Source: Escherichia coli | GTDB lineage: Bacteria; Pseudomonadota; Gammaproteobacteria; Enterobacterales; Enterobacteriaceae | Strand: one strand, 5' to 3' | DNA length: 4,409 bases | Assembly (NCBI RefSeq): GCF_003334785.1 | Contig: NZ_QOWV01000047.1 | Part shown: one piece after another, positions 1 through 4,409 of the stretch | Numbering within the stretch: position 1 is the first letter of the stretch | How the letters are laid out: every line of letters starts with the position of its first letter | Made by a program: the position numbers and the translations under genes | The notes under the pieces: generated by a model | What the model was told of the DNA's origin: nothing | The model's database searches: none | The model's input: only the letters and a program-made list of their open reading frames with translations

Positions 1-60
1 TGGCCGGCAAACCGGGTACGCGATCTGTTGCCCTGGAAAGTTGATCTGAGCTCTCAGTAA
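1..60 (+). CDS. 3' terminal fragment of an upstream ORF (partial, 19 codons then TAA); identity not determinable from this fragment, possibly murI by E. coli synteny
   Basis: Frame 1 is open from position 1 and reads WPANRVRDLLPWKVDLSSQ before TAA at 58-60. Codon usage is plausible. Too short to identify the protein; murI is only suggested because it lies upstream of rrnB/murB in E. coli K-12. Confidence 0.3.
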   Translation, partial: WPANRVRDLLPWKVDLSSQ

Positions 61-92
61 ATATCAATACGGTTCTGACGAGTCGCTTACGA

Positions 93-190
93 CAAATCCG
101 CCGGGAGCGGATTTGAACGTTGCGAAGCAACGGCCCGGAGGGTGGCGGGCAGGACGCCCGCCATAAACTGCCAGGCATCAAATTAAGCAG
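93..190 (+). other. Distal rrnB terminator-region remnant with three stem-loops and a 5S rRNA 3'-end-like segment
   Basis: Matches my recollection of the sequence between rrnB T1 and T2 (GACAAATCCGCCGGGAGCGGATTTGAACGTTGCGAAGCAACGG...). Stem-loops at 94-114 (AAATCCGC/GCGGATTT), 118-132 (CGTTGC/GCAACG) and 144-162 (GGCGGGC/GCCCGCC). AACTGCCAGGCAT at 166-178 resembles the 3' end of 5S rRNA. Confidence 0.6.
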
Positions 191-225
191 AAGGCCATCC
201 TGACGGATGGCCTTTTTGCGTTTCT
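191..225 (+). terminator. rrnB T2-like rho-independent terminator
   Basis: GC-rich inverted repeat GGCCATCC (193-200) / GGATGGCC (205-212) with a 4-nt loop TGAC, followed by TTTTTGCGTTTCT (213-225). Sequence matches the rrnB T2 terminator as carried on common expression vectors. Confidence 0.8.
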
Positions 226-310
226 ACAAACTCTTCCTGTCGTCATATCTACAAGCCATCCCCCCACAGATACGGTAAACTAGCCTCGTTTTTGCATCAG
301 GAAAGCAGCT

Positions 311-1339
311 ATGAACCACTCCTTAAAACCCTGGAACACATTTGGCATTGATCATAATGCTCAGCACATTGTATGTGCCGAAGACGAACAACAATTACTC
401 AATGCCTGGCAGTATGCAACCGCAGAAGGACAACCCGTTCTTATTCTGGGTGAAGGAAGTAATGTACTTTTTCTGGAGGACTATCGCGGCACGGTGATCA
501 TCAACCGGATCAAAGGTATCGAAATTCATGATGAACCTGATGCGTGGTATTTACATGTAGGAGCCGGAGAAAACTGGCATCGTCTGGTAAAATACACTTT
601 GCAGGAAGGTATGCCTGGTCTGGAAAATCTGGCATTAATTCCTGGTTGTGTCGGCTCATCACCTATCCAGAATATTGGTGCTTATGGCGTAGAATTACAG
701 CGAGTTTGCGCTTATGTTGATTCTGTTGAACTGGCGACAGGCAAGCAAGTGCGCTTAACTGCCAAAGAGTGCCGTTTTGGCTATCGCGACAGTATTTTTA
801 AACATGAATACCAGGACCGCTTCGCTATTGTAGCCGTAGGTCTGCGTCTGCCAAAAGAGTGGCAACCTGTACTAACGTATGGTGACTTAACTCGTCTGGA
901 TCCTACAACAGTAACGCCACAGCAAGTATTTAATGCGGTGTGTCATATGCGCACCACCAAACTCCCTGATCCAAAAGTGAATGGCAATGCCGGTAGTTTC
1001 TTCAAAAACCCTGTTGTATCTGCCGAAACGGCTAAAGCATTACTGTCACAATTTCCAACAGCACCAAATTACCCCCAGGCGGATGGTTCAGTAAAACTGG
1101 CAGCAGGTTGGCTTATCGATCAGTGCCAGCTAAAAGGGATGCAAATAGGTGGGGCTGCGGTGCACCGTCAACAGGCGTTAGTTCTCATTAATGAAGACAA
1201 TGCAAAAAGCGAAGATGTTGTACAGCTGGCGCATCATGTAAGACAGAAAGTTGGTGAAAAATTTAATGTCTGGCTTGAGCCTGAAGTCCGCTTTATTGGT
1301 GCATCAGGTGAAGTGAGCGCAGTGGAGACAATTTCATGA
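311..1339 (+). CDS. murB: UDP-N-acetylenolpyruvoylglucosamine reductase (MurB), FAD-dependent, peptidoglycan precursor synthesis
   Basis: 342-aa ORF whose translation I recognise as E. coli MurB. Residues R159, S229 (codon AGT 995-997) and E325 fall at the known catalytic positions. Shine-Dalgarno-like AGGAAA at 299-304, 6 nt before ATG 311. Stop TGA 1337-1339. Confidence 0.96.
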
Positions 1340-2301
1340 AGGATAACACCGTGCCACTGAAATTGATTGCCCTGTTAGCGAACGGTGAATTTCACTCTGG
1401 CGAGCAGTTGGGTGAAACGCTGGGAATGAGCCGGGCGGCTATTAATAAACACATTCAGACACTGCGTGACTGGGGCGTTGATGTCTTTACCGTTCCGGGT
1501 AAAGGATACAGCCTGCCTGAGCCTATCCAGTTACTTAATGCTAAACAGATATTGGGTCAGCTGGATGGCGGTAGTGTAGCCGTGCTGCCAGTGATTGACT
1601 CCACGAATCAGTACCTTCTTGATCGTATCGGAGAGCTTAAATCGGGCGATGCTTGCATTGCAGAATACCAGCAGGCTGGCCGTGGTCGCCGGGGTCGGAA
1701 ATGGTTTTCGCCTTTTGGCGCAAACTTATATTTGTCGATGTTCTGGCGTCTGGAACAAGGCCCGGCGGCGGCGATTGGTTTAAGTCTGGTTATCGGTATC
1801 GTGATGGCGGAAGTATTACGCAAGCTGGGTGCAGATAAAGTTCGTGTTAAATGGCCTAATGACCTCTATCTGCAGGATCGCAAGCTGGCAGGCATTCTTG
1901 TGGAGCTGACTGGCAAAACTGGCGATGCGGCGCAAATAGTCATTGGAGCCGGGATCAACATGGCAATGCGCCGTGTTGAAGAGAGTGTCGTTAATCAGGG
2001 GTGGATCACGCTGCAGGAAGCGGGGATCAATCTCGATCGTAATACGTTGGCGGCCATGCTAATACGTGAATTACGTGCTGCGTTGGAACTCTTCGAACAA
2101 GAAGGATTGGCACCTTATCTGTCGCGCTGGGAAAAGCTGGATAATTTTATTAATCGCCCAGTGAAACTTATCATTGGTGATAAAGAAATATTTGGCATTT
2201 CACGCGGAATAGACAAACAGGGGGCTTTATTACTTGAGCAGGATGGAATAATAAAACCCTGGATGGGCGGTGAAATATCCCTGCGTAGTGCAGAAAAATA
2301 A
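1336..2301 (+). CDS. birA: Bifunctional biotin-[acetyl-CoA-carboxylase] ligase and biotin operon repressor (BirA)
   Basis: 321-aa ORF recognised as E. coli BirA. N-terminal wHTH region around residues 22-46 ([26 protein letters not shown]). Biotin-binding loop GRGRRGRKW at residues 115-123 (nt 1678-1704). Start ATG 1336-1338 overlaps the murB stop (ATGA). Stop TAA 2299-2301. Confidence 0.96.
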
Positions 2302-2304
2302 GAA

Positions 2305-2324
2305 AGGGGAGTATTCGCTCCCCT
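2305..2324. terminator. Intrinsic terminator hairpin shared by convergent birA and coaA (probably bidirectional, stronger for coaA)
   Basis: 7-bp stem AGGGGAG (2305-2311) / CTCCCCT (2318-2324) with a 6-nt loop. On the - strand the hairpin is followed by TTTCTTATTTTTCTG (T-rich, overlapping the birA 3' end). On the + strand it is followed by the less U-rich GCAAATTATTTGCG. It sits in the 28-bp gap between the birA stop (2299-2301) and the coaA stop (2330-2332). Confidence 0.6.
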
Positions 2325-2329
2325 GCAAA

Positions 2330-3280
2330 TTATTTGCGTAGTCTGACCTCTTCTACCGCATGATTAGCACTTTTCGTCAGGATTAAACTGGCGCGCTCAC
2401 GAGTAGGTAGAATATTTTGCTTTAAGTTCAGCCAGTTGATCTCTTTCCACAATGTCATGGCAGTCTTAATCGCTTCTTCTTTAGTTAATTTCGCGTAGTT
2501 ATGAAAATAGGAATCCGGGTCGGTAAAAGCCCCTTCGCGGAATTTCAGAAAACGGTTGATATACCATGTCTGAAGTAAGTCTTCCGGTGCATCAACATAT
2601 ATCGAAAAATCGACAAAATCAGAAACAAATACATGATGTGGATCGTGTGGATAATCCATCCCGCTCTGTAAGACATTTAACCCTTCAAGAATTAAAATAT
2701 CAGGCTGAACAACCGTTTTATCTCCATCCGGGATCACATCATAAATAAGATGTGAGTAAACAGGTGCTGTAACGTTTGGCACGCCGGATTTGAGATCGGA
2801 AACAAACTTCACCAGGCGATGCATATCATACGATTCCGGGAAGCCTTTCTTCTTCATCAGACCACGTTCTTTCAGAACCTGATTAGGGTGAAGGAAGCCA
2901 TCTGTAGTGATCAGTTCAACACGACGATGTTCCGGCCAACGGCTTAATAGCGCCTGCAATACACGGGCGGTTGTACTTTTCCCCACCGCGACACTGCCAG
3001 CAATACTGATAATGTAAGGAATGCGTTGCCCGTTGGTACCAAGAAACTGTTCCAGAACTGCCTGACGGCGCAGATTCGAGCTTATATAGAAGTTCAGCAA
3101 ACGTGACAAAGGTAAATAGATCTCGGCAACTTCTTCTAACGAGAGATCTTCATTAATACCTTTGAGACGGGCGATCTCATCTTCCGATAACGTCATAGGT
3201 ACGGAATCACGCAGAGCTGCCCACTGGTTGCGGTCAAACTGTAGGTAAGGCGTCATTAACGTTTGCTCTTTTATACTCAT
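2330..3280 (-). CDS. coaA: Type I pantothenate kinase (CoaA), first step of coenzyme A biosynthesis
   Basis: Translation from ATG at 3280 (minus strand) gives the 316-aa protein [20 protein letters not shown]..., which I recognise as E. coli CoaA. Walker A P-loop GSVAVGKST (residues 95-103, nt 2972-2998 on the - strand) contains K101. The six-frame ORF runs further upstream to an ATG at 3436 (368 aa), but the recognised protein starts at 3280. No strong Shine-Dalgarno sequence upstream. Confidence 0.93.
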
Positions 3281-3545
3281 AAGCATGTTTCTGGCGGTCA
3301 TAGCTCTATCGGCAAAGCGATATTTGCCATGGCGCGTCACAGTTCTGTTGAATGGGTTAATGGGCAGGAGGGTAACACCAGATGGGGAGGAATAATAAGA
3401 AAAAATCTCTGCCAGGAAGCTATCGTTGAAAAGCAATGTGACAGATATTCCATCTGATAAAAAGAATTATGGTTTAGCAGGAGCGCATTGTTGAGCACAA
3501 TGATGTTGAAAAAGTGTGCTAATCTGCCCTCCGTTCGGCTGTTTC

Positions 3546-3598
3546 TTCATCGTGTCGCATAAAATGTGACCAATAAAACAAATTATGCAATTTTTTAG
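3546..3598 (+). promoter_or_regulatory. A/T-rich upstream activating region (UP-element-like tract, possible Fis site) of the thrU-tufB operon promoter
   Basis: CAATAAAACAAATTATGCAATTTTTTAG (3571-3598) lies immediately upstream of the -35 hexamer. One candidate Fis-like 15-mer, GCATAAAATGTGACC (3557-3571), has G at position 1, C at position 15 and an A/T-rich centre. Fis activation of this operon is established in the literature; the exact site placement here is my inference. Confidence 0.4.
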
Positions 3599-3627
3599 TT
3601 GCATGAACTCGCATGTCTCCATAGAAT
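3599..3627 (+). promoter_or_regulatory. Sigma70 promoter of the thrU-tyrU-glyT-thrT-tufB operon
   Basis: -35 TTGCAT (3599-3604), 17-bp spacer, -10 TAGAAT (3622-3627), then the GC-rich discriminator GCGCGC (3628-3633), typical of stringently controlled stable-RNA promoters. Predicted transcription start about 3634-3636, a few nt before the mature thrU 5' end (3642). Confidence 0.75.
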
Positions 3628-3641
3628 GCGCGCTACTTGAT

Positions 3642-3717
<76 letters not shown>

Positions 3718-3725
3718 TCAAGTCC

Positions 3726-3810
<85 letters not shown>

Positions 3811-3926
3811 ATTTCGGCCACGCGATGGCGTAGCCCGAGACGATAAGTTCGCTTACCGGCTCGAATAAAGAGAGCTTCTCTCGATATTCAGTGCAGAATG
3901 AAAATCAGGTAGCCGAGTTCCAGGAT

Positions 3927-4001
<75 letters not shown>

Positions 4002-4007
4002 AGATGT

Positions 4008-4083
4008 GCTGATATAGCTCAGTTGGTAGAGCGCACCCTTGGTAAGGGTGAGGTCGGCAGTTCGAATCTGCCTATCAGCACCA
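4008..4083 (+). tRNA. thrT: tRNA-Thr (anticodon GGU)
   Basis: 76 nt. Acceptor stem GCTGATA/TATCAGC, anticodon stem CACCC/GGGTG with loop TTGGTAA (anticodon GGT), T-loop AGTTCGAATCT, encoded CCA (4081-4083). Confidence 0.95.
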
Positions 4084-4161
4084 CTTCTTTTCTCCTCCCT
4101 GTTTTTTCCTTCTGTTTATTGCATTCAACAAGTCGGGCATGTTGCCTGGTTGATGTGGTGA

Positions 4162-4409
<248 letters not shown>

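Follow-up and report, generated by a model that had tools for sequence, protein, structure and literature searches.

The stretch of E. coli DNA analysed here (the window, 4,409 nucleotides) joins the end of a mobile element to the terminator region of a ribosomal RNA operon. The right-hand end of ISCro1 makes up positions 1-90, and the sequence from position 91 onward is native chromosome, beginning inside the spacer between the T1 and T2 terminators of rrnB and continuing through T2 into murB. The site had no precedent in the collections searched (5426 complete genomes and two contig collections); the element itself is known, and the kind of event is an ordinary one. Our analysis favors, as the likely history, a simple insertion of ISCro1 that duplicated 8 bp of the target site (the target-site duplication, TSD), in which case rrnB would still stand intact some 2.7 kb upstream. 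ISCro1 belongs to the IS66 family, received its name first in Citrobacter rodentium, and is common on both chromosomes and plasmids of E. coli. Feature coordinates are collected in Table 1.

Table 1. Features of the 4,409-nucleotide window, with the evidence used to assign each
Feature	Position	Strand	Basis
Last 19 codons of tnpC plus TAA (ISCro1, IS66-family DDE transposase)	1-60	+	Alignment to L002, 100% identity
ISCro1 right end with IRR, terminating ...GACGAGTCGCTTAC at 90	61-90	+	Copy comparison
Predicted 8-bp TSD GACAAATC, right-hand copy only in window	91-98	.	Inferred from other ISCro1 copies
Distal rrnB T1-T2 spacer; hairpins 93-115 and ~142-164	91-164	+	100% identity to ML35 and ER1709 3′ of rrfB/T1
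rrnB T2: 5S-3′-end-like motif AACTGCCAGGCATCAAATTAAGC, hairpin GAAGGCCATCC-TGAC-GGATGGCCTT, T-run	165-225	+	Folding, conservation
murB (UDP-N-acetylmuramate dehydrogenase), intact, 342-aa ORF	311-1339	+	RefSeq annotation of identical sequence
birA, intact	1336-2301	+	ORF list, annotation
coaA (type I pantothenate kinase); annotation of identical genomes gives 316 aa	2330-3280	-	
thrU-tyrU-glyT-thrT tRNA genes, tufB operon	3642-4083	+	ARAGORN, Rfam
tufB, first 212 nt	4198-4409	+	Comparison with K-12 tufA

Positions 1-90 match ISCro1 right ends at 100% identity (E = 7e-39), across the C-terminus of tnpC, its stop codon, and the IRR ending in CGCTTAC. Matches to this segment occur at 6560 places in 2064 of the 5426 complete E. 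coli genomes (38%), on chromosomes and plasmids alike; more than 1400 records match at 99% identity or above, many of them at 100%, and the corresponding coding sequence is annotated in RefSeq as "IS66-like element ISCro1 family transposase". Window position 1 corresponds to position 3501 of the reference copy L002, whose annotated transposase coding sequence ends at 3560, or window position 60. The window holds merely the last 57 coding nucleotides of tnpC, unlike the reference copies, in which tnpA-tnpB-tnpC all lie within 2699 bp. An earlier sequence-only reading of this DNA had pointed to an open frame ending in TAA at 58-60 and proposed that it be identified. The frame is real and encodes the end of the ISCro1 TnpC transposase, as established at 100% identity by nucleotide search and RefSeq annotation. 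The same reading took the 32 bp after the stop codon for unrelated sequence; they are instead the end of the element, including its terminal inverted repeat.

The boundary of the IS could be fixed to the nucleotide. In 15 of 15 copies examined, drawn from different loci, the sequence is the same through CGCTTAC and diverges at the next base. Because copies at unrelated loci are identical through GACGAGTCGCTTAC and then part at once, the IS terminus falls at window position 90. The reverse complement of the right end, GTAAGCGACTCGTCAGAACCGT, agrees with the left inverted repeat (IRL), GTAACCGGCTCATTTAAACCGT, at 17 of 22 positions. The IRL of reference copies starts GTAACCGGCTC... and the left end of ISCro1 reads GTAACCGGCTCATTT...; the termini thus show the GTAA... 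start and ...TTAC end of IS66/ISCro1 elements. We measured a length of 2699 bp in the reference copies. ISCro1 was published at 2699 bp with an 8-bp TSD (PMC12115866), and we count this agreement in favor of the identification. The copies found in E. coli vary within the terminal inverted repeat (A78G, T83C, and C79T; L029-L033), the variants sitting in truncated or unannotated relic copies such as those of O157:H7.

To the right of the IS, the ORF list, ARAGORN, Rfam, and RefSeq annotation together identify the window as the E. coli chromosomal segment 3′ of the rrnB operon. The 4319 bases of positions 91-4409 match many natural E. coli chromosomes at 100% identity, including those of ML35, ETEC O6:H16 strains, and HS30-1, and occur as an exact string at positions 7001-11319 of ML35. 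At least 80% of this segment is covered in 5420 of the 5426 complete genomes, so the gene neighborhood is kept in essentially all. A cloning vector, as a source of the rrnB terminator, was rejected in view of the unbroken run into murB-birA-coaA-tRNA-tufB, 100% identical to chromosomes. The mechanical ORF list gives coaA as a 368-aa frame on the minus strand (2330-3436) that begins at an upstream TTG; this is an ORF-calling artefact, and identical genomes annotate 316 aa with an ATG near 3280.

The junction lies at 90/91. BLAST alignments run back to 88, since the TA at 88-89 matches by chance, and the sequence-only reading, which had put the junction near 88-93, came within 2-3 bases of it; the step is at 90/91 and not at 92/93. 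In ML35 and ER1709 the order is 5S, T1 (AAAGGCTCAGTCGAAAGACTGGGCCTTTCGTTTTATCTG), the spacer (...GTTGTTTGTCGGTGAACGCTCTCCTGAGTAG followed without interruption by GACAAATCCGCCGGGAGCGG...), T2, and murB, and GACAAATCCGCC... starts 86 bases after the 5S gene, right behind ...CGCTCTCCTGAGTAG. The window from 91 reproduces the spacer, T2, and murB of these two strains; the differences from the K-12-type region are that 5S, T1, and the first 30 nucleotides of the spacer (...TATCTGTTGTTTGTCGGTGAACGCTCTCCTGAGTAG) have been pushed out of the window by the IS. The alignment to other genomes that the earlier reading had called for shows that positions 1-90 are not the normal sequence after rrfB/T1. Across the 5426 complete E. 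coli genomes, no single place covers 80% or more of window positions 1-320, and for this reason we regard the junction as a real departure from the reference arrangement. Both junctions were also sought with one degenerate pattern, GAYWWRTCGTAASCGRCTCRTYARAACCGT, which fits the observed right junction as well as the predicted left one; it had zero matches in genome_contigs and zero in metagenome_contigs. Six draft contigs recovered through an identical MurB likewise carry no IS.

The earlier reading had rightly recognized the T1-T2 spacer and T2, which are 100% identical to the rrnB sequence from 91 onward and in place 5′ of murB. Two hairpins in the spacer fold at -14.1 (positions 93-115) and -20.4 kcal/mol (~142-164). 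The T2 hairpin (192-213) has a folding energy of -22.7 kcal/mol (z = -5.9; none of 200 shuffled sequences was equally stable) and is followed by TTTTTGCGTTTC, giving T2 the GC-rich hairpin and T-run of an intrinsic terminator. A consensus promoter and terminator scan of positions 1-330 flagged nothing, T2 included. T2 is conserved 5′ of murB in all E. coli compared. The full K-12-type interval, from 5S through T1, spacer, and T2 to murB, is present in only 2513 of the 5426 complete genomes. The interval is ~167 bp shorter in NC101-type genomes, where a single terminator directly follows the 3′ end of 5S and murB comes next (L034, 140-360). The K-12-type segment of T1 plus spacer (~167 bp) is a presence/absence polymorphism in E. 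coli. A copy of the 5S-3′-end motif, AACTGCCAGGCATCAAAT, precedes T2 at window positions 166-183, and this second occurrence of the motif suggests that the T1/T2 pair derives from an old local duplication. The rrnA distal region (5S to mobB; L035, NZ_CP043205.1, 601-853) carries a T1-spacer-T2 sequence 99.6% like that of rrnB up to about window position 222. With the T1-T2 sequence common to both operons, only the continuation into murB identifies the locus.

Within the window, neither a 5S gene nor a T1 hairpin precedes rrnB T2, as the sequence-only reading had correctly observed: Rfam finds four tRNAs only, with no 5S rRNA, and positions 1-90 contain no T1 hairpin. The two edges of the window explain this. 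At the right edge, tufB differs from K-12 tufA, which stands in for the source strain's own tufA, at CDS positions 1...135, after which no difference comes until 291. The window stops at CDS position 212, exactly 77 nt beyond the last of the differences before that end. On the left, exactly 77 nt separate the edge from IS position 78; the window has A there, and 3 of 5 variant ISCro1-like copies have G. Such edges are expected from a de Bruijn assembler run at k = 77 when a unique path meets a repeat, and the window resembles a complete short-read contig, each end of which lies within a repeat. In other assemblies, draft contigs with identical MurB begin within 23S/5S and run as far as tufB, and for 15,673 index blocks the longest contig bearing an identical MurB gene is only 2-5 kb. 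Going left from murB in the source genome, the first repeat reached is the IS. The contig breaks off inside it, so 5S and T1 are missing. Their absence is an edge effect and not evidence of loss, and the earlier statement that no rRNA gene stands in front holds for a contig that begins inside a repeat, and only there. The window is an example of how a contig edge within a mobile element can mimic a missing rRNA operon. The break inside the IS further implies that the source genome holds at least one more ISCro1-like copy.

How ISCro1 usually behaves at its ends bears on what lies beyond the left edge. We sampled 12 copies ranked on the IS interior alone, a choice unbiased as to flanks; 11 were full length and 1 truncated. 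Perfect 8-bp TSDs flank nine of the 11 full-length copies, at eight distinct sites, and the remaining two (L017 and L027) have unrelated flanks. L002 and L003 also have perfect TSDs, bringing the count to 11 of 13 full-length copies. The duplications are GACAGACG, AGACAATC, AAATGCAT, CAACCACT, GATTTTTA, TATTTATC, AAAAGACA, GTACCAAA, TCTGAATA, and GCTTACTG, to which the literature adds TAACCTTT (PMC12115866). There is no consensus among the ten TSDs plus TAACCTTT that would indicate a target-site preference, and GACAGACG and AGACAATC resemble the GACAAATC of the window only through a match ranking that rewarded chance flank matches. We therefore see no site-specific reason for insertion here. 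The insertion lies 2 nt upstream of the small spacer hairpin at 93-115, a position to which we attach no significance.

Because most other ISCro1 copies keep perfect TSDs, we consider it likely that the window records a simple insertion with rrnB intact. ISCro1 would have transposed into the rrnB T1-T2 spacer between ...CCTGAGTAG and GACAAATCCGCC..., and the staggered cut made by the transposase would have duplicated the 8 bp GACAAATC. The far end of the IS should then be flanked by ...GAGTAGGACAAATC, giving a predicted left junction in which ...GAGTAGGACAAATC is followed directly by GTAACCGG... (in a longer form, ...GGTGAACGCTCTCCTGAGTAGGACAAATC and then GTAACCGGCTCATTTAAACCGT). Under this model, rrfB and T1 (...CTCCTGAGTAGGACAAATC) would sit directly upstream of the left end of the IS, placing 5S and T1 about 2.7 kb upstream. 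Among the possibilities raised by the sequence-only reading, "a rearrangement" loosely covers such a transposition, even though the IS end itself went unrecognized.

A different history would have rrnB no longer adjoining murB, ISCro1 having inserted here or nearby and later homologous recombination with another ISCro1 copy having deleted, inverted, or moved the DNA on the left; the number of rrn operons in the genome may then be six, or rrnB may lie elsewhere. The two full-length copies with non-matching flanks, 2 of 11, mean that IS-mediated rearrangements are not rare, and the further ISCro1-like copy implied by the contig break would offer a partner. ISCro1-mediated recombination with loss of DNA has been documented for plasmids (PMC12115866), and changes in rrn flanks do occur in complete genomes, as where an rrn operon stands beside murI and then yjaA (L036). 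Against these points stand the perfect TSDs kept by the majority of copies (9 of 11, with L002 and L003 in addition) and the retention of the neighborhood, with 5420 of 5426 genomes covering at least 80% of positions 91-4409. The window itself contains no sign of loss, and the reference arrangement has murI and btuB a short way upstream. We judge such a rearrangement unlikely. Slightly less probable in our estimation is the combined proposition that rrnB was in fact lost or relocated by IS-IS recombination, with ISCro1 as the mark of it (a natural isolate with six rrn operons, or with rrnB moved), or that separation of T1 from T2 measurably alters rrnB termination or murB-birA expression. If rrnB had indeed been lost or relocated by IS-IS recombination, the result would be a natural change of rrn copy number in E. 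coli, of modest interest for studies of growth rate and genome stability.

An assembly chimera, in which an IS end and the rrnB spacer were misjoined and no insertion exists, is very improbable. The window is indeed a short draft contig whose ends lie in repeats, and its junction was found nowhere else (5426 complete genomes, genome_contigs, and metagenome_contigs), but the join sits exactly on the biological terminus of the IS, ...CGCTTAC, a coincidence expected at random about once in 2699, and the spacer has no long k-mer in common with the IS end by which a de Bruijn assembler might be misled. Least credible of all is a clean deletion of rrnB, deliberate or natural, or a lineage in which this locus was always without an rrn operon, both of which the sequence-only reading had entertained: the window does lack 5S and T1, and assemblies without rrnB between murI and murB exist (L006, with a 5463-bp gap in rrnB), but the native spacer is bordered at the junction by an intact IS terminus and not by murI-side DNA or a scar, so that a deletion is neither needed nor indicated; the spacer and T2, 100% identical to those of rrnB-bearing strains, contradict an ancestral absence; and the L006 junction is a different one, with the rrnB P1 leader fused to the spacer, in an assembly that may itself be artefactual. 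An engineered rrn deletion or an FRT scar was rejected, the left side being a natural IS terminus, in keeping with the earlier remark that no FRT or other recombineering scar was visible.

A simple ISCro1 insertion at this position would probably be near neutral. T1 would still follow 5S and end rrnB transcription. T2 would stay between the IS and murB, toward which tnpC reads, and with T2 so placed, read-through into murB-birA should be blocked. The insertion resembles that of ISCro1 upstream of afaA in E. coli ST131, which lowers afaA transcription (PMC8764528), in that both lie in a chromosomal intergenic or regulatory region; it differs in that T2 here intervenes between the IS and murB, and we infer that no effect on expression is to be expected. 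Because only 2513 of 5426 genomes have the full interval and NC101-type genomes do without T1 and spacer, genome comparison shows the T1 plus spacer segment hit by the IS to be, as far as its distribution tells, dispensable in nature. The NC101-type (B2-like) rrnB-murB interval has this dispensability in common with the insertion locus; the difference is that it reflects a ~167-bp presence/absence polymorphism and not an IS insertion. What the window adds is one previously unrecorded ISCro1 site, situated in an apparently dispensable spacer between two terminators.

Three other assemblies depart from the usual arrangement of this neighborhood. In L006 (GCA_949281665.1, CASDNB010000012.1; 5700-6000), murI is followed by 305 bp and then murB, with 5463 bp of rrnB missing, so that the P1 leader (...GGGGTTCTCC) joins the T1-T2 spacer at CGGAGGGTGG; tufB also lacks 861 internal bp (~10107). 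Since both gaps lie in multi-copy repeats, L006 may be an assembly artefact and not a real rrnB deletion. In L036 (NZ_CP043205.1, the K-12 O16:H48 strain PG20180054 from mouse gut; 5739-12001), the rrn operon beside murI is followed not by murB but by yjaA-yjaB-metA-aceBAK, the neighbors of rrnE, suggesting either recombination between rrnB and rrnE or a misassembly. Finally, L010 (GCA_034538955.1, JAWVQG010000598.1; 3496-4989), a draft contig otherwise identical, carries a 1494-bp insert in the interval that separates coaA from the tRNA-tufB operon, directly upstream of thrU, with lambdoid prophage-like genes (DUF1367, YbcO, and an antiterminator-Q-like gene).

Follow-up and report, generated by a model that had tools for sequence, protein, structure and literature searches.

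The distal end of rrnB in an Escherichia coli strain: an apparent IS66-family insertion in rrB, a copied 5S rRNA end and the terminator T2

The DNA considered here, referred to as the window, is a stretch of 4,409 nt that sequence matching assigns to Escherichia coli. It carries murB (311–1339, plus strand; assigned from the list of open reading frames and from its annotation in matching E. coli genomes), birA (1336–2301), coaA on the minus strand, the tRNA genes thrU-tyrU-glyT-thrT (3642–4080) and the start of tufB. From position 91 to position 4409 the sequence matches many complete E. coli genomes at 100% identity; in those genomes murB is preceded by the end of the rrnB operon, made up of the 23S and 5S rRNA genes, the terminator T1, a spacer and the terminator T2; DNA identical to the rrB part of the window follows rrfB and T1 in thousands of E. 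coli genomes. Positions 91–225 are very probably the distal end of E. coli rrnB, comprising the 3' two-thirds of rrB and then T2, with murB lying downstream of that terminator. In a simple consensus scan, the stretch from T2 to the murB start codon (226–310) gave no sigma-70-like promoter, and a consensus scanner reported no promoter in window 1–420.

The first 90 nt belong to a mobile element. Positions 1–60 (plus strand) hold the 3' end of tnpC, the transposase gene of an IS66-family (ISCro1-like) element, which reads towards T2 and murB and has its stop codon at 58–60. In more than 2,300 E. coli genomes, DNA annotated as 'IS66-like element ISCro1 family transposase' matches the stretch from position 1 to 94/95 at 99–100%, and in one copy of the element used for comparison (L011) the last base of the coding sequence corresponds to window 60. 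The right terminal inverted-repeat region follows at 61–90, and its terminus, CGCTTAC at 84–90, is the reverse complement of GTAAGCG, giving the combination of terminal repeat and TnpC by which an IS66 element is recognized. The L011 copy has the same end (...gacgagtcgcttac), beyond which its flank is unrelated; its left end starts with GTAACCGG, and it is flanked by an 8-bp target duplication, GACAGACG. On this sequence evidence, an ISCro1-like element of the IS66 family is inserted in rrB at 90/91. The insertion point lies between positions 7003 and 7004 of the K-12 locus (L001), some 77 nt into the RrB RNA and inside the first GGA of RrB-short; from the 8-bp duplication of L011 and the K-12 sequence, the target site is predicted to be GACAAATC, at 91–98. 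None of 5,426 complete E. coli genomes contained the junction between the right end of the element and rrnB, and GTDB species representatives and metagenome contigs gave no match to it either.

What remains of the rrB body occupies 91–165 (plus strand), is 100% identical to the distal DNA of E. coli rrnB and contains three stem-loops (93–115, 118–132 and 142–164) and four GGA motifs. The intervals between T1 and T2 in rrnA, rrnB and rrnD have been described as small genes of the tRNA-linked repeat (TLR) family, named rrA, rrB and rrF (Stenum et al. 2021, PMC8144298). The RrB RNA is 173 nt long, starting 3 nt after mature 5S rRNA and ending 3 nt past an 18-bp repeat; in K-12, Hfq and CsrA are bound via GGA motifs by a shorter form of about 115 nt, and stem-loops 2–4 have been described along with the GGA motifs (PMC8144298). 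The existence of rrB, its TLR nature, the duplicated 5S end and the dual terminators are therefore already published, and the strain-specific IS insertion is the only new element of the present finding. Window 91–186 is identical to the 3' 96 nt of K-12 rrB, with which it shares the 18-bp repeat, the three stem-loops and T2; the two differ in that the window copy is split by the ISCro1-like element after about nucleotide 77 of RrB, the first of the five GGA motifs being broken. Of the 173-nt region only the 3' 96 nt (91–186) are present as a continuous stretch, the IS end abuts position 91, and the copy is parted within the window from the 5S gene, T1 and the rrn promoters; its upstream neighbour is the IS end here and rrfB-T1 in other E. 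coli genomes. The remaining 96 nt are predicted to fold at -47.1 kcal/mol (z = -4.72).

The remnant shows two attributes of a TLR. The family is defined by a terminal stretch of 18–19 bp that repeats the 3' end of the stable-RNA gene directly upstream; here the last 18 nt repeat the end of 5S rRNA, with K-12 rrfB as the reference, and the body is homologous to TLRs linked to other genes: it is identical at 28 of 32 positions to the TLR in the tyrT-tyrV spacer (score 40 vs 15.3 +/- 2.5; 0/1000 shuffles), and it is homologous to the rttR unit (0/1000 shuffles as good) and to a TLR body from Aestuariibacter (41 vs 14.9 +/- 2.3; 0/1000). The TLRs of the tyrT locus, to which the RtT RNA (RF00391; rttR) belongs, share with rrB the core GAACGTTGC..GCAACGGCCCGrAGGGTG, a second hairpin and a closing sequence copied from the 3' end of the upstream gene. 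They differ in that the copied end is that of tRNA-Tyr (AATCCTTCCCCCACCACCA) rather than 5S rRNA, and in that the unit lacks a T1-type terminator. The Rfam model RF00391 scored 18.6 bits on the window and 17.0 bits on K-12, below its gathering threshold of 45. It should be noted that the window match spans 57–177, across the junction between IS and rrB, and so is in part spurious; on uninterrupted K-12 DNA the alignment is limited to model positions 42–89 (17 bits). Such sub-threshold matches are a lead, not a test of membership.

The repeat that closes rrB lies at 166–183 (plus strand). This 18-mer, AACTGCCAGGCATCAAAT, reproduces without mismatch the final 13 nt of 5S rRNA and the first 5 nt of the trailer, and K-12 contains two copies 168 bp apart (L001 6911 and 7079). 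The original prediction had noticed that a string at 166–196 parallels the junction of the 5S 3' end and T1; the string is present as quoted, and the junction given for comparison agrees with K-12 (L001 6911–6942). Local alignment of window 160–225 with rrfB plus T1 bears out the similarity, with 25 of 30 positions identical, the exact 18-mer included, and a score of 40 against 13.9 +/- 2.1 for dinucleotide shuffles, none of which reached 40 in 1000. By our own rough arithmetic, the chance expectation of an exact 18-mer shared between two stretches of about 160 nt is about 4e-7. The likeness resides in the 18-mer and in the A-rich lead-in that follows it; the signal ends at the foot of the hairpin. 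The duplication was also correctly placed as a known feature of rrnB, in which the 18-bp sequence is present twice with a spacing of 150 bp (PMC8144298, Fig. 1). A repeat of this kind is the hallmark of TLRs, a description credited to Rudd (1999) in PMC8144298. At 26 of 26 loci with a 5S-linked TLR, drawn from many genera, the two copies agree in the 13-nt 5S part; they also share variants, such as GACAT (CCAGACAT; K-12 rrnD and two Citrobacter loci) and GGCT (CCAGGCT; Leminorella). Because this core is closed elsewhere by copies of the 3' ends of tRNA-Tyr, tRNA-Arg, tRNA-Lys or tRNA-Glu, the repeat is a property of the TLR class: the 18-mer is the 3' end of rrB, not a part of T2. It has been proposed that the repeat recreates an RNase E site for formation of the RrB 3' end, which was mapped about 3 nt past the repeat, that is near window 186 (PMC8144298). 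The 18-mer would give the rrB transcript the same end context as 5S rRNA, which is the proposed context of RNase E cleavage.

Between the 18-mer and the T2 stem lies the A-rich lead-in TAAGCAG (184–190, plus strand). This lead-in, CAAATTAAGCAG, is that of the 5S trailers of rrnC and rrnH, and window 166–189 as a whole is identical to the 3' junction of K-12 rrfC and rrfH (AACTGCCAGGCATCAAATTAAGCAG...). The T2 hairpin, AAGGCCATCC/TGAC/GGATGGCCTT (191–214, plus strand), is assigned on its fold, on covariation and on its likeness to the terminator of rrnG; the U-rich tract TTTGCGTTTCT (215–225, plus strand) follows and, with 213–214, gives TTTTT right after the GC stem. The fold predicted for 191–225, as the original prediction anticipated, is a hairpin, with a stem of 10 bp (six G-C pairs), a loop of 4 nt and an energy of -17.3 kcal/mol (z = -4.15), after which comes UUUGCGUUUCU. 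T2 thus has the GC-rich hairpin followed by a U-run that defines an intrinsic terminator. In a consensus hairpin built from 23 T2-type sequences of several genera, compensatory changes occur in 4 of 11 pairs, and T48–T52 are invariant; some stems in the MAFFT alignment are out of register, so that several of its 'broken' pairs are artefacts. A simple terminator scanner applied to window 1–420 did not flag T2, probably because extension of the stem takes up the first U residues.

T2 has a near-identical counterpart in the sole terminator of rrnG. Together with the 5S-end copy, T2 is identical at 53 of 57 positions to the 3' end of rrfG and the terminator behind it, which has the same hairpin, GGCCATCC/TGAC/GGATGGCC. 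The settings of the two differ: the rrnG terminator follows a complete 5S gene and has the kgtP side as its downstream flank, whereas T2 in the window follows the 13-nt 5S-end copy that closes rrB and is flanked by murB. The operons rrnA, rrnB and rrnD contain a unit of 168 bp, in which T1 is followed by the TLR body and the 18-mer, and rrnG lacks it. When one such unit is taken out of rrnA, the remainder aligns to rrnG with only six differences over the first ~146 columns, a stretch that includes the terminator and downstream sequence common to both operons. Since rrnA minus the unit equals rrnG, the unit is a precise presence/absence difference between operons, although insertion and deletion would give the same picture in such a comparison of filled and empty sites. 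A second presence/absence polymorphism within the species is found in E. coli E69 (L060, CP089930.1), in which a 139-bp class II TLR, a form without T1, lies between 5S and tRNA-Asp; removal of the 139 bp gives a locus that matches K-12 rrnC (L007) at 119 of 120 positions. In E. coli 06-00048, the rrnG operon beside kgtP (L132 395–620) has 5S, T1, a TLR body, the 18-mer and a second terminator that combines a T1-type stem with a tail of the T2/rrnG type; rrnG of K-12 has no TLR at all. The arrangement in 06-00048 suggests conversion or recombination between rrn operon ends.

A scan for the TLR core GCAACGGCCCGRAGGGTG, with one genome per species, returned at least 120 loci. Our arithmetic gives about 17 chance matches to the core in the 298 Gb searched, which fits the scattered, GC-rich core matches outside the Enterobacterales that have no repeat. 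Among the matches listed from the Enterobacterales, what comes after the core repeats the 3' end of the upstream gene, be it 5S rRNA, tRNA-Tyr, tRNA-Arg or tRNA-Lys. The 5S-linked members are of two classes. Class I (period 167–169 bp) consists of T1, body, copy and a second terminator at the end of the operon, and class II (period 136–140 bp) has no T1 and lies between 5S and a distal tRNA-Thr or tRNA-Asp. The bodies of class II (L060, L014, L050, L077 and others) contain GGCAGTTCACTACTC, an inverted copy, matching at 14 of 15 positions, of the 5S 3' region GAGTAGGGAACTGCC (0/1000 shuffles), which in the RNA is predicted to pair with the terminal copy of the 5S end; class I units, the one in the window included, have no such inverted copy. 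Tests for an extra partial gene copy ahead of the core gave marginal values only (30/1000 for tRNA-Tyr; 34/1000 for a 5S 9-mer).

Units of the same kind were also met elsewhere. In Aestuariibacter sp. AA17 (L105 744–1330), tRNA-Glu is followed by three tandem TLR units of 171–172 bp, each with the tRNA 3' end, a T1-like terminator and a body containing the enterobacterial core. Units resembling TLRs and bearing the hallmark repeat occur in a Thiotrichales MAG, after tRNA-Tyr (L083), and in a Chromatiales MAG (L122). Because of the units in Aestuariibacter, Thiotrichales and Chromatiales, the family reaches beyond the Enterobacterales range given in PMC8144298. In two Pectobacterium loci (L049 and L100) the TLR core (...CCGCCATAAAAAAACGTCGGGAACGTT...) lies within short tandem repeats of 73–74 bp, which look like a miniature form of the array.

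The original prediction was that T2 is a diverged copy of the 5S end together with T1. The first half of this stands, in that the 5S end is duplicated; descent of the T2 hairpin from T1 does not find the same backing. Both are intrinsic terminators, each preceded by the 18-mer and by an A-rich lead-in that agrees at 8 of 12 nt between the two, and they differ in that T1 has a much longer stem (-32.6 vs -17.3 kcal/mol) of other sequence. When the terminator parts are compared alone (window 184–230 vs T1), the score is 15 against 11.8 +/- 2.1, and 98 of 1000 shuffles do as well; in the window's lineage a repeat test of T1 against T2 was equalled by 30 of 500 shuffles, so the likeness is not significant. 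T1 of E. coli, on the other hand, resembles the terminator of the Aestuariibacter tRNA-Glu TLR (36 vs 12.1 +/- 2.2; 0/1000), with compensatory changes in the stem, whereas T2 shows no similarity to that terminator (954/1000 shuffles as good). T1 has thus been kept with the TLR unit as far as the Alteromonadales and T2 has not; since T1 is homologous to the Aestuariibacter terminator and T2 is not, T1 can be regarded, by sequence homology, as a component of the TLR unit. Between loci, mean scores are 50.2 for T1 with T1, 36.0 for T2 with T2 and 16.9 for T1 with T2, and judged by these scores the two types are distinct across most Enterobacteriaceae. We therefore hold with considerable confidence that E. 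coli T2 represents the type of terminator that otherwise stands alone after 5S, as in rrnG, and would not be a decayed T1.

One alternative, which we consider unlikely, is close to the original prediction: a tandem duplication by which the end of rrnB would comprise about 1.3 copies of a repeat whose unit starts with the 5S 3' end and its terminator, with T2 as a diverged second T1, and from which ends of the rrnG type would have arisen by later deletion between 18-mers. It would account for the alignment of 25 in 30 positions that continues through the lead-in, and it is in keeping with likeness between T1 and T2 inside certain loci, which is significant in K-12 rrnD (3/500) and in the Enterobacter/Citrobacter-like loci L018, L021 and L052 (1–5/500), and strongly so in Rahnella (L030; score 33, 0/500) and Rouxiella (L080; 38, 0/500). 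Because of the similarity in rrnD, Rahnella and Rouxiella, it is not proven that T2 is unrelated to T1, although in the two Yersiniaceae, Rahnella and Rouxiella, local conversion may be responsible. The family also offers precedents: in Aestuariibacter the tRNA 3' end, terminator and body are repeated in true tandem, as three units; the rrnG operon of 06-00048 has a T1-like second terminator; and the TLRs of K-12 tyrT form a tandem array. The tyrT TLRs were first described by Egan and Landy (1978), as cited in PMC8144298. Clearly, tandem duplication or conversion of a gene end with its terminator does occur among TLRs. Set against these points are the lack of significant likeness between the hairpins in the window's own lineage, the lack of any similarity of T2 to the T1-type terminator conserved across orders, the low between-locus score of T1 with T2, and the presence of the T2 type alone, directly after 5S, in rrnG. 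The assignment of T2 to the stand-alone rrnG type remains the one we prefer.

A further part of the original prediction was that T2 had been retained without its parent copy of 5S and T1. This reading of the locus has to be corrected: that neither 5S nor T1 is seen follows from the insertion in rrB and from the position of the first base of the window, which lies within the IS element, and both may be present on the far side of that element. As far as the sequence allows, a simple insertion into an otherwise intact operon is probable. In that case ...GAGTAGGACAAATC (...CTCCTGAGTAGGACAAATC) is predicted to lie directly before the left end of the element, GTAACCGG..., with rrfB-T1 upstream; this predicted left junction had no match in metagenome contigs. 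IS elements mediate adjacent deletions and inversions, and it is conceivable, if rather improbable, that rrnB, including 5S and T1, was lost by such an event; the window contains only one end of the element, and neither junction was present in the records searched. The break, however, falls exactly at the IS terminus and the DNA downstream is 100% ordinary E. coli, just as in a simple insertion, and no positive evidence of rearrangement was found.

The idea that the interval between T1 and T2 is a decayed second 5S gene, with the 18-mer as its 3' end and T2 as its terminator, can appeal to the two 5S genes of rrnD (rrfD and rrfF), to a 7-mer, GAGTAGG, common to the interval and the 5S 3' region, and to class II TLRs with GAGAGTAGG and an inverted copy of that region, yet it is hardly credible and effectively refuted by shuffle tests in which the rrB body resembled the 5S body no better than chance (716/1000 and 734/1000 shuffles scored at least as high), by the lack of any RF00001 match at E <= 10 in the window or in the K-12 T1–T2 interval (436-nt search), by the homology of the interval to tRNA-linked TLRs and by the presence of the same interval after the second 5S gene of rrnD.

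A more general, and distinctly speculative, proposal is that TLRs, rrB included, are footprints of a cassette inserted or duplicated precisely at the 3' ends of stable-RNA genes. Such a cassette would bring a T1-type terminator and the conserved core and would regenerate the last 13–20 nt of the gene as a direct repeat, by analogy with tRNA-targeting integrative elements, which duplicate an att core. On this proposal T2 would be the resident 5S terminator, pushed downstream, T1 would have come with the cassette, and the filled and empty sites among rrn operons and strains would reflect cassette gain and loss. The origin of TLRs is touched by three of the present observations, namely the joint occurrence of T1 and the TLR core out to the Alteromonadales, the exact filled and empty sites, and the perfectly co-varying copies of the 5S end.

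For the strain itself, the consequences concern both rrB and murB. The expectation that murB is still shielded from upstream read-through is a plausible one, in that T2 is intact and termination has been reported as 87% at T1 and 100% at T2 (Orosz 1991, as cited in PMC8144298). T2 now stands between murB and an IS transposase gene reading in the same direction, and would stop transcription coming from the element. The rrB remnant is separated from the rrn promoters, and the interrupted operon probably makes no normal RrB; an RrB-like fragment driven by the IS is conceivable. In terms of annotation, the repeat is better labelled as the 3' end of rrB (TLR) than as part of T2, and T2 corresponds to the stand-alone terminator of rrnG. 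It is also worth recalling that the rrnB T1–T2 cassette, among the most used terminators in cloning vectors, carries a gene for an Hfq- and CsrA-binding sRNA (PMC8144298). If the reading given here is true, the source strain is a natural IS knockout of rrB, in which the intact 3' part, with its four GGA motifs, the 18-mer and T2, could be expressed by read-through from the element and so be uncoupled from rRNA synthesis.

What the first reader, a model, noticed from the sequence alone, without database searches (positions are those of the whole stretch)
1333..1342. murB and birA overlap by 4 nt (ATGA), implying translational coupling
The birA ATG (1336-1338) overlaps the murB TGA (1337-1339). 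There is no room for an independent promoter or a canonical spaced Shine-Dalgarno; the bases upstream of the birA start lie inside murB coding sequence (GGAGACAATTTC). This arrangement links a cell-wall enzyme and the biotin ligase/repressor in one transcript and typically keeps expression of the downstream gene low and tied to the upstream one.
Basis: seen in the sequence. Interest (0 to 1): 0.3.

Follow-up and report, generated by a model that had tools for sequence, protein, structure and literature searches.

The report
murB–birA four-base gene overlap

Summary
murB (311-1339) ends with TGA at 1337-1339 and birA (1336-2301) starts with ATG at 1336-1338, a 4-nt ATGA overlap. RefSeq annotates it the same way in E. 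coli, and both products equal full-length PDB chains.

The overlap is RTGA (48 ATGA, 32 GTGA, plus one truncated ATGA locus) in the window and all 80 other Enterobacterales species loci examined.

A Shine-Dalgarno GGAG lies at 1324-1327, 8 nt before the ATG and inside murB codons Val338-Glu339. It pairs with the anti-SD better (-6.4 kcal/mol) than murB's own site (-4.3). Its Glu codon is GAG in 75/75 species with zero synonymous changes. The five other invariant Glu codons of murB flip 11-16 times on the same tree.

No conserved RNA structure hides the start. No promoter-like or terminator-like site lies between the genes.

Most likely this is a bicistronic murB-birA unit in which birA is initiated at an SD-assisted overlapping start, by terminating murB ribosomes and probably also by free ribosomes. 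Coupling itself was not measured here.

This is ordinary and already known. In passing, the window's first 90 bases are the end of an IS66-family element inserted in the rrnB terminator region.

The parts
311..1339 (+). murB coding sequence (UDP-N-acetylmuramate dehydrogenase, 342 aa), stop TGA 1337-1339
   Evidence: ORF list; NCBIfam NF000755 at 539 bits, cut-off 277; identical to PDB 1MBB 1-342; RefSeq annotation
1336..2301 (+). birA coding sequence (biotin-protein ligase / bio operon repressor, 321 aa), start ATG 1336-1338, stop TAA 2299-2301
   Evidence: ORF list; NCBIfam NF008849 at 654.8 bits, cut-off 474; identical to PDB 1BIA 1-321; RefSeq annotation
1336..1339 (+). ATGA: the 4 bases shared by the birA start codon and the murB stop codon (-4 spacing)
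   Evidence: RTGA is kept in the window and all 80 Enterobacterales species loci and in divergent E. coli alleles
1324..1327 (+). Shine-Dalgarno GGAG for birA, inside murB codons Val338 (GTG) and Glu339 (GAG); 8-nt spacer 1328-1335
   Evidence: Anti-SD duplex -6.4 kcal/mol. GGAG and/or GAGG sits at the fixed position in 76 of 80 sequences. Glu339 is GAG in 75/75 with 0 Fitch steps, against 11-16 steps at the other invariant Glu codons
1309..1311 (+). TGA that closes the birA reading frame upstream; there is no alternative start codon between it and 1336
2305..2324 (.). G+C-rich hairpin between the convergent birA and coaA genes. It scores as a terminator for coaA on the - strand and is the likely 3' boundary of the murB-birA unit on the + strand (inferred)
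193..217 (+). Hairpin GGCCATCC-TGAC-GGATGGCC followed by TTTTT, upstream of murB, identical to the K-12-like reference. By my own knowledge this is rrnB terminator T2, which insulates murB from upstream transcription
   Evidence: Sequence; identity to L001. It was not flagged by the scan

Best explanation
murB and birA form a two-gene unit on one mRNA. The birA initiation site consists of a Shine-Dalgarno GGAG (1324-1327) written into the last codons of murB, an 8-nt spacer, and an AUG whose U and G are also the first two bases of the murB UGA.

A ribosome finishing murB releases MurB at UGA with the birA AUG one base upstream of it. The small subunit, held by the SD/anti-SD contact, can restart on birA (termination-reinitiation). 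The site is not buried in conserved structure and its SD is at least as good as murB's own, so free 30S subunits probably also start there.

BirA synthesis is therefore tied, at least in part, to murB transcription and translation.

Shown here: the anatomy, the gene identities, the conservation of the register, and selection on the SD. Inferred: co-transcription, and the share of reinitiation versus de novo initiation.
For: Overlap and gene identities.

No + strand promoter-like site at 9/12 anywhere in 1-2450, and no terminator-like site between the genes. None at a lenient 8/12 in the last 640 nt of murB; the three weak candidates further upstream keep their -10 in only 5-14 of 75 species.

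SD strength and spacing: -6.4 kcal/mol, 8 nt. By my own knowledge, 5-9 nt is the functional range in E. coli.

Selection on the SD: of 109 murB codons with an invariant amino acid in 75 species, Glu339 GAG is the only one with 0 synonymous changes. The next lowest has 8, the median is 23, and the other invariant Glu codons have 11-16 and mostly use GAA. Val338 is GTG in 59/67, the most constrained four-fold codon. Where GTG is lost, GAGG usually replaces GGAG.

Register RTGA in 81/81 junctions although the start codon itself flips between ATG and GTG.

murB directly upstream of birA is also found in far relatives (BirA 39-55% identical), with -4, -8, -13, -14 or +18 nt spacing.

Experimental precedent: 4 of 5 E. 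coli overlapping pairs were coupled, with variable SD contribution (PMC6728339). Coupling requires overlaps or very short distances (PMC10666635).

Weak support for co-transcription: murB and birA appear together among genes down-regulated in one Shigella RNA-seq comparison (-2.23 and -1.62, PMC4229854).
Against: No transcript map, ribosome profiling or reporter data for this pair could be obtained. Both co-transcription and coupling therefore rest on sequence and analogy.

An overlap does not guarantee coupling: bioB-bioF showed none and menD-menH about 60%.

Conservation of the overlap is partly automatic. T1337 and G1338 are fixed by the start codon, and A1339 is the first base of birA codon 2 (always Lys/Arg).

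Selection on the SD is expected equally if birA were initiated only de novo.

The promoter scan is insensitive: it did not find a promoter for murB itself either.
Confidence: 0.65

Rival explanations
1. Independent initiation only. birA is co-transcribed with murB but translated purely by free 30S subunits binding its own SD. The ATGA overlap is then a neutral by-product of genome compaction, since a start codon already supplies three of the four bases, and has no coupling function.
For: The SD is strong for this region and under selection. The initiation region is no more structured than those of murB or tufB: opening energy is 10.1 against 9.3 and 11.1 kcal/mol, the 21st percentile of internal windows. 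The review by Brown and Wade attributes the abundance of -4 spacing to ease of evolution. bioB-bioF shows full downstream translation without coupling. Deeper relatives tolerate -8, -13, -14 and +18 spacing.
Against: In 4 of 5 tested E. coli pairs with this architecture the downstream gene depended on upstream translation. A ribosome terminating at 1337-1339 necessarily occupies the birA start region, so the two processes cannot be fully independent.
Confidence: 0.25
2. Separate birA transcript. A promoter inside murB gives birA its own mRNA, so that birA expression is not tied to murB.
For: Internal promoters are common in E. coli operons; the abstract of PMC12083536, seen, reports them in about half. 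The scans used here are crude and missed the murB promoter itself.
Against: There is no + strand promoter-like site at 9/12 in murB. None appears at 8/12 in the last 640 nt, and the three weak upstream candidates are not conserved. No block of synonymous-site conservation stands out in murB beyond composition effects; the minimum z is -2.5, shared by several windows. murB-birA adjacency with near-zero spacing is kept across distant taxa.
Confidence: 0.12
3. Coupling by RNA unfolding. The birA start is hidden in a hairpin (CAATTTCA 1329-1336 pairing with TGAAATTG 1358-1365) that is opened only when ribosomes translate the end of murB.
For: The minimum-free-energy fold of 1276-1395 pairs the spacer and AUG with 1358-1365.
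Against: The fold is no better than shuffles (z -0.79). The helix forms in only 44% of cells across 80 species, no better than shuffled or slid controls. RNAalifold finds no consensus pair at all. The opening energy of the site is ordinary.
Confidence: 0.04

Closest known systems
E. coli overlapping pairs shown to be coupled by termination-reinitiation (hyfH-hyfI, ydbH-ynbE, menD-menH; Huber et al. 2019 and 2023, PMC6728339, PMC10666635)
   Same: [quoted passage not shown]
   Different: murB-birA has never been tested in those studies ('birA' occurs 0 times). MurB and BirA are not known subunits of one complex, so the pair belongs to the 69.6% of closely spaced E. coli pairs without complex formation.
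bioB-bioF of E. coli
   Same: An overlapping pair in cofactor (biotin) metabolism.
   Different: It was measured as not coupled and has a very weak SD. birA has a good, conserved SD. This case shows that the overlap alone does not prove coupling.
trpB-trpA, the classic translationally coupled pair
   Same: Downstream translation depends on upstream translation in one operon (cited).
   Different: By my own knowledge the trp junction is of the TGATG (-1) type, and its products form a complex. Here the spacing is -4 and the enzymes are unrelated.
rplK-rplA
   Same: Coupling passes control of the upstream gene on to the downstream one.
   Different: No translational regulator of murB is known, so there is no known signal to pass on.
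The annotated murB-birA gene pair of E. coli K-12
   Same: Identical sequence from window position 91 onward and identical gene coordinates relative to each other.
   Different: Nothing differs at the junction. Only the upstream flank (IS66-family end at 1-90) differs from the reference.

Membership tests
-4 nt (NTGA) overlapping co-directional gene pair | [quoted passage not shown] | tested here: met
   ATG 1336-1338 and TGA 1337-1339
-4 nt (NTGA) overlapping co-directional gene pair | Both reading frames are genuine protein-coding genes with these ends | tested here: met
   NCBIfam equivalogs above cut-off. Full-length identity to PDB 1MBB and 1BIA. There is no alternative birA start between the in-frame stop at 1309 and 1336
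Translationally coupled pair (termination-reinitiation) | Both genes lie on one mRNA | tested here: inconclusive
   No promoter-like or terminator-like site lies between or just upstream. The two genes are co-listed in one Shigella RNA-seq comparison. No transcript map could be obtained
Translationally coupled pair (termination-reinitiation) | Translation of the downstream gene falls when upstream translation is stopped prematurely | not testable with these tools
   This needs reporter fusions with premature stop codons, as in PMC6728339
Translationally coupled pair (termination-reinitiation) | Very short distance (-8 to +10 nt) between stop and start | tested here: met
   -4 nt; criterion taken from PMC10666635
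Translationally coupled pair (termination-reinitiation) | SD motif in the 3' end of the upstream gene (usual, not obligatory) | tested here: met
   GGAG 1324-1327, -6.4 kcal/mol; conserved and under synonymous constraint
Translational coupling by RNA unfolding | Inhibitory secondary structure sequestering the downstream initiation region, opened by upstream translation | tested here: not met
   Fold z -0.79; candidate helix not conserved; no consensus structure; ordinary opening energy
E. coli murB-birA locus as annotated | Same sequence and same gene boundaries as in reference E. coli chromosomes | tested here: met
   The junction is present in 5421 of 5426 complete genomes, all with both genes annotated under the match in the rows shown. 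Boundaries are as

The most novel reading that the evidence does not exclude
The tight murB-birA junction, often with a pantothenate kinase gene (coaA or coaX) next to it, is kept from Enterobacterales to Vibrionaceae, Moritella and Agarivorans. It may be a selected dosage device. BirA is both the ligase that activates acetyl-CoA carboxylase and a concentration-sensitive repressor. Under this reading its level would be set as a fixed fraction of MurB synthesis, so that lipid and peptidoglycan precursor supply are matched through translation rather than through a regulator.
Probability: 0.08. Interest if true: 0.35.

Novelty: already known. Interest (0 to 1): 0.1.

Why it matters
It matters little as a discovery. 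The junction is annotated in every E. coli genome and belongs to the most frequent class of bacterial gene junctions.

The useful outcomes are corrective and practical:

- birA does have a canonical ribosome-binding site, hidden in murB codons. Anyone recoding or deleting the 3' end of murB, or 'codon-optimising' Glu339 GAG to GAA, is likely to change BirA levels.
- The synonymous-site analysis gives a clean, single-base test of SD function that leaves MurB unchanged.
- BirA dosage affects biotin operon repression, so the degree of coupling to murB is relevant to biotin physiology. It remains unmeasured.

Tried and rejected
1. RNA hairpin hiding the AUG (1329-1336 with 1358-1365). It is present in the E. 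coli MFE fold but rejected: not significant, not conserved, and without a consensus structure.

2. Internal promoter in murB. There was no hit at 9/12. A lenient 8/12 scan gave three candidates at 331-358, 565-593 and 666-695, with the -10 conserved in only 5-14 of 75 species, and none in the last 640 nt. A sliding third-position entropy showed no outstanding conserved block.

3. Experimental data for this pair. Thomason 2015, Li 2014, Schmidt 2016 and Pucci 1992 are not held. The Conway 2014 supplement is not held. The supplements of SMRT-Cappable-seq, the kasugamycin translatome and the internal-promoter study contain no birA or murB entry in the text held. Literature searches for 'murB-birA' and related terms gave nothing specific.

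4. Rfam: only the four tRNAs, and nothing at the junction.

5. The search for homologous proteins returned only close relatives in its top 120. Distant BirA sequences were taken instead from the representative search. One of them (P0133) was not on record.

6. Conservation of the overlap as proof of selection for coupling. I down-weighted this, because two of the three stop bases are fixed by the start codon.

Full report
**What the window is.** The 4409 bases carry, on the + strand, murB (311-1339) and birA (1336-2301). coaA lies on the - strand (2330-3280 as annotated). Further along the + strand are four tRNA genes, Thr-Tyr-Gly-Thr (3642-4083), and the start of tufB (4198). From position 91 onward the sequence is identical to a K-12-like E. 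coli chromosome. A 400-base stretch spanning the junction is found in 5421 of 5426 complete E. coli genomes, annotated as murB and birA in the rows shown.

**Check of the observation.** In the murB frame the sequence ends GCA GTG GAG ACA ATT TCA TGA, giving ...[12 protein letters not shown]. In the birA frame it reads ATG AAG GAT AAC..., giving MKDNTVPL.
- The birA frame is closed by TGA at 1309-1311, and no ATG, GTG or TTG lies between that stop and 1336. The start is therefore hardly in doubt.
- MurB and BirA match their NCBIfam equivalog models far above cut-off.
- Both are identical over their whole length to the crystallised proteins 1MBB and 1BIA.
- RefSeq draws the same boundaries in a K-12-like strain and in the most divergent E. 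coli alleles, which keep GTGGAG...TTTCATGAAGGAT unchanged while neighbouring third positions vary.

**Is it more than chance?** A scan of one genome per species returned 80 Enterobacterales loci.
- The window and the 79 loci with enough upstream sequence have RTGA at the junction with no length variation: 48 ATGA and 32 GTGA.
- The truncated locus L051 also shows GGAG...ATGA in its 17 available upstream bases.
- The stop is always TGA, and birA codon 2 is always AAR or AGR.
- This conservation is real but partly automatic. T1337 and G1338 are the start codon's own bases, and A1339 is the first base of birA codon 2.
- The -4 NTGA arrangement is by far the commonest spacing of co-oriented genes in bacteria and archaea (PMC12548453). 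E. coli has 820 co-directional pairs at -8 to +10 nt (PMC10666635). The feature is genuine and ordinary.

It is one.
- GGAG (1324-1327) lies 8 nt before the ATG. By my own knowledge this is within the functional range in E. coli.
- Its predicted duplex with the 16S 3' end is -6.4 kcal/mol, better than the -4.3 of murB's own AGGA.
- Across 79 junctions the mean is -7.2 kcal/mol.
- GGAG and/or GAGG sits at the same place in 76 of 80 sequences.

The decisive evidence comes from synonymous sites.
- The G at 1327 is the third base of murB codon Glu339, and this codon is GAG in 75 of 75 alignable species (78 of 79 junctions).
- Of the 109 murB codons whose amino acid is invariant in these species, Glu339 is the only one with no synonymous change on a neighbour-joining tree. 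The next lowest has 8 changes and the median is 23.
- The five other invariant Glu codons changed 11-16 times and mostly use GAA.
- Val338 is GTG in 59 of 67, the most constrained four-fold codon of the gene.
- When Val338 is GTA or GTT, the next codon usually begins with G, restoring GAGG.

Selection therefore acts on the RNA sequence GGAG or GAGG itself. This fits the general finding that downstream genes of overlapping pairs usually carry an SD inside the upstream gene (PMC6728339).

**Structure and transcription signals.**
- The minimum-energy fold of 1276-1395 pairs the spacer and AUG with 1358-1365, but it is no better than shuffled sequence (z -0.79).
- That helix forms in only 44% of cells across 80 species, no better than shuffled or slid controls.
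- RNAalifold predicts no consensus pair.
- Opening the birA initiation region costs 10.1 kcal/mol, against 9.3 for murB, 11.1 for tufB, and a mean of 13.0 ± 3.8 for internal windows. Coupling by unfolding of an inhibitory structure is therefore not supported.
- No + strand promoter-like site at 9/12 occurs anywhere in 1-2450, and no terminator-like site lies between the genes.
- At a lenient 8/12 only three candidates appear, all more than 640 nt upstream of birA and poorly conserved.
- Third-position entropy shows no outstanding conserved block in murB.
- These scans are weak, since they did not find murB's own promoter. They fail to support an internal promoter but cannot exclude one.
- A G+C-rich hairpin at 2305-2324 lies between the convergent birA and coaA genes.

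**Wider phylogeny.** Diverged BirA representatives were traced to their contigs.

| Source (BirA identity to the window's BirA) | Arrangement |
|---|---|
| Ca. Enterovibrio escicola (55%) | murB directly upstream, 13-nt overlap |
| Unnamed high-GC organism, L085 (51%) | GTGA 4-nt overlap with GGAG 8 nt upstream; coaA convergent |
| Moritella marina (49%) | 8-nt overlap |
| Two unnamed lineages, L089 and L091 (44%) | 4-nt overlap, followed by coaX |
| Agarivorans (39%) | coaA-murB-birA-tufB; overlaps of 4 nt (coaA-murB) and 14 nt (murB-birA) |
| L094 (41%) | 18-nt gap between murB and birA |
| Cluster that includes Orbus sasakiae, locus L082 (60%) | A transporter gene lies between murB and birA |
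| L092 and L093 (41-42%) | No murB visible upstream of birA |

The murB-birA linkage is therefore old and usually tight, but the exact -4 register is not universal. Brandis et al. describe murB, birA and coaA as an insertion between the ancient rrnB and tufB operons in Salmonella (PMC6735719).

**Mechanism.** The best-supported reading is a bicistronic murB-birA mRNA. Ribosomes terminating at UGA 1337-1339 restart at AUG 1336-1338 with help from the SD, and free 30S subunits can probably use the same accessible SD.
- Precedent: 4 of 5 E. coli overlapping pairs were coupled. menD-menH was about 60% coupled and bioB-bioF was not coupled.
- Shown here: the anatomy, the gene identities, the conserved register, selection on the SD, and the absence of conserved structure.
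- Inferred: co-transcription, and how initiation is divided between the two routes.
- murB and birA are both listed as down-regulated in the same Shigella RNA-seq comparison, which is weak support for co-transcription.
- By my own recollection, EcoCyc lists murB-birA as one transcription unit, and the gene pair was described by Howard et al. 1985 and Pucci et al. 1992. These could not be read here.
- I put 0.65 on at least partial coupling, 0.25 on purely independent initiation, about 0.12 on a significant separate birA transcript (not exclusive), and 0.04 on unfolding-type coupling.

**Verdict.** The feature is already annotated and belongs to the commonest class of bacterial gene junctions, so interest is low (0.1). 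The one piece of added value is the demonstration that the birA SD is the most synonymously constrained site in murB, which offers a one-base experimental test.

**Noticed in passing.** Window 1-90 is not rrnB sequence.
- It is the 3' end of an IS66-family (ISCro1-like) transposase gene, with its stop at 58-60, plus the element's terminal repeat ending at 90.
- It is joined at 91 to the rrnB terminator region, between what I know as T1 and T2.
- None of 5426 complete E. coli genomes has window 1-330 contiguous.
- The T2 hairpin (193-217) still separates the element from murB.

Noticed in passing
window 1-90: This stretch is the 3' end of an IS66-family (ISCro1-like) transposase gene, with stop TAA at 58-60, plus the element's terminal inverted repeat (...GAGTCGCTTAC ends at 90). 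It is joined at 91 to the rrnB terminator region, about 220 nt upstream of murB. No complete E. coli genome among 5426 has window 1-330 contiguous. The window looks like a whole short contig bounded by repeats, with IS66 on the left and tufB on the right.
   Followed up: partly
window 193-217: The hairpin GGCCATCC-TGAC-GGATGGCC followed by TTTTT is, by my own knowledge, rrnB terminator T2. It is identical to the reference but was not reported by the terminator scan. This shows that the scan's negatives are weak evidence.
   Followed up: no
window 1336-1338 and aligned positions in L002-L081: The birA start codon alternates between ATG (48) and GTG (32) among Enterobacterales species while the overlap register never changes. 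The last murB codon accordingly always ends in A or G.
   Followed up: yes
window 2302-2329: birA and coaA converge with only 28 nt between their stop codons. They share one G+C-rich hairpin (2305-2324), which scores as a terminator on the - strand only.
   Followed up: no
window 2330-3436 (- strand): The longest coaA ORF starts at a TTG (368 aa). RefSeq instead starts coaA at the ATG at 3280 (316 aa), and the NCBIfam model is matched from residue 9 of that shorter form.
   Followed up: no
L089 2081-2833, L091 3447-4193, L092, L093, L094; L090 494-1450; window 2330-3280: A pantothenate kinase gene stays next to birA across distant taxa, but as different isozymes and orientations. coaX lies directly downstream, often overlapping birA by 11-17 nt as called (44 nt in L093; a 1-nt gap in L094). 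coaA lies upstream of murB with a 4-nt overlap in Agarivorans. coaA is convergent in E. coli and in L085.
   Followed up: partly
L082 1366-2517: In the Logan contig L082, whose BirA clusters with Orbus sasakiae BirA, an MFS transporter gene lies between murB and birA. It overlaps the birA start by 17 nt as called, and birA keeps a GGAG 5 nt upstream of its ATG.
   Followed up: no
L006 (Citrobacter koseri NCTC10786): murB has an internal stop or frame break in this assembly, while the junction GTGGAG...ATGA is intact. This could be an assembly error or a pseudogene.
   Followed up: no
window 1329-1336 with 1358-1365: The 8-bp complementarity CAATTTCA/TGAAATTG could pair the birA AUG with birA codons 8-10. 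Its 3' arm is intact only in the window and one other Escherichia locus (L004); other Escherichia sequences already carry a mismatch, and the helix is not conserved across species.
   Followed up: yes
window 3811-3926: A 116-nt spacer lies between tRNA-Tyr and tRNA-Gly inside the tRNA-tufB cluster. It has a terminator-like hairpin on the - strand at 3870-3882.
   Followed up: no

Follow-up and report, generated by a model that had tools for sequence, protein, structure and literature searches.

For bidirectional terminators, the primary list is reportedly that of Ju, Li and Liu (2019; SEnd-seq). In E. coli, such bidirectional (overlapping) terminators occupy the short spacers of convergent gene pairs and contain one stem-loop, across which the 3′ ends of the opposing transcripts overlap, and the class has been described as not resembling intrinsic terminators. 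In the ynaJ-uspE terminator, which serves as the model, the two U-tracts are of unequal quality and neither direction is tight by itself; acting alone, the side with the shorter U-tract released 9% of polymerases, and the model of head-on polymerase collision applies best to highly expressed gene pairs with trailing polymerases (Wang, Ju & Liu, bioRxiv 10.1101/2022.10.23.513370). A different route to a precise 3′ end is followed by Rho-dependent transcripts that end directly after stable stem-loops lacking U-tracts, where the stem-loop protects the RNA from PNPase and RNase II (Dar & Sorek 2018, PMC6061677). Proximity to a stop codon is also important, as the ribosome almost completely represses a terminator that lies a few base pairs past a stop codon, and maximal efficiency is reached only at distances greater than ~30 bp (Li et al. 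2016).

The 4,409-nt stretch of E. coli DNA analyzed here (the window; positions below are counted from its first nucleotide) carries the K-12-type murB-birA/coaA locus, in which birA and coaA converge on a short spacer. Like the bidirectional terminators, this spacer contains a single stem-loop across which the published RNA ends of the opposing transcripts overlap, by 27–32 nt, and, as in ynaJ-uspE, its U-tracts are of unequal quality and each direction leaks. Unlike that class, its coaA side has the appearance of a fully canonical intrinsic terminator. Bidirectional terminators between convergent genes are a known type of element, and the RNA ends of the birA-coaA locus have been mapped before. 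A single paper that brings together coaA, birA and terminators deals with operon order and not with this site, and the locus is absent from the TERMITe supplement. The reading that we favor, to which we assign a probability of roughly 78%, is that one conserved hairpin sets both 3′ ends, serving as a canonical intrinsic terminator for coaA and, for murB-birA, as no more than a weak and leaky marker of the RNA end.

The shared stem-loop

The birA coding sequence (321 aa; positions 1336–2301, plus strand; b3973 in MG1655, and present in the list of open reading frames) is the second gene of the murB-birA unit, its ATG overlapping the murB stop codon at 1336–1339, and it ends in a TAA at 2299–2301. 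From the other side, coaA (316 aa; 2330–3280, minus strand; b3974) ends in a TAA that reads TTA on the plus strand at 2330–2332. Both gene names are annotated in this way in MG1655 and in ~5,400 E. coli genomes, and the spacer and its surroundings are identical in sequence to MG1655. Full-length murB-birA transcripts are present in published SMRT-Cappable-seq data, in which the coaA transcript starts at position 3361 and ends at 2299; start-site reads of the two units are low in this data set, 170 for murB-birA and 56 for coaA.

Inside the 28-bp spacer (2302–2329) lies one hairpin, at 2305–2324, which is available to the RNA of both strands. Its arms, AGGGGAG (2305–2311) and CTCCCCT (2318–2324), form a perfect, GC-rich stem of 7 bp around the loop TATTCG (2312–2317), and the stem is separated by 3 nt from the birA stop codon and by 5 nt from that of coaA. 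The first-pass annotation of this DNA had described stop codons 28 bp apart with a single GC-rich hairpin of 7 bp between them, and every coordinate was verified against the sequence, the list of open reading frames and MG1655. The plus-strand RNA is predicted to fold with 8 pairs, including one U·G, and a 4-nt loop (−14.3 kcal/mol), and the minus-strand RNA with 7 pairs (5 of them GC) and a 6-nt loop (−12.3 kcal/mol); the corresponding Z-scores against dinucleotide shuffles are −3.3 to −3.7. Perfect hairpins of at least 7 bp with at least 5 GC pairs are expected 0.33 times per shuffled 4.4-kb window, or ~0.004 times when scaled to a 48-bp target, and a chance origin of the hairpin was rejected because of this low expectation and because of its conservation in 68 species. 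A loose terminator-consensus scan of the whole window yielded no overall enrichment (3 matches versus 4.0 expected) and called the spacer site on the minus strand only, not on the plus strand. An Rfam scan of the whole window returned four tRNAs only, with no RNA family or riboswitch at the spacer.

Conservation in the Enterobacteriaceae

The convergent birA-coaA arrangement is kept in 68 of the 80 Enterobacteriaceae species that were compared, with a spacer of 23–47 bp in 67 of these and of 65 bp in one. All 68 spacers contain a GC hairpin, most commonly with the arms GGGAGC/GCTCCC, and the arms vary in matched form, as in GAGGAGC/GCTCCTC, GGAGAGC/GCTCTCC and GGGGGAT/ATCCCCC. In a MAFFT alignment the 5′ arms did not line up, owing to differences in loop length; pair types were counted by script from the loop outwards, not from this alignment. 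The stems compared are perfect by construction, such that information resides only in the partner-swap control, in which exchange of partner arms between species left only 65% pairing, and in the diversity of the two parts: 21 distinct stems, always paired, versus 56 distinct loops in the 68 species, which leaves the loops free to vary.

In 60 of the 68 species, the hairpin is preceded by 9 nt that contain 5 or more A and followed by 9 nt that contain 5 or more T, and this A-tract/T-tract symmetry is found in most sister genera. On sequence grounds, this distribution points to an ancestral birA-coaA terminator that was a symmetric, bidirectional intrinsic terminator. The present window has retained the A-tract, with 7 A in 9 nt, and its T side is degenerate, with 3 T in 9 nt. 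The 4 nt that follow the GC core (2324–2327) include a single T here and at least 3 T in 57 of the 68 orthologues, and the plus-strand tail score of E. coli is the fourth lowest of the 68.

The coaA direction

On the minus strand, the RNA transcribed from 2293–2304 reads UUCUUAUUUUUC and provides coaA with the U-tract UUCUUAUUUUU, which has 9 U in 11 nt directly 3′ of the stem. The template of this tract is composed of 3 spacer nucleotides, the birA stop codon, the Lys321 codon AAA (2296–2298) and the Glu320 codon GAA (2293–2295), all within the plus-strand sequence CAGAAAAATAAGAAA (window 2291–2305). Its tail score, 4.4–4.8, lies at the 99.4–99.8th percentile of the 15-mers of the window, and the predicted energy of the RNA:DNA hybrid, −4.5 kcal/mol, places it among the weakest 1.2% of 8-mers. 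The stem and loop also fall within the dimensions expected of intrinsic terminators (a stem of 5–14 bp and a loop of 3–8 nt). Three published data sets, comprising Term-seq under two conditions (Adams et al. 2021), SMRT-Cappable-seq (Yan et al. 2018) and TRS on RNAtag-seq, place coaA mRNA 3′ ends at 2298–2300 (MG1655 4174044, 4174045 and 4174046), which is 4–6 nt past the stem, within the U-tract and within the birA stop codon. Judged by its features, the minus-strand element is a canonical intrinsic terminator for coaA, having the 7-bp GC-rich stem, 6-nt loop, U-rich tract and end position of this class. The first-pass proposals that the hairpin terminates coaA and that the 3′ coding end of birA, with its stop codon, doubles as the U-tract template are supported. 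Where convergent genes are tightly packed, it is usual for coding sequence of the opposing gene to form part of such a template.

Canonical is not to be equated with efficient, as the coaA side is leaky too, with 22 of 39 minus-strand full-length reads passing the site in the SMRT-Cappable-seq data. The zone antisense to birA that receives this read-through, at 2046–2214 on the minus strand, includes a secondary 3′ end at 2214 (TRS terminus MG1655 4173960) and a bicyclomycin-sensitive, i.e. Rho, region with its peak at 2046 (Rho score 4.11, p = 1.2e-8; Adams et al.). The latter concerns the coaA read-through transcripts and not the terminator site itself. Downstream of the terminator, the minus-strand RNA is C-rich and G-poor, with a C/G ratio of 1.2–2.1 over the 400 nt scanned and of ~2 around 2044–1984.

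The birA direction

The plus strand, which has the same stem, differs from a canonical intrinsic terminator in that no U-tract follows. Its tail at 2325–2338, a degenerate U-tract with the sequence GCAAATTATTTGCG, consists of 5 spacer nucleotides, the coaA stop codon and the last Lys and Arg codons of coaA in reverse, and the portion GCAAAUUAUUU does not amount to a U-rich tract. The tail score of 1.7–2.4 (31st–75th percentile of the window) does not exceed what random sequence gives. Nevertheless, murB-birA mRNA 3′ ends were mapped to 2326 and 2329 (MG1655 4174072 and 4174075) in two published data sets, SMRT-Cappable-seq (Yan et al. 2018) and TRS on RNAtag-seq, the latter significant in three replicates. 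These ends lie 2 and 5 nt past the stem, where 7–9 nt is the distance for intrinsic termination. In their Term-seq tables, Adams et al. give the minus-strand end only, with no plus-strand end at the hairpin, and a second TRS supplement sheet likewise contains the coaA end and no birA-side end; therefore, the birA-side end is weak or condition-dependent.

Most plus-strand transcripts extend beyond the hairpin. In the SMRT-Cappable-seq data 74 of 106 full-length reads (~70%) pass the site and their ends are heterogeneous, with 32 reads ending at the site, 56 in the next 50 nt and 18 beyond that, and a median read-through of 72 nt. A read-through zone antisense to coaA, at 2503–2548 on the plus strand, is bounded by a bicyclomycin-sensitive peak at 2503 (+4174249; Rho score 3.58, p = 1.3e-7; Adams et al., Supplementary file 2), ~180 nt downstream of the hairpin, and a secondary 3′ end at 2548 (TRS, +4174294), which is significant in 2 of 3 replicates. 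The Rho calls were made over 800-nt windows at low coverage (75/36 reads without bicyclomycin and 82/141 with it), and the plus-strand signal could in part represent antisense promoters inside coaA that are unmasked by bicyclomycin, rather than birA read-through. No C-rich, G-poor stretch of the kind expected of a rut site was found just downstream on the plus strand, where the C/G ratio is 0.7–1.2 over the first 280 nt, so that no rut site is evident there.

Because RNA ends on the two strands fall at 2298–2300 and at 2326/2329, both transcripts end at the shared element. To this extent the first-pass claim that a single compact element terminates both genes, and its expectation that 3′ ends on both strands would map to the hairpin, are upheld by published data. 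The symmetry and efficiency that were implied are not: the plus strand lacks a U-tract, its end is missing from the tables of Adams et al., and transcription continues into the opposite gene in each direction. The counts of read-through on the two strands, the poor plus-strand tail and the Rho-sensitive regions downstream together indicate that the element does not halt both transcripts cleanly. On its birA side, the E. coli element no longer has a U-tract, and transcription leaks from there into the antisense strand of coaA.

Proposed mechanism of 3′ end formation

We propose that, in the coaA direction, the nascent RNA folds into the hairpin, after which the weak, U-rich hybrid of UUCUUAUUUUU would permit RNA release; release within this tract leads to ends within the birA stop codon. 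In the murB-birA direction the same hairpin, slightly more stable and without a U-tract, would stop a minority of polymerases, and most would continue antisense to coaA and stop diffusely, at least partly by the action of Rho. The RNAs produced by read-through are probably cut back to the hairpin by 3′ exonucleases, which would leave ends 2–5 nt past the stem. In view of the findings of Li et al. (2016), ribosomes terminating 3–5 nt from the stem probably hinder hairpin folding, a situation that would contribute to leakiness in both directions. The anatomy, its conservation, the mapped ends, the read-through counts and the bicyclomycin sensitivity further downstream are observations, whereas the division of the murB-birA ends between true termination and trimming, like the ribosome effect, is inferred.

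The division between termination and trimming is the point at which the strongest alternative departs from this scheme. It is possible, although it appears considerably less probable, that the hairpin terminates coaA only, all murB-birA transcripts being ended by Rho within antisense coaA and the ends at 2326–2329 arising purely from exonuclease trimming. The plus strand does resemble the protective stem-loops of Dar and Sorek (2018), in that a stable stem-loop is followed by no U-rich sequence, the precise RNA end adjoins the stem and bicyclomycin-sensitive transcription lies downstream; the Rho peak at +4174249, the secondary end at +4174294 and the scatter of plus-strand read ends are also in keeping with this idea. 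The locus differs from those stem-loops in that there is no clear rut-like C-rich stretch just downstream and in that the stem is also the intrinsic terminator of the other strand. Furthermore, the median read-through of 72 nt falls short of the Rho peak, the Rho call is coarse and was made at low coverage, and an AU-rich tail beside a hairpin of −14 kcal/mol should give some intrinsic termination.

A second alternative, in line with the first-pass annotation, is that the element is a symmetric and efficient intrinsic terminator in both directions, with the AU-rich tail GCAAAUUAUUU sufficing to release the birA RNA. Such a possibility draws upon the plus-strand ends 2–5 nt past the stem in two data sets, the greater stability of the plus-strand hairpin, an 8-nt hybrid after the stem that is A/U at 7 of 8 positions and has a predicted energy of −7.3 kcal/mol, which makes it weaker than 86% of the 8-mers of the window, and the symmetry of most orthologues. 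It is nonetheless unlikely, since only 1 T occurs in the 4 positions past the GC core and the tail scores as random sequence, the plus strand was not called in the consensus scan and has no end in the Term-seq tables, ~70% of full-length reads extend beyond the hairpin, a Rho-sensitive region lies downstream, and in ynaJ-uspE the side with the shorter U-tract, acting by itself, released just 9% of polymerases. Head-on collision between convergent RNA polymerases that pause at the hairpin, as the main cause of termination on either or both strands, is suggested by the convergent genes, by the overlap of their 3′ ends across the stem-loop and by a poor U-tract in one direction, as in ynaJ-uspE, but is improbable given the low expression of both genes, the collision model working best for highly expressed pairs, and the presence of every intrinsic-terminator feature in the coaA direction.

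Our preferred reading, in which one hairpin is a canonical terminator for coaA and a leaky one for murB-birA, makes the locus a clean and well-conserved case of tightly packed convergent genes that share a terminator, and an example of a stop codon and last codons supplying the U-tract template of the opposing gene. It also illustrates that an element described as one hairpin with two terminators can mask strong asymmetry, which calls for caution in terminator prediction. Engineering or deletion of sequence at the birA and coaA 3′ ends requires similar care, as changes to the last birA codons or stop codon would alter the coaA terminator. The importance of these findings beyond good annotation is small, and nothing in them will be unexpected to a specialist.

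A more far-reaching idea, which we regard as very unlikely, is that decay of the birA-side T-tract in Escherichia led to routine invasion by murB-birA transcription antisense to coaA, over tens to hundreds of nucleotides until Rho or collisions intervene, and that this could constitute a tunable antisense or interference input onto coaA, with its strength set by polymorphism of the tail. If true, a cell-wall and biotin operon would feed into pantothenate kinase, which sets the rate of CoA synthesis. The plus-strand tail does vary within E. coli, where it takes the form TGCAAA, TGAAAA or TTTAAA. The 94-nt context of one Escherichia allele that is labelled E. coli and has the TTTAAA tail (L003) had no close match among complete E. 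coli genomes; the TTTAAA tail does, however, occur in E. coli, in strain 2013C-4282.

The shared hairpin and the tails on its two strands

In the window, which is Escherichia coli chromosome, the ORF list and annotation place murB (311–1339) and birA (1336–2301) on the plus strand and coaA (2330–3280) on the minus strand. The birA stop (TAA, 2299–2301), the coaA stop (2330–2332), the 28-bp spacer between the genes (2302–2329) and the stem-loop described in the first-pass annotation are all present in the sequence, as is CAGAAAAATAAGAAA at 2291–2305. The stem pairs AGGGGAG (2305–2311) with CTCCCCT (2318–2324) across a TATTCG loop. Predicted folding energies are −14.3 kcal/mol for the plus-strand RNA, in which an additional U·G pair leaves a 4-nt loop, and −12.3 kcal/mol for the minus-strand RNA, with z-scores of about −3.5 on both strands. 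Chance alone would give 0.33 perfect hairpins of at least 7 bp (five or more GC pairs) per shuffled window, and about 0.004 in a target of this size. A scan of the whole window with a loose terminator consensus found no enrichment (3 hits vs 4.0 expected) and called the shared hairpin on the minus strand only. Another hit (2951–2969, plus strand; CGCCTGCAATACACGGGCG then GTTGTACTTT) lies inside coaA on its antisense strand, about 620 nt past the shared hairpin; such hits are no commoner in the window than in shuffles.

The two directions differ in the bases 3′ of the stem. In the coaA direction the tail UUCUUAUUUUU has a T-tail score of 4.4–4.8 (99.4–99.8th percentile of all 15-mers of the window), and the predicted 8-nt RNA:DNA hybrid, at −4.5 kcal/mol, is among the weakest 1.2% of 8-mers. 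In the birA direction the tail GCAAAUUAUUU scores 1.7–2.4 (31st–75th percentile, same reference), and the hybrid, at −7.3 kcal/mol, is weaker than about 86% of 8-mers. The score follows what we take to be the weighting of d'Aubenton-Carafa and TransTermHP, and the hybrid energies use presumed Sugimoto nearest-neighbour values. Three bases of the spacer, together with the stop codon and the Lys321/Glu320 codons of birA, template the coaA U-tract; the earlier proposal that part of the birA coding sequence also serves as this tract is therefore correct.

RNA 3′ ends at the hairpin

K-12 MG1655 is identical to the window around the hairpin, and the 421 bases around the site are the same in 5,421 of 5,426 complete E. 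coli genomes, with the genes annotated birA and coaA. From murB onwards, MG1655 coordinates equal window coordinates plus 4,171,746. Term-seq (Adams et al. 2021) mapped, in two conditions, a minus-strand 3′ end labelled 'primary coaA, antisense birA' to 4174046; SMRT-Cappable-seq (Yan et al. 2018) gave a coaA unit of 4175107–4174045; and TRS, an analysis of RNAtag-seq, gave coaA ends at 4174044 and 4174045. All of these convert to 2298–2300, within the birA stop codon. The coaA direction has every sequence feature of an intrinsic terminator, and its mapped end lies in the U-tract. Among minus-strand SMRT-Cappable-seq reads, 17 end at the site, 11 within 50 nt downstream and 11 further on, with a median read-through of 32 nt.

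Support for the murB–birA end is thinner. SMRT-Cappable-seq gave a murB–birA unit of 4172033–4174072, and TRS a plus-strand terminus at 4174075 ('birA primary', significant in three replicates); these ends correspond to 2326 and 2329, 2 and 5 nt past the stem. The tables of Adams et al. contain no plus-strand end at the hairpin, and a second TRS sheet lists the coaA end and no murB–birA end. The murB–birA and coaA transcripts overlap by 27–32 nt over the hairpin, which is a 3′-end element common to both transcription units. Plus-strand reads mostly run past the site (32 end there, 56 within 50 nt downstream and 18 further on; median read-through 72 nt), and transcription called Rho-sensitive lies downstream.

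Rho calls by bicyclomycin sensitivity (Adams et al.), which derive from 800-nt windows at low coverage on both strands, lie beyond the hairpin at −4173792 (2046; Rho score 4.11) and at +4174249 (2503; 3.58). TRS secondary ends lie at −4173960 (2214) and +4174294 (2548). Beyond the hairpin, minus-strand RNA is rich in C and poor in G (C/G up to about 2 near 2044–1984), a composition consistent with a Rho site; plus-strand RNA has no such character there (C/G 0.7–1.2).

Origin of the birA-side ends

Because the birA side has no qualifying U-tract, its ends lie at the stem, most reads pass and a Rho-sensitive region is called downstream, we favour a mixed origin for these ends: an AU-rich hybrid would aid a minority of hairpin-dependent termination, and read-through RNAs would be trimmed back. 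Dar & Sorek (PMC6061677) describe Rho-dependent transcripts that are trimmed to a protective stem-loop, and the murB–birA ends likewise hug the stem. Li et al. found that a terminator a few bp past a stop codon is almost fully repressed, and that full strength requires a distance of more than about 30 bp. Since both birA and coaA stops lie 3–5 nt from the stem, this finding suggests that terminating ribosomes may contribute to leakiness both ways. Polymerase collision, as modelled for overlapping bidirectional terminators, could also apply here, and the model fits the geometry and asymmetry of the site; in its model case, ynaJ–uspE, 9% and 39% of polymerases are released in the two directions. 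However, the collision model reportedly performs best for pairs with high expression, and birA–coaA expression is low.

Conservation and loss of one tract

A species scan with CoaA, one genome per species, yielded 80 Enterobacteriaceae loci; 68 have convergent birA and coaA, with a spacer of 23–47 bp in 67 and 65 bp in one. All 68 carry a GC-rich spacer hairpin, most commonly GGGAGC/GCTCCC; the 62 distinct hairpin sequences comprise 21 different stems and 56 different loops. Arm changes are matched across species (GAGGAGC/GCTCCTC, GGAGAGC/GCTCTCC, GGGGGAT/ATCCCCC, GGGGC/GCCCC); perfect pairing was part of the stem definition, so the only informative results are the diversity counts and a swap control, in which 5′ arms set against 3′ arms of other species gave only 65% Watson–Crick pairs. 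In 60 of the 68 species the 9 nt preceding the GC core include five or more A, and the 9 nt following it five or more T; the ancestral design is therefore a symmetric A-tract, stem and T-tract, the classical form of a bidirectional intrinsic terminator. The window departs from this design on the T-tract side, which is degenerate (TGCAAATTA; T 3/9, one in the first four) opposite an intact A-tract (7/9), as in E. albertii and one further Escherichia species. Its plus-strand tail score is the fourth lowest among 68 orthologues (median 4.9).

Bidirectional terminators between convergent genes are well known, and the birA–coaA element is one of them. Its 3′ ends were already in public supplementary tables, though not individually discussed; in 2018 they carried the label 'novelTTS' with respect to RegulonDB (Yan et al.). 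Our modest addition is that the birA-side T-tract, kept by most Enterobacteriaceae, has been lost in E. coli and its closest relatives.

Within E. coli, polymorphic spacer positions are 2312 and 2316 (loop and loop-closing) and 2325–2326 (plus-strand tail), and the sampled strains show no variation in the six GC-core pairs. K-12 has T...C, a T·G closing pair; most strains have C...A, a C–G pair with an ATTA loop. Tail alleles are TGCAAA, TGAAAA and TTTAAA. In one natural isolate (RMDEC465, NZ_CM177019.1; locus L087, 205–235 and 1645–1675) an IS4 element with a 12-bp target duplication (GAGCTAATGCTC, spanning inner stem and loop) splits the terminator, leaving a 4-bp mini-hairpin on each side.

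In 12 of the 80 species (Enterobacter, Leclercia, Lelliottia, Silvania and Tenebrionibacter) coaA has no convergent birA. In 11 of these it faces another gene over a different, fully symmetric hairpin, AAAAAAACCGGCGATAATCGCCGGTTTTTTT; these 11 have switched gene partner but retained a bidirectional-type terminator design. At the Tenebrionibacter locus (L042) birA is absent and the downstream sequence is different.

Flanking features of the window

The murB stop and birA start overlap as ATGA (1336–1339), which suggests that translation is coupled within the murB–birA unit. The mechanical coaA ORF reaches upstream from the annotated ATG at 3280 to a TTG at 3436; the transcript start mapped by SMRT-Cappable-seq (MG1655 4175107, window 3361) lies inside this extension (3281–3436), supporting the shorter annotated gene. 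Beyond coaA lies the thrU-tyrU-glyT-thrT tRNA cluster.

Upstream of murB are three perfect GC-rich hairpins (93–115, 143–163 and 191–214), which make up the distal part of the rrnB terminator region, a familiar component of cloning vectors. The murB–birA transcript starts just past them, at 287 (SMRT-Cappable-seq). Within 1–90, the first ~89 bases differ from the rrfB/rrnB-T1 sequence of MG1655 and instead correspond to the 3′ terminus of IS66-family elements (tnpC end, terminal CGCTTAC, the IS66-type inverted repeat GTAAGCG). Their junction with the distal terminator region of rrnB lies at position ~90, so that the source strain seems to have an IS66-like element inserted a short way downstream of rrnB.

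Follow-up and report, generated by a model that had tools for sequence, protein, structure and literature searches.

The 5′ end of Escherichia coli coaA: mapped transcript start, conserved upstream block and two translation starts

The coaA locus and the open frame upstream of it

The window, by which we mean the whole stretch of 4409 bases that was analysed, covers the murB-birA-coaA-thrU-tufB region of Escherichia coli. Its genes, together with the stop codon that bounds the coaA frame on its upstream side, are the following.

311–1339, plus strand: murB
1336–2301, plus strand: birA
2330–3280, minus strand: coaA coding sequence, type I pantothenate kinase, 316 amino acids and stop, the long isoform from ATG 3280 (RefSeq annotation, TIGR00554, PDB 1esm, N-terminal peptide SIKEQTL...)
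3467–3469, minus strand: TAA that closes the coaA frame upstream; it is missing in some other Escherichia, where the frame has 70 codons
3642–4083, plus strand: thrU-tyrU-glyT-thrT tRNA cluster
After the tRNA cluster, to the window end: tufB, start only

CoaA catalyses the rate-controlling step of coenzyme A synthesis. The encoded protein matched the TIGR00554 (panK_bact) equivalog at 480.2 bits (cutoff 235, E = 2.6e-144), with residues 9–316 aligned on profile positions 2–310. It is identical to PDB 1esm_A and carries the P-loop ATP-binding motif GxxxxGKS/T in the form GSVAVGKST. Since the family profile starts at residue 9, CoaA residues 1–8 appear to be a dispensable tail. Positions 3204–3734 were 100% identical to K-12 MG1655 (NC_000913.3, 4174950–4175480), and data obtained in K-12 are therefore directly applicable to the window. 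A window coordinate is the K-12 (U00096.3) coordinate minus 4171746.

A sequence-only reading of this DNA had drawn attention to an open reading frame continuing upstream of coaA. Walking the frame from ATG 3280 confirmed that the minus strand is open upstream of the annotated start, and that in-frame ATGs stand at 3301, 3286, 3280 (the RefSeq start) and codon 9 (3256). A further ATG claimed at 3436 proved to be a TTG, and an in-frame GTG at 3340 had been overlooked. The extension is indeed open, but it does not end at the 52 codons described, as the frame runs on to 3466 and holds 62 sense codons. The description of the extension as Ser/Tyr-rich was overstated, given the 5 Ser and 3 Tyr counted among the 52 residues of the translated peptide. 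The length of the frame was compared with 20,000 dinucleotide-preserving shuffles of the 361-nt intergenic region, in which at least 62 open codons occurred in 5.3% and at least 52 in 8.7% (P = 0.05–0.09). The open length of the upstream frame is unremarkable and lies within chance expectation.

Transcription start and conserved upstream block

Published 5′ ends were placed on the window by adding 1977 to the U00096.2 coordinate and then subtracting 4171746. The offset is the difference in record length between U00096.2 and U00096.3; the length of U00096.3 comes from its record, and that of U00096.2, on which the offset of 1977 hangs, is assumed. Differential RNA-seq of E. coli (Romero et al. 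2014, Table S2, PMC4681348) yielded the start RVS_(II)-4173131, listed with 'Overlap with RegulonDB: YES', which converts to position 3362 on the minus strand. The same table (PMC4681348) contains FWD_(I)-4173404, which converts to 3635, a position that suits the thrU promoter: it precedes thrU (3642) by 7 nt and follows a TAGAAT by 8 nt. This promoter position is the sole check on the offset. The coaA start is of 'Class II', that is, TAP-enriched without a clear coverage step (PMC4681348), and given this class further coaA starts upstream of 3362 are possible. In the TSS tables of Kim 2012 and Ettwiller 2016, whose completeness is uncertain, no match was found for coaA or its coordinates.

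TTG 3436 lies 74 nt upstream of the mapped start, with GTG 3340, ATG 3301 and ATG 3286 inside the transcript. The sequence-only reading had named 5′-end mapping as a way to check the extension; the published start at 3362, downstream of 3436, provides such a map and agrees with the conventional annotation. The same reading had allowed that the extension might be untranslated leader. This is right for 3362–3281, which form the 5′ UTR, but not for 3436–3363, which lie upstream of the mapped start and are promoter DNA. The features upstream of the coding sequence are as follows.

3363–3466, minus strand: the stretch of the open extension not covered by the mapped transcript, with TTG 3436 in it; promoter and upstream DNA (upstream of the start at 3362, no NCBIfam match, frame not conserved)
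3360–3406, minus strand: putative coaA core promoter, with a T-rich part at −44 to −27 (3406–3389), an extended −10 element TGtTACCCT (3377–3369), and discriminator plus start CCTGCCCAT (conservation and mapped start)
3362, minus strand: coaA transcription start (Romero et al. 2014, Table S2, coordinate converted)
3281–3362, minus strand: coaA 5′ UTR, 82 nt, with a stem-loop at 3335–3294 and then unpaired CAGAAACAUGCUU (differential RNA-seq start, predicted fold)

GTDB species representatives were scanned for coaA, and the 80 closest Enterobacteriaceae loci were taken, with 90–100% protein identity and a median nucleotide identity to the window of 79% over the coding sequence. The 22-mer CTGGTGTTACCCTCCTGCCCAT was found with at most two mismatches in 80/80 of these species, at distances of 58–114 nt from the ATG, and the alignment showed the larger block ATTTTTTCTTATTATTCC-N6-CATCTGGTGTTACCCTCCTGCCCAT (3406–3360) in all 80 as well. 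The last T of the −10 element stands 7 nt before the mapped start. Across the species the T-rich upstream part is kept, the spacer hexamer is variable, the extended −10, discriminator and start are invariant, and the leader length drifts. Taken together, these four features form a core-promoter footprint, which coincides with the mapped start.

Other promoter readings were considered and set aside. A sigma-70-like TCAACA-17-CATAAT (3494–3466) was not adopted, as it falls in the part of the intergenic region that is most variable, even within Escherichia. By inspection, the conserved block did not suit sigma-54, whose GG..GC spacing it exceeds by 2 nt, or sigma-32, since a CTTGAA element is missing and the CCCCATCT run differs from one species to another.

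Leader, initiation region and candidate starts

The elements around the start of coaA that bear on translation are listed here from upstream to downstream.

3299–3301, minus strand: in-frame ATG seven codons upstream, in the leader helix (pairs with CAU 3331–3329, predicted unpaired 0.02, helix covariation in the Escherichia-Citrobacter clade)
3284–3286, minus strand: in-frame ATG two codons upstream, which would give MLM-SIKEQ (ATG in 66 of 81 sequences, no matching N-terminus reported, predicted unpaired 0.31)
3257–3280, minus strand: codons 1–8, an A-rich, predicted unpaired initiation region under nucleotide-level constraint (synonymous diversity, composition, predicted pairing)
3254–3256, minus strand: ATG of codon 9, the internal in-frame start of the 308-aa short isoform (peptide MTPYLQFDR, PDB 1sq5)

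Song and Jackowski reportedly described two coaA products in 1992, of ~36.4 and 35.4 kDa. They are also said to have noted poor promoter, ribosome-binding-site and codon-usage signals in the gene, and the earlier statement that coaA is inefficiently translated goes back to their paper. Deformylation-assisted N-terminomics of E. coli K-12 (TRAINSPOTTER 2026, PMC13245402) lists coaA with n_TIS = 2 (Table S2, row 65), as one of 68 genes that have two or three proteoforms differing at the N-terminus. Met1 was placed at K-12 4175026, which is window 3280, by a peptide of residues 2–17, and Met9 (ATG +8) at K-12 4175002, which is window 3256, by MTPYLQFDR, residues 9–17; Table S2 has no upstream coaA site (PMC13245402). 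Both forms are also represented in the PDB, by a chain of 316 residues (1esm) and by one of 308 residues that starts at Met9 (1sq5). ATG 3280 and ATG 3256 are in frame with each other, and both are downstream of the transcription start at 3362. These data support Met1 and Met9 as the heterogeneity of coaA starts and bear out the earlier expectation of weak, heterogeneous initiation with two N-terminal isoforms. N-terminal proteomics had been put forward as a check alongside the 5′-end map, and the published result, Met1 and Met9, again agrees with the conventional annotation. Of 81 sequences, 67 have Met9 and 8 have Met7; the 6 that have neither are five of the Citrobacter freundii group and one Superficieibacter. 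We know of no functional difference between the two isoforms. The text of a retapamulin profiling preprint contains no coaA, and full-text literature searches on coaA translation returned metabolic-engineering papers only.

The earlier statement that no candidate start has a strong Shine-Dalgarno (SD) sequence was borne out by the best duplex energies with the 16S anti-SD, which ranged from +0.4 to −3.3 kcal/mol: −3.3 for TTG 3436, +0.4 for GTG 3340, +0.3 for ATG 3301, −1.9 for ATG 3286, +0.2 for ATG 3280 and −2.1 for ATG 3256. The neighbouring genes gave −4.3 (murB), −6.4 (birA) and −6.3 kcal/mol (tufB). Across 81 orthologues, the median at the annotated start was −2.5 kcal/mol. The value for ATG 3256 belongs to the sole SD-like sequence of that start, AAGAG, located 9 nt upstream of it.

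The E. coli leader was predicted to fold at −25.6 kcal/mol (z = −1.96), with a stem-loop spanning 3335–3294; in the minimum-energy fold, CAU 3331–3329 pairs with AUG 3301–3299. RNAalifold found this helix again, with compensatory changes, in 18 sequences belonging to Escherichia, Citrobacter, Intestinirhabdus, Pseudescherichia, Franconibacter, Atlantibacter and an Enterobacter. In its 11-pair version, 74.7% of cells were paired, compared with 24–47% when the partner strand was slid, and the covariation score was 0.149 against 0.050 in shuffles (0/500 reached it). The helix strands of other genera are quite different in sequence (e.g., AGCAUC/GAUGCU or GAGCCA/UGGUUC). Duplexes between native 5′ and 3′ leader segments had an energy of −15.4 kcal/mol, compared with −12.2 kcal/mol for cross-species pairs, and none of 5000 permutations reached the native value. 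Leader lengths inferred in the other species were 61–117 nt, and the E. coli mRNA, with its leader of 82 nt, is not a leaderless one. An Rfam scan of 3200–3660 on both strands gave only a chance miRNA match (E = 0.99). A long-range pairing of the leader 5′ end (CAUUAAC/AUUAAC) with codons 7–9 (GUUAAUG) was rejected, as it gave −7.6 compared with −8.3 for shuffled leaders (mean z = +0.24, 60 distinct sequences).

Downstream of the helix, the final 13 bases of the leader together with the opening codons, CAGAAACAUGCUU-AUG-AGU-AUA-AAA-GAG-CAA-ACG-UUA-AUG, hardly change from genus to genus. Synonymous diversity within coaA was at its lowest in the six-codon windows starting at codons 1–4, with a normalised entropy of 0.17–0.20; the median was 0.75, and the next-lowest window elsewhere in coaA had 0.55. 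Across species, A makes up 49% and C 10% of the first 27 nt of coaA. All RNA accessibilities given here are predictions. On that footing, the mRNA is least paired at positions 0 to +9 (0.87 in E. coli and 0.68 as the mean of 81 sequences, with 0.31–0.51 elsewhere), and the unpaired probabilities of the four AUGs were 0.79 (AUG1), 0.51 (AUG9), 0.31 (AUG-2) and 0.02 (AUG-7). These properties would fit initiation without an SD sequence, at a start region that is exposed and rich in A.

The alternative that fares best is a third isoform of 318 aa, MLM-SIKEQ, started at AUG 3286 beside Met1 and Met9, with the tandem AUG-CUU-AUG serving an mRNA without an SD sequence as a pair of redundant starts. 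This codon lies inside the mapped transcript, the −2 ATG is conserved as listed above, and CATGCTT is among the most conserved bases of the leader. Lineages differ in which ATG they keep: Atlantibacter has AAA at the annotated start and, of these two positions, keeps the −2 ATG only (MLKSNTEQTIMTPY), which makes it the likely start there, while Kosakonia and Phytobacter show the reverse, with AAG at the −2 codon and the annotated ATG kept. Either ATG thus suffices in some lineage. For E. coli, however, N-terminomics gives only two coaA starts although the expected MLM- peptide is long enough to be detected (PMC13245402), and AUG 3286 is predicted to be less accessible than AUG1 (0.31 vs 0.79). 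We consider such an isoform, which in E. coli would be a minor one, unlikely. Song and Jackowski are said to have seen only two protein species in 1992, which also counts against it.

Somewhat less likely still is a broader proposal, in which the coaA 5′ region would be an expression-setting module of the Enterobacteriaceae, made up of the near-invariant weak promoter, a leader stem kept by covariation despite changes in its sequence and length, the SD-less tandem AUGs and codons 1–8 with their frozen synonymous sites; Rfam describes no element of this kind. Such a module would fix or regulate the CoaA level and the isoform ratio post-transcriptionally, possibly with the MLM- isoform from AUG 3286. 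The promoter footprint, the leader helix, the frozen synonymous sites and the interchangeable tandem ATGs are modest refinements of the picture of a conventional, weakly expressed housekeeping gene.

AUG 3301 is, judging from its predicted pairing, most likely not a start. N-terminomics would be blind to initiation there, because the Arg-C-type peptide, (M)TAR, is too short (the cleavage type being deduced from the listed peptides). In the C. freundii group a 1-nt indel puts the equivalent of AUG 3301 out of frame, and this −7 AUG opens there a 7-codon uORF (ATG ACA GCC AGA CCA TGC GTA TGA). The stop of the uORF shares bases with the main ATG in the form ATGA, an arrangement typical of coupling. 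This, together with the wide conservation of the AAUGAC/AAUGGC motif that contains the −7 ATG, could suggest that the upstream AUGs are regulatory, serving as a uORF or as standby sites that tune initiation at Met1, and are not sources of isoforms. In E. coli the −7 AUG is in frame and so opens no uORF, and its predicted pairing is almost complete (unpaired 0.02). The motif is one strand of the conserved helix, which explains its conservation without a start codon. A regulatory role of this kind is quite improbable.

Conservation of the upstream frame across species, another check that had been proposed, was examined in the 80 closest species, and the extension was found to evolve as non-coding DNA. 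Counted upstream from the start, open in-frame codons had a median of 10.5 per locus (quartiles 7 and 20), and only 8/80 loci had at least 52. Most genera have stops 2–22 codons upstream as well as frame-breaking indels; Escherichia albertii already has a TGA at −22, and E. coli and Citrobacter differ within the extension by an indel of ~20–30 nt and another of 1 nt. Among six Escherichia sequences, the variable sites at codon positions 1/2/3 were 11/3/112 in the coding sequence and 4/8/5 in 3281–3466, which, unlike the coding sequence, has no third-position bias. The 52-aa extension peptide had no NCBIfam match.

Translation of the long frame from TTG 3436 or GTG 3340 into a larger CoaA isoform is highly improbable on these data. 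The idea draws on the 62 open codons, on TTG 3436 having the best SD-like match of the candidates (still weak, at −3.3 kcal/mol), and on the lower variation within Escherichia of 3281–3466 (0.091 variable sites per base) than of the DNA further upstream (0.278), with 0.132 in the coding sequence. But the open length is within chance by shuffling, the transcription start lies downstream of TTG 3436, N-terminomics found no upstream start, the stops, indels, codon-position pattern and lack of a family match all speak against a coding extension, and the low variation is accounted for by the conserved promoter-shaped block and the leader. The upstream frame is promoter and untranslated leader, open by chance, and not an N-terminal extension. 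Equally improbable is a small protein encoded on the plus strand of the block at 3360–3406 (ORF 3382–3429): a perfect AGGAGG (3366–3371) stands 10 nt ahead of ATG 3382 and the downstream AATAATAAGAAAAAA is conserved, but in Klebsiella, Raoultella, Pseudescherichia, Intestinirhabdus, Atlantibacter and others this ATG is replaced by ATT, TTG or ATA or shifted by 1 nt, and as the DNA spacing is kept across those genera, the plus-strand reading frame is not what is conserved.

Proposed reading and comparison with known systems

Very probably, then, positions 3270–3436 hold the 5′ end of coaA, an 82-nt 5′ UTR and a core promoter, without an N-terminal extension, and translation starts at Met1 and Met9 on an exposed SD-less region. 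In the proposed sequence of events, transcription begins at 3362, driven by a weak promoter of the extended −10 type (TGtTACCCT and the T-rich block) that is almost invariant across the Enterobacteriaceae (80 closest species). The leader stem-loop would bury the in-frame AUG 3301, and the leader fold would leave an A-rich, unpaired, SD-less region exposed. Ribosomes would start there for the most part at AUG 3280 and more rarely at AUG 3256 (Met9), giving the known 316-aa and 308-aa isoforms. The transcription start, the two N-termini, the lack of an SD sequence and the non-coding way in which the extension evolves are shown by the present comparison or by the published data. We infer that the choice of start is set by accessibility and A-richness, and the weak promoter and the SD-less start may together keep CoaA abundance low.

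The two coaA starts and the absence of a ribosome-binding motif were already documented, and the finding is an ordinary one; the two isoforms and the weak expression signals have reportedly been on record since Song and Jackowski in 1992. The gene is nevertheless a clean example of an SD-less gene with constraint on its promoter, on a leader helix and on its first eight codons. It could be of use in modelling SD-independent initiation and in tuning coaA expression in metabolic engineering.

Several known systems can be set beside this reading. The specialised-ribosome model is disputed. coaA is among the mRNAs proposed to be processed by MazF, with cleavage at an ACA 8 nt before the start (Sauert et al. 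2016, PMC5001579); that ACA matches ACA 3288–3286, which overlaps AUG 3286. The coaA primary transcript differs from this leaderless/MazF set (PMC5001579) in having its 82-nt leader.

Leadered mRNAs that lack an SD sequence and initiate through an A-rich, unstructured region (Saito, Green and Buskirk 2020, PMC7043885) resemble coaA with its 82-nt leader, its initiation region of 49% A and a start codon that is predicted to be the least paired part of the mRNA. The mechanism would be similar in coaA, and it might include a dependence on ribosomal protein S1 or on A-richness.

Among the genes with detected proteoform pairs, infA (+8), secB (+8) and infB (PMC13245402, Table S2) are like coaA in having close in-frame AUGs with both N-termini detected. 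coaA differs from those pairs in that its residues 1–8 lie outside the family profile and that Met9 is missing in some genera. The closest parallel is the alternative initiation of E. coli coaA itself at Met1 and Met9 (PMC13245402), which concerns the same gene, the same sequence and the same starts at 3280 and 3256, and nothing differs between the two.

Conserved sequence upstream of coaA

The conservation of the region upstream of coaA, the pantothenate kinase gene, was compared across Enterobacteriaceae coaA loci from 80 GTDB species representatives. A 47-nt block, ATTTTTTCTTATTATTCC-N6-CATCTGGTGTTACCCTCCTGCCCAT (3360-3406, minus strand), was kept in all 80 species sampled, and its conservation exceeded that of coaA synonymous sites in the same set. 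We read this block as the coaA core promoter. The degree of invariance might mean that an additional regulator binds the block as well. A second conserved patch, GGAATATC(T/C)GTCACATTGCTTTTCA (3425-3456, minus strand), was observed in Escherichia and Citrobacter and was weaker elsewhere. In these two genera it lies at about −63 to −94 relative to the coaA transcription start site (TSS), and it could be a candidate transcription-factor site.

The sequence at the transcript start itself, CAUUGUCC(A/U)(A/G)AUUAACUGAAAUGUGA (3338-3362, minus strand, ~25 nt), was kept across most genera, while the Escherichia version of this leader start differs (CAUUAACCCAUUCAACAGAACUGUGA). Pairing of the leader start (3338-3362) with coaA codons 7-9 was tested and was found to be at chance level.

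Neighboring promoter and insertion junction

The operon next to coaA is served by a promoter on the opposite strand:

3622-3635, plus strand: thrU(tufB) operon promoter, placed by TAGAAT at 3622-3627 together with a published Class I TSS

This Class I TSS maps to 3635, 7 nt before tRNA-Thr (PMC4681348). The same study gives a forward Class II TSS at 4173940 in U00096.2, which corresponds to approximately 4171 in the window, 27 nt before the tufB ATG (PMC4681348).

At the left edge, window positions 1-90 are taken up by the last part of a transposase gene (3′ end; IS66 family, ISCro1-like) and by its terminal repeat (...CTGACGAGTCGCTTAC). The DNA that follows directly, after a junction at ~90/91, is the T2 terminator region of rrnB, which lies upstream of murB. 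Coverage of at least 80% of window 1-330 was found in 0 of 5426 complete E. coli genomes; the insertion junction is therefore absent from this collection.

Start of the coaA coding sequence

Across the 80 species, synonymous variation within coaA was by far the lowest at codons 1-8 (3257-3280, minus strand), and it stayed low in species without Met9. Five loci of the Citrobacter freundii group (L012 and L015-L018) carry a 1-nt deletion that puts an upstream ATG, ~25 nt before the coaA ATG, out of frame. The deletion thus creates a 7-codon uORF, the TGA of which overlaps the coaA ATG as ATGA. Met9 is missing in these loci too.

In the E. coli sequence, an ACA at 3286-3288 (minus strand) overlaps AUG 3286, the in-frame AUG two codons upstream of the annotated one, and lies 8 nt upstream of the annotated coaA start. 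If MazF cut at this ACA, the new 5′ end would be two bases from AUG 3286. The position of the ACA agrees with the MazF cleavage distance of 8 given for coaA by Sauert et al. 2016 (Table 1; PMC5001579).

Follow-up and report, generated by a model that had tools for sequence, protein, structure and literature searches.

The thrU-tufB promoter region of Escherichia coli: a conserved stable-RNA promoter beside a candidate coaA promoter

The window analysed here is a stretch of 4,409 nt of Escherichia coli DNA (contig NZ_QOWV01000047.1 of assembly GCF_003334785.1), in which the genes follow the E. coli order murB-birA-coaA(-)/thrU-tyrU-glyT-thrT-tufB:

311-1339: murB
1336-2301: birA
2330-3280, - strand: coaA, type I pantothenate kinase, divergent neighbour of thrU, with its ATG at 3280 (open reading frame and annotation)
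3642-3717, + strand: thrU, tRNA-Thr(UGU) (ARAGORN, Rfam, RefSeq)
3726-3810, + strand: tyrU (ARAGORN, Rfam tRNA match, RefSeq annotation)
3927-4001, + strand: glyT (ARAGORN, Rfam tRNA match, RefSeq annotation)
4008-4083, + strand: thrT (ARAGORN, Rfam tRNA match, RefSeq annotation)
4198-4409, + strand: tufB (EF-Tu), the final gene of the operon, of which only the 5' part lies in the window (annotation of the identical K-12 region)

The spacer between coaA and thrU occupies 3281-3641; counted from the coaA ATG at 3280 (- strand) to the thrU start at 3642, it has the 361 bp claimed in an earlier note on this DNA. It shows 0/361 mismatches to positions 4,175,027-4,175,387 of K-12 MG1655, so that a window position x corresponds to NC_000913.3 position x + 4,171,746. 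The thrU(tufB) promoter and its upstream activating sequence are thus the same DNA as in K-12, with no promoter difference. Of the 5426 complete E. coli genomes, 5421 carry the spacer, 5240 of them with an identity of 99% or more; among its 5429 matches, two lie on plasmid-labelled records. No feature is annotated inside it in either RefSeq record (this contig and MG1655), and the Rfam search returned the four tRNAs and no other match. In Enterobacterales, Pasteurellaceae and Vibrionaceae, coaA and thrU have stayed divergent neighbours.

The only difference between this strain and the K-12 locus lies about 3.5 kb away. Window positions 1-90 hold, in place of the usual rrfB/T1 terminator, the right end of an IS66-family element (the C terminus of an ISCro1-like tnpC, ending ...CGCTTAC). 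The element end is inserted just 5' of GACAAATCCGCC, in the rrnB terminator region between rrfB and murB, and this junction is covered by 0 of the 5426 complete E. coli genomes. Two further observations concern coaA. A single G+C-rich hairpin (2305-2324) lies between the stop codons of the convergent birA and coaA genes and is probably the coaA terminator, as a T-run follows it only on the coaA side. At the other end of the gene, an in-frame ATG (3284-3286, - strand) two codons 5' of the annotated start (CATGCTTATGAGT) is kept in most Enterobacteriaceae, and no Shine-Dalgarno sequence is evident for either of these two starts.

The promoter of this operon is already known and well studied, and nothing in the promoter itself is new. 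The primary work on thrU(tufB) in K-12 is reportedly that of Mizushima-Sugano and Kaziro (1985), Bosch, Nilsson, Vijgenboom and Verbeek (1990) and Verbeek, Nilsson and Bosch (1991). The operon is shown as thrU-tyrU-glyT-thrT-tufB with a single promoter (PMC6735719), and a table from 2023 lists it as activated by Fis and repressed by ppGpp (PMC10100675). Fis contributes to the growth-rate-dependent control of the thrU promoter (PMC2885671), and its binding was measured by SPR on an oligonucleotide with a thrU site, of 10.9 bits, citing Bosch et al. 1990 (PMC2018646). As cited in two further papers, Verbeek et al. 1991 described activation of thrU(tufB) via Fis-induced bending (PMC7408454), and Mizushima-Sugano and Kaziro 1985 described those sequences of the tufB operon that take a direct part in stringent control (PMC6639932). 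The ppGpp and Fis dependence of the operon is given here as reported in the literature.

The elements of the core promoter lie immediately upstream of thrU:

3599-3604, + strand: -35 hexamer TTGCAT, matching TTGACA at 3/6 positions
3605-3621, + strand: 17-bp spacer of fixed length and variable sequence, without a TG extended -10 motif
3622-3627, + strand: -10 hexamer TAGAAT, matching TATAAT at 5/6 positions
3628-3634, + strand: G+C-rich discriminator GCGCGCT, with C3629 as the second position after the -10 hexamer
3635-3641, + strand: predicted start A3635 (NC_000913.3 4,175,381), placed by its invariance, and 7-nt 5' leader ACTTGAT

TTGCAT, the 17-bp spacing, TAGAAT and the GCGCGC that follows it (3628-3633) are all at the positions claimed earlier, and TTGCAT-N17-TAGAATGCGCGC occurs once in the window (3599-3633, + strand). 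The end of the -10 hexamer is 14 nt from thrU (ARAGORN start 3642). With two hexamers 17 bp apart just upstream of thrU that match the consensus at 8/12 positions, the site belongs to the sigma-70 class; the wording 'near-consensus' used for it in the earlier note is too generous, as the -35 hexamer accounts for only three of these matches and a generic scan misses the site. The discriminator, G+C-rich and with C two bases past the -10 hexamer, is of the rrnB P1 class. The same class is indicated by core elements that are conserved in a sub-consensus state, namely the 3/6 -35 hexamer and the G kept at -10 position 3 in 34/51 orthologues.

The motif by itself is not exceptional. A generic sigma-70 scan requiring at least 4/6 matches per hexamer returned five sites in the window, where chance alone would give 6.2, and 3599-3627 was not among them. 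For the skeleton TTG-N20-TANAAT, the window has one occurrence where 0.25 would be expected, and 42 of 200 shuffles (21%) have one or more. The core motif alone does not exceed chance, and the promoter call is carried by where the motif lies and by how well it is conserved among species. Between the promoter and tufB, the + strand has no predicted intrinsic terminator, as would be expected for co-transcribed genes; together with the single-promoter operon in PMC6735719, this supports the earlier claim that the tRNA genes and tufB are transcribed together.

For the comparison, 120 loci were gathered from a one-genome-per-species collection with the thrU body as a neutral anchor; the coaA-linked thrU promoters comprise 51 non-identical sequences, which come from Enterobacterales, Vibrionaceae and Pasteurellaceae. 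In a 12-genus enterobacterial alignment the coaA-thrU spacer is mostly scrambled by substitutions and indels, and two blocks are conserved. Block A (3557-3641) consists of a conserved upstream part, TTGCAT, the spacer of fixed length and free sequence, and TAGAATGCGCGCTACTTGAT. Among the 51 promoters, the TTG of the -35 hexamer is present in all, and Enterobacterales and Vibrionaceae retain the hexamer as TTGCAT or TTGCAA; the spacing is 17 bp, or 16 bp in Pasteurellaceae, while the columns of the promoter spacer hold only about 0-0.4 bits each. The -10 hexamer is TAGAAT in 34, TATAAT in 9 and TAAAAT in 8 orthologues, with A2 and T6 invariant. CGC occupies nucleotides 2-4 past the hexamer in 51/51, and the eighth nucleotide, window position 3635, is A in 51/51, with C next to it in 47 and then T in 48 of them. 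Upstream T-runs are also kept at the same distance in all three orders. This pattern shows purifying selection, in three gammaproteobacterial orders, on every element named in the earlier note, and it supports the stable-RNA promoter architecture proposed there, with each of these elements in place.

From the invariant A at the eighth nucleotide and the match of ACT to the rrnB P1 start in MG1655, we infer, rather than map, a transcription start at A3635 (4,175,381) and a leader of 7 nt. The earlier note placed the start about 7 nt downstream of 3627; it is more likely A3635, 8 nt downstream, than 3634. A separate observation concerns Vibrio, in which the thrU promoters carry TTTTTTAAATTTCCTATTGCAAGG... 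60 nt 5' of thrU (loci L002, L005, L008, L019, L029 and others). This sequence is close to the UP/-35 region of E. coli rrnB P1 (TTTTAAATTTCCTCTTGTCAGG), suggesting a stable-RNA promoter template common to operons and orders.

Upstream of the core lie an A/T-rich tract and candidate Fis sites, whose centres are numbered from the predicted start A3635:

3572-3598, + strand: A/T-rich UP-element-like tract, including T6 at 3591-3596 (G+C content and T-run conservation)
3505-3519: distal Fis-type site GTTGAAAAAGTGTGC, centre -123, 9/11 match to GNNYRWWWWWYRNNC
3537-3551: middle Fis-type site GGCTGTTTCTTCATC, centre -91, 9/11 match to GNNYRWWWWWYRNNC
3557-3571: promoter-proximal Fis-type site GCATAAAATGTGACC, centre -71 like Fis site I of rrnB P1, 10/11 match, the best in the spacer

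The A/T-rich tract noted earlier upstream of the promoter is evident in the base composition, with a G+C content of 20-23% in 30-nt windows over 3560-3609 and about 0.5 in the flanks; as read from the sequence, the match of the tract to the UP consensus is only partial. A scan with the degenerate consensus GNNYRWWWWWYRNNC placed Fis matches in the E. coli spacer at -71, -91, -114 and -123. Their number is not enriched over shuffled spacer sequence (10 against 7.6 expected at a threshold of at least 9/11, and 1 against 1.0 at at least 10/11), and we therefore rely on positional conservation and on rrnB P1 as a positive control. On rrnB P1 the scan returned exactly three sites, at -71, -102 and -143, which are the three mapped Fis sites of that promoter. 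Across genera, a Fis-type 15-mer with the G...C frame is centred exactly at -71 in 25/26 Enterobacterales, even where its sequence has changed. A G/C-ended site of varying sequence stands at exactly -123 in 16/26, and a middle site occurs in subsets of genera at -102 or at -90 to -92; the candidate site at -91 is the weakest of the three and is poorly conserved. The spacings of 20 and 32 bp would place the predicted thrU sites on one helical face, and the candidates at -71, -91 and -123, with a proximal site near -71, have the layout of a Fis upstream activating sequence. We also observed that the -35 hexamer forms an inverted repeat with a conserved GCAA (ATGCAA/TTGCAT, 3585-3590 / 3599-3604).

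The second conserved block, block B, lies nearer to coaA:

3353-3405, - strand: block B, candidate coaA promoter, near-invariant in the 12-genus alignment with scrambled flanks
3398->3393, - strand: TTATTA, followed by an 18-bp spacer
3377->3376, - strand: TG
3374->3369, - strand: TACCCT

In the 12-genus alignment, block B is as conserved as the thrU core. It lies 63-115 nt from the coaA ATG, with thrU either 225 or 954 nt away, and because it keeps its distance to coaA despite the insertion of an open reading frame and a variable distance to thrU, we assign it to coaA. On the coaA strand, about 50 nt are nearly invariant across genera (ATTTTTTCTTAT...CATCTGGTGTTAMCCTCCTGCCCATTGTC), and the consensus reads ATTTTTTC-TTATTA-(17 or 18 bp)-TG-T-TAMCCT-CCTGCCC-A. 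In 16/16 sequences the TG and the hexamer positions T1, A2 and T6 are unchanged, with variation at the free positions. The coaA promoter, which the earlier note could not place, most likely lies in block B. Its placement as an extended -10 promoter with a weak -35 element has about an even chance; transcription would then possibly start near A3361, giving an 81-nt leader.

Several other readings of block B were tried and rejected. An alternative coaA -10 hexamer, TATTAT at 3397->3392, loses its essential A2 in 3/16 genera. A + strand mini-ORF (AGGAGG-N10-ATG, 3382-3384, 15 codons) loses its start in 2/12 genera, is shifted in frame by a 1-nt gap in four genera and is unannotated in MG1655. A FadR/GntR-type operator in CTGGTGTTACC fits in its left half only, and its right half changes with a C/A polymorphism, so that we judged the likeness to be due to chance. 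Control of coaA is generally attributed mainly to feedback inhibition of the enzyme. The conservation of block B far exceeds the needs of a weak extended -10 promoter, and for this reason we also considered that coenzyme A synthesis may be under an unrecognised transcriptional regulator with its operator in block B, an idea that we hold to be unlikely.

Two features of the surrounding spacer were observed along the way. In six genera (loci L011, L093, L063, L058, L103 and L061), an open reading frame of 173-205 aa on the coaA strand lies between the thrU promoter and coaA, with spacers of about 1040-1160 bp; its acetyltransferase-like character was judged only from the motif WIARDE...LLVH..RR.G.G. 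It is probably the STM4141 mentioned for Salmonella in PMC6735719. Block B lies between this open reading frame and coaA in three of the six genera, and no recognisable block B was found in the other three. In addition, many genera carry an inverted repeat (for example, CGTGATGC-N8-GCATCACG) about 10 nt 5' of the block B T-run on the coaA strand, equivalent to about 3415-3445 of the window and degenerate in E. coli. Changes in its arms keep the pairing, and it is present even without the inserted acetyltransferase-like gene; it may be what is left of a terminator, or else an operator.

Other explanations of the region upstream of thrU can be weighed against these data. One is that the operon is driven from a promoter further upstream, GTGACA-18-AAGAAT at 3438-3467, and that TTGCAT and TAGAAT are incidental. 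The generic scan does list this site (9/12) and not 3599-3627; however, the scan yielded no more sites than chance predicts, the site lies inside 3420-3500, the least conserved and indel-rich part of the spacer across genera, and it is the elements at 3599-3635 that are invariant in the 51 promoters. We regard this explanation as extremely improbable, and both scan matches in the unconserved part, 3438-3467 (+) and 3494->3466 (-), were rejected. The idea that the A/T-rich block 5' of the -35 hexamer serves the divergent coaA promoter instead of thrU has general grounds, as divergent promoters often share upstream regions and a coaA promoter must lie in the same spacer. In the genera with the acetyltransferase-like open reading frame between coaA and thrU, however, the A/T-rich block stays with the thrU core. 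In the three of these genera that have block B, the A/T-rich block is about 950 nt from coaA and block B is 93-115 nt from the coaA ATG, and a role of the A/T-rich block in coaA transcription can hardly be credited.

The segment 3557-3588 might also be used by another dimeric regulator, instead of or besides Fis. Its 32 bp make up an imperfect palindrome with its centre at 3572/3573, that is, at -62.5 (-61.5 if +1 is 3634), with the inverted repeat GCATAAAATGT/ACAAATTATGC at 3557-3567 / 3578-3588. The palindrome is better in other Enterobacteriaceae (GCACAAAATGT...ACATTTTATGC), and conservation extends past the 15-bp Fis core (GAGCGATAGAAC). A class I CRP site is a 22-bp palindrome (AAATGTGA-N6-TCACATTT) centred near -61.5; here, with the centre at -62.5, the left half matches it at 8/8 positions, but the right core matches at only 3/5 (AAACA against TCACA). 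Outside Enterobacteriaceae TGTGA is not conserved: Dickeya, Pectobacterium and Serratia have TCTAA or TATGA in its place, but retain the Fis-type G...C frame at -71. Moreover, CRP is not named as a regulator of the thrU-tufB operon in the literature examined. Genomic SELEX in vitro placed an NtrC peak, together with RpoN-holoenzyme binding, in the coaA/thrU spacer at U00096.2 4,173,336, about window position 3567 (PMC8743547). A sigma-54/NtrC promoter behind this peak was rejected, as the spacer has no -24/-12 motif: it holds only 3-mismatch matches to TGGCAC-N5-TTGCW, of which the window has 21 against 21.5 expected. Since NtrC binds DNA through a Fis-like domain, the Fis site itself may account for the peak. 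The extra conservation could stem from the Fis flanks and from alpha-CTD/UP contacts. Use of this segment by a regulator other than Fis is, in our judgement, decidedly improbable.

Our preferred reading, that the thrU core belongs with an A/T-rich tract and Fis-type sites, has close parallels among known promoters. The promoter rrnB P1 is the archetypal growth-rate- and ppGpp-controlled stable-RNA promoter. It shares with the thrU promoter the GCGC discriminator with C second past the -10 hexamer, ACT at the start, a TAnAAT hexamer preceded directly by TCCC/TCCA, an A/T-rich tract at -35, and a Fis-type site at -71 with two further phased sites. The two differ in the spacer (17 bp in thrU against 16 bp in rrnB P1), the hexamers (TTGCAT/TAGAAT against TTGTCA/TATAAT), the length of the discriminator (7 against 8 nt) and the further Fis-type sites (-91 and -123 against -102 and -143). 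Unlike rrnB P1, thrU has no tandem P2, and its match to the UP consensus is weaker. The tyrT promoter has three Fis sites near -71, -91 and -122, a GCGC-type discriminator and the core TTTACA-16-TATGAT; its Fis geometry is nearly the same as that of the thrU sites at -71, -91 and -123, although the core hexamers differ.

Taken together, we consider it very probable that 3505-3641 is the single sigma-70 promoter of thrU-tyrU-glyT-thrT-tufB with its upstream activating region, in the regulatory class of rrnB P1 and tyrT. According to this model, RNA polymerase holoenzyme would use TTGCAT as the -35 hexamer, the 17-bp spacer and TAGAAT as the -10 hexamer, both hexamers being conserved as sub-consensus sequences, next to the discriminator GCGCGCT with its invariant C two bases past the -10 hexamer. 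By analogy with rrnB P1, transcription would start from A3635, and the 7-nt leader would be trimmed off tRNA-Thr during maturation. By the same analogy, the sub-consensus core and the G+C-rich discriminator would produce a short-lived open complex, making the output sensitive to ppGpp/DksA and to growth rate. High basal strength may come from the A/T-rich tract at the -35 hexamer and from Fis dimers bound on one helix face near -71, -91 and -123. Fis at -71 would be placed for contact with the C-terminal domain of the polymerase alpha subunit, and with the A/T-rich tract it may recruit or stabilise the polymerase, while the distal Fis sites, as the cited literature suggests, may bend the DNA. 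The coaA gene would be driven by its own separate promoter region at 3353-3405, about 230 bp further upstream.

The thrU-tufB promoter is a textbook case of coupling the supply of tRNA and EF-Tu to growth rate. What the comparison adds is a footprint: an invariant TTG, CGC and start A, fixed spacing and a Fis-type site at -71 throughout Enterobacterales. In addition, the coaA promoter, so far poorly characterised, gains a candidate position in block B that can be tested. The footprint, which spans several orders, shows that selection acts on the sub-consensus core and the discriminator as such.

Follow-up and report, generated by a model that had tools for sequence, protein, structure and literature searches.

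In the general model of polycistronic tRNA processing in E. coli, the CCA end of one tRNA is followed by a U-rich single-stranded start and then by a hairpin, and a short leader precedes the next tRNA. RNase P carries out the 5' maturation of tRNAs by cleaving at their 5' ends. For the other end, PMC2190699 places the RNase E cut 1–3 nt downstream of the CCA, and PMC5222698 gives the signature of this enzyme as a uridine two nt downstream of the cut, within single-stranded RNA. The tyrU-glyT spacer of the tRNA-tufB operon shares the layout of U-rich start, hairpin and short leader. The general model, however, needs only a few nucleotides, and it predicts neither a conserved 12-nt core at −8 to −19 nor hairpins that covary, both of which are found in this spacer.

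Two described RNAs come closest to it. One is RtT RNA, of which elements are known from the E. coli tyrT locus. RtT RNA (RF00391) is non-coding and structured, lies directly 3' of tRNA-Tyr and is freed by processing of the tRNA precursor; its fold is one long imperfect helix, with a copy of the 3' end of tRNA-Tyr, GGGGAAGG...CCUUCCCCCACCACCA, as its closure. The tyrU-glyT spacer is likewise non-coding, structured and located directly 3' of a tRNA-Tyr, and would likewise be freed from a precursor, but it consists of three independent hairpins and carries no copy of the tRNA-Tyr 3' end. The other is 3'ETS-leuZ, cited in PMC5222698 and PMC5145812 as a 3' external spacer ending in the operon terminator, with the sRNAs RyhB and RybB as partners. 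Both it and the tyrU-glyT spacer are untranslated parts of a polycistronic tRNA transcript, excised (in our spacer, presumably) by RNase E and RNase P and conserved beyond apparent processing needs; the tyrU-glyT spacer differs in being internal, without a terminator and without a known partner. It resembles the known conserved structured spacers of tRNA and rRNA operons and is not a new kind of system. What is new with respect to Rfam 15, RefSeq annotation and the full-text literature is a covarying three-hairpin domain together with an order-wide invariant core at a fixed distance from glyT, a conserved RNA motif that has no Rfam family.

The tyrU-glyT spacer and its surroundings

The window, that is, the whole 4,409-nt stretch of DNA analysed, corresponds to the murB-birA-coaA / thrU-tyrU-glyT-thrT-tufB locus of E. 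coli (the tRNA-tufB operon). The RefSeq record of E. coli BW25113 gives the order murB, birA, coaA (on the opposite strand), four tRNAs and tuf, and has no annotated feature in the tyrU-glyT gap. ARAGORN and Rfam place thrU at 3642–3717, thrT at 4008–4083 and, on the plus strand, tyrU (tRNA-Tyr GUA, 3726–3810; 53.4 bits with the Rfam tRNA model) and glyT (tRNA-Gly UCC, 3927–4001); tyrU and glyT, which form the upstream and downstream boundaries of the spacer, are also found in the BW25113 annotation. The spacers of the cluster measure 8 nt (thrU-tyrU), 116 nt (tyrU-glyT, 3811–3926) and 6 nt (glyT-thrT), so that the contrast between a long spacer and its short neighbours, from which the first-pass annotation had started, is borne out. 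The spacer itself is long known: the 116 bp are said to have stood in the sequence record since the early 1980s, through work attributed to An & Friesen (1980) and to Hudson, Rossi & Landy (1981). The accessible full-text literature yielded neither a study of it nor cleavage or RNA-abundance data. The operon supplies about a third of cellular EF-Tu, and thrU and glyT are single-copy and described as probably essential (PMC6134099, PMC5371648); PMC6134099 describes glyT as probably essential and as the sole tRNA predicted to read GGA.

The window's start is of another origin. Positions 1–87 carry the right-hand end, including the final codons, of tnpC, a transposase gene of the IS66 family with 94.7% identity to a copy found in strain ETEC1730. 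Near 87/88 this IS66 end meets the rrnB-distal region that precedes murB. In a set of 5426 complete E. coli genomes, no genome covers at least 80% of window 1–300, and the IS junction is absent from that collection; the DNA may thus stem from a Shigella or from an E. coli strain of an unusual kind. By megablast, window 88–300 is repeated at a median of 4 places per genome, many of them on plasmids; the ETEC1730 IS66 copy adjoins yhdZ, and sequence similar to window 88–300 follows that copy. The RtT model (RF00391) has a weak, sub-threshold match at 57–177 (18.6 bits, E 4.2), which falls downstream of rrfB in the region holding the rrnB distal terminator.

As stated in the first-pass annotation, the spacer holds no ORF beyond 4 codons: the longest closed one inside it is MKIR, with its ATG at 3898. 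A GTG frame from 3891 runs for 12 codons to the spacer end, meets a TAA inside glyT after 16 codons and is broken by indels in relatives, and all ORFs of at least 20 aa that touch the spacer begin within tRNA genes. A conserved small ORF was rejected, since indels disrupt the reading frame from clade to clade and a TAG lies within the core. The idea that the spacer is the remnant of a lost tRNA finds no support, since Rfam cmscan at E ≤ 10 and ARAGORN show only the four annotated tRNAs and none in 3811–3926, so that a degenerate tRNA was dismissed. Local alignment of the spacer with thrU, tyrU, glyT and thrT gave similarity not above that of shuffles (p 0.06–0.87), and the likeness of the core to GGUAG and GUUC, the D-loop and T-loop signatures, and by eye to the 3' end of thrU (about 13/19), was set aside as unproven. 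In Rfam the RtT model does not match the E. coli spacer even at E ≤ 10, and an assignment to RF00391 was discarded on this ground and for the different architecture of the spacer. A scan of 3300–4250 found no intrinsic terminator on the plus strand; its sole match, on the minus strand at 3882–3870, is weak.

Two small features had been picked out in the spacer beforehand. The GAGAG/CTCTC hairpin exists, at 3870–3874 / 3878–3882, which is 10 nt away from the 3860–3872 first given for it. The direct repeat has one copy where it was reported (AGCCGAGTT, 3911–3919) and another (AGCCCGAGA) at 3832–3840 instead of 3831–3839. The 5-bp hairpin and the 6+3-nt repeat with an indel are each, alone, not above chance, and a repeat search of the spacer (seed 6, minimum length 8) reported none. 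Both are minor features, which gain meaning only through comparison: GAGAG/CTCTC is the apex of a conserved hairpin (hairpin 3 below), and the repeat copy at 3911–3919 sits within the deeply conserved 12-nt core.

The spacer is present once in 5421 of the 5426 complete E. coli genomes, at an identity of at least 99% in 5416, and all 116 positions are identical in E. albertii (locus L009). Between E. albertii and the window, identity is 97.1% in murB, 94.9% in birA, 94.5% in coaA and 89.2% in the coaA-thrU intergenic region. At the rate of this intergenic region about 12 differences would be expected in the spacer and none is observed, which argues for constraint on the spacer throughout, its hairpins as well. 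Another explanation would be exchange or conversion of the entire tRNA-tufB block in one piece, given that the two species also share 99–100% identity in the flanking tRNAs and at the start of tufB.

A covarying three-hairpin domain

On the plus strand, the spacer begins directly after the tyrU CCA with the U-rich AUUUC (3811–3815), and N-UUU-C or a similar U-rich start is found in most spacers of the relatives. Hairpin 1 follows at 3816–3835 (GGCCACGC / GAUG / GCGUAGCC), with one C·A mismatch (3819·3832); it is predicted by the folds and corresponds to helix 2 of the covariance model described below. Hairpin 2 occupies 3836–3863 (CGAGACGAUAA ... UUACCGGCUCG), has two mismatches in E. coli, and is predicted by RNAalifold with compensatory changes and represented by helix 3 of the model. 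Hairpin 3 (3864–3889; AAUA-AA-GAGAG-CUU-CUCUC-GA-UAUU(C)) is present in the centroid fold and as helix 4 of the model. It was considered as a terminator and rejected, its U-run being present in the Enterobacter clade and absent in E. coli and Erwiniaceae. The purine-rich linker AGUGCAGAAUGAAAAUCA (3890–3907) is, by comparison with relatives, homologous to their conserved (U)ACAGAAAGAAC. In these relatives the purine-rich segment pairs with the U-rich 5' end (CUUUCUG/CAGAAAG), closing the three-hairpin domain; this closing helix is 77.6% paired across 32 distinct sequences and is weak in E. coli itself.

Most Enterobacteriaceae spacers fold on the plus strand far better than shuffled sequences (z −3 to −6), in a shape made of the closing helix, three hairpins and a small 3' hairpin. 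The plus strand of the E. coli spacer, taken alone, folds no better than its dinucleotide shuffles (z = −0.64). A covariance model (R1), made from seven Enterobacter-clade sequences and no E. coli sequence, was searched over 50 loci and the window. The model gave one match per source, always in the tyrU-glyT spacer (33 matches at E ≤ 1), and it matched the window at 3813–3926 with 32.6 bits (E about 2e-5). In the resulting alignment, standard pairs fill 87.5% of the cells, against 31–43% when the 3' partners are slid by 1–3 columns, and changes on both sides occur in 34 of the 38 pairs; a model-fitted alignment inflates such pairing figures somewhat, and the slid controls carry the same bias. 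Hairpin 1 is 93.6% paired, with both-sided changes in all six of its pairs; the corresponding figures are 87.2% for hairpin 2, over 11/11 covarying pairs, and 94.2% for hairpin 3, over 9/9. The E. coli spacer is, then, a member of a conserved structured RNA domain whose three hairpins are kept by compensatory change.

The strand that carries this structure can be read from the same alignment. The paired columns hold 84 G·U cells against 21 A·C cells, and this excess identifies the sense strand as the structured one. In E. coli the minus strand of the spacer folds better than the plus strand (z −3.4 against −0.6), which is accounted for by the single C·A mismatch of hairpin 1, a U·G on the other strand. 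An antisense RNA was on these grounds rejected, the minus-strand fold of E. coli being outweighed by the ratio of 84 to 21 across relatives.

A single scan of species-representative genomes with the first 42 nt of glyT gave 120 gammaproteobacterial loci, all of which were submitted to ARAGORN. The tRNA order Thr(UGU)-Tyr-Gly(UCC)-Thr(GGU) is kept among them, and within the cluster the Tyr-Gly spacer usually exceeds the others in length; the Thr-Tyr spacer equals or exceeds it in several loci of Vibrio, Pseudoalteromonas and Orbaceae. The Tyr-Gly spacer measures 25–55 nt in Vibrionales, Alteromonadales, Aeromonas, Pasteurellaceae and Orbaceae, and 87–483 nt in nearly all Enterobacterales, with Plesiomonas at 33 nt. 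Within this order it reaches 87–120 nt in Enterobacteriaceae, about 100 nt in Morganellaceae, and 124–483 nt in Hafniaceae (Edwardsiella), Yersiniaceae, Pectobacteriaceae and Erwiniaceae. Extra length is made up by RtT elements (RF00391, 52–126 bits) in Acerihabitans, which has two full copies, Yersinia artesiana, Dickeya oryzae, Serratia bockelmannii and Erwinia psidii (loci L019, L020, L086, L087 and L116). These widely varying lengths and RtT insertions mark the tyrU-glyT junction as a place where expansion has recurred. The spacers of Vibrio and Rheinheimera have a small hairpin, formed by the U-rich 5' end and an AGG-containing purine stretch (UUCC-UUA-GGAA; UCUUC-GUCAG-GAAGA), and we infer that the Enterobacterales hairpins and the RtT insertions are loop expansions of such an ancestral small hairpin.

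Of the suggestion that the spacer is the remnant of an insertion, an evolutionary sense is retained in part: the hairpin region looks as if an ancestral spacer of about 33 nt had expanded in this lineage, and RtT sits at the same place in related genera. The first-pass annotation had named an unconserved spacer of variable length among close relatives as an outcome that would refute its proposal, and here the picture is mixed: length and central sequence do vary among relatives, yet both structure and 3' block show conservation. The comparison thus illustrates how a tRNA spacer grows, by hairpin-loop expansion and RtT insertion, with an ancient leader module kept fixed.

Some observations on individual loci were made along with this survey. 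In Alishewanella longhuensis (L031), ARAGORN shows no tRNA-Tyr between tRNA-Thr(UGU) and tRNA-Gly(UCC), where a 41-nt spacer is left; either the gene has truly been lost or the assembly may be at fault. Two further Rfam families scored above threshold away from the tRNA cluster: Ysr206 in Yersinia artesiana (L020, 3448–3753), about 1.8 kb from it, and P26 in Erwinia psidii (L116, 8509–8585), several kb downstream of it.

The conserved core and the leader of glyT

Downstream of the linker, on the plus strand, lies a 12-nt core, GGUAGCCGAGUU (GGTAGCCGAGTT in the DNA), at 3908–3919. It is exact in 37 of 47 distinct Enterobacterales/Orbales spacers, which range from 33 to 483 nt, and has 11 of its 12 positions in 8 more; each locus has one copy, always at this position. 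The core is followed by the single-stranded 7-nt 5' leader of glyT, CCAGGAU (3920–3926), and the glyT 5' end given by ARAGORN and Rfam, taken with what is established on tRNA 5' maturation, puts the probable RNase P site at 3926/3927. The distance from the core end to glyT +1 is 7 nt in 36 of the 47 spacers. Whatever their length, Enterobacterales spacers end in ...(U)ACAGAAAGAAC-(C/U)(A/G)GG-UAGCCGAGUU-(C/U)CAGGAU followed by glyT, so that the last 30 bases are almost unchanged throughout the order. In the 33-nt spacer of Plesiomonas the core is kept and little else is present.

The core is tied to the tufB-operon junction and not to tRNA-Gly as such, given that it is kept in the Alishewanella locus where ARAGORN shows no tRNA-Tyr and is absent from second copies of tRNA-Gly(UCC) in Aeromonas. 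These second copies, which have the same tRNA-Gly(UCC) 5' half (loci L015, L036, L043, L046, L050, L057, L058, L095, L104 and L117), lie 10–105 nt after a tRNA-Gly(CCC) and have no leader motif; the core is therefore not a general need of tRNA-Gly(UCC) maturation. By inspection, related AGG...UAGCY...GAGU motifs occur in the spacers of Vibrio, Rheinheimera and Alteromonas. The Vibrio form, UAGCUC-NNN-GAGUUA, makes a neat hairpin with variable triloops, and the Enterobacterales are unable to form this UAGCUC/GAGUUA hairpin. Around the core itself a small hairpin is predicted, whose register shifts between families with almost no covariation. Since this hairpin shifts and hardly covaries, and since the Vibrio motif forms a different one, the core looks like a putative sequence-specific recognition site.

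Pairings of the core with nearby RNA were also considered. Pairing with the glyT D-loop (UAGCC with GGCUA) was rejected, as it comprises 5 bp only and is absent from the predicted folds; with regard to reciprocal covariation between core and glyT, all loci had been selected by an identical glyT 5' half. A tRNA-like closure of the spacer (UUCGGC with GCCGAG, and a UUCCA tail) that would mimic an RNase P substrate was likewise rejected, its 5' strand and CCA not being conserved; in place of the CCA the Enterobacter clade has UCA, and Morganellaceae have CAAU or CAC.

Proposed role and competing explanations

The reading we prefer, to which we give about an even chance, takes the anatomy, conservation, covariation and sense strand observed above as those of a structured internal transcribed spacer that acts in cis within the thrU-tyrU-glyT-thrT-tufB precursor and is made of three modules, with presumed nucleases and a putative recognition of the core. 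In module 1, RNase E would cut in the U-rich start, at CCA|A-UUUC, freeing the tyrU 3' end. This site is placed at 3811–3815 because the N-UUU-C start fits the published position and signature of the enzyme; the match is by inspection, and in relatives the same segment is the predicted 5' strand of the weak closing helix. Module 2, the three stem-loops (3816–3889), would be an Enterobacteriaceae-specific expansion of the small hairpin loop of an ancestral spacer of about 33 nt, and would keep a long untranslated spacer compact, so that it neither interferes with tRNA folding nor offers unstructured RNA. Module 3 (3890–3926), the ancient one, contains the purine-rich stretch, the core GGUAGCCGAGUU and the 7-nt leader, and its spacing from the glyT RNase P site is constant. 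It would arrange the 5' leader of glyT for cleavage by RNase P, perhaps through a small hairpin whose end is at −8, and/or give a second site for an endonuclease such as RNase E, at GAG|UU; RNase P would cut at 3926/3927 to make the glyT 5' end. With glyT described as probably essential and as the only predicted reader of GGA, strong selection on its leader would be explained. The protein of RNase P is known to contact about −4 to −8 of a leader, which leaves the sequence invariance at −8 to −19 unexplained.

The first-pass annotation had also suggested that the spacer carries RNase E or RNase III processing determinants. Processing determinants are plausible, on the indirect evidence of the fit to the RNase E motif, the constraint on the spacer and the fixed distance between core and glyT; nothing points to RNase III, there being no long duplex.

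It could also be argued that, beside the stable three-hairpin domain, the core is a docking site for a trans-acting factor, such as an sRNA, an RNA-binding protein of the CsrA, Hfq or ProQ type, or RNase P or RNase E acting in a substrate-specific mode; we regard this as a doubtful extension. If it held, maturation of the single-copy tRNA-Gly(UCC), of the downstream tRNA-Thr and of EF-Tu would be coupled to the physiological state, and a previously undescribed regulatory element would lie inside a very highly expressed enterobacterial operon. Should the core control the cutting of the precursor, the spacer would be a compact case in which tRNA maturation is controlled in a sequence- and substrate-specific way; as a mere passive, structured linker it would be ordinary.

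The features that set the spacer apart can be read in other ways. A core of 12 nt that is invariant across an order in sequence rather than in structure, next to a compact, covarying multi-hairpin domain, would also suit a trans-acting regulatory RNA, in which the excised spacer or its 3' module acted on an sRNA or on an RNA-binding protein as its sponge or decoy, in the way of 3'ETS-leuZ, with the core as recognition sequence and the hairpins giving stability. By inspection, a purine-rich (ARN-like) tract lies beside the core, GGA motifs resembling CAGGAUG or CAGGAAG occur in several lineages, and precedent for tRNA spacer fragments as sRNA sponges is mentioned in PMC5222698 and PMC5145812 (citing Lalaouna 2015). 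We nevertheless hold such a role to be rather unlikely: the scan showed neither a plus-strand terminator nor a poly-U 3' end, the usual need of Hfq-dependent RNAs, the fixed distance between the core and the glyT cleavage site points to a role in cis, no mention of such an RNA was found in the accessible literature, and no partner emerged, complementarity having been scanned within the operon itself. A further view would treat the hairpin region as functionless debris, left by an insertion, an expansion or the decay of a partial tRNA or RtT-type duplication, with only the short glyT-proximal block being of importance. The great variation in length (33–483 nt), the poor conservation of the central sequence between families, the insertion of RtT (RF00391) at this point in Acerihabitans, Yersinia, Dickeya, Serratia and Erwinia psidii, and the minimal spacer of Plesiomonas, which is essentially the block alone, would all agree with it. 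However, all three helices are maintained by compensatory changes, E. coli and E. albertii differ by 0 substitutions against about 11% in the neighbouring intergenic region, and neither a tRNA nor an RtT match is found in the E. coli spacer at E ≤ 10 in Rfam, so that debris is an unlikely account of the hairpins.

Conservation in sequence and not in structure is also what a DNA-level element would produce, whether an internal promoter or a protein-binding site for glyT-thrT-tufB. A luciferase reporter for the "tufB promoter" bears on this, as its 403-bp fragment starts with a forward primer that is exactly window 3893–3922 (Kacar et al. 2017, PMC5371648), a stretch that coincides with the conserved 3' block of the spacer; the fragment, however, also spans the whole thrT-tufB region, where activating mutations lie (PMC5371648). 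No sigma-70 consensus site (−35/−10 with 16–18 bp spacing) occurs in or near the spacer on either strand, and by inspection the resemblances to sigma-E, sigma-54 and sigma-28 sites fail on key bases or spacing: the minus-strand sigma-E-like GGAACTC...TCTG differs in spacing from family to family (14 to 17), the sigma-54-like GG-N10-CC has no GC, and the sigma-28-like GCCGA lacks a correctly spaced −35. An RfaH ops element was rejected too, as the hexamer GGTAGC is all that is shared with it and ops positions 3 and 10–12 are not kept. A role of the block at the level of DNA is, on this evidence, very unlikely. Still more improbable is a long-range pairing of the E. coli core region with the 5' leader of thrU (GCUACUUGAU with AUCAGGUAGC, 10 bp), in a stem that would enclose thrU, tyrU and the spacer, reminiscent of the processing stems of rRNA operons. 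This helix appears in both the MFE and the centroid structure of the whole precursor (RNAfold), and for E. coli/E. albertii, Siccibacter, Mangrovibacter and Edwardsiella the duplex energy is −16 kcal/mol, with p about 0.005 when compared with shuffled leaders. Most of the other lineages in which the core is kept nonetheless show this pairing weakly or not at all. The transcript, moreover, probably starts downstream of some of the 10 bp, as judged from an rrnB P1-like CAC(+1)UU context, and the thrU trailer is a better partner for the thrU leader, being local and covarying widely with it (ACUUGAU with AUCAAGU). Judged by this comparison, pairing with the thrU leader is not the reason for the conservation of the core.

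The local partner is a feature of its own. The thrU leader at 3635–3641, ACUUGAU, is perfectly complementary to AUCAAGU at 3717–3723, formed by A76 and the first six bases of the thrU-tyrU spacer. Complementarity is kept in most lineages, with many compensatory variants across families, such as ACUUAGA/UCUAAGU in Psychromonas and long matched pairs in Pasteurellaceae, which suggests a conserved leader-trailer extension of the acceptor stem of pre-tRNA-Thr. At the other end of the cluster, a sub-threshold match to YrlA (Y RNA-like; 31.3 bits against a gathering score of 69) covers glyT-thrT at 3947–4055 and most likely stems from the tRNA-like domain of the YrlA model.
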